Assembly: GCA_050011875.1 (NCBI GenBank)
Contig: JBEKIG010000028.1
Location: forward strand, 1 to 15,659
Direction of reading: 5' to 3'
From: Nitrososphaeria archaeon
GTDB taxonomy: Archaea; Thermoproteota; Nitrososphaeria; JACIWG01
Length of the DNA stretch: 15,659 nt
The notes under the pieces are model-generated. The model worked only from the letters and a program-made list of their open reading frames with translations. It did no database searches and was not told where the DNA came from. This document shows, one piece after another, positions 1 to 15,659 of the stretch. The position numbers were made by a program, and so were the translations under genes. The first letter of the stretch is position 1, and every line of letters begins with the position of its first letter.

Positions 1-119
1 TTGAACTATAAATGTTGCAAACAATAAAACAAAGTATTTGTAAGACATATTTATCCCTATTGTTTATGGGTTGTTACTCGATCATTTTATTTTAATATCA
101 CTAGCGATATACTGCAAAC

Positions 120-213
120 AGCGTGAGGGTAGAATCGCTATCTACATTCAGCGTTTAAGCAAGATCGCTCCTTGCATTCGGGTGTTATTTGCCTAGGCCA
201 TCACCCAGTCTAG
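120..213 (+). ncRNA. Three tandem hairpin/pseudoknot-like units in the capsid 5' leader
   Basis: Stems GTAGA/TCTAC (129-145), GCAAG/CTTGC (159-175) and CTAGGC/GTCTAG (193-213). Loop segments CGCT, CGCT and CACCC are complementary to upstream AGCG (120), AGCG (150) and GGGTG (180). Units are linked by ATTC. Confidence 0.6.
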
Positions 214-254
214 AAAGTCTATATACTTCATGGTTCTTTATAGGAGCATTAAAA

Positions 255-2991
255 ATGCCTATAACAACTACAAGCACATTGCCAGCGCCTAAACCAAGCT
301 GAATACGGGCGCGTTAAACTAGGAATGATTACATGGAAAGTCTAAACATAAATACGAAACTCTGTTATACTGATATAGGTACGGCAGACTATTTCATTTG
401 GGAGTATTTATGCAAGATAACCAGAGGCAAACGCATACAGATTGGGCGTATATTGCAGGAATTATGGATTCTGATGGGTGTTTTATGATAACGAGACATA
501 AAAGAAAAACACAAAGAAAAAATTATCCTCATATGGTTGAGGGATGGTCTTGGACTTATATGCCCTCAGTTAAAGTAGCTATGATAAATCACGAAGCGAT
601 AGAATTTATTGTAGAAAAAACCCAAGCAGGTACGTGTAATCTTTATGGCGCTCGACCTTCGAGACCCAATTCTCATCCGATGTATGAATGGGGAATAAGA
701 AATCGCAAGCAGATAGTACCATTTATTGAAAATATAATGCCTTACTTAAAAGTTAAAAAACAACGGGCGCAATTCTTATTAGATTACTGTAAAAAAGCAC
801 AATATTTGGAAACTAATGCTGCTAAATATTATGGGTTAAGTAAGGAAGAGCTAGAATACAGGGAAAGTTCTTATCAACAGATGAAAGAACTCAATCGTAT
901 TAAAGTAGCCGCAACGACTAAGTTTCCTGGGCCCGTGAGGGCATGCGATAGTCTTATCTCATAAGAAATTATGAGAGGGAGGAATAACAAGACTCTCCGC
1001 TGCGATGCCGATAGCTAACATGATACACAAAATTCGCAGTCATCAAGTAAAAGAGTGGTGCAGCAATCATTCAGTTATAAATTGCTGTCAGTGCCAGTGC
1101 CTAAACTTATTGGGCACTTAAAATCTTCTCTGATAGACTTGGAAGCCGAAGTGGTATTTAACTAACCGGTAACAAGGGGCAAGATTATGAATAAAGATAA
1201 TAAACGCGAAAAATGCGATGGTGTAGACATGGCAACAGGGTTGAGAGATTGTTGGAATTTCTTTTGCAAAAAAGATCACACTTGGCGTTTTTACGAACTT
1301 CATAATCAGCCTGAACGTAGCAAGCGAGAAGACTCTTGCAAGAAATTTCATTGTAAGAGATGCGGTGCTCTGAACACGATTCGATAAGGTCGTGAGGGAT
1401 AAGTAGAGAAAGTCCCCGCCTAGAAATAGGTCATAAAAGTAACAGATTGAATATGATCCACAAGATCCCAGCCATGCGTAAAAACATGCCTAGGAATGGT
1501 GGTACTACGCTTAGAATGAGACGATTGAGTTTAGTCGTCTTTAAATCTTCTCTAATTGACTTAGAAGCCTGAGTCCAAGGCGATAAGGGGCAAGCGCAAG
1601 CAGCCTGAACGACTTAACGAGAAGACCGAGGAAAAATGAAAAAAAGATTGAATTATAAATGTTTTTTCGATATATTATATATGAATTCATTTTGGCTGTT
1701 CCTTACGTCCAAAGTAAATTTAAAAGATATAACTAAGCTGTCAATGCAACCCTGACGGGCCGGCGACAGCTTTTTTTATTATTCAATTTTTCCTCGGATG
1801 CGAAAGTCTGAACTCGACAAATAGGGTTGTTGAAAGTCGAGAGGGAGATCCGAAGAGGTTTCCCCGCTTAAATAATAAGAGAAGATCGTGGGTTCGATTC
1901 CCACCAAGAAAAGCAAGATTTCTTGTAGCTGAGCGGTACAGCGCCTCATGTATTTAAGTCACAAAAGTAACAGATTGATAATCCGTTAAATACAGCTATG
2001 GTGCCATTAGGGACTACAGGGGTTACGCCTCCTGCGCAGCAATTGACGGCCATAGACATCGATGCGAAAATATCATTTTATGGGACGTTTGTTCAGCTCA
2101 ATGAACAAGTTACATTACAGAACCAAGATCCCGTTTTGAACGAATGCGCCGCACGTTTGGGTGTATCACTCCGTTAATGCAGACTGAAGATCAATTGACT
2201 AGAGATATGCTGGCAGCTACAGCAGGCTTTATCAATTGTACTGGCGGAGTTAACGGTAAGTGATTATTGCCGTTAAAAAATCTCTGGTGATTGACTTGGA
2301 CCCCGAAGCTTAAGAGCCGGAAACAAGGCGGAAGGCGAGAGCCACCGTGAACGACTAAGTCCAGAGAAGCCGAAAGGCTAAGCGATAGTCTGATCTCATG
2401 CGATAAGTATGAGAGGGCGATCCGAAGAGGTTGCCCCGCCTAGAAATAGGTCATAAAAGTAACAGATTTATGGATAATCCTACAGAGATCACCTTGCAAG
2501 ACTGCGATACTGTAACTCAAACTCTTTTGACTAACAATGCTTATACCATCATGGATAACATTGAAGGTGAAAATAAGTTCGGTACAGCTCCAGTCCGTGA
2601 TGCGTATTTTGCAATGACAAGTACGAAGTTAACTTCTGACTTGAACAACGTTAATACGTTCATACAGAAGAACCAATATCCTGCTCCAATGAATGCATTG
2701 CGTTCAGAGTGGGGCGCTGTGGGTAACCTTCGTTTCCTTGTCAGCTCAATCGGCTCAGTAACGCCTGCAGCTTCTGCCAACAGTGCAGATGTGTATAACA
2801 TCTTCTGCGTCGGCATGGAGGCCTATGCGTGCGTTGAACAAGACGGATATAGCGCATCTTTCATCTACCGTCCACCTATATATGACGGCCCACTCGCGCT
2901 TAACGCTTCAGTCGGATACAAATTCGCTGAAGTTCCTCGTATTACGAACGATCTGTTTATTATTAACCTTCGTGCAACCAAGAGATTTTAA
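255..2991 (+). CDS. Major capsid protein (N4 gp56-like, HK97 fold), spliced: join(255..290,1058..1102,1450..1525,1978..2174,2180..2257,2473..2991), 316 aa
   Basis: SD AGGAG 242-246, ATG 255. Joined exons read MPITTTSTLPAP|VQQSFSYKLLSVPVP|NMIHKIPAMRKNMPRNGGTTLRMRR(Y)|NPLNTAMVPLG...NEQVTLQNQDPVLNECAARLGVSLR|QTEDQLTRDMLAATAGFINCTGGVNG|DNPTEIT...EWGAVGNLRF...RATKRF. Total 951 nt, in frame. Every junction is U|...G|. Family assignment is from recalled sequence resemblance. Confidence 0.88.
363..371 (+). promoter_or_regulatory. Possible extended -10 promoter for the intron endonuclease
   Basis: TGnTATACT about 40 nt upstream of ATG 410. No convincing -35. Confidence 0.4.
410..964 (+). CDS. Single-motif LAGLIDADG homing endonuclease (184 aa; the ORF track starts at TTG 398)
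   Basis: Motif WAYIAGIMDSDGCF and C-terminal 'IMPYLKVKKQRAQFLLDYC' typical of the family. SD GGAG 401-404 before ATG 410. Located inside intron 1. Confidence 0.88.
   Translation: MQDNQRQTHTDWAYIAGIMDSDGCFMITRHKRKTQRKNYPHMVEGWSWTYMPSVKVAMINHEAIEFIVEKTQAGTCNLYGARPSRPNSHPMYEWGIRNRKQIVPFIENIMPYLKVKKQRAQFLLDYCKKAQYLETNAAKYYGLSKEELEYRESSYQQMKELNRIKVAATTKFPGPVRACDSLIS
1103..1449 (+). ncRNA. Group I intron 2 (347 nt)
   Basis: P1 AGTGCCT(1096-1102)/GGGCACT(1112-1118) with U-G. P3 TCTTCTC(1124-1130)/GAGAAGA(1326-1332). Variant P7 G(T)AGCA(1317-1322)/TGCTC(1366-1370). P8 1333-1341/1351-1359. Terminal G1449. Confidence 0.85.
1187..1387 (+). CDS. Small Cys/His-rich putative zinc-binding protein inside intron 2 (66 aa)
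   Basis: AAGGGG upstream. Pattern CxxxHxW...CKRCG, reminiscent of DUF1660-type small phage proteins. Starts in the P6 extension (stem 1183-1191/1299-1307) and reads through the core. Confidence 0.45.
   Translation: MNKDNKREKCDGVDMATGLRDCWNFFCKKDHTWRFYELHNQPERSKREDSCKKFHCKRCGALNTIR
1636..1755 (+). CDS. Possible 39-aa peptide in the P8 loop of intron 3
   Basis: GAGG SD then ATG; MKKRLNYKCFFDILYMNSFWLFLTSKVNLKDITKLSMQP*. No recognisable homology, and the SD is sequestered in P8. Confidence 0.25.
   Translation: MKKRLNYKCFFDILYMNSFWLFLTSKVNLKDITKLSMQP
1735..1777 (+). terminator. Intrinsic-terminator-like hairpin within intron 3
   Basis: AAGCTGTC(1735-1742)/GACAGCTT(1765-1772) enclosing CCC-TGAC-GGG, with a 7-T run at 1771-1777. 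Confidence 0.45.
1876..1950 (+). ncRNA. Circularly permuted tRNA-like domain (3' half before 5' half) in the P9 region of intron 3
   Basis: Variable loop AGATC; T arm GTGGG-TTCGATT-CCCAC (1888-1904); acceptor 3' strand CAAGAAA (1905-1911); linker AGCAAGA; acceptor 5' strand TTTCTTG (1919-1925); TA; D arm GCTG-AGCGGTA-CAGC (1928-1942). No anticodon loop. Confidence 0.8.
2175..2179 (+). other. 5-nt TAATG interruption of the capsid frame (candidate micro-intron or stop-start split)
   Basis: CTC CGT|TAATG|CAG ACT. Removal restores ...VSLR-QTEDQL... It follows U and ends in G, and is bulged from a 10-bp helix with 2241-2250. Confidence 0.8.
2258..2472 (+). ncRNA. Group I intron 4 (215 nt, compact, no ORF)
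   Basis: P1 TTAACGGT(2250-2257)/GCCGTTAA(2269-2276) with U-G. P10 GATTATT(2262-2268)/GATAATC(2473-2479). P3 TCTCTGG(2281-2287)/CCAGAGA(2361-2367). P7 GACTA(2353-2357)/TAGTC(2386-2390). P8 AGCC-GAAA-GGCT. Terminal G2472. Confidence 0.92.
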
Positions 2992-3000
2992 GGAGATATC

Positions 3001-3975
3001 ATGGTTAATATATTCAATGGTTCTTTTACTTCTACTGGTTCTGCTCAGTTTCTCAATATTCGTGGCGGCCTCGATACTATCGAAGTCTGGAACATGACAG
3101 AGTTGGCTGCTGCTAATGACAGCCATGGCGTAAGCTATGCATGGAATCTTGGCATGGGCTACAATGATGCTATTGTTACAATGCGTAACGCAGCAGCAAC
3201 TGCAGTCAATGCTACGACAGCAGCAACACTTACTGTTCCAGGATTTATAGTTTACGATGCTTCTACTCAAGTCAATGGCCCAACAATAGCCACTACTGAC
3301 TTTGGTACAACTGCTCATGTCGTGCTAACTGGCAATACTACCGGCGTATCAGTCGGCAGTATTATCCGTTTGCAGGAAATGACAGGTGCAAACCAAGTTA
3401 ATGGTATGGACTATACGGTTACAGCAGTTAACCCAGGCGTCAGTATGACTCTCGGCTATACTCCTGTAACTGTTGCAGCTGCTGGTGCCGGTGCCTATTT
3501 CACGGTGCCATTCAATAAGTGGTATCCACAAACCCGTTATATTGCATCCATATCACAAGCAGCGCAAGCTGTTGTTGTGTTCACTGTAACGCATGGATAT
3601 CAAGTAGGACAAGCGATTCGCTTCCATGTCGGATCATTTAACGGCATGAAGCAGATTGATGGGTTAGAGGGCAATATTGTTGCTGTTAATACAACTACCA
3701 ACTCGGTAACTGTTGATATTAATACAACAGCATTTACAGCTTTCGTATGGCCTACTACTGCAGTAGCCGCTGCACCGTTTACTCAAGCATATGTTAACCC
3801 GATTGGCATGGATAGTTCTTTGGCGTTAGCCCAAGTACCACCTGCTGATACATTAACTGATGCTATGCAGAATATCATGACCACAGGAATTATCCTTGGT
3901 GCTGGTATTACAAGCCCTGCAGGATCTGTAAACGACGTCATCTATTGGCGCGCTACTAGTTCTTTTAACCTTTAA
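3001..3975 (+). CDS. Virion structural protein (possible capsid decoration), beta-rich FCCH-like modules
   Basis: Strong SD AAGGAG. Immediately follows the capsid gene. Ala/Thr/Val/Gly-rich, with motif 'IASISQAAQAVVVFTVTHGYQVGQAIRF...GMKQIDG'. Confidence 0.7.
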   Translation: MVNIFNGSFTSTGSAQFLNIRGGLDTIEVWNMTELAAANDSHGVSYAWNLGMGYNDAIVTMRNAAATAVNATTAATLTVPGFIVYDASTQVNGPTIATTDFGTTAHVVLTGNTTGVSVGSIIRLQEMTGANQVNGMDYTVTAVNPGVSMTLGYTPVTVAAAGAGAYFTVPFNKWYPQTRYIASISQAAQAVVVFTVTHGYQVGQAIRFHVGSFNGMKQIDGLEGNIVAVNTTTNSVTVDINTTAFTAFVWPTTAVAAAPFTQAYVNPIGMDSSLALAQVPPADTLTDAMQNIMTTGIILGAGITSPAGSVNDVIYWRATSSFNL

Positions 3976-3982
3976 GGTTTAT

Positions 3983-4004
3983 GGGGGGCATAGCCCCCCT
4001 CTTT
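3983..4004 (+). terminator. GC hairpin, possible weak terminator or processing stem after the head genes
   Basis: GGGGGC-ATA-GCCCCC followed by CTCTTT; short U tract. Confidence 0.45.
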
Positions 4005-4019
4005 AACTTAGGAGAAATC

Positions 4020-4439
4020 ATGGAAGTTGCAGCACAAACCACAGATTATACAAAGAAACCAGCTAAATCAGACAAAAAGGTCAATCTCAAGTACCAACAT
4101 GATAAAGATCGCGAACCAGTTCGTGGTATCTTCAGATTCTATGAATGTGCCGGCGCTCCACTCAGTTTTGTTTATAAGGCATATAAAGAAGATGATGTTG
4201 AACGATTTGATTTAACAGATGGTTGTATTTATACAATACCGCTAGGAGTTGCGAGACATCTTAACAAGTCTGGACGTTATCCTATACATGCATTCAAACA
4301 AGATGAAGCAGGAAATGTAAGTTCCCATATTGGCAAGAAAGTTGCTCGTTATGGGTTCCAGAGTTTGGAATTTGTTGATATCTCAGATGTAGAAGCCACT
4401 GGTTCTGACGGTATCATCGAAGTAACCGAGGCTCCATAA
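4020..4439 (+). CDS. Hypothetical phage protein (139 aa)
   Basis: SD AGGAG precedes ATG 4020; the track start at 3981 lies in the hairpin. The stop overlaps the next start (TAATG 4437-4441). Confidence 0.75.
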   Translation: MEVAAQTTDYTKKPAKSDKKVNLKYQHDKDREPVRGIFRFYECAGAPLSFVYKAYKEDDVERFDLTDGCIYTIPLGVARHLNKSGRYPIHAFKQDEAGNVSSHIGKKVARYGFQSLEFVDISDVEATGSDGIIEVTEAP

Positions 4440-4807
4440 TGGCTGAACCATTAATTCCTGCGTATCCTCATCCTCAATTTCAACCTGCAATGCGCATCAT
4501 AACCGCCATTACCAATGGCTTTCCTGCTGTAGTAACTACTTCTTTTGCCCATAATTACTTAACAGGACTCGTCGTCCGTCTAGATATACCAGATGATTAT
4601 GGCATGGTGCAAGCAAATCAGCAATTCGGCCCGATAACTGTACTCAGTGATACAACATTTTCTATACCAATAGATACAACTTTTTTTGATGCTTTTGTGG
4701 TTCCTTCATCGGCTGTAATCTCCACATTAGCACAGGCTGTTCCAATGGCTGAAGTAAGTTCGCAATTATATCAGGCTGTGCGCGATGTTGCACCATATAT
4801 ATATTAG
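4439..4807 (+). CDS. Small virion protein with FCCH-like beta module
   Basis: 'IITAITNGFPAVVTTSFAHNYLTGLVVRL...GMVQAN' resembles the module in 3001..3975. Translationally coupled to the upstream gene. Confidence 0.7.
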   Translation: MAEPLIPAYPHPQFQPAMRIITAITNGFPAVVTTSFAHNYLTGLVVRLDIPDDYGMVQANQQFGPITVLSDTTFSIPIDTTFFDAFVVPSSAVISTLAQAVPMAEVSSQLYQAVRDVAPYIY

Positions 4808-4815
4808 GAGTTGCC

Positions 4816-5877
4816 ATGCCATTACCACCTACAGCGACACCAAGCTCGACACTGGAAACTATAAAGATAAAAGTTAGAAGATTGACCCGATCTCCTTCTG
4901 AAGCTCAATTATCAGATGCAGATCTTAACCAATATATTAATACATTCTTGATCTACGACTTTCCACAGCATCTACAGCTCTTTGATCTGAGAACAACATT
5001 TACCTTTTTTACTGAACCTTTTATAGATACCTATAGTACTAATACTACTGATTCTACAAGCCCGTTCTACGACTTTAATAACAAATATACATCTATTCAT
5101 GAGCCAGTTTATATTGCTGGATATCAGCAATTCTATACTCAGTCTCGCGAACAATTCTTTGGTATTTATCCAATGGTCAATTCTATACAATCCATTGGCG
5201 CAGTTGGTGACGGCGTAACGACAACTTTTACAGGAGTGATTAACTTTGGCGGCTATACGGGTGCTATTCAGCCTAATCCTACAATTGGACCAGCTTTATT
5301 ACAGAACAACGTCTTGTTTAGTTCCGTTGATATCAATGGTGACGGGTGCAATCTTAATGATGTACCTGTATCGGCGACTTTAGGAAACTTAGTTGGAACA
5401 GCAGGCGCGGGCACTAATACAATAAATTATACAACAGGAGCATTTGATATTACTTTTGCAGTAGCTCCAGCTATTGGCGCACCAATTAACTCCCAGACTA
5501 TTCCATATCAACCAGCTTTACCTCAGGCAGTACTTTATTACGATGATACATTCACATTGCGTCCAGTTCCTGACCAGCCATATAGAGTGAACTTGGAGGC
5601 CTATGTGCTGCCTACAGTGTTGCTCGCTAATAATACAGCTCCCGATATCCAACAATGGTGGCAATATATAGCTTATGGTTCAGCAAAAAAGATATTCGAA
5701 GATCGCATGGATCTGGAATCTGTTCAGCAGATAATGCCAGAATTCAAGATGCAGGAATCGCTGGTGATTCGTAAGACTATAAAACAATATACCAATGAAC
5801 GAACTGCAACTATATATACTGAACAAACTGGTGGTCTAACGAGCGGTGGATTCGGTTGGGGTTCAGGTAACATTTAA
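4816..5877 (+). CDS. Putative head-tail adaptor / tail tubular protein
   Basis: SD AGGAG. N-terminal 'LETIKIKVRRLT...LNQYIN' and C-terminal 'LRPVPDQPY.V...QYIAYG.A' pattern typical of podovirus adaptors; gene position fits. Confidence 0.6.
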   Translation: MPLPPTATPSSTLETIKIKVRRLTRSPSEAQLSDADLNQYINTFLIYDFPQHLQLFDLRTTFTFFTEPFIDTYSTNTTDSTSPFYDFNNKYTSIHEPVYIAGYQQFYTQSREQFFGIYPMVNSIQSIGAVGDGVTTTFTGVINFGGYTGAIQPNPTIGPALLQNNVLFSSVDINGDGCNLNDVPVSATLGNLVGTAGAGTNTINYTTGAFDITFAVAPAIGAPINSQTIPYQPALPQAVLYYDDTFTLRPVPDQPYRVNLEAYVLPTVLLANNTAPDIQQWWQYIAYGSAKKIFEDRMDLESVQQIMPEFKMQESLVIRKTIKQYTNERTATIYTEQTGGLTSGGFGWGSGNI

Positions 5878-5889
5878 TAAGGAAATAAA

Positions 5890-6474
5890 ATGGCTTACAT
5901 AGCAAATATTCCAGCAGCTGCCGATCAGATATCAGCTTCGCAGGGACAGATTCAGGGCAACTTTCAGTCTATCGGTACTGTATTTGATCAGAACCATGTA
6001 GATTTTAATGCCGGTGCAGGAACAGCAGGACAACATACATTCGTGCAACTACAGCCTCAAGCGCCAACTCCTGCTTTTGCAGGTATTCCAGGATTCTGGG
6101 CTAGCACTGCGGCAGGCAATCCTATTATGGCGCATTCTGCTGCGGGAATTGATTTTGATATTACAACATTAGTTAATTCTATAGTTACTGGCGGTATAGG
6201 CCAAGGTTCTCTCACATTGCCTTGTGGATTGATTGTTAAATTTGGCAAAAATCAAGGTTCTGGGACTGGGATAGATACTATAACTTTCACTAATCCATTT
6301 TCTGCAAATGGTCAATGTGCAGCATTCGTAAGCGTTATATCTACTAATATGCCTGCAATATCTAATGCGGCAGTTTATTCATTGACCAATACAACATTGC
6401 GAGCAAAAGCAACTAACTATGCAGGCACTGCTTATAATAATGCCTATTATTATTGGTTTGCTGTAGGTGTATAA
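5890..6474 (+). CDS. Putative short tail fibre-like protein
   Basis: SD AAGGA. C-terminal 'LTLPCGLIVKFG...TITFTNPF...YWFAVGV' resembles gp53-like fibre tip domains. Confidence 0.6.
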   Translation: MAYIANIPAAADQISASQGQIQGNFQSIGTVFDQNHVDFNAGAGTAGQHTFVQLQPQAPTPAFAGIPGFWASTAAGNPIMAHSAAGIDFDITTLVNSIVTGGIGQGSLTLPCGLIVKFGKNQGSGTGIDTITFTNPFSANGQCAAFVSVISTNMPAISNAAVYSLTNTTLRAKATNYAGTAYNNAYYYWFAVGV

Positions 6475-6483
6475 GGAGATATC

Positions 6484-8787
6484 GTGGCTTTTGACAGATT
6501 TTTAATCGCTCCGTTCTCTGAAGGTCTCAGGACGGATCTTGAACCTTGGCAGATTCCAGAGGAAAGTTTCGCTGAGCTTTATAATGCCTATGTATGGCGA
6601 GGCAGAGTGCGTAAACGCTTTGGGGGTCGATTGATGGGTACCGGTTCTACGGGAGCACTTACTGCGCCTTTGTTGTCCCGTTTTAGAATTAATCTTGGAA
6701 CAACTCCTATAGCGGCACCCATTGCATTGCCCGGTAATACATTTAATCCAGGGCAACAAGTATCTGTTGGCGACAATATATTTACAGTTATTACTGTAAC
6801 TGCTGGTGCAAATGCCATGCTTTCTACTAATGCTGCCGCAACTGGAACAATAACTATTACAGCGGGCCCTCCTATAACAGCTACATTTACCGCGACAATT
6901 CCAGGAATACCAGCAGGCACAGCTATTTTCTTCTATCCAGGTCTACCTGTTATGGGATTGACTAACTATGCTACAGGGCCAGTAAATGATCATCCATCGA
7001 TAGGATTTGACACTCGATTCGTGTATCAATTTACCAATGGCTGGGACCGTCTTGGCGTGGCGCAGAATGTTATATTCCATGGGCAAGATTATGATTTCTT
7101 TTGGACATGCAATTGGACTGGCATTGATGATGCTGCAGTAGTTCTATTTGTGACGAACTATAATGCAACAGTCTCTGGAAATCCAGCAGCAACCGATGAT
7201 CCAATGTGGTATTATAATGCAGTAGCTGCTGTGCCGTGGGTTCAATTCGCGCCGCAAGTTATTGTAGCCAATGGAGCAATTTTACAGCAGAATATAGTTT
7301 CAGCTCAGATAATATTGCCCTTTAAAGATCGCCTAGTGCTGCTTAATACTATTGAACAGACAACTACGGGTGGAGGATCTCCGACGCTCGTAAATACTCA
7401 ATATAAAGCACGCTGCAGATATTCACACAACGGTAGCCCATTAGATTCAAATGCCTTTATCCAGGTCAACAATACTGGCTTTGACGGCGGTGGTTATATT
7501 GATGCAGCTACCGATGAGGCAATAGTATCGGCAGAATATATTAAAGATCGCTTAATCGTTTATTTCGAACGTAGTACATGGGAACTAGCCTATACGGGCA
7601 ACCAAGTATTACCTTTCTTATGGCAACAAATCAATACAGAGCTGGGTGCAGAATCAGTATTTGCCACAGTACCTTTCGATAAAGCAGTACTCGGTATAGG
7701 CAATACGGGTGTGCATGCCTGCTCAGGCGCAAATGTTGAACGTATAGATACCAAGATTCCTGACCAGATATTCCAGATTGCCAACAAGTCAGAAGGGGTT
7801 CAGCGAGTTGTAGGTATCCGTGATTACTATGTAGAGATGGTCTATTGGACCTTCCCTAATTCTGCAGAATCTGCAACATTTAAATACCCTAATCAAGTGC
7901 TTATTTACAACTATAAGACTAATTCTTGGGCCTTTAATGACGATTGTATAACCATGTTCGGCTATTATGAGCAGCAACTAGGTACAACATGGTCTTCATT
8001 AACGATGCCTTGGAGCGACAACAATTCAACGTGGGGTTCAGGAGTCCAACAATCAGAATTTAGACAAGTAATCGCAGGTAATCAACAGGGCTATGTATTT
8101 ATTGTAGATCCTGATACGCCTAATAATGCTCCGGTAATGTCTATAACAAACATTGTAGCTACTGGTACTAACAATATATTAACACTTACCGTTATAGATC
8201 ATACTCTGCAAACACAAGTAGATAATAATGGCGATTATATTTATATAACTAATTGCCAGGGAGTAACAGGTATCAACGATAATATATATCCGGTGCAAGC
8301 CGTAGTTGATTCTAATACTATTCAGATTGCAGTTCCTGGTTATGCAAGTACATATTCAGGCGGTGGCAGTATAACGCGAGTCTCTATGATCGATATACTT
8401 ACAAAACAGTTCAATCCATATATGGATCAAGGACGTGATGTTTATATAGCTAAAATAGATTTTGGTGTTTTAGCAACAAGTTCAGGAGAACTTACAGTCG
8501 ATTATTCTCCTTCTGCTACGCCATTGTCTATGGTAAAAGATGGTGCCACTACTGGCACACTCATGGGTACAAGCGTATTGCAAACATATGCATATCCTGA
8601 TGTGCCTATAGAATATACATCTACTAGACTTTGGCACCCATTGTATTTCCAAGTTGATGGTGAATGTATACAATTCGAGATATATCTATCTCAAGCGCAG
8701 ATAACTAACACATTAATAGCGTTCCAAGATTTCTGGCTAGAAGGAATGGTTTTGCATTGTATGCCTGTTAGATCGAGACTATCATAA
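6484..8787 (+). CDS. Putative tail nozzle / DNA stabilisation protein (P22 gp10 / T7 gp12 analogue)
   Basis: 767 aa, SD AAGGAG with GTG start. Beta-propeller-like repeats (FKDRLVLL / IKDRLIVYF / VLIYNYKTNSW). Follows the adaptor gene. Confidence 0.65.
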   Translation: MAFDRFLIAPFSEGLRTDLEPWQIPEESFAELYNAYVWRGRVRKRFGGRLMGTGSTGALTAPLLSRFRINLGTTPIAAPIALPGNTFNPGQQVSVGDNIFTVITVTAGANAMLSTNAAATGTITITAGPPITATFTATIPGIPAGTAIFFYPGLPVMGLTNYATGPVNDHPSIGFDTRFVYQFTNGWDRLGVAQNVIFHGQDYDFFWTCNWTGIDDAAVVLFVTNYNATVSGNPAATDDPMWYYNAVAAVPWVQFAPQVIVANGAILQQNIVSAQIILPFKDRLVLLNTIEQTTTGGGSPTLVNTQYKARCRYSHNGSPLDSNAFIQVNNTGFDGGGYIDAATDEAIVSAEYIKDRLIVYFERSTWELAYTGNQVLPFLWQQINTELGAESVFATVPFDKAVLGIGNTGVHACSGANVERIDTKIPDQIFQIANKSEGVQRVVGIRDYYVEMVYWTFPNSAESATFKYPNQVLIYNYKTNSWAFNDDCITMFGYYEQQLGTTWSSLTMPWSDNNSTWGSGVQQSEFRQVIAGNQQGYVFIVDPDTPNNAPVMSITNIVATGTNNILTLTVIDHTLQTQVDNNGDYIYITNCQGVTGINDNIYPVQAVVDSNTIQIAVPGYASTYSGGGSITRVSMIDILTKQFNPYMDQGRDVYIAKIDFGVLATSSGELTVDYSPSATPLSMVKDGATTGTLMGTSVLQTYAYPDVPIEYTSTRLWHPLYFQVDGECIQFEIYLSQAQITNTLIAFQDFWLEGMVLHCMPVRSRLS

Positions 8788-8809
8788 ACGTTTAACCTGA
8801 AGGGAATTC

Positions 8810-9355
8810 ATGGCCAATCCGACACAATATGGCGCATATATACCAACGACGAATGTTTGGGATACAGAATCTGAACATGTAAAGTCTATGGATGTTACTA
8901 AGCCAGAGTTCAAAGAACTACTTGTACGGCTCTTTCAGGATCTGAATCGCATGTCATTATCGGTGAATGTTCGTGATGCCGGGATATATGATACAAGTCA
9001 GTTCGTTAATGGACAGGTATACTTTCCGAATCCTACGAGCGGTACATCTGCTACGCAATCATCTAACTTTCGCCAAGTATATCGTACCGTTGTTAATATG
9101 GGTGCGTTAAAAAATACTGGAACTACAACAGCGGCCCATAATATAACCTGCGATGCGAATACTACTTTTACCAGAATATATGGAGTAGCTACAGATCCAG
9201 TAGGGCTGACATATATACCATTGCCTTACATTGATGTTAGCGGAGCGTTTAATATTCAGTTGTATGTAAATAGTACCAGTGTAAATATAGTAACAGCGAG
9301 CAATCGTAGTAACTTTACGATATGTTATGTTGTTTTAGAATATTTACTTTATTAA
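8810..9355 (+). CDS. Hypothetical virion protein
   Basis: 181-aa ORF with SD AAGGGA, tightly packed in the operon. Confidence 0.7.
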   Translation: MANPTQYGAYIPTTNVWDTESEHVKSMDVTKPEFKELLVRLFQDLNRMSLSVNVRDAGIYDTSQFVNGQVYFPNPTSGTSATQSSNFRQVYRTVVNMGALKNTGTTTAAHNITCDANTTFTRIYGVATDPVGLTYIPLPYIDVSGAFNIQLYVNSTSVNIVTASNRSNFTICYVVLEYLLY

Positions 9356-9364
9356 GGAATTAAG

Positions 9365-9943
9365 ATGCCAAGTGTAAATCAACTCATGAATCCCATGTAC
9401 CAAAAGATCCAACAACAAGGAAATGCATGGACAGGATATAGTCCACAATTGATGACAACATCACCATATAACAAACAACAAATGAGTAATTTTGGCCAAG
9501 AAGGACAAATGGGCATGAAGGGTCTTCAGACTGGACAGATGCCAGGCGGTGTAAGTTTCGAACCATTAATGCAGAAAGCTATGACGCAGTTCAATACTCA
9601 AACAGTTCCTTCTCTTGCAGAACGCTTCACATCACTTGGCGGGCAAGGAGGGCAACGTTCTTCGGCTTTCCAAGGAGCCTTAGGACAAGCAGGTGCGGGC
9701 CTACAAGAGAATCTTGCTGCTATGGGTTCACAATACAATATGCAAATGCTCCCCATGCTGATGCAATTGCTTCAAATGGGTCAAACGCCGATGTATGAAC
9801 AGCAATATATGCCAGGTCAAGAAGGATTTCTTTCTAAAGCTGGTACAGGATTTATGGAAGGGCTAGGTTCTGCTACACCTGCTGCCGCTACTGGTGGAAT
9901 GGGTCCATTAATTTCATGGTTAAAAGGTCTTTTCGCACATTAA
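9365..9943 (+). CDS. Putative DNA ejection/pilot protein
   Basis: Gln/Gly/Met-rich low-complexity helical protein after the tail genes; SD AAGGA. Confidence 0.55.
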   Translation: MPSVNQLMNPMYQKIQQQGNAWTGYSPQLMTTSPYNKQQMSNFGQEGQMGMKGLQTGQMPGGVSFEPLMQKAMTQFNTQTVPSLAERFTSLGGQGGQRSSAFQGALGQAGAGLQENLAAMGSQYNMQMLPMLMQLLQMGQTPMYEQQYMPGQEGFLSKAGTGFMEGLGSATPAAATGGMGPLISWLKGLFAH

Positions 9944-9952
9944 GGAGATAGA

Positions 9953-11098
9953 ATGCCTTTACAAATATTGCCTCGTGAAACAAATTGGGGCGAATCATTA
10001 GGCGGAGGCCTTGGAAGAGGTCTGTCAAGCGGCATGCAAGCACTCGCAAATATGAAGATGCAGGAATATGCACAAAGACAACAAGCTGCAAAAAACGAAG
10101 CATTCTTTAATACATTGCCTGGCATGACACCAGAAAAAGCTAAGGCGTGGTCGGATGCGCCACTTGGCTTGCAACAAACTGGTTTAAAAGAGCTGATGAA
10201 TGCACCGCGCAAAGAAGCATTTTCTACAGGATTGGGATTAATTAACAAATTAGGACAACCAGGTCAAGCATCTGATATTGATCAGCAACAACTGCAAGAA
10301 GCATTATCTAAAATGAATGCTGAAGATCAATATAAAACCATGCAACTAATCAATCAGCAAGAAGCAAATAAAATAAATGCAGCGGAAAAATTAGAAAAAT
10401 CCCAACGCGCTAATAAAGAACTGGAACTTCAGGAATCAAATAAGATTACTCCATTCATAAAAACTGAACAGACTACCTCTAGTATAATTGGAGATGTAGG
10501 CAAAGATGCAAGAAGAATAAAACAAATTCTAATGAGACATAAAAAGGATTGGCCTAATTGGATTTCTGGGCTAATTCAGGGAGCAGCCGGTGGTAAGTTA
10601 ACATTTAATCCAGAAATGAGAGAGTTTTATAAACTTACTTCTGCTCTGCCTGTTAAATTAGGAAATGCCTTAAAAGGACAGCCTACTAATATGAAAATCA
10701 AATTGGTAGCAGAAGGCAAGCCGGATATATCATCTCCTTGGCAGACTAATATGGATTTAGTTCAAACCCTTATAGATGCCGATGAAGAAAATAAAAAAAG
10801 AACTCTTTTTAGAATTAAACAAAAAAAGAATGACAAATATCCTGTAGATATAGATCAAAGAATGGCAGATTATGACGCTGCCGTTAATTCTCCTGAAGAA
10901 TATCCAGAATTCTTCGAAAAATATCCTCGATTTAAGCCTAAAAATATGGCGCAACCTTCTGCACCAAAAGCAGCACCTGAAGTTAAGGTTGGTGCTAAAT
11001 TAGATAAATTGCCGGCGGCAAGTGAATATCCTGGCATGGAAGGCATGTGGAACGGCAAGAAAGTAAAGTCTGATGGTAAATCTTGGAGGGCAGTATAA
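9953..11098 (+). CDS. Putative ejection (internal virion) protein
   Basis: SD AAGGAG. Gly-rich N-terminus 'WGESLGGGLGRGLSSG' followed by Gln/Lys-rich helices. Confidence 0.55.
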   Translation: MPLQILPRETNWGESLGGGLGRGLSSGMQALANMKMQEYAQRQQAAKNEAFFNTLPGMTPEKAKAWSDAPLGLQQTGLKELMNAPRKEAFSTGLGLINKLGQPGQASDIDQQQLQEALSKMNAEDQYKTMQLINQQEANKINAAEKLEKSQRANKELELQESNKITPFIKTEQTTSSIIGDVGKDARRIKQILMRHKKDWPNWISGLIQGAAGGKLTFNPEMREFYKLTSALPVKLGNALKGQPTNMKIKLVAEGKPDISSPWQTNMDLVQTLIDADEENKKRTLFRIKQKKNDKYPVDIDQRMADYDAAVNSPEEYPEFFEKYPRFKPKNMAQPSAPKAAPEVKVGAKLDKLPAASEYPGMEGMWNGKKVKSDGKSWRAV

Positions 11099-11100
11099 CT

Positions 11101-13155
11101 ATGCCTTTTGAAGTAACTAAACTCGGCGAACAACCAAGTGGCCGCTTTGAAGTAACCAAATTTGGAGAAGGCACAGCTCCTATGCAACAAGCGCAACCCG
11201 AAGAACCTGAAGGATGGGGCGGATATTTAGGCAGGAACTTGGGCGCAAAATTGCCTACTTATGGGTATGAAGCTGTTCGAACTGGATTGGGTGCTGGCAA
11301 TATAGCTCAGCCATTAGCACGTGCAATGCTGCCTAATAGAGGCATTGTACAATTCAATGCAGAAGAGTTACGGAAAAATCCTTTATTTAGAAATACGCAA
11401 CCTAACGAACAAGTTGATCTTACTCGTTTGTTGCCGTTTGTAGGGGGAGGAACTGCGCGGCAAGAAACAGCTTCAGTATTACCCAAAGTAATGACAGAAC
11501 AAAGACCTGAAGATTGGTGGCCTGAATTTCTCATGAGCAAAGCAATTCCTTTGGCCTTGAATTTTCCGAAATCTTTGCCAGATGTTTTGCAGACTTTAGC
11601 TATGTATGGTGGAGGTAATTTAGCATCAAATATTATGGGTTCAGTTGCGCCATCAATCACTAAGAACGAAGATCTGCAAGAATTCTTAGAACAGGCTGCG
11701 GGTCTTGCTGGAGGACATTATACAGGCAAAGGAGTACGCGCATTAATGGAAGGTGCGACAGGAAGATTAGCGCCACGAGTAGAAGCGCATGAAAATGAAT
11801 TGTTGAATAAGGAGATCGCAAAAGCTGAAGAACAATATCAAGCTCAGAAAACTGCTTACGAACAAAAAGAGCAGCAACGAGTTGAACAAGAAAAAGGTGC
11901 TACGGCTAAAATATACGCTCCAGCTCTAGAAGAGGCGCGTGCGCAAGAAGCAAAGATAATTAGTCAGTTGCCAAAAGAAAAAGATGCATTCGAACAAGGC
12001 AAGAGGGACCGTATAATCGCGGTAAATAAAGAAAAATATGCCTTTGAGCAAGAAAAGAAAAATCGTGTGTTAGAAACTCAGAAGGAAATAGCAGCATACG
12101 AAGACAATATAAAATCGTTATCCCAAAGACAAAATGAAGCTTATAAAGCTTCCGAACTAGTTAGAAATGGAGATTTGACAGGAGATGCTGAGCCAGTCAT
12201 GGATGCAGCAAATAGAGCTGCCAGAATAAGCGGTTTGAGTGCGAGCGATGAGGCAGCTGTACGTAAAGCTACCGAGCAAGTTGAGGGCGCAATAACTGAC
12301 GATACTATGACACTTGAAAAGGCTATAGAATTACAAAAGAATTTTAATGGACAGTTATATCCAAAGCCAGCTGCAAGAAATGAAGCCCCGACAGAAGTTA
12401 GTAAGAATTTTAAACGTGCTATGGCTCCTATAATTGATGCGCTTGGCAAATTTATTGAAACGACGGGCGGACAAGAACATTTTAAACCTTGGTCTGAAGG
12501 CGAAGAATTAACAAGAACAATCTCTGATTTAAGTAAAAACAAAAAGAAATTTGTTAAATCCAAGACAGATATAATCAAGAGTATAAATGCAGAAAAATTT
12601 CCTGCTTCAGATATGATCAAGAGCATAAATGCAGAAAAATTTCCCCTAGAAAGGCAGAATGCTCTCGAATCGCAAGCGCTGCAAGTAAAGCATCAACGTT
12701 CACAACTGGAAAAAGAATATAACATTGCTATGAAACAAATAGGTCCAGTGACATGGGAAAAATTAATGCGCGATGAGCGTAGTCAGCAAAAGTTAGAACA
12801 AAATTTCATTGATGCGGCGACTGAATCATTTGAAAAAACTGAACGTCCTGCAGGCACACTCGATACTTCAATAAAAGTAGGTCTTGGAGCCGTTGGTGCT
12901 GTATTAGGATATTTAAAGTTAGGACTACTAGGAAGTGGCCTTGGAACGTTAGGGGGCTTTATTGGCAAAACAGCCTATAACCAAATCGGTTATGCCCGCA
13001 AGGTATTCAAGAAATATCCAAGTGTTAAAAATGAAACATATAAACTTATCAAAGATGCTACGCGTTTGACTCCCGAAAGATTAGCTTTGCGCATGTCGAG
13101 CCTCGGACATAAAGTAGAAGCAATTTATGATAAAATAGAAGATCAGGAAGATTAA
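11101..13155 (+). CDS. Putative large ejection protein, coiled-coil with C-terminal hydrophobic Gly-rich segment
   Basis: SD GGAGG 11085-11089 favours ATG 11101. Long E/K/Q coiled coil; 'VGLGAVGAVLGYLKLGLLGSGLGTLGGFIG'. Confidence 0.6.
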   Translation: MPFEVTKLGEQPSGRFEVTKFGEGTAPMQQAQPEEPEGWGGYLGRNLGAKLPTYGYEAVRTGLGAGNIAQPLARAMLPNRGIVQFNAEELRKNPLFRNTQPNEQVDLTRLLPFVGGGTARQETASVLPKVMTEQRPEDWWPEFLMSKAIPLALNFPKSLPDVLQTLAMYGGGNLASNIMGSVAPSITKNEDLQEFLEQAAGLAGGHYTGKGVRALMEGATGRLAPRVEAHENELLNKEIAKAEEQYQAQKTAYEQKEQQRVEQEKGATAKIYAPALEEARAQEAKIISQLPKEKDAFEQGKRDRIIAVNKEKYAFEQEKKNRVLETQKEIAAYEDNIKSLSQRQNEAYKASELVRNGDLTGDAEPVMDAANRAARISGLSASDEAAVRKATEQVEGAITDDTMTLEKAIELQKNFNGQLYPKPAARNEAPTEVSKNFKRAMAPIIDALGKFIETTGGQEHFKPWSEGEELTRTISDLSKNKKKFVKSKTDIIKSINAEKFPASDMIKSINAEKFPLERQNALESQALQVKHQRSQLEKEYNIAMKQIGPVTWEKLMRDERSQQKLEQNFIDAATESFEKTERPAGTLDTSIKVGLGAVGAVLGYLKLGLLGSGLGTLGGFIGKTAYNQIGYARKVFKKYPSVKNETYKLIKDATRLTPERLALRMSSLGHKVEAIYDKIEDQED
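12566..12644 (+). repeat. In-frame tandem duplication, 42-nt period
   Basis: CAGATATAATCAAGAGTATAAATGCAGAAAAATTTCC / CAGATATGATCAAGAGCATAAATGCAGAAAAATTTCC, encoding DIIKSINAEKFP and DMIKSINAEKFP. Confidence 0.9.
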
Positions 13156-13238
13156 AAATTTCCTCGGCAGCATTCGATAAAAAGTATTAATAATCCAGCG
13201 ATAATTCCAGCAGCTATCGCTTCACTTAATGGATACAT
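13152..13238 (-). CDS. Small single-pass membrane peptide (28 aa), not in the ORF track
   Basis: MYPLSEAIAAGIIAGLLILFIECCRGNF*. SD AAGGA directly after the stop of 13248..13475. Its stop overlaps the convergent gene's stop (TTAA). Confidence 0.55.
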   Translation of the reverse strand: MYPLSEAIAAGIIAGLLILFIECCRGNF

Positions 13239-13247
13239 ATTGTCCTT

Positions 13248-13475
13248 TTAAGCGTTATTGTTATCTTCGTCTTCAAAACGCTTCTCCTGTGCAATACGCT
13301 GTACAATAGCCTGTGATATCCATCGCGCCATGGTGACATTTCTTGCAGCAGCGCGCACCTTCACTTCAGTATGTAGATTCTTGTTTATCCATATTGAGAA
13401 TTGACAGTCTGCTGTCTTTTTTATTTCCATCCACTTTTTTCTTTTTAATATCGTACTTTCTTTTAGTTTAGCCAT
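13248..13475 (-). CDS. Ribbon-helix-helix (Arc/HicB-like) DNA-binding protein
   Basis: 'QFSIWINKNLHTEVKVRAAARNVTMARWISQAI' fits the RHH beta-alpha-alpha pattern. Confidence 0.75.
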   Translation of the reverse strand: MAKLKESTILKRKKWMEIKKTADCQFSIWINKNLHTEVKVRAAARNVTMARWISQAIVQRIAQEKRFEDEDNNNA

Positions 13476-13481
13476 AATCTA

Positions 13482-13510
13482 AGTATATATACTATAATTA
13501 TAGATGTAAA
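13482..13510 (-). promoter_or_regulatory. Sigma70-like promoter giving a leaderless mRNA, with overlapping palindromes
   Basis: Minus strand reads TTTACA-17 nt-TATACT-6 nt-ATG. Perfect 12-bp palindromes AGTATATATACT (13482-13493) and CTATAATTATAG (13492-13503). Confidence 0.65.
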
Positions 13511-13589
13511 TAGCTAGTTCCCTTTATTTTAAGTTTCACCGGCTGTTAACTGCGCTTGTAGTCTATTAATCTCATATCATGGAGAAACT

Positions 13590-13793
13590 ATGTCAGTTAA
13601 TCAGCGTCCTCAAGTAGCATATGGGTTGTCACAACCTGATTTTGCTGCAGCACCGCAACCAATTATATCCGTTCGCGTTCCAACAACTAAAGATTTTGCC
13701 CAAATAGGCACTATCTGGATTGATACTGTAACAAATGCAGCCTATATATTGACTTCCGTAACAGACAATTCAGCTAACTGGTTAAACATTTAA
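13590..13793 (+). CDS. Small protein paralogous to the N-terminal domain of the next gene
   Basis: SD GGAG. MSVNQRPQVAYGLSQP...IGTIWIDT aligns with MSTNQRPKTAYGLSQP...IGTIWVNT. Confidence 0.75.
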   Translation: MSVNQRPQVAYGLSQPDFAAAPQPIISVRVPTTKDFAQIGTIWIDTVTNAAYILTSVTDNSANWLNI

Positions 13794-13802
13794 GGATCTG
13801 GC

Positions 13803-14513
13803 ATGTCAACCAATCAACGCCCCAAAACAGCCTATGGTCTATCACAGCCGAACTTTGCTACAAGCCCGATGCCTATTGTCACCACAAGAGCGCCTCTATC
13901 TTCTGATATGTCAGAGATTGGTACAATCTGGGTTAATACTGCAACCAACAATATCTGGGCATTAACATCAGTAGTTAACAATATTGCCTCATGGCAGCCT
14001 CTTGGCATTGTCGATTATGGAACAGCTACTAATGGCGAACTTCTTATTGGCGCTACTGGATCTATTCCTGCATGGGCATCATTGACCTCGACTGATGGAT
14101 CGATAACATATACTGTAGGAGCGCATTCGCTCGATCTTAAGGCTAATGCAAGTGCCGGTCCTTCATGGACAGTCGTAACGGGCAATACAGGAACATTGGC
14201 AGCCAATAATGCCTATCTCATTAATAATGCTACGCCTGCGCATCTAACTACAATGACATTACCCGCTGTTTGCGCCGTAGGGTCAACAATAGAAGTCGCA
14301 GTTTATACTTATGGCGGCGTATATATAGCTCAAAATGCTTCGCAATATATAGTAATGGGTTCCAGCATATCAAAAGCCGGAACCACAGGCTACCTAACTT
14401 CTACTGGATATTATTATGCATCAGTTAAGTTGTTATGTGTTGCAGCCAACACGGTATTCCAGGTGATCAACTCGCAATCAAGATGGAATTTAGGCGTAGA
14501 AGGCGCCAGTTAA
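13803..14513 (+). CDS. Putative fibre/spike-like virion protein
   Basis: SD AAGGA. Thr/Ala/Gly-rich. Shares the 'G..PAWASLTST.G.IT' linker and the C-terminal beta domain with the next two genes. Confidence 0.65.
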   Translation: MSTNQRPKTAYGLSQPNFATSPMPIVTTRAPLSSDMSEIGTIWVNTATNNIWALTSVVNNIASWQPLGIVDYGTATNGELLIGATGSIPAWASLTSTDGSITYTVGAHSLDLKANASAGPSWTVVTGNTGTLAANNAYLINNATPAHLTTMTLPAVCAVGSTIEVAVYTYGGVYIAQNASQYIVMGSSISKAGTTGYLTSTGYYYASVKLLCVAANTVFQVINSQSRWNLGVEGAS

Positions 14514-14537
14514 AATATTATATAATAGGAGAATATT

Positions 14538-15275
14538 ATGCCAGTAATACCTATAGCATGTACGTCGATAGACAATTATACCGAGGCCCTAGAATCTGTA
14601 ACTGCTATAACTGTAGATTCTGGAAATTTGACGCTGACTGCAGGGAATTTAGTACTTAGTGCAGCAACTGGTTCCGATGGTCAGATCCCAATTGCTGCTA
14701 GCGCTGGTTATCAAGCATGGGGGTCGCTTACGAGTACTGGTGGCACGATTACCGTTACACCGGGTCCCAATACATTGAATATTGAAACGACTGTAGTAAC
14801 AGGTACAGTCGTTGAGACGTTGACTGGCAATACTGGTGGGGCCATACCTGCTGATAGTTCTCATAATATCAACATTGTAGGCTCAGGAGCCATCGAAGTA
14901 CAGGGTGCAGGCAATACTCTTACCATTGTTAATACGGCAACAGGCGGCGGACTTATATGGTCAACAGCTACCGGCAACACTGCAATGGCAGTTAATCATG
15001 GTTATGTAAACAATAATGCCTTAGGTCAAACGACATTTACATTGCCATCTACTGCATCAGTCGGGGATACAATCGCCATTCTGGGATACAGTGCAGATGG
15101 CTGGACTATAATTGAAAACACAGGACAGAGTATAATACTTGGCGAACAAACTACTACAGTAACAACTGGCGCTATAACTTCAATATTTGGCTCAGACGGA
15201 CTTTATTTGGTGTGTATTATTCCGAATACGACTTTTTATGTTATACCTTTACAAGGGAATGTAATAGTTTCCTGA
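14538..15275 (+). CDS. Putative fibre/spike-like virion protein (paralogue)
   Basis: SD AGGAG. 'DGQIPIAASAG...WGSLTSTGGTITVTPG.NTLN.E' and C-terminal 'TFTLPSTASVGDTI...LVCIIPNTTFYV'. Confidence 0.65.
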   Translation: MPVIPIACTSIDNYTEALESVTAITVDSGNLTLTAGNLVLSAATGSDGQIPIAASAGYQAWGSLTSTGGTITVTPGPNTLNIETTVVTGTVVETLTGNTGGAIPADSSHNINIVGSGAIEVQGAGNTLTIVNTATGGGLIWSTATGNTAMAVNHGYVNNNALGQTTFTLPSTASVGDTIAILGYSADGWTIIENTGQSIILGEQTTTVTTGAITSIFGSDGLYLVCIIPNTTFYVIPLQGNVIVS

Positions 15276-15285
15276 AGGGATATTT

Positions 15286-15659
15286 ATGGCAACAATAACT
15301 AATTCTCTCAATAATGCGACGAATTTTCTTACATCAACAACTGGTCTTACTGCGACGACTGGTGATATAACAGCAACATTAGGTAATGTCGTACTAACTG
15401 AAGGACAATTAATACTCGGAACTTCATCTGGCACCGATGGTCAAATACCAATTGCTGCTAGTTCAGGAAATCCATCTTGGGCGACACTAACAAGCACTGG
15501 TGGAACTATAACATTCACTCCTGGTGCTAATACATTGAATCTTGAAGCTGCTGGAGGCGGCATAAAATGGTCTGCTGTGACCTCGGATTTAACTGCCTCT
15601 TCTAACACTGGCCTAATAACTGAGAGCGGTTCCAGGCTAGTAGTTACTCTTCCGGCAAC
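15286..15659 (+). CDS. Third fibre-like paralogue, truncated by the window end
   Basis: SD AAGGGA, ATG 15286. MATITNSLNNATN...GTDGQIPIAASSGNPSWATLTSTGGTITFTPGANTLNLE...; open to the end of the window. Confidence 0.7.
   Translation, partial: MATITNSLNNATNFLTSTTGLTATTGDITATLGNVVLTEGQLILGTSSGTDGQIPIAASSGNPSWATLTSTGGTITFTPGANTLNLEAAGGGIKWSAVTSDLTASSNTGLITESGSRLVVTLPA

Follow-up and report, generated by a model that had tools for sequence, protein, structure and literature searches.

A five-nucleotide insert in a phage capsid gene as a candidate vestigial group I intron served by a neighbouring intron

The major capsid protein gene in the 15,659-nucleotide stretch of DNA analysed here (the window) is interrupted by a five-nucleotide insert, TAATG, which is probably a vestigial group I intron that would be excised by the catalytic core of the neighbouring intron 4 by means of a guide encoded in the exon; splicing is inferred, without RNA data. 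With somewhat more reserve, TAATG and a TATG insert at the same site in a diverged phage (L207) are taken as the smallest of a class of natural non-autonomous group I introns (4-53 nt) that would be spliced by the core of the next full-length intron, to whose P1 they would be tethered through pairing with the exon, with intron addiction as the outcome. A preliminary description of this DNA had proposed excision by intron 4 or a sibling. The proposal is supported by comparisons only (with sibling introns, with L207 and with core-less mini inserts), and splicing was not shown directly; that excision occurs, that intron 4 and not another sibling is the catalyst, and the order of the steps are inferred.

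Results

The interrupted gene encodes a major capsid protein of the N4-gp56 family, which was matched by 816 of 1433 candidate proteins at E <= 1e-3; among the best 120 of the 816, some are named 'N4-gp56 family major capsid protein' or carry Pfam PF25209 and many have neither label. PHROG 1357 (major head protein) was matched at E 4.4e-12, and the family profile matched the solved capsid proteins 9bgn, 9d82 and 9e99 (E 1.8e-12 to 1.5e-10). No second capsid gene is present besides the interrupted one. Comparison with L011 gave 132 synonymous and 12 non-synonymous codon differences; apart from the interruptions, the gene is intact and evolves under purifying selection, as judged from such sequence comparison.

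The coding sequence is divided by TAATG and by four introns (Table 1). The joined exons encode 316 residues followed by a stop, are collinear with intronless homologues and restore the frame exactly. A U at the end of the 5' exon and an internal guide were found for all four introns (U290/GGGCGC, U1102/GGGCAC, U1525/GUCGUCU and U2257/GCCGUUAA). Introns 2, 3 and 4 have a common core, in which P4 of intron 3 (CUUA/UAAG) covaries with that of introns 2 and 4 (CUUG/CAAG); intron 2 resembles the intron of the relative L114 (76-83%). Intron 1 contains a LAGLIDADG open reading frame at 398-964 (Pfam LAGLIDADG_1, E 1.1e-4, 23.5 bits with a cut-off of 23.1), intron 2 a small Cys-rich open reading frame (1187-1387) and intron 3 a tRNA-like insert (1868-1960) with a sub-threshold match to YrlA (35.4 bits against 69).

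The elements of intron 4 were assigned by hand as P1 2250-2257/2269-2276 (with U2257-G2269), P3 2281-2287/2361-2367, P4 2295-2298/2324-2327, P7 2353-2357/2386-2390, P8 2368-2379 and P10 2262-2267/2474-2479; P1 is also present in the predicted fold. The end of intron 4, earlier placed at 2469, was corrected to 2472, with exon 5 beginning at GAT 2473. Among sibling introns P7, the G-binding helix, occurs as GACUA/UAGUC, GACUG/CAGUC or GACUU/AAGUC, P3 as UCUCUGG/CCAGAGA, UCUUCUC/GAGAAGA or UCUUUCC/GGAAAGA, and P4 as CUUG/CAAG or CUUA/UAAG. The Rfam group I model gave no match to any of the four introns when the whole window was searched with E up to 1. Introns 1-4 are assigned to group I on a core (P3-P8) drawn by hand and on covariation; guanosine self-splicing is inferred. 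The core is presumably akin to the classic P, Q, R and S elements.

Table 1. Features of the interrupted capsid gene (positions in the window)
Feature	Position	Strand	Basis and remarks
Capsid exon 1, residues 1-12	255..290	+	tblastn of P0001, 100% identical
Group I intron 1	291..1057	+	splits codons 12|13; T290 before, G1057 last; P1 GCGCCU/GGGCGC
Capsid exon 2, residues 13-27	1058..1102	+	tblastn
Group I intron 2	1103..1449	+	T1102 before, G1449 last; P1 GUGCCU/GGGCAC
Capsid exon 3, residues 28-53 (first base of Y53 codon)	1450..1525	+	tblastn
Group I intron 3	1526..1977	+	T1525 before, G1977 last; P1 AGACGAU/GUCGUCU
Capsid exon 4a, residues 53-118	1978..2174	+	last 7 bases (2168-2174) are the P1-like 5' strand
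Micro-insert TAATG, candidate 5-nt intron and stop-start overlap	2175..2179	+	sequence, homologues, unitigs, L207 TATG
Capsid exon 4b, residues 119-144	2180..2257	+	2180-2182 P10-like 5' strand; 2192-2238 internal hairpin
Putative exon-encoded guide CUG+GCGGAGU	2241..2250	+	CUG with CAG (P10-like), GCGGAGU with ACUCCGU (P1-like)
Group I intron 4, proposed catalyst	2258..2472	+	core assigned by hand; last G 2472
Capsid exon 5, residues 145-316 and stop	2473..2991	+	starts GAT 2473

TAATG directly follows T2174 and ends in G2179. Its TAA (2175-2177) closes the frame open from 1998, and its ATG (2177-2179), which overlaps the stop, opens the frame QTEDQL...; both frames are open. R118 was located at 2172-2174 and Q119 at 2180-2182 by tblastn, and the peptide GVSLRQTEDQL is unbroken in all five full-length homologues retrieved, so the insert is a clean 5-nt insertion between two codons. 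The window sequence, tblastn and the homologues thus agree with the preliminary description, in which TAATG was said to stop and shift the capsid frame, to follow a U and to end in G. The presence of TAATG in reads, which had been named there as a check, was confirmed at the level of unitigs: a single unitig covers 1419-2463 in each of the four runs examined, with 0-1 differing letters and no indel. TAATG also occurs in four viral and two metagenome contigs, which are 99.94-100% identical to the window and hence all one clone. The insert is real and an assembly error is ruled out. No full-length spliced protein of the clone is present in the protein collection, where the P0001 cluster has one member.

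The 40-residue stretch around the break (residues 96-135) is free of indels across 67 homologues with identities as low as 31%, and is probably the long spine helix; the earlier placement of the break inside a predicted spine helix holds with that qualification. Being only 5 nt long, TAATG has neither a catalytic core nor an internal guide of its own and so falls outside group I introns as strictly defined. It could nevertheless behave like the substrate part of such an intron, and it meets the border rules of the group (U2174 before it, G2179 last, a U-G wobble in P1 and a P10).

The guide CTGGCGGAGT (2241-2250) pairs at 10 of 10 positions with the junction ACTCCGT|CAG (2168-2174 and 2180-2182), with U2174 opposite G2244. 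It continues straight into the 5' strand of intron 4 P1 (2250-2257). Both the 10-bp pairing with its wobble at the cut and the contact of the guide with intron 4 P1 are as first described. The string GGCGGAGT is present once in the window. In a predicted fold of exon 4 with intron 4, the seven P1-like pairs had probabilities of 0.55-0.85, and the three hairpins proposed for the intervening exon (2192-2198/2232-2238, 2200-2204/2227-2231 and 2208-2212/2220-2224) were recovered. The three P10-like pairs exist in the sequence but had a probability of only about 0.03 in the same fold, because the helix prefers to extend into the insert (U2175-G2243 and A2176-U2242); the base pairs of the P10-like helix claimed before are present, with little support from folding.

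The level of pairing expected by chance was estimated from intronless homologues. Their matching exon segments paired 10/10 with the window junction in 3 of 64 cases; with their own junctions, 10/10 was reached in 0 of 66 and 9/10 in 6 of 66. A baseline of 8-9/10 follows from the conserved peptides SLRQ and GGV. Given the 3/64 segments, the guide could be a product of chance. Of 130 distinct capsid sequences compared, 10 have an intron at 144|145, and only the two carriers of a micro-insert have GGCGGAGT.

Of the 47 stretches returned by a pattern scan, 44 are capsid genes. In five of these (L114, L138, L100, L110 and L127) a full-length sibling intron stops immediately 5' of the Q119 codon, and in the other 39 it stops 4 nt upstream of that codon. 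The 5' exon of L114 and L138, GGTGTATCACTCCGT, is that of the window (the last 16 bases of exon 4a are identical to those of L114), and their intron starts with TAAATTGGCGGAGT, so that the guide inside the intron has the same letters as the exon guide of the window. L110 and L127 have the exon AATGCGT with the compensatory guide GGCGCATT. The sequence of protein P0277, which is 95% identical to exon 5, opens in an apparent intron tail just before QTED. On the evidence of guides that match and covary, R118|Q119 is a group I 5' splice site in relatives.

In L207 the same R118|Q119 site carries a 4-nt insert (CTCCGT-TATG-CAAACA), and the exons are identical to those of the window at 54/63, 65/78 and 165/231 nt. 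The guide of L207, TTGGCGGAGT, pairs 10/10, with CAA/UUG in the P10-like part in place of the CAG/CUG of the window, and adjoins an intron 4 orthologue (78% identical over 161 nt) that has the same guide, GCCGTTAA, and a compensated P10 (ACAACC/GGUUGU). The P10-like pairs had a probability of about 0.01 in the predicted fold. The alignment of homologues suggested in the preliminary description, for co-occurrence of micro-insert and intron 4 and for covariation of the guide, was thus favourable in the window and L207. The two are not two independent origins, as the insert may be common by descent or by co-conversion. L207 is a single contig, its TATG differs from TAATG by one A, and it is the only precedent for an exon guide.

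Core-less mini inserts of 28-53 nt were found at G88|T89 of related capsid genes (46 loci, 31 distinct inserts; the loci include L121, L134 and L170-L213). All 31 follow GGT and end in G, with variation in the two bases before that G, and their lengths spread over all three frames (4, 15 and 12 inserts). P1 is formed at 6/6 positions in 31/31, with one compensatory pair, and P10 comprises 3-6 bp. Every complete gene with a mini insert (26/26) also holds an insert of >150 nt, and the exon 3' of the mini insert is interrupted 27, 51 or 87 nt downstream, at the full-length partner intron. The mini-insert tail pairs over 10-14 bp with the exon stretch immediately 5' of the P1 of the partner intron, and the exon position that is paired (base about 2-9, 30 or 67) shifts with the partner.

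Pairing energies of tails with their own exons and with those of other loci were -11.5 and -6.9 kcal/mol (own exon best in 11/15), and in two further sets -14.8 and -10.6 (5/10) and -15.9 and -14.2 kcal/mol (3/5). By these comparisons, pairing of the tail with the exon shows covariation. The partner introns of L206 and L175 belong to one subtype with intron 4 (mean column identity 80%). Core-less inserts with a partner intron are common in the gene family, which shows small partner-dependent inserts to be a general feature of the phage group. All 31 mini inserts retain their own guide, unlike TAATG.

Discussion

A group I intron would once have occupied R118|Q119 and would now be reduced to TAATG. 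In the proposed pathway, the 5' flank ACUCCGU would pair with GCGGAGU (2244-2250) in a P1-like helix with U2174-G2244 at the cut, lengthened before the first step by the first bases of the insert. After that step, CAG (2180-2182) and CUG (2241-2243) would form the P10-like helix, with G2179 as the terminal G. Since the guide is continuous with the 5' strand of intron 4 P1, the small helix would be held at the mouth of the catalytic core of intron 4, which would perform both steps on TAATG and then splice itself out, to yield the junction CUCCGU|CAGACU and an ordinary 316-residue capsid protein. The ribozyme would have been lost in all members of the non-autonomous class, and in the smallest ones the guide as well. 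The micro-insert would render loss of intron 4 lethal to the phage, which is the inferred intron addiction; as it lies 78 nt from intron 4, co-conversion with that intron is possible.

The main rival, unlikely but not excluded for the window itself, is a split capsid: the scar would stay in the mRNA, translation would stop at UAA and restart at AUG, and pieces of 118 and 199 residues would form one HK97-like subunit, the helix 2168-2176/2242-2250 hiding the restart site until opened by the upstream ribosome. TAATG is indeed an exact stop-start overlap, identical in letters to the one that couples two genes at 4437-4441, and both halves are intact. Such a scar can arise by internal deletion, since sibling introns often begin with an in-frame TAA and end with ATG, and an in-frame ATG is kept in 9 of 10 mini inserts having CCGTATG. 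The arrangement is, however, not conserved: TATG of L207 creates no stop (the upstream frame continues for 19 codons), leads into a different frame and has no Shine-Dalgarno sequence, and so cannot serve as a stop-start junction in that phage. Neither AGGAG nor GAGG occurs within 15 nt of 2177, whereas one of the two is found at the other genes read in the window; the two halves, the TAATG at 4437-4441 and this missing Shine-Dalgarno sequence had been correctly noted before. The break would fall within the indel-free stretch, probably the long spine helix, and the 10/10 guide and its compensating change would be left unexplained. Among the first 25 mini inserts, 12 have no in-frame ATG and four end in TAG or have stops at the exon, so that translation restart is not a general solution in the gene family. 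A literature search, in sources available only in part, gave no two-piece major capsid protein.

Excision by another agent than intron 4, either a different sibling core that works in trans once it has been excised itself, or some unknown host activity, is improbable. The same transcript yields four related cores, and the partners of mini inserts vary in position and type; against this, ACUCCGU is matched by none of the guides of the four introns, and the exon guide and the mini-insert tethers always adjoin P1 of the next downstream intron.

There is little room for a dead or helper-dependent gene, with a recent lesion in a prophage or complementation by co-infecting relatives. Such a lesion would fit the facts that every copy of TAATG belongs to one clone, that the contig was binned with a 2.6-Mb genome, that RusA and HTH genes lie upstream and that close relatives have an intact junction (P0272, P0274 and P0001). 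Yet at least 98% of sampled words were found in 20 of 23 listed runs, dated 2017-2025, no insert-free variant was present in the four runs examined, and the remainder of the gene and contig is open. A micro-insert is also kept at the same site in the diverged L207, and the relatives, which lie on 30-39-kb contigs in metagenome-assembled genomes from many phyla, look like misbinned phage genomes. Recoding, in which the ribosome would shift frame or hop across the insert, is scarcely credible. The position of the stop, immediately after codon 118, is like that at known shifty stops and at the T4 gene 60 take-off site, but there is no slippery heptamer, CGU has no matching landing codon before CAG, and the shift required would be -1 or +2 in the window and +1 in L207. 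Among the 31 mini inserts the final in-frame codon is variable (TTG, AAG, ATG, TAG, CTG, GAG, ACG, CCG) and is never the take-off GGU.

To our knowledge, every natural group I intron described has a ribozyme of its own, either complete or in pieces. No report of core-less group I introns in phages was found in a literature search in which sources were accessible in part. The comparisons made here suggest that the ribozyme of intron 4 excises TAATG from the RNA; a dependent intron of this sort would be of a new kind. If the favoured reading of TAATG as a vestigial intron is true, core-borrowing inserts of 4-53 nt would be to introns what non-autonomous transposons are to transposons, a natural case of a ribozyme acting on a second substrate would be established, and a concrete route would be known by which a host gene comes to depend on a selfish intron. 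Gene callers should then consider that tiny frame-breaking inserts in phage genes may be spliced, and should not take them outright for pseudogenes or split genes. With a 550-nt RNA, GTP and Mg, this small system can be tested directly.

Comparison with known systems

In phages, self-splicing group I introns are known from T4 (the td, nrdB and sunY types). TAATG shares with them and with the sibling introns of L114/L138 and L110/L127 the U before the cut and the terminal G, with the siblings also the site, the U-G wobble and a 3-bp P10, and with those of L114/L138 the P1 letters ACUCCGU/GCGGAGU. It differs in that its 5 nt hold neither core nor guide; the putative guide strand is found 61 nt further downstream, in the 3' exon, and would remain in the mRNA. 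The mini inserts are likewise core-less, with U before, G last, P1 and P10, and a helix that ends at P1 of the partner, and the full-length sibling intron lies 27-87 nt downstream of them and 78 nt downstream of TAATG. They have their own guide and a separate exon-pairing tail, whereas TAATG has neither and the exon would serve both roles.

Stop-start cistrons such as that at 4437-4441 have the same five letters, but TAATG would, unlike the usual ones, split a single conserved fold in an indel-free helix region. Short untranslated inserts in coding sequence, with a stop beside the take-off codon, are also known from programmed translational bypass in T4 gene 60 and from the mitochondrial 'byp' inserts of 27-55 nt; TAATG differs in having no matching take-off and landing codons, and its borders and complementarity follow group I rules. 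A homing endonuclease gene interrupts nrdA of phage Aeh1, where the element has stayed in place and the gene is expressed as two polypeptides. There too a mobile-element event breaks an essential gene and the phage survives, but only 5 nt are left in the capsid gene, for which RNA repair is the favoured reading.

A further likeness is to trans excision-splicing by engineered group I ribozymes, which can remove a segment as short as one nucleotide between U and G by means of P1 and P10 (PMC2532722). There, a short segment is bulged between P1 and P10 and its flanks are joined, the guide (RE1/RE3) lies inside a designed ribozyme and the reaction is run in vitro. With TAATG the system would be natural, an exon would supply the guide, and the catalyst is presumed to be the intact intron next to it in the same transcript.

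The capsid gene and its introns

The window, a complete contig of 15.7 kb from a binned genome, has structural genes of a phage; a longer copy of this phage shows genes for RusA, the large terminase, a P22-like portal and an M15 peptidase upstream of them. About 3.5 kb between the large terminase and portal genes (L153:5560-9105) contain short ORFs only, mostly on the opposite strand, and further introns or mobile genes may be present there. Contigs of 30-39 kb from relatives of the phage have been placed in MAGs belonging to many phyla that are not related to one another; the 2.6-Mb bin has therefore probably received the window by mistake, and the host is not established. No match among cultured phages was found for the DNA of positions 1-4000 (near mode only) or, in phage DNA, for intron 4 (distant mode), and the best protein matches in cultured phages had identities of 27% or less.

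Positions 255-2991 were identified as the major capsid gene, of the N4-gp56 family, whose intronless homologues are 314-317 aa long; exon 5 is 97% identical to the closest of these, P0001. The exon pieces and introns are listed in the table. All four introns are preceded by T and end in G, and the guide of each pairs with the last bases of its 5' exon through a U-G wobble. Intron 1 contains a LAGLIDADG ORF. Introns 2-4 have a common core, in which P3, P4, P7 and P8 were assigned by hand; the helices covary among the siblings (full-length introns of the same family). Since the Rfam group I model recognised none of the four, the assignment rests on the T/G ends, the guides and the hand-found covarying core alone. 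The Rfam scan of the window returned only sub-threshold pieces of YrlA and tmRNA, and ARAGORN found no tRNA in it.

Positions of the capsid gene pieces and of the small inserts
Feature	Positions	Strand	Basis or example
Capsid exon pieces (six)	255-290, 1058-1102, 1450-1525, 1978-2174, 2180-2257, 2473-2991		tblastn of P0001
Introns 1-4 (interruptions between exons)	291-1057, 1103-1449, 1526-1977, 2258-2472		
TATG, 4-nt insert at R118|Q119	L207:5467-5470	-	chained tblastn pieces
Mini inserts at G88|T89	L121, L134, L170-L209, L211-L213		e.g. L206:1297-1333, partner intron L206:1385-1597

Several further features of the introns were recorded. A tRNA-like module in intron 3 (1868-1960) is formed by a T-arm, GUGGGUUCGAUUCCCAC, followed by a D-arm-like hairpin; its Rfam match to YrlA is below threshold (35.4 bits against 69), ARAGORN made no call, and L114, a related capsid gene, has an intron at this site that lacks the module. 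The intron 2 ORF (1187-1387) and the ORFs of the three L114 introns are small and Cys-rich, with CxxC pairs; they had no match in Pfam or PHROG and may represent degenerate or novel homing functions. The tail of intron 4 (2464-2472) closes with TTTATG and exceeds that of introns 2 and 3, CAGATTG, by three bases; its last three bases (2470-2472) are an ATG in frame with exon 5, and the orthologue in L207, a diverged phage, likewise ends in TTATG. Across loci L099-L213 the capsid gene, 950 nt long, is a hot spot for introns, with up to five interruptions per gene and full-length inserts after residues 12, 27-31, 52/53, 79, 88, 97, 104/105, 117, 118, 122-124, 144, 166, 177, 190, 221 and 269. In the sequencing runs, pieces of the family's core (1585-1622, 2369-2400 and 1119-1185) were also found on other contigs of much higher depth, up to 187, so that other genomes in these communities are rich in related introns.

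The TAATG insert and the predicted pairing of its flanks with the downstream exon

TAATG (2175-2179) lies exactly between the codons for R118 and Q119, and in all five homologues fetched the sequence GVSLRQTEDQL reads through this point. An assembly or sequencing error was ruled out, as the insert that the preliminary description had noticed in the contig was present without variation in the unitigs of all four runs examined (2017-2025) and in six other contigs. The contigs with TAATG are 99.94-100% identical to the window and so represent one single clone, within which no covariation can be read; the genome-contig collection contained no copy of the TAATG insert.

TAATG is probably what is left of a group I intron that has neither ribozyme nor guide any more; much as the preliminary description proposed, it would be excised by the core of intron 4 with the exon stretch 2241-2250 serving as P1/P10 guide. 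Excision would give the junction CUCCGU|CAGACU in place of the insert-retaining CUCCGUUAAUGCAG. This is an inference made without RNA or protein data, as is every step beyond the statement that the sequence can pair. No RNA data set was among the runs listed with the clone's sequence. The helix between the flanks of TAATG and 2241-2250, and the hairpins that the intervening exon had been proposed to form, were both reproduced in the predicted fold. In the predicted ensemble the seven P1-like pairs had probabilities of 0.55-0.85; the P10-like helix of 3 bp had a probability of ~0.03, the P1-like helix rather being extended into the insert (U2175-G2243, A2176-U2242). Real group I introns likewise alternate between P1 extension and P10. 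The fold of 2160-2260 was only mildly better than that of shuffled sequences (z = -1.84; 9 of 200 shuffles as good).

Taken by itself, the complementarity of the guide does not appear very surprising. The peptides SLRQ and (T/V)GGV by themselves impose complementarity at 8-9 of the 10 positions. The corresponding segment paired 10/10 with the window's junction in 3 of 64 intronless homologues, and with the homologue's own junction 10/10 in none of 66 and 9/10 in six (64 and 66 of 80 loci could be parsed for the two tests, and the remainder were dropped). A junction-spanning helix of equal or greater length with another partner occurred in 4 of the 80, and is thus not rare. A free-standing ribozyme bearing the guide was considered and rejected: GGCGGAGT is found once only in the window, and, beyond the known introns, the L114 intron matched the binned genome (G000) and the 20-kb record G001 only weakly (E 0.15 or worse).

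R118|Q119 as an intron site in relatives

Relatives were scanned for the 3' tail of the intron family followed by the QTED codons, which gave 47 stretches, 44 of them capsid genes. In 39 of these genes the end of a full-length sibling intron is 4 nt upstream of Q119; in the other five it coincides exactly with R118|Q119. L114 and L138 have the same 5' exon as the window, GGTGTATCACTCCGT, with exons otherwise 69-73% identical, and an intron that starts with TAAATTGGCGGAGT and ends with CAGATTAG; L110 and L127 combine the exon AATGCGT with the guide GGCGCATT, a compensated P1. The 16 bases before the insert (2159-2174) are identical to those before the L114 intron (L114:3791-3806), with exons elsewhere 69-83% identical, which would fit co-conversion of the flank with the intron or a constraint imposed by the guide. 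Among close relatives, with proteins 94-97% identical to that of the window, the junction is unbroken in P0272 and P0274, and the ORF of P0277 starts in an intron-like tail just before QTED.

From these comparisons TAATG is best seen as a putative remnant of such a full-length R118|Q119 intron; a TAA... start and a ...TG tail fit this origin (sibling tails are ATTG, TATG and AATG). No other scars were found at this site with a 5-N pattern, which returned the clone and one chance match, L010, or with TRR followed by 0-30 nt, which returned the clone only (the pattern is blind to TATG and so missed L207). A scan with the intron 4 pattern found the clone and four chance matches only.

A second micro-insert at the same site

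The junction of L207 reads CTCCGT-TATG-CAAACAGAAGAT, in exons that are 86%, 83% and 71% identical to those of the window in three stretches. This insert bears on the reading of TAATG as a stop-start overlap that splits the capsid protein in two, which is unlikely, if the best placed of the alternatives. The perfect stop-start of the window speaks for it, an argument weakened by an origin from an intron remnant. In L207, TATG has no stop, the upstream frame stays open for 19 codons more and the ATG is not preceded by an SD, so that a split would be unworkable there. In the window the break would fall in a rigid helix, judged from residues 96-135, which are free of indels in 67 homologues, and from general knowledge of the HK97-like fold.

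The guide of L207, TTGGCGGAGT, pairs 10/10 with ACTCCGT|CAA; compared with the window, CAG has become CAA in the Q codon and CUG has become UUG in the guide, a compensating change of the kind that the preliminary description had suggested looking for in homologues. As in the window, the guide adjoins the P1 strand of the 144|145 intron, which in L207 is orthologous to intron 4 (identity of 78% over 161 nt); the two share the guide GCCGTTAA, and P10 is compensated in L207 (ACAACC/GGUUGU against AUAAUC/GAUUAU). An intron at 144|145 is present in 10 of 130 distinct capsid sequences, and GGCGGAGT only in the two with a micro-insert; the co-occurrence of micro-insert and intron 4, which the preliminary description had proposed as a test, holds for both phages. 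The insert may be common to the two by descent, or by co-conversion with intron 4, 78 nt away. Excision of TAATG by some catalyst other than intron 4 is regarded as improbable. Besides TATG, the L207 gene is interrupted by a mini insert of 31 nt at 88|89 and by three full-length introns (97|98, 144|145 and 221|222).

A dead or helper-dependent capsid gene is given slightly less weight still. No second intact capsid gene was found in G000 or in G001, with ~5 kb of the phage genome unseen; the survival of the micro-insert through the considerable divergence between the window and L207 argues against a dead gene. Recoding across TAATG is the least credible alternative; the shift needed would be +1 in L207 against -1 or +2 in the window. 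Length and frame of the insert are evidently free, which argues that it is untranslated.

Core-less mini inserts at G88|T89

Chaining of tblastn pieces over the loci disclosed small inserts at one further site, G88|T89, where two scans found 31 distinct inserts of 28-53 nt in a total of 46 loci; none shorter than 28 nt was present among seven stretches (six capsid genes and one chance match). All 31 are preceded by GGT and have G as their last base, with variation in the two bases before it (TTG in 10, AAG in 7, ATG in 6, TAG in 3, CTG in 2, and GAG, ACG and CCG once each). All three frames are represented among the lengths, in-frame stops are present, and 12 of the first 25 inserts have no in-frame ATG. 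Every guide pairs 6/6 with the 5' exon UAYGGU, including a double compensatory change (UAUGGU/GCCAUA) in one case and a wobble variant in another, and also over 3-6 bp with the 3' exon ACCUA. Exon codon usage at 87-89 supports this pairing: GGT is used for G88 in 17, ACC for T89 in 21 and TAC for Y87 in 20 of 64 intronless homologues (those parsed out of 80), against GGT and ACC in 25/25 and TAC in 24/25 inserts of the first scan, in which the search left the G88 and T89 codons open and Y87 as TAC or TAT. The mini inserts fall far short of the length of a group I core, yet have, as far as can be predicted, every feature of a group I intron on the substrate side.

Each mini insert lies upstream of a full-length sibling intron, and all 26 complete genes with a mini insert also have an insert of >150 nt; such co-occurrence is to some extent expected in an intron hot spot. 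Downstream of the mini insert, the exon ends at ~27 nt (15 distinct inserts), 51 nt (10) or 87 nt (5), one extra insert of the 51-nt class being cut short by the contig end. The tail of the mini insert, 11-23 nt from the guide to the last G, forms 10-14 bp with an exon stretch that ends at the P1 strand of the partner intron, the pairing covaries, and its place in the exon depends on the partner (around base 2-9, 30 or 67). Within each class, tails fitted the exon of their own locus better than those of the other loci, with -11.5 against -6.9 kcal/mol in the 27-nt class (own exon best in 11/15), -14.8 against -10.6 kcal/mol in the 51-nt class (5/10) and -15.9 against -14.2 kcal/mol in the 87-nt class (3/5). 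We read the tail as a tether that would set a small P1/P10 module beside the P1 of the partner, which implies splicing of the mini insert by the partner's core. The mini inserts are probably non-autonomous group I introns, a reading for which RNA data are lacking.

Comparison with known systems

Excision of TAATG by intron 4 has its weak points in the chance level of the guide (~5%), in the dependence on a single contig for L207 and in a P10 of 3 bp. To our knowledge, no natural intron is known that lacks a ribozyme and borrows that of a neighbour. A literature search for ribozyme-less, neighbour-dependent introns found none, supplementary intron tables being outside its scope. TAATG fails a strict test for a group I intron, having neither a core nor a guide of its own; the features required on the substrate side are met, and the chemistry matches that of group I splicing. 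The closest match in chemistry is engineered trans excision-splicing, in which ribozymes excise segments bounded by U and G and as short as one nucleotide (PMC2532722).

Follow-up and report, generated by a model that had tools for sequence, protein, structure and literature searches.

A tRNA-shaped domain of YrlA type in a predicted group I intron of a phage capsid gene

The DNA analysed here (the window, 15,659 nucleotides) carries a phage major capsid protein gene split by four introns. In the third intron, positions 1867-1958 are predicted to form an independently folding, tRNA-shaped domain of YrlA type, referred to below as the module. The architecture is known, from the YrlA RNAs, and its setting in a group I intron is new: a tRNA-shaped domain is kept by compensating changes inside introns that are predicted to be self-splicing.

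The capsid gene and its introns

The capsid gene is assigned to a phage and is of peat origin. Its exons were located by tblastn with an intron-less homologue (P0001, 316 aa), which recovered all five exon pieces at 89-100% identity. The exons joined in silico follow P0001 residue for residue across 4/4 junctions, and the reading frame is restored exactly. Intron 3 was placed by manual inspection and by its homology to the aligned family.

255-2991, + strand: N4-gp56-family major capsid protein gene, five exons split by four group I introns
255-290, 1058-1102, 1450-1525, 1978-2257 and 2473-2991, + strand: exons
291-1057, + strand: intron 1, with a LAGLIDADG endonuclease ORF at 398-964
1103-1449, + strand: intron 2, with a 66-codon Cys-rich ORF at 1187-1387; last hairpin CCTA-GAAA-TAGG
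1526-1977, + strand: intron 3, with the tRNA-shaped module in its last hairpin
2258-2472, + strand: intron 4, without an ORF; last hairpin CCTA-GAAA-TAGG

The elements of intron 3 are as follows; helix names, including P9.2 for the hairpin that holds the module, are labels given by position.

1519-1525 with guide 1534-1540, + strand: P1 (AGACGAU / GUCGUCU), with U1525.G1534 at the splice site
1546-1552 with 1619-1625, + strand: P3
1611-1615 with 1804-1808, + strand: P7
1626-1637 with 1786-1797, + strand: P8, containing an insert of about 150 nt
1813-1818 with 1836-1841, + strand: P9
1843-1865, + strand: P9.1
1959-1977, + strand: conserved 3' tail TCACAAAAGTAACAGATTG, whose end is the terminal G of the intron
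1977, + strand: terminal G

Introns 1-4 are classified from their sequences as group I introns and are predicted to be self-splicing. P1, with U.G at the splice site, has the same layout in all four and also in three divergent relatives described below (L080, L133 and L147), and the tail motif TCACAAAAGTAACAGATTG is present in at least 118 IMG/VR stretches. The core was aligned across 21 family members that lack ORFs, window intron 4 among them, and intron 3 was fitted by hand. The core, with its P3-P8 and P4-P6 domains and the P3/P7 pseudoknot, is paired in 98.2% of 777 cells and 25/37 pairs are compensated; slid controls pair at 40-49%. The first-pass annotation had placed the tRNA-like domain in a group I intron, and the U.G pair of P1, the terminal G and the covariation of the core bear this out.

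The Rfam group I model (RF00028, gathering score 50 bits) has no match in the window at E<=10, nor on intron 4 alone, and on relatives from L080 it reaches 30.1 and 17.7 bits, both below its gathering score. Since P1, the terminal G with the restored frame and the conserved core are all present, this miss is read as a limit of the model. No match for positions 1-4000 (megablast) or for intron 4 (blastn) was obtained in 50,697 phage GenBank records, and the genome to which the contig belongs (G000) holds no further copy of the module or of the introns. No RNA run with the sequence is among the 23 runs listed, and the runs examined are DNA contigs.

Known phage group I introns (T4 td and Twort) share with the present introns the U.G pair of P1 at the 5' splice site, the terminal G, the P3/P7 pseudoknot, loops that hold homing-endonuclease ORFs and the presence of several introns in one gene. 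Unlike them, the present introns lie beyond the reach of the Rfam group I model and have no blastn match in phage records. Endonuclease ORFs are a known cargo of group I introns; sensor domains are carried rarely.

Structure of the module and its nearest relatives

The module is made of the following parts, in 5' to 3' order.

1867-1958, + strand: tRNA-shaped module, in the loop of P9.2, the last peripheral hairpin of intron 3
1867-1874 with 1951-1958, + strand: outer stem (anticodon-stem analogue), 8 bp
5 nt, + strand: variable loop, ahead of the T arm
1888-1904, + strand: T arm GTGGG-TTCGATT-CCCAC, stem 1888-1892 with 1900-1904, loop TTCGATT at 1893-1899
1905-1925, + strand: acceptor-like hairpin CAAGAAA-AGCAAGA-TTTCTTG, closed, 7 Watson-Crick pairs
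1905-1911 and 1919-1925, + strand: 3' and 5' acceptor strands, with discriminator A1912 and linker GCAAGA at 1913-1918
1926-1927, + strand: equivalents of U8 and A9
1928-1942, + strand: D arm GCTG-AGCGGTA-CAGC, stem 1928-1931 with 1939-1942, loop AGCGGTA

A complete T arm, a 7-bp acceptor stem and a D arm in permuted order, enclosed by the outer stem, had been noted on first inspection, and the minimum-free-energy fold of 1867-1958 is exactly this four-way junction (-22.5 kcal/mol, z = -2.2). On energy alone the module is only mildly unusual, as 5/200 shuffles fold as well. The case for a tRNA-like domain rests on sequence signatures more than on folding energy. The D arm carries the equivalents of A14, G15, G18, G19 and A21. 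The positions that make the tertiary contacts of tRNA are all present, namely U8, A14, G15 with C48, G18, G19, A21 and G26, together with G53, T54, T55, C56, A58 and C61.

In native order ARAGORN finds neither a tRNA nor a tmRNA in the module. Reordered as 1919-1950 + 1876-1912, a check suggested with the original observation, the module is called as a tRNA at default settings, and the same permutation, applied across the contig to 6204 further windows of 92 nt, produced a single call. The fold and this call together uphold the description of the module as a circularly permuted tRNA-like domain. ARAGORN reports no anticodon in the permuted module, and the 3' side reads A-GCA, as first described.

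Rfam at gathering thresholds gives no match within the window. Below threshold, the YrlA model (RF02553) matches 1868-1960 at 35.4 bits (E = 1.2e-4 over the window and 5e-6 over the genome), short of its gathering score of 69; at E<=1 this model also matches 13 of 14 control genomes, in every case below the cut-off. YrlA and the module have the same order of parts (stem, T arm, closed acceptor-like hairpin, D arm, stem) and the same T-loop and D-loop signatures, and the T and D arms of the window copy are close to the YrlA consensus. The YrlA fold has itself been likened to circularly permuted tRNAs (10.1101/312249). The acceptor stem of 7 bp is shared with Mycobacterium smegmatis YrlA, described as the one YrlA with a stem of this length (PMC4201824; 10.1101/312249).

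YrlA is a free small RNA, whereas the module is part of a group I intron within an mRNA; the module also lacks a Ro60-binding helix or motif, and no Ro60 gene lies beside it. To our knowledge, every YrlA-type tRNA mimic described so far is a free small RNA with a tie to Ro60; Chen et al. 2014 list YrlA RNAs of phages as well. In the literature searched, no group I intron was reported with a peripheral tRNA-like domain. Finding the tRNA-like half of YrlA apart from Ro60 suggests that this fold is useful in its own right.

Permuted tRNA genes of algae and archaea had been offered as the comparison; YrlA-type tRNA mimics are closer. Permuted tRNA genes (red alga, archaea) and two-piece tmRNA give rise, respectively, to a working tRNA with an anticodon loop and to a tmRNA with a tag reading frame. 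Both resemble the module in that the 3' half precedes the 5' half and a short linker joins the acceptor strands. A functional permuted tRNA gene was rejected: the arms are present after permutation, but the intron stands in place of the anticodon loop, which sets the module apart from such genes. The related idea that the circularised intron would be a tRNA whose anticodon loop is the ribozyme was not supported. A two-piece tmRNA was likewise rejected, position 3:70 being U1921-A1909 and not G.U; the Rfam tmRNA model matches the T arm only (17.4 bits). Comparison with the 42 tRNAs of G000 revealed only a generic likeness of the T arm. In an alternative pairing, the segment AGAGAAGAT (1878-1886) complements the 5' strand of P3 (1545-1553); the idea of a conserved switch was dropped because, judged by eye, L080, L133 and L147 lack a complement of this kind.

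Recurrence of the module in related introns

Sister introns 2 and 4 have a 12-nt GAAA hairpin (CCTA-GAAA-TAGG) where intron 3 has the module, a correspondence that the first-pass annotation had described correctly. A hairpin of 10-19 nt is found there in 86 of 102 parsed family members. The ribozyme core therefore does not need the module. With all loci pooled, the last hairpin measures 10-47 nt in 98 of the 102 parsed 3' regions, and the other 4 are the module lineages. In L152 the same hairpin holds an 87-nt branched insert that is not tRNA-like.

A search for homologous introns, which had been proposed, added three very divergent members of the family with a module at the same hairpin. Their introns lie at three other sites of homologous capsid genes.

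L080, 8452-8545: module
L133, 3437-3559: module (L149 is the same)
L147, 459-547: module

With the window copy as its sole input, a covariance model has these modules as its best match in L080, L133 and L147 (43.1, 23.8 and 19.0 bits). In the alignment of the four modules, which has 4 rows only and was fitted to the covariance model, 93.9% of 115 cells pair and both sides have changed in 23/29 pairs; slid controls pair at 36-51%. Across the four lineages 7 pair positions of the acceptor-like helix are retained, and 96.3% of its cells pair; in L080 the acceptor hairpin counts 6 clean pairs, and in L133 it includes a G.A mismatch. In the outer stem of L133 the pairing of the covariance model differs from the free-energy fold. 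The T-loop motif GGTTCGAWTCC and the D-loop GG are present in 4/4 lineages, and in the stems of the D and T arms the sequence is not conserved among them. In this the modules of L080, L133 and L147 are unlike YrlA, whose conserved D and T stem sequences they lack, and they have no YrlA match at E<5. After permutation ARAGORN calls a tRNA in 3/4 lineages and in none of the shuffled-arm controls; for L133, 0 of 13,856 permutations was called.

The module is rare within the intron family. All four lineages came from scans targeted at the T loop, which undercount modules because an exact T loop and an exact tail were demanded. In an untargeted motif scan, the window's own lineage was the only module lineage among the matches listed. 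A scan for the T loop at 69-99 nt from the tail gave no match, and model R1 at E<=1 found nothing in the other phage contig (L157) or in L152, L153 and L154. The single match of the genome-contig scan (L151) lies inside a coding region and is attributed to chance, as is a metagenome match of the same kind (L146). In the viral scan, 21 of 27 matches fell outside family introns and were tRNA genes or unrelated sequence with the short motif.

Possible roles of the module

Host enzymes that recognise the tRNA elbow and the 12-bp acceptor/T helix, chiefly RNase P, may use the module as a handle; we propose this tentatively, as the leading reading, possible but short of probable. RNase P would cut between A1918 and U1919, a site predicted from the precedent of M. 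smegmatis YrlA. The 3' side would then be trimmed back to A1912, possibly with CCA addition. The cut would nick the excised intron or the unspliced RNA 59 nt from the intron 3' end, and the nick would govern how long the ribozyme, presumably made in abundance from a late, highly expressed gene, persists. A cut made ahead of exon ligation could harm the production of capsid mRNA.

An A precedes the predicted cut and the acceptor begins with a U-A pair, neither of which is known as a preferred context for RNase P. M. smegmatis YrlA is cut by RNase P in vitro, and in vivo it is cleaved and CCA-tagged (PMC4201824; 10.1101/312249). The first-pass annotation had raised an RNase P site without naming this precedent; its further suggestions, that the module times or blocks splicing, docks a splicing cofactor or acts as a decoy, are conjectural. 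The 7-bp stem length is a major RNase P determinant according to Chen et al. (PMC4201824). Besides this precedent, the structure with its tRNA signatures, the recurrence of the module and the paired acceptor helix of 7 positions speak for reading by RNase P; the sequence at the cut, the imperfect acceptor hairpins of L080 and L133, the possible harm to capsid mRNA, the rarity of the module, and the tolerance of a non-tRNA-like insert of 87 nt in the same hairpin of L152, speak against it. In longer transcripts, the tRNA-like elements of MALAT1-mascRNA and MEN-beta are RNase P cleavage signals (cited in 10.1101/312249). They share with the module a tRNA-like fold inside a longer transcript, cleavage here being only predicted, and are unlike it in being eukaryotic and not permuted and in that cleavage makes the 3' end of the upstream RNA.

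In a wider form of this proposal, which we consider rather unlikely, the module would be a domesticated tRNA-shaped tag in mobile phage introns. The host tRNA maturation line (the 1918/1919 cut, 3' trimming and CCA addition) would fix the life of the intron RNA and hence how frequently it reverse-splices into new capsid-gene sites. If true, this would be a bacterial-virus counterpart of MALAT1-mascRNA processing and a present-day instance of a selfish RNA that bears a tRNA-like "genomic tag".

Alternatively, the module could be a passenger, a piece derived from a tRNA or a YrlA that folds by itself in an insertion-tolerant hairpin, leaves splicing undisturbed and has no function for phage or intron. 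The variable length of the last hairpin (10-47 nt in 98/102 members), the unrelated insert of L152, the rarity of the module and the short GAAA hairpin at its position in introns 2 and 4 are all consistent with this. A neutral insert would be expected to decay, however, and the four barely alignable versions keep all four helices by compensation, with an invariant T loop and with the D-loop GG and the 7-position acceptor helix retained. Repeated independent capture of tRNA-like pieces at one hairpin would need an explanation of its own. A passenger is doubtful, though not far-fetched.

Processing by RNase P has its opposite in protection, and only one of the two can be the main effect. A compact tRNA fold 19 nt from the intron 3' end could block 3'-to-5' exonucleases, so that the excised intron with its terminal G survives and reverse splicing is favoured. 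Nuclease protection has been proposed as one role of the YrlA tRNA fold (Chen et al., PMC4201824). The module-bearing introns have evidently moved, since they are found at four different sites of one gene family, but family members without the module are likewise found at many sites, and we regard protection as improbable.

The elbow might instead recruit a tRNA-binding protein, for example an aminoacyl-tRNA synthetase or a modification enzyme that also acts as a chaperone, that aids folding or the second splicing step, much as CYT-18 aids fungal mitochondrial introns. The elbow nucleotides are invariant in 4/4 lineages; Salmonella YrlA is modified by TruB and DusA (PMC4201824), and an effector that binds the elbow is anticipated in the account of the YrlA structure (10.1101/312249). 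Introns 2 and 4 of the same gene, with their short hairpins, nevertheless have no comparable domain, and the D and T stem sequences are unconserved across the four lineages, unlike those of YrlA. Protein docking is quite improbable.

That the module tethers the Ro60 (Rsr) protein as YrlA does is very unlikely. YrlA is the best Rfam match, but at a score well under its cut-off and with the middle helix of the model deleted in the alignment, and the Ro60-binding motif GNCGAAN0-1G has no match in 1526-1977. No TROVE (Ro60) gene is found in G000, both phage contigs included, or in the records of 3 relatives (56-82% complete); the true host of the phage could carry Ro60. Although tRNA-based phage counter-measures exist, a decoy role against host defences directed at tRNA, whether by attack or by sensing, is hardly to be expected, as the module has no free 3' end unless first processed and, without an anticodon loop, is no target for anticodon nucleases.

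Whichever reading applies, the intron is a small, clean system for the role of the tRNA elbow in a foreign RNA, with introns 2 and 4 as natural module-less sisters, and it could tell apart such roles as processing, protection and protein recruitment. In a related intron of one metagenome contig, 1867 is joined to 1958 with 8 letters between, a weak observation (depth 2.5, side 27).

Introns of the capsid gene

The last exon, used as query, retrieved 862 longer proteins at E≤1e-5; the 120 best compared are about 315 aa long, and among the matches listed several sources name these homologs N4-gp56 family major capsid protein. The closest of the matches listed is P0001, an intron-less homolog of 316 aa that shares 97% identity over the last exon. 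Aligned onto the window, it gives five exons, and the boundaries of four introns follow from this map.

Exons (P0001 alignment) and introns (exon map) of the capsid gene
255-290, forward strand, exon 1
291-1057, forward strand, intron 1, with a LAGLIDADG ORF inside
1058-1102, forward strand, exon 2
1103-1449, forward strand, intron 2
1450-1525, forward strand, exon 3
1526-1977, forward strand, intron 3
1978-2257, forward strand, exon 4
2258-2472, forward strand, intron 4
2473-2991, forward strand, exon 5

Every intron follows a U whose pairing partner is a G in the internal guide, and its own last base is G. The window introns are missed by the Rfam group I model, so the fold was tested directly by alignment; on relatives in L080 the model gave sub-threshold scores of 30.1 and 17.7 bits. 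In an alignment of 21 ORF-less family members, window intron 4 included, 98.2% of 777 cells are paired in a structure of group I topology, with compensating changes in 25 of the 37 pairs. When partners were slid by 1-3 columns, pairing was only 40-49%. The helices run P3, three inner helices, P7 5′ strand, P3′, P8, P7′ and three 3′ hairpins, P3 and P7 forming a pseudoknot. In IMG/VR, at least 118 stretches contain the conserved 3′ tail, TCAYAAAAGTAACAGATT; blastn against 50,697 GenBank phage records gave no match. By these comparisons the window introns and their relatives form a large and apparently uncultured family of group I introns.

Two introns carry small ORFs. The P8 loop of intron 3 (1636-1779) holds a 39-codon ORF, MKKRLNYKCFFDILYMNSFWLFLTSKVNLKDITKLSMQP, with GAGG 6 nt upstream. 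It is followed by what resembles a terminator located within the capsid gene, namely an AGCTGTC...GACAGC hairpin plus a stretch of 7 T; a simple terminator scan omits the hairpin, whose loop is too long. A cysteine-rich ORF of 66 codons in intron 2 (1187-1387) has no match in Pfam or PHROG and may encode a reduced endonuclease or a zinc-ribbon protein; an ORF in the L080 intron starts at the equivalent position. Elsewhere in the bin, a 1-kb contig has a sub-threshold group I intron match (G000:C109:220-402, minus strand, 31.9 bits).

Exon 4 contains five bases, TAATG (2175-2179), that are surplus relative to all intron-less homologs, which read uninterrupted SLRQTED. Here the frame ends ..GVSLR* and an ATG overlapping the stop opens MQTEDQL.., so the capsid protein would be either two pieces (~118 and 199 aa) or the product of a frameshift. 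The heptamer U_UUG_GGU is found 17 nt upstream. The insertion is no assembly error, since six independent contigs and 4 of 4 sequencing runs compared all carry it unchanged; it is absent from L133 and L147.

A tRNA-shaped domain in intron 3 and its relatives

Introns 2 and 4 have CCTA-GAAA-TAGG as their last hairpin ahead of the tail; in intron 3 that hairpin spans 92 nt (1867-1958), the replacement that the first-pass annotation had described. Since the two sister introns make do with a 12-nt GAAA hairpin, this module does not belong to the conserved ribozyme. By free energy the module folds into a four-way junction with an outer stem, which bears out the permuted order of T arm, 7-bp acceptor and D arm claimed earlier; the coordinates, the AGCAAGA linker and the A-GCA 3′ side had also been reported correctly.

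Hairpins of the module (free-energy fold)
T arm, 5 bp, loop TTCGATT
Acceptor-like hairpin, 7 bp, 7-nt loop
D arm, 4 bp, loop AGCGGTA

The folding energy z-score is modest (-2.2). Judged from the sequence, the tRNA signatures are complete: equivalents of U8 and A9 separate the acceptor from the D stem, those of A14, G15, G18, G19 and A21 are in the D loop, that of G26 comes after the D stem, and those of G53, T54, T55, C56, A58 and C61 are in the T arm, with a variable loop of 5 nt whose last base, C, is the partner of G15. ARAGORN finds no tRNA in the native order of the window. The reordering proposed in the first-pass annotation (1919-1950 followed by 1876-1912) yields a tRNA call at default settings, as does 1 of 6204 control windows under the same permutation. 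As modeled, the module is a peripheral, independently folding, tRNA-shaped domain.

Located 5′ of its T arm, AGAGAAGAT (1878-1886) is a perfect 9-nt complement of the P3 5′ strand (1545-1553) and duplicates the true P3 3′ strand (1619-1625); the whole-intron free-energy fold takes this alternative pairing. It is probably due to chance, since the other three module-bearing introns lack it.

Searches that required a T loop at 38-70 nt upstream from the family tail returned, besides copies of the window phage, three further lineages: L080 and L133 from IMG/VR, and L147 from a metagenome (L149 has the same sequence as L133). All module-bearing introns belong to one family and interrupt homologous capsid genes at different codons.

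Insertion sites in the capsid protein
Window, RMRR/Y/NPLN
L147, QDP/VLNEC
L133, QTED/ELTR
L080, SASF/IYRPP

Outside the T loop the four module sequences are barely alignable; a covariance model derived solely from the window copy nevertheless finds each other module as the top match of its own locus (43.1, 23.8 and 19.0 bits). In an alignment of only four rows, fitted to the covariance model and ambiguous in the L133 outer stem, 93.9% of 115 cells are paired and both sides have changed in 23 of 29 pairs, against 36-51% pairing in slid controls. All four copies share the T loop GGTTCGAWTCC and the GG of the D loop. Seven positions are retained in the acceptor-like helix, with 7 pairs under a GAAA loop in L147, 7 including one G.A in L133, and 6 in L080; L133 has an additional hairpin at the place of a long variable arm. 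After permutation ARAGORN calls a tRNA for the window copy, L147 and L080, none for L133, and none among shuffled-arm controls. The pattern of substitutions argues that the structure is conserved through divergence.

The collected loci hold 123 distinct family 3′ regions, of which 102 could be parsed.

Length of the last hairpin (102 parsed introns)
10-19 nt, 86 introns
20-29 nt, 9 introns
30-49 nt, 3 introns
89-123 nt, 4 introns, the tRNA-like ones

Scans without the T-loop requirement added one long insert (L152, 87 nt) and two plain hairpins of ~40 nt. The L152 insert (about 3922-4040, minus strand) is branched and occupies the same last hairpin of a same-family intron; it has no T loop and no match to R1, the covariance model of the module, and is another peripheral domain, not a tRNA-like one. 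The spread of lengths together with this insert marks the last hairpin as a permissive site, and the census shows that the tRNA-like module is rare and that long inserts are not always tRNA-like. That the module is a neutral passenger of such a site is a rather unlikely reading.

Resemblance to YrlA and possible recognition

The sole notable Rfam match of the module is YrlA (1868-1960; score 35.4 bits, cut-off 69, E = 1.2e-4). The alignment spans the T arm, the closed acceptor-like hairpin and the D arm, with the model's middle helix deleted. YrlA is a bacterial Y RNA whose effector half is described as a tRNA mimic (PMC4201824; 10.1101/312249), and the order of parts in that half is identical to that of the module. 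Several observations speak against a true Y RNA: the score is under the family cut-off, intron 3 lacks the GNCGAAN0-1G motif, and no TROVE gene is present in the bin, both phage contigs included, or in the records of three relatives (56-82% complete). The module thus resembles the tRNA half of YrlA, yet by these comparisons is no member of the family. Service as a Ro60 tether is very improbable.

The module may be recognized by some tRNA-reading factor, for which RNase P is the first candidate. The determinants of RNase P are the 12-bp acceptor/T stack and the elbow. The predicted cut, between A1918 and U1919, would leave the intron nicked 59 nt short of its 3′ end. We tentatively favor reading by RNase P, by analogy, on the basis of the stack, the elbow, the kept 7-bp length and the YrlA precedent: the one YrlA with a 7-bp stem, that of Mycobacterium smegmatis, reportedly undergoes RNase P cleavage followed by CCA tagging (PMC4201824; 10.1101/312249). 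Blocking of an exonuclease, giving the intron a longer life, seems improbable, and we would give a protein docking site slightly less weight still. A decoy is hardly credible. A keyword-level literature search returned YrlA solely as a free RNA and no group I intron with a tRNA-like domain; we rate the module as a fold already known, in a setting that is new and recurrent.

The phage and its habitat

The window, the whole of contig C28, belongs to a metagenome-assembled genome of 2.64 Mb and carries a phage structural block, in which the capsid gene is followed by virion protein genes; in relatives, genes for a portal protein and an endolysin-like protein lie upstream of the capsid gene. Another contig from the bin, C25, overlaps the window at both ends and encodes a terminase, RusA and two ERF recombinases; joined, C25 and C28 make up one phage of ~34.5 kb. 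The bin itself is archaeal as judged by its RNase P RNA (199 bits with the archaeal model versus 58 with the bacterial). The phage gene set, including RusA, two ERF genes and the endolysin-like gene, is one that we take to be typical of bacteriophages. The binning is therefore doubtful: either the contigs are wrongly binned or the host is unexpected. No spacer-like match was found between the phage and the rest of the bin.

The window phage recurs at 99.9-100% identity, ungapped, in six independent viral or metagenome contigs; it is also present in contigs of 20 peat/wetland DNA runs from 19 studies. In sequencing run X11, a low-depth contig from a related phage (9-11 differences per piece) has exons 3 and 4 directly fused, without intron 3 (window 1505-1980); relatives lacking an intron at this site therefore share the habitat.

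Follow-up and report, generated by a model that had tools for sequence, protein, structure and literature searches.

Structure and Identity of the Capsid Gene

The window, i.e., the whole stretch of 15,659 nucleotides that was analysed, harbors on its + strand a capsid gene split into six pieces, which match colinearly the intronless 316-aa homologue P0004 in a tblastn search of this protein against the window (Table 1). The exon lengths given by the earlier note (36, 45, 76, 197, 78, and 519 nt) proved exact after junction refinement and sum to 951 nt; the intervening sequence, previously estimated at about 1.8 kb of a 2.7-kb locus, was counted as 767 + 347 + 452 + 5 + 215 = 1786 of 2737 nt. 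Once joined, the six exons form a frame of 316 aa without internal stops and with a stop codon at its end, and the product is colinear, as anticipated, with the intronless homologue, to which it aligns without gaps (304/316 residues identical). Of the five breaks, four have the size of introns; the one between the 197-nt and the 78-nt pieces is just 5 nt long.

The gene encodes a major capsid protein of the N4-gp56 family with the HK97 fold, and the previous assignment as major capsid gene holds on both counts, the family and fold tests having been carried out on P0004 as a stand-in for the joined window product. P0004 matches TIGR04387 well above the cutoff (E 5.1e-41, 141 bits, cutoff 60), with residues 4-313 lying on profile positions 1-323 of 324, and its AlphaFold model, obtained from 72 sequences, has a pLDDT of 91.7 and finds its best structural matches in the capsids of phages B2 and N4 (E ~1e-20, TM 0.74-0.77). 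The gene belongs to a tailed, uncultured phage whose portal is of the P22 type and which is found in peat and wetland metagenomes. The warning that gene callers would report only the C-terminal fragment was well founded: among the 120 best database relatives, just 21 are 315-316 aa long and the rest measure 146-288 aa, and the calls of 186-189 aa among them correspond to the window ORF 2431..2991. Such introns thus escape standard RNA libraries as well as gene callers, this abundant capsid family being represented in databases mostly by fragments.

Table 1. Features of the split capsid gene (positions are those of the window).
Feature	Position	Strand	Description	Evidence
Exon 1	255..290	+	36 nt, aa 1-12, last base T	tblastn with P0004, 12/12 identical; junction refinement
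Intron 1	291..1057	+	767 nt, group I, terminal G	junction refinement; nhmmer intron profile 908-1003, E 6.9e-8
Intron 1 guide	307-312	+	GGGCGC, pairs with exon end GCGCCT	
Intron 1 helices	P3 319-325/924-930, P7 916-920/949-953, P8 931-942, P9 957-976	+	P7 5' strand read from the sequence	
Intron 1 ORF	398..964	+	188 aa, single-motif LAGLIDADG homing endonuclease, I-CreI/I-MsoI type	
Exon 2	1058..1102	+	45 nt, aa 13-27	tblastn; junction refinement
Intron 2	1103..1449	+	347 nt, group I, terminal G	nhmmer full-length, E 1.5e-34, profile built without intron 2
Intron 2 guide	1112-1118	+	GGGCACT, pairs with exon end AGTGCCT	
Intron 2 helices	P3 1124-1130/1326-1332, P4 1138-1141/1173-1176, P6 1177-1180/1309-1312, P7 1319-1322/1366-1369	+		
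Intron 2 ORF	1187..1387	+	66 aa, Cys-rich, start in P6 loop, extends through core	
Exon 3	1450..1525	+	76 nt, aa 28-52 + 1 nt (first base of Tyr53)	tblastn; unique junction solution
Intron 3	1526..1977	+	452 nt, group I, terminal G	nhmmer 1527-1632 (E 3.4e-17), 1796-1872 (E 8.4e-10)
Intron 3 guide	1534-1541	+	GTCGTCTT, pairs with exon end GAGACGAT	
Intron 3 helices	P3 1546-1552/1619-1625, P8 1626-1631/1792-1797, P7 1611-1614/1805-1808	+		
tRNA-like (YrlA-like) module	1868..1960	+	in P9 periphery of intron 3: T-arm, hairpin, D-arm-like stem	
Exon 4	1978..2174	+	197 nt, 2 nt (remaining Tyr53 bases) + aa 54-118, to Arg118, end TCACTCCGT	tblastn; junction refinement
Frame-breaking insert TAATG	2175..2179	+	5 nt; TAA in exon-4 frame, ATG in exon-5 frame	
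Exon 5	2180..2257	+	78 nt, aa 119-144	tblastn; junction refinement
Candidate external guide	2241..2250	+	in exon 5, abuts 5' strand of intron 4 P1	
Intron 4	2258..2472	+	215 nt, minimal ORF-less group I, terminal G	
Intron 4 guide	2269-2276	+	GCCGTTAA, pairs with exon end TTAACGGT	
Intron 4 helices	P3 2281-2287/2361-2367, P4 2295-2298/2324-2327, P6 2329-2331/2345-2347, P7 2353-2357/2386-2390, P8 2368-2379 (GAAA loop), P9 2394-2414	+		
Exon 6	2473..2991	+	519 nt including stop, aa 145-316 + stop	tblastn 96.5% identity, E 2.9e-109; phrog_1357 major head protein

The Four Group I Introns

All four long inserts are preceded by T, end in G, and carry a P1 with a U.G pair matched to their own insertion site. 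The junction placement is unique in intron 3 and obeys this T/G rule; introns 1, 2, and 4 each allow two to four equally good placements, exactly one of which obeys it. Among 32 distinct introns of relatives with a gap-free guide, the U.G pair is always present (32/32), and contiguous guide-exon pairs average 6.75 at an intron's own site versus 1.6 across sites. The core helices follow the order P3-P4-P5-P6-P7-P3'-P8-P7', with the P3/P7 pseudoknot, which is supported by covariation (in intron 1, outside P4-P6), and the alignment contains the conserved joining segments GAAC before P7 and ATGCGA before P7'. In 35 introns, standard pairs fill 96% (P3), 100% (P4), 98% (P6), 98% (P7), and 87% (P8) of the cells, with compensatory changes; in alignment A1, 87.7% of the cells are paired versus 70.4% after shuffling, none of 500 shuffles reaching the observed value, and 32 pairs are altered on both sides, the slid-partner controls giving at most 49%. 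Introns 1-3 also match an nhmmer profile built from eight short introns, intron 4 being its sole member from the window.

The check proposed at the outset, a covariance-model search, fails with Rfam: no group I match was obtained at the gathering score, at E<=10 on positions 1-3200, or on intron 4 alone. The Intron_gpI model helps detection but does not define the class, and the support for group I therefore rests on the comparative analysis. The lack of an Rfam match at any threshold might suggest that the long inserts are not autonomous ribozymes, and that they belong to another class or depend on proteins or on each other; they could not be placed in a subgroup, P4-P6 was not made out in intron 1, and in introns 1 and 2 the ORF runs into the ribozyme core. 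This is nevertheless very unlikely in view of the specificity between P1 guide and insertion site, the U.G pair, the terminal G, the pseudoknot order, and the covariation. Inteins are ruled out by in-frame stops and lengths, and group II introns were discarded, there being no reverse transcriptase and no element of group II size. The four breaks are thus almost certainly group I introns related to each other, as the earlier note had proposed, a reading to which the intronless alleles of relatives also contribute. Each intron would align its own 5' exon end on the internal guide, with the U.G pair at the cleavage site, and, since all four interrupt the reading frame, the mature mRNA would need four self-splicing events; that splicing could gate virion assembly, as the earlier note suggests, is speculative.

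The distribution of the introns among 80 related loci (33 without interruption, 40 with interruptions at roughly a dozen distinct codons, and 7 partial) points to elements that are, or were, mobile, because intronless alleles exist in relatives. The ORF of intron 1, whose 3' end overlaps P7-P9 of the ribozyme, matches LAGLIDADG_1 of Pfam (E 1.1e-4, 23.5 bits versus a cutoff of 23.1), phrog_5046 (E 1.5e-17), and I-MsoI in the PDB (E 2.4e-5). The 66-aa ORF of intron 2 has no family match in protein-family searches, and introns 3 and 4 lack an endonuclease gene. The P8 of intron 3 holds a 160-nt insert. The YrlA-like module of this intron scores 35.4 bits (E 2.5e-5) against Rfam YrlA, below the gathering score of 69; ARAGORN found no tRNA there, and the module is unique to the window lineage among the capsid loci compared.

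A Conserved Five-Nucleotide Insert

The earlier note had spoken of four or five RNA processing events, an apt wording since the fifth break, TAATG, adds to the four introns without being any known kind of intron. A 5-nt insert with an in-frame stop, in a contig coming from a metagenome bin, is the usual sign of a dead gene, whether a pseudogene of a prophage in decay, a helper-dependent defective phage, or an assembly error. However, the piece of the contig at 1419-2463 is supported by 4/4 runs (2017, 2018, 2020, and 2025), with at most one differing letter per run and no indels; as the source sample may be among these runs, they are not fully independent. In addition, 20 runs contain at least 0.98 of the sampled contig words. 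Moreover, a 4-5-nt insert is retained at the same codon in nine distinct lineages, as TAATG (one), TATG (three), TTCG (two), or TACG (three). Among five of them (WIN, L006, L120, L149, and L150), dS ranges from 0.26 to more than 1, yet the protein on both sides of the insert is nearly identical; every other exon is intact. A broken gene is, accordingly, extremely improbable. Since both flanking frames are under purifying selection in nine diverged lineages, the insert is to be regarded as an old and conserved feature, and, as it breaks the reading frame, one that very probably has to be removed or skipped.

The surroundings of the insert are also conserved at the nucleotide level. In the nine lineages, TCA CTC CGT, immediately before the insert, is invariant, while all 19 codons preceding Ser116 differ in codon choice; exon 5 shows synonymous changes with the protein kept, except that GGC GGA GTT AAC GGT is invariant. 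The insert always precedes, by 78 nt, the site-144 intron that carries guide GCCGTTAA, and it is present in 10/10 capsid-gene contigs found through a search for the junction between exon 5 and this intron. The nine lineages may represent one clade, in which case the association of insert, guide, and site-144 intron could be a single inherited state, and co-conversion during homing could keep the exon bases beside introns uniform. In one relative (L047), the insert codon is occupied by a 207-nt intron, whose guide GCGCAGT matches the exon end CTGCGT.

In exon 5, GCGGAGT (2244-2250) complements the last bases of exon 4, ACTCCGT, with a U2174.G2244 pair, and CTG (2241-2243) complements the exon-5 start CAG. 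This candidate guide is the only G[CT]GG[AG]G site common to all the five lineages tested, and its pairing with the exon-4 end belongs to the minimum free energy fold in 4/5 of them, with a pair probability of 0.59-0.98. It is invariant in the nine lineages, three of which came from a search pattern fixing CACTCCGT and one from a pattern fixing the guide, so that the unbiased subsets comprise six lineages for the exon end and eight for the guide. Since the P1-like pairing never varies among the nine lineages, it shows no covariation; the third P10-like pair holds in only 5/9.

Possible Excision or Skipping of the Insert

TAATG is too short to be a ribozyme. We tentatively interpret it, with somewhat less than even confidence and on the basis of these pairings, as a core-less remnant of an intron that is excised by the neighboring ribozyme. 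It would be all that is left of an intron formerly located at codon 118/119, and intron 4 would supply the group I chemistry removing it from the RNA: the exon-4 end would pair with GCGGAGT, adjoining P1 of intron 4, in a P1-like helix with the U.G pair at the cut, CAG/CTG would serve as a short P10, and the last G of the insert would act as the 3'-terminal G in the G-binding site of intron 4.

Related phages offer a parallel to such an excision. At codon 88/89 of their capsid genes, 64 distinct core-less mini-introns of 28-41 nt keep P1, the P10 guide pairing, and the terminal G; in all 64, the third base of the Thr89 codon and the guide base facing it are a Watson-Crick pair, and the core of a full intron begins 28-91 nt downstream in 76 of 84 contigs. 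Full-size introns at codon 88/89 have no such downstream neighbor (16 loci, 11 distinct), in a contrast that sets distant capsid lineages (25-53% identity) against close ones. By analogy, the mini-introns support a core-less excision of TAATG. The broader possibility that this capsid family holds core-less group I introns needing a neighboring ribozyme, with TAATG as the 5-nt limit and its guide displaced into exon 5, is advanced with more reserve.

Alternatively, the insert might remain in the mRNA and be passed by ribosomes that efficiently shift frame or hop over 4-5 nt. The 9 nt preceding it show no synonymous variation, the predicted folds place a stable exon-5 hairpin after it, mobile-element-encoded bypassing is known (bioRxiv 10.1101/2022.08.31.505936), and "savior indel" correction has been reviewed (PMC5009743). 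On the other hand, the shift required is inconsistent among lineages (+1 for the 4-nt forms, +2 or -1 for the 5-nt one), CTC CGT T contains no slippery motif of the X XXY YYZ or CUU-U type, the triplet before Gln119 (ATG, TCG, or ACG) differs from the take-off codon CGT, tRNA genes are absent from the window, from the 15.4 kb upstream (L082), and from L001, and a capsid protein would require near-quantitative recoding, making this explanation improbable. A bypass of the T4 gene 60 type was rejected on the unmatched CGT and on the immediate stop, which is found only in the TAATG form.

The overlap of TAA and ATG in the insert might also suggest a capsid made of two chains of 118 and 199 aa, the first stopping after Arg118 and the second restarting at the ATG, that co-assemble. 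The TAA falls in the frame of exon 4 and the ATG in that of exon 5, a combination that by our count only 3 of 1024 random pentamers would give, and the three TATG lineages likewise put ATG in the frame of exon 5. The remaining lineages (5/9, two with TTCG and three with TACG) have no start codon at the junction, however, and no Shine-Dalgarno-like run was seen before the GTG/TTG located 5-7 codons upstream; the long spine helix (residues 105-130 in the model with a pLDDT of 91.7) would be broken at its middle. Furthermore, ATG and TTG are common endings among introns of this family, and TAA opens the site-118 intron of L047, so that TAA..TG can be an inherited by-product of intron ends. Two separate chains are thus an unlikely arrangement. 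Taken as a whole, four group I introns plus a conserved TAATG, tentatively read as a remnant excised via intron 4, represent the best explanation, and on balance a probable one.

Comparison with Known Systems

Multi-intron capsid genes of phages have already been published, and the remark that multi-intron late genes are "less common" understates the literature: in OLRF01000054, a cMAG of a crAss-like phage of the Zeta group, the capsid gene is described as five fragments with four intervening segments, three of which encode domains of the group I intron type (PMC7886860). That gene resembles the present one in being a split phage major capsid gene that complicates gene calling alike; it belongs to another phage order and capsid family, its introns were spotted through endonuclease domains, and a frame-breaking insert of a few bases is not among the features described there (PMC7886860). 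The four-intron capsid gene is therefore one more case of a known phenomenon, and the unexpected part is the fifth break.

Orf142 of Staphylococcus phage Twort likewise combines related group I introns with very short exons (23 nt, versus 45 and 76 nt here), and its exon skipping shows that adjacent group I introns are able to act upon the splice sites of one another; it differs in having three introns rather than four, each with its own core, and in that account it is not described as a capsid gene (PMC10136302). In the mycobacteriophage LittleE, the major capsid gene, reported as highly expressed and late, contains an intron with U before it, G at its end, and a LAGLIDADG-like ORF, which RT-PCR confirmed to be spliced; there, the intron is single and the endonuclease gene lies on the opposite strand (PMC3706429).

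A parallel to the action proposed for TAATG and the mini-introns, i.e., the removal of a core-less segment by a group I core, is represented by the engineered "spliceozymes", variants of the Tetrahymena ribozyme that excise an internal segment, which are man-made, trans-acting, and directed to segments of 100 nt (PMC4094466, PMC4509937). No natural counterpart of a core-less segment excised by another group I ribozyme was found in the literature. Natural versions of the group I intron in the lysin gene that were shortened by deletion are reportedly population-wide in Streptococcus thermophilus phages, and these deletions are said to leave the ribozyme core in place, whereas in the insert and the mini-introns the core is wholly gone. 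T4 gene 60 shares with the window a short non-coding insert within a gene that the phage cannot do without, an insert associated with a mobile element and not removed from the DNA, but there the ribosome skips a 50-nt gap between matched GGA take-off and landing codons (bioRxiv 10.1101/2022.08.31.505936, 10.1101/2024.12.09.627546). The insert of the window lineages is only 4-5 nt long with unmatched codons, and the related mini-introns keep the P1 and P10 pairings.

The conserved 4-5-nt insert and the core-less mini-introns weigh more than the four introns themselves. If the ribosome skipped the insert, or if the capsid were made as two chains cut in the spine helix, the outcome would be equally unexpected. 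If, instead, a neighboring ribozyme removes the insert and the mini-introns, one core would process two splice-site pairs, and a single natural ribozyme would serve several substrates, so far achieved only by engineering, thus providing a natural counterpart of the spliceozymes. Group I introns would then have a parasitic, non-autonomous class of dependants among self-splicing introns, comparable to the MITEs of transposons.

Structure of the capsid gene and identity of its product

As the earlier note had expected of gene callers, the only capsid-like ORF they can detect in the window is a C-terminal fragment of 186 aa, which aligns with positions 176-300 of the major head profile phrog_1357 (356 positions). 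A database search with this fragment retrieved 2428 relatives at E <= 1e-3 out of 2458 candidates; among the best 120, 21 are 315-316 aa long and the rest 146-288 aa, and several bear the label "N4-gp56 family major capsid protein". The tblastn comparison of the window with P0004, an uninterrupted homologue of 316 aa, disclosed six colinear pieces, and junction refinement assigned to them, in order, 36, 45, 76, 197, 78 and 519 nt, exactly the exon lengths that had been claimed. Joined by coordinates, the exons give 951 nt without internal stops, and the product has the predicted length of 316 aa, with 304/316 residues identical to P0004; colinearity with intronless homologues, on which the earlier note had staked its reading, was found along the joined protein.

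The capsid identity, for which profile and structure comparisons had been suggested, was borne out by both. P0004 matches TIGR04387 (N4-gp56 family major capsid protein) with 141 bits (cutoff 60), and the model built on an alignment of 72 diverse full-length relatives (pLDDT 91.7) can be superposed on the capsid proteins of phages N4 and B2 with TM 0.74-0.77; a previous fold based on 21 near-identical sequences (pLDDT 32) was discarded in its favour. When the capsid profile was compared by sequence with solved structures, the best match was the B2 capsid, with an E value of only 0.057. The observation of a fragmented capsid gene is confirmed, and its interpretation as a major capsid gene split by group I introns is supported. 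The resemblance of the intron-1 stretch 1002-1034 to the exon 2/3 junction (7/11 aa alike) was rejected as not significant (E 0.62 within the window).

Features of the capsid locus, of the adjoining phage genes and of related loci (window coordinates unless a locus is named)
Feature	Coordinates	Size	Remarks
Capsid exons 1-6, after junction refinement	255-290, 1058-1102, 1450-1525, 1978-2174, 2180-2257, 2473-2991		+ strand
Capsid-like ORF visible to gene caller	2431..2991	186 aa	sole one
Cys-rich ORF	1187-1387	66 aa	starts in the intron-2 P6 loop, runs through P7, P3', P8 and P9
P8-loop insert of intron 3	within 1626-1797	160 nt	contains a 38-aa ORF
tRNA-like module	1868-1960		intron 3 periphery; T-arm GTGGGTTCGATTCCCAC, hairpin and D-arm-like stem within a closing stem
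TAATG insert	between Arg118 (CGT, ends 2174) and Gln119 (CAG, starts 2180)	5 nt	frame shift and in-frame stop
Phage structural genes	from 3001 onward		co-directional
First gene after capsid	3001-3975	324 aa	family match absent
Gp53-like tail-fibre C-terminus	5890-6474
Virion protein		767 aa	phrog_3287 match
Peptidoglycan endolysin	L082:14478-14900		adjoining part of phage genome (near-identical contig)
Mini-intron loci in relatives	L014, L020, L042, L049, L063, L067, L069, L075, L076, L199-L282; e.g. L063:3023-3050

The phage and its probable host

The window is the complete contig C28 (15,659 nt) of a metagenome bin (2.64 Mb, 119 contigs) of archaeal appearance. A near-identical IMG/VR contig (L082) reaches 15.1 kb upstream of it and harbors genes for an O-like replication initiator, RusA, a large terminase, a P22-type portal and a Peptidase_M15_4 endolysin. 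No near DNA match was found in the phage collection, and protein matches there were only five, all distant. Metagenome-assembled genomes (MAGs) with relatives of the capsid gene are labelled Chlamydiota (4/16), Babeliales, Legionellales, Bacteroidota, Actinomycetota, Bathyarchaeia, Methanomicrobiales and others. The possibility of an archaeal virus, to which the bin would point, was rejected: it is opposed by the endolysin, RusA, O-like initiator and P22-type portal encoded upstream, by the intron profile finding no other match in the bin, and by the relatives lying in MAGs of many unrelated phyla. On the basis of the endolysin set, the introns unique within the bin and the scattered relatives, the binning was taken as noise and the host as some bacterium; the contig was probably mis-binned, and the window reads as part of an abundant phage, roughly 35 kb in size with a GC content of about 41%, whose host bears peptidoglycan. 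Two downstream structural proteins (4439-4807 and 6484-8787) weakly resemble the E1_FCCH beta-barrel domain, both below threshold (E 1.1e-3 and 4.4e-4).

The four long inserts

Repeats are common to all the four long inserts, each of which is preceded by T and ends in G, and in each of them a guide located 9-16 nt into the insert can pair with the terminal 6-8 bases of the exon immediately upstream, a G facing the final T. The exons were mapped in 80 related loci from viral contigs (288/295 pattern matches encoded relatives): 33 are uninterrupted, 40 interrupted and 7 partial, and the interruptions fall at about a dozen codons (12/13, 27/28, 52/53, 88/89, 92-97, 104-105, 116-118, 144 and 147). 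The number of introns in the window gene is ordinary for its capsid family. The 35 distinct introns retrieved from these loci fit one profile, with the helix order of group I, the P3/P7 pseudoknot included; in the aligned introns standard pairs account for 96% of P3, 100% of P4, 98% of both P6 and P7, and 87% of P8, and a compensatory double swap (CT/AG to GC/GC) is seen in P7. Where the guide is free of gaps (32 introns), its contiguous pairing with its own exon averages 6.75 positions, versus 1.6 with the exons of other sites, and a U.G pair occupies the cleavage site in all of them; three low scores (1, 1 and 2 pairs, in L006 at site 92.67, L072 and L018) correspond to junctions misplaced or off by one. 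For eight short introns, 87.7% of the positions considered are paired versus 70.4% after shuffling (0/500 shuffles as high), both sides change in 32 pairs, and slid partners pair in no more than 49% of cases.

An nhmmer profile constructed from the eight short introns, one of which comes from the window, recognised intron 2 (E 1.5e-34), intron 3 (E 3.4e-17 with 8.4e-10) and the 3' half only of intron 1 (E 6.9e-8), with no further match in the 2.64-Mb bin or in the 15.4 kb of phage upstream. The covariance-model check proposed by the earlier note turned out negative, Rfam returning no group I match for the window inserts at three settings. The comparative evidence identifies the four long inserts as predicted group I introns; intron 1 carries a 188-aa single-motif LAGLIDADG gene, and intron 4 (215 nt) appears to be a minimal ribozyme without ORF. 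A scan of positions 1-3100 for promoters and terminators gave sites in no greater number than shuffled sequences.

Further features are embedded in the introns. The 66-aa ORF of intron 2 has no family match; the ORFs occupying its place in the relatives differ, all of them crossing the conserved core as ...QPERSKRED.... In intron 3, GAGGA stands before the 38-aa ORF, and a 7-bp stem with a T-run (1736-1779) comes after it; the P8 insert may be what is left of a gene carried by the intron together with a terminator, on the capsid sense strand. The tRNA-like module, confined to the window lineage among the related loci compared, is matched by Rfam YrlA below threshold (35.4 bits, E 2.5e-5) and was not called as a tRNA by ARAGORN. 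The intron family also occurs at the YG/T codon of capsid genes only 25-53% identical to that of the window (L366, L380, L399, L408, L428 and others) and therefore spans widely diverged capsid genes. Look-alikes of the core segments 1119-1185, 1585-1622 and 2322-2400 lie on short contigs (runs X1, X5, X9 and X17), with a word depth up to 187 versus 7-21 for the window phage, which indicates that related introns are far commoner in the peat samples than this phage. The 23 runs listed include none on record as RNA; the contigs obtained from the reads were of DNA type and showed no exon-exon joint, and the joints present in them, such as 1622 to 2369, link look-alikes of this kind from other contigs.

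A conserved insert of four to five nucleotides

The TAATG between exons 4 and 5 is not an error: it was found without inserted or missing letters in 4/4 runs compared, and at least 0.98 of the sampled words of the locus are present in 20 runs. Inserts of 4-5 nt at the same codon emerged in nine distinct lineages from three scans: a degenerate one of viral contigs, one of metagenome contigs and one for the exon-5/intron-4 junction. Their forms are TAATG (1), TATG (3), TTCG (2) and TACG (3); the metagenome scan showed no inserts of 6-31 nt here, and all the 10 capsid-gene contigs recovered by the junction search harbor the insert. All nine can be placed after a T and ending in G, and lie 78 nt upstream of one subtype of intron at codon 144, with guide GCCGTTAA. 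In the nine lineages codon choice varies at 19/19 codons before Ser116, TCA CTC CGT is constant, and so is the exon-5 end GGC GGA GTT AAC GGT. The insert is a real and conserved feature. A related locus (L047) carries a complete intron of 207 nt at this codon. In another viral contig (L120/L207, 12,810 nt) the capsid gene is interrupted five times, by elements of three kinds: codon 88 has a mini-intron, 96.67 a full intron, 118 the insert TATG and 144 an intron of 1.1 kb, and one more intron lies near codon 224.

Synonymous divergence among five insert lineages ranges from 0.26 to above 1, and the protein encoded on both flanks is nearly identical, each in its own frame; hence both frames are translated and the arrangement is old, and the idea of a dead capsid gene is contradicted by these data. 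A stop/start overlap yielding a capsid of two chains is compatible with the TAATG and TATG forms, but it does not fit the five TTCG/TACG lineages, and two chains would break the spine helix mid-way (residues 105-130 of the model). Ribosomal recoding across the insert would proceed by +1 on the 4-nt forms and by +2 or -1 on the 5-nt form; neither a slippery motif nor matched take-off and landing codons were seen at the insert, and no tRNA genes lie in the window, in the 15.4 kb upstream (L082) or in the related locus L001.

Core-less mini-introns and the proposed excision of the insert

At capsid codon 88/89 (FYG/TYV), 84 viral contigs contain inserts of 28-41 nt, 64 of which are distinct. All three length classes modulo 3 are represented, in-frame stops occur in the nine examined closely, and only 28/64 end in ATG, TTG or GTG. 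These mini-introns are far too short to hold a ribozyme core; they retain the P1 hairpin (TACGGT with GCCGTA, T facing G) and P10. Both P1 and the final G were set by the search pattern; the third base of Thr89 and the guide base facing it were left free, and these two form a Watson-Crick pair in 64/64 (A-T 7, C-G 44, G-C 4, T-A 9), showing selection on RNA pairing at a synonymous site. A full intron core begins 28-91 nt downstream in 76/84 contigs, behind a micro-exon 9, 17 or 29 codons long; four others have the 3' half of a core only, 377-1201 nt downstream, and in the last four the downstream core is absent, one of them having just 50 nt of sequence left. By contrast, full-size introns at codon 88/89 are found in more distant capsid genes (25-53% identity), in which no further interruption follows the intron (16 loci, 11 distinct). 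Most simply read, the mini-introns would borrow the core of their neighbour. By analogy, the TAATG of the window would be the extreme of this trend.

The end of exon 4, ACTCCGT, is complementary to GCGGAGT in exon 5, the terminal T facing a G; GCGGAGT is the sole such site common to the five lineages tested and directly adjoins the strand that the exon contributes to the P1 of intron 4. In 4/5 lineages the minimum-energy fold includes this pairing. Leu117 is encoded by CTC opposite the partner GCGGAGT, and by CTG in L047, whose own intron guide is GCGCAGT. The arrangement has the geometry of a group I second-step substrate, and on this ground excision of the insert by the core of intron 4 is proposed: the exon-4 end would be held by the exon-5 guide GCGGAGT, CAG/CTG would act as the short P10, and a G would stand at the junction. 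The ACTCCGT/GCGGAGT pairing is invariant in the nine lineages and hence lacks covariation support, and 4/9 lineages were recovered by patterns fixing one of its two strands; the nine lineages may represent one clade, and the uniform exon bases beside the intron could derive from homing co-conversion. P10-like covariation was rejected as unsupported, the third P10-like pair existing in only 5/9 insert lineages. Likewise rejected was an exon-5 hairpin (CAATTR/YAATTG), which fits 8/9 insert lineages, no clear covariation being seen when 58 distinct exon-5 sequences of other lineages were compared.

Relation to known systems

An intron-split capsid gene is an already known phenomenon. A group I intron lies in the capsid gene of LittleE (PMC3706429), and the capsid gene of a crAss-like phage is in five fragments (PMC7886860); Twort orf142 has three introns, an exon of only 23 nt, and exon skipping (PMC10136302), and dense introns are described in Jug phages (PMC12880540) and Bastillevirinae (PMC11878797). 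The literature searched yielded no account of group I introns that naturally lack a core, or of conserved 4-5-nt inserts occupying an intron site. Engineered "spliceozymes" (PMC4094466, PMC4509937) show that the chemistry is feasible. The mechanism proposed for the 5-nt insert is testable and potentially new.
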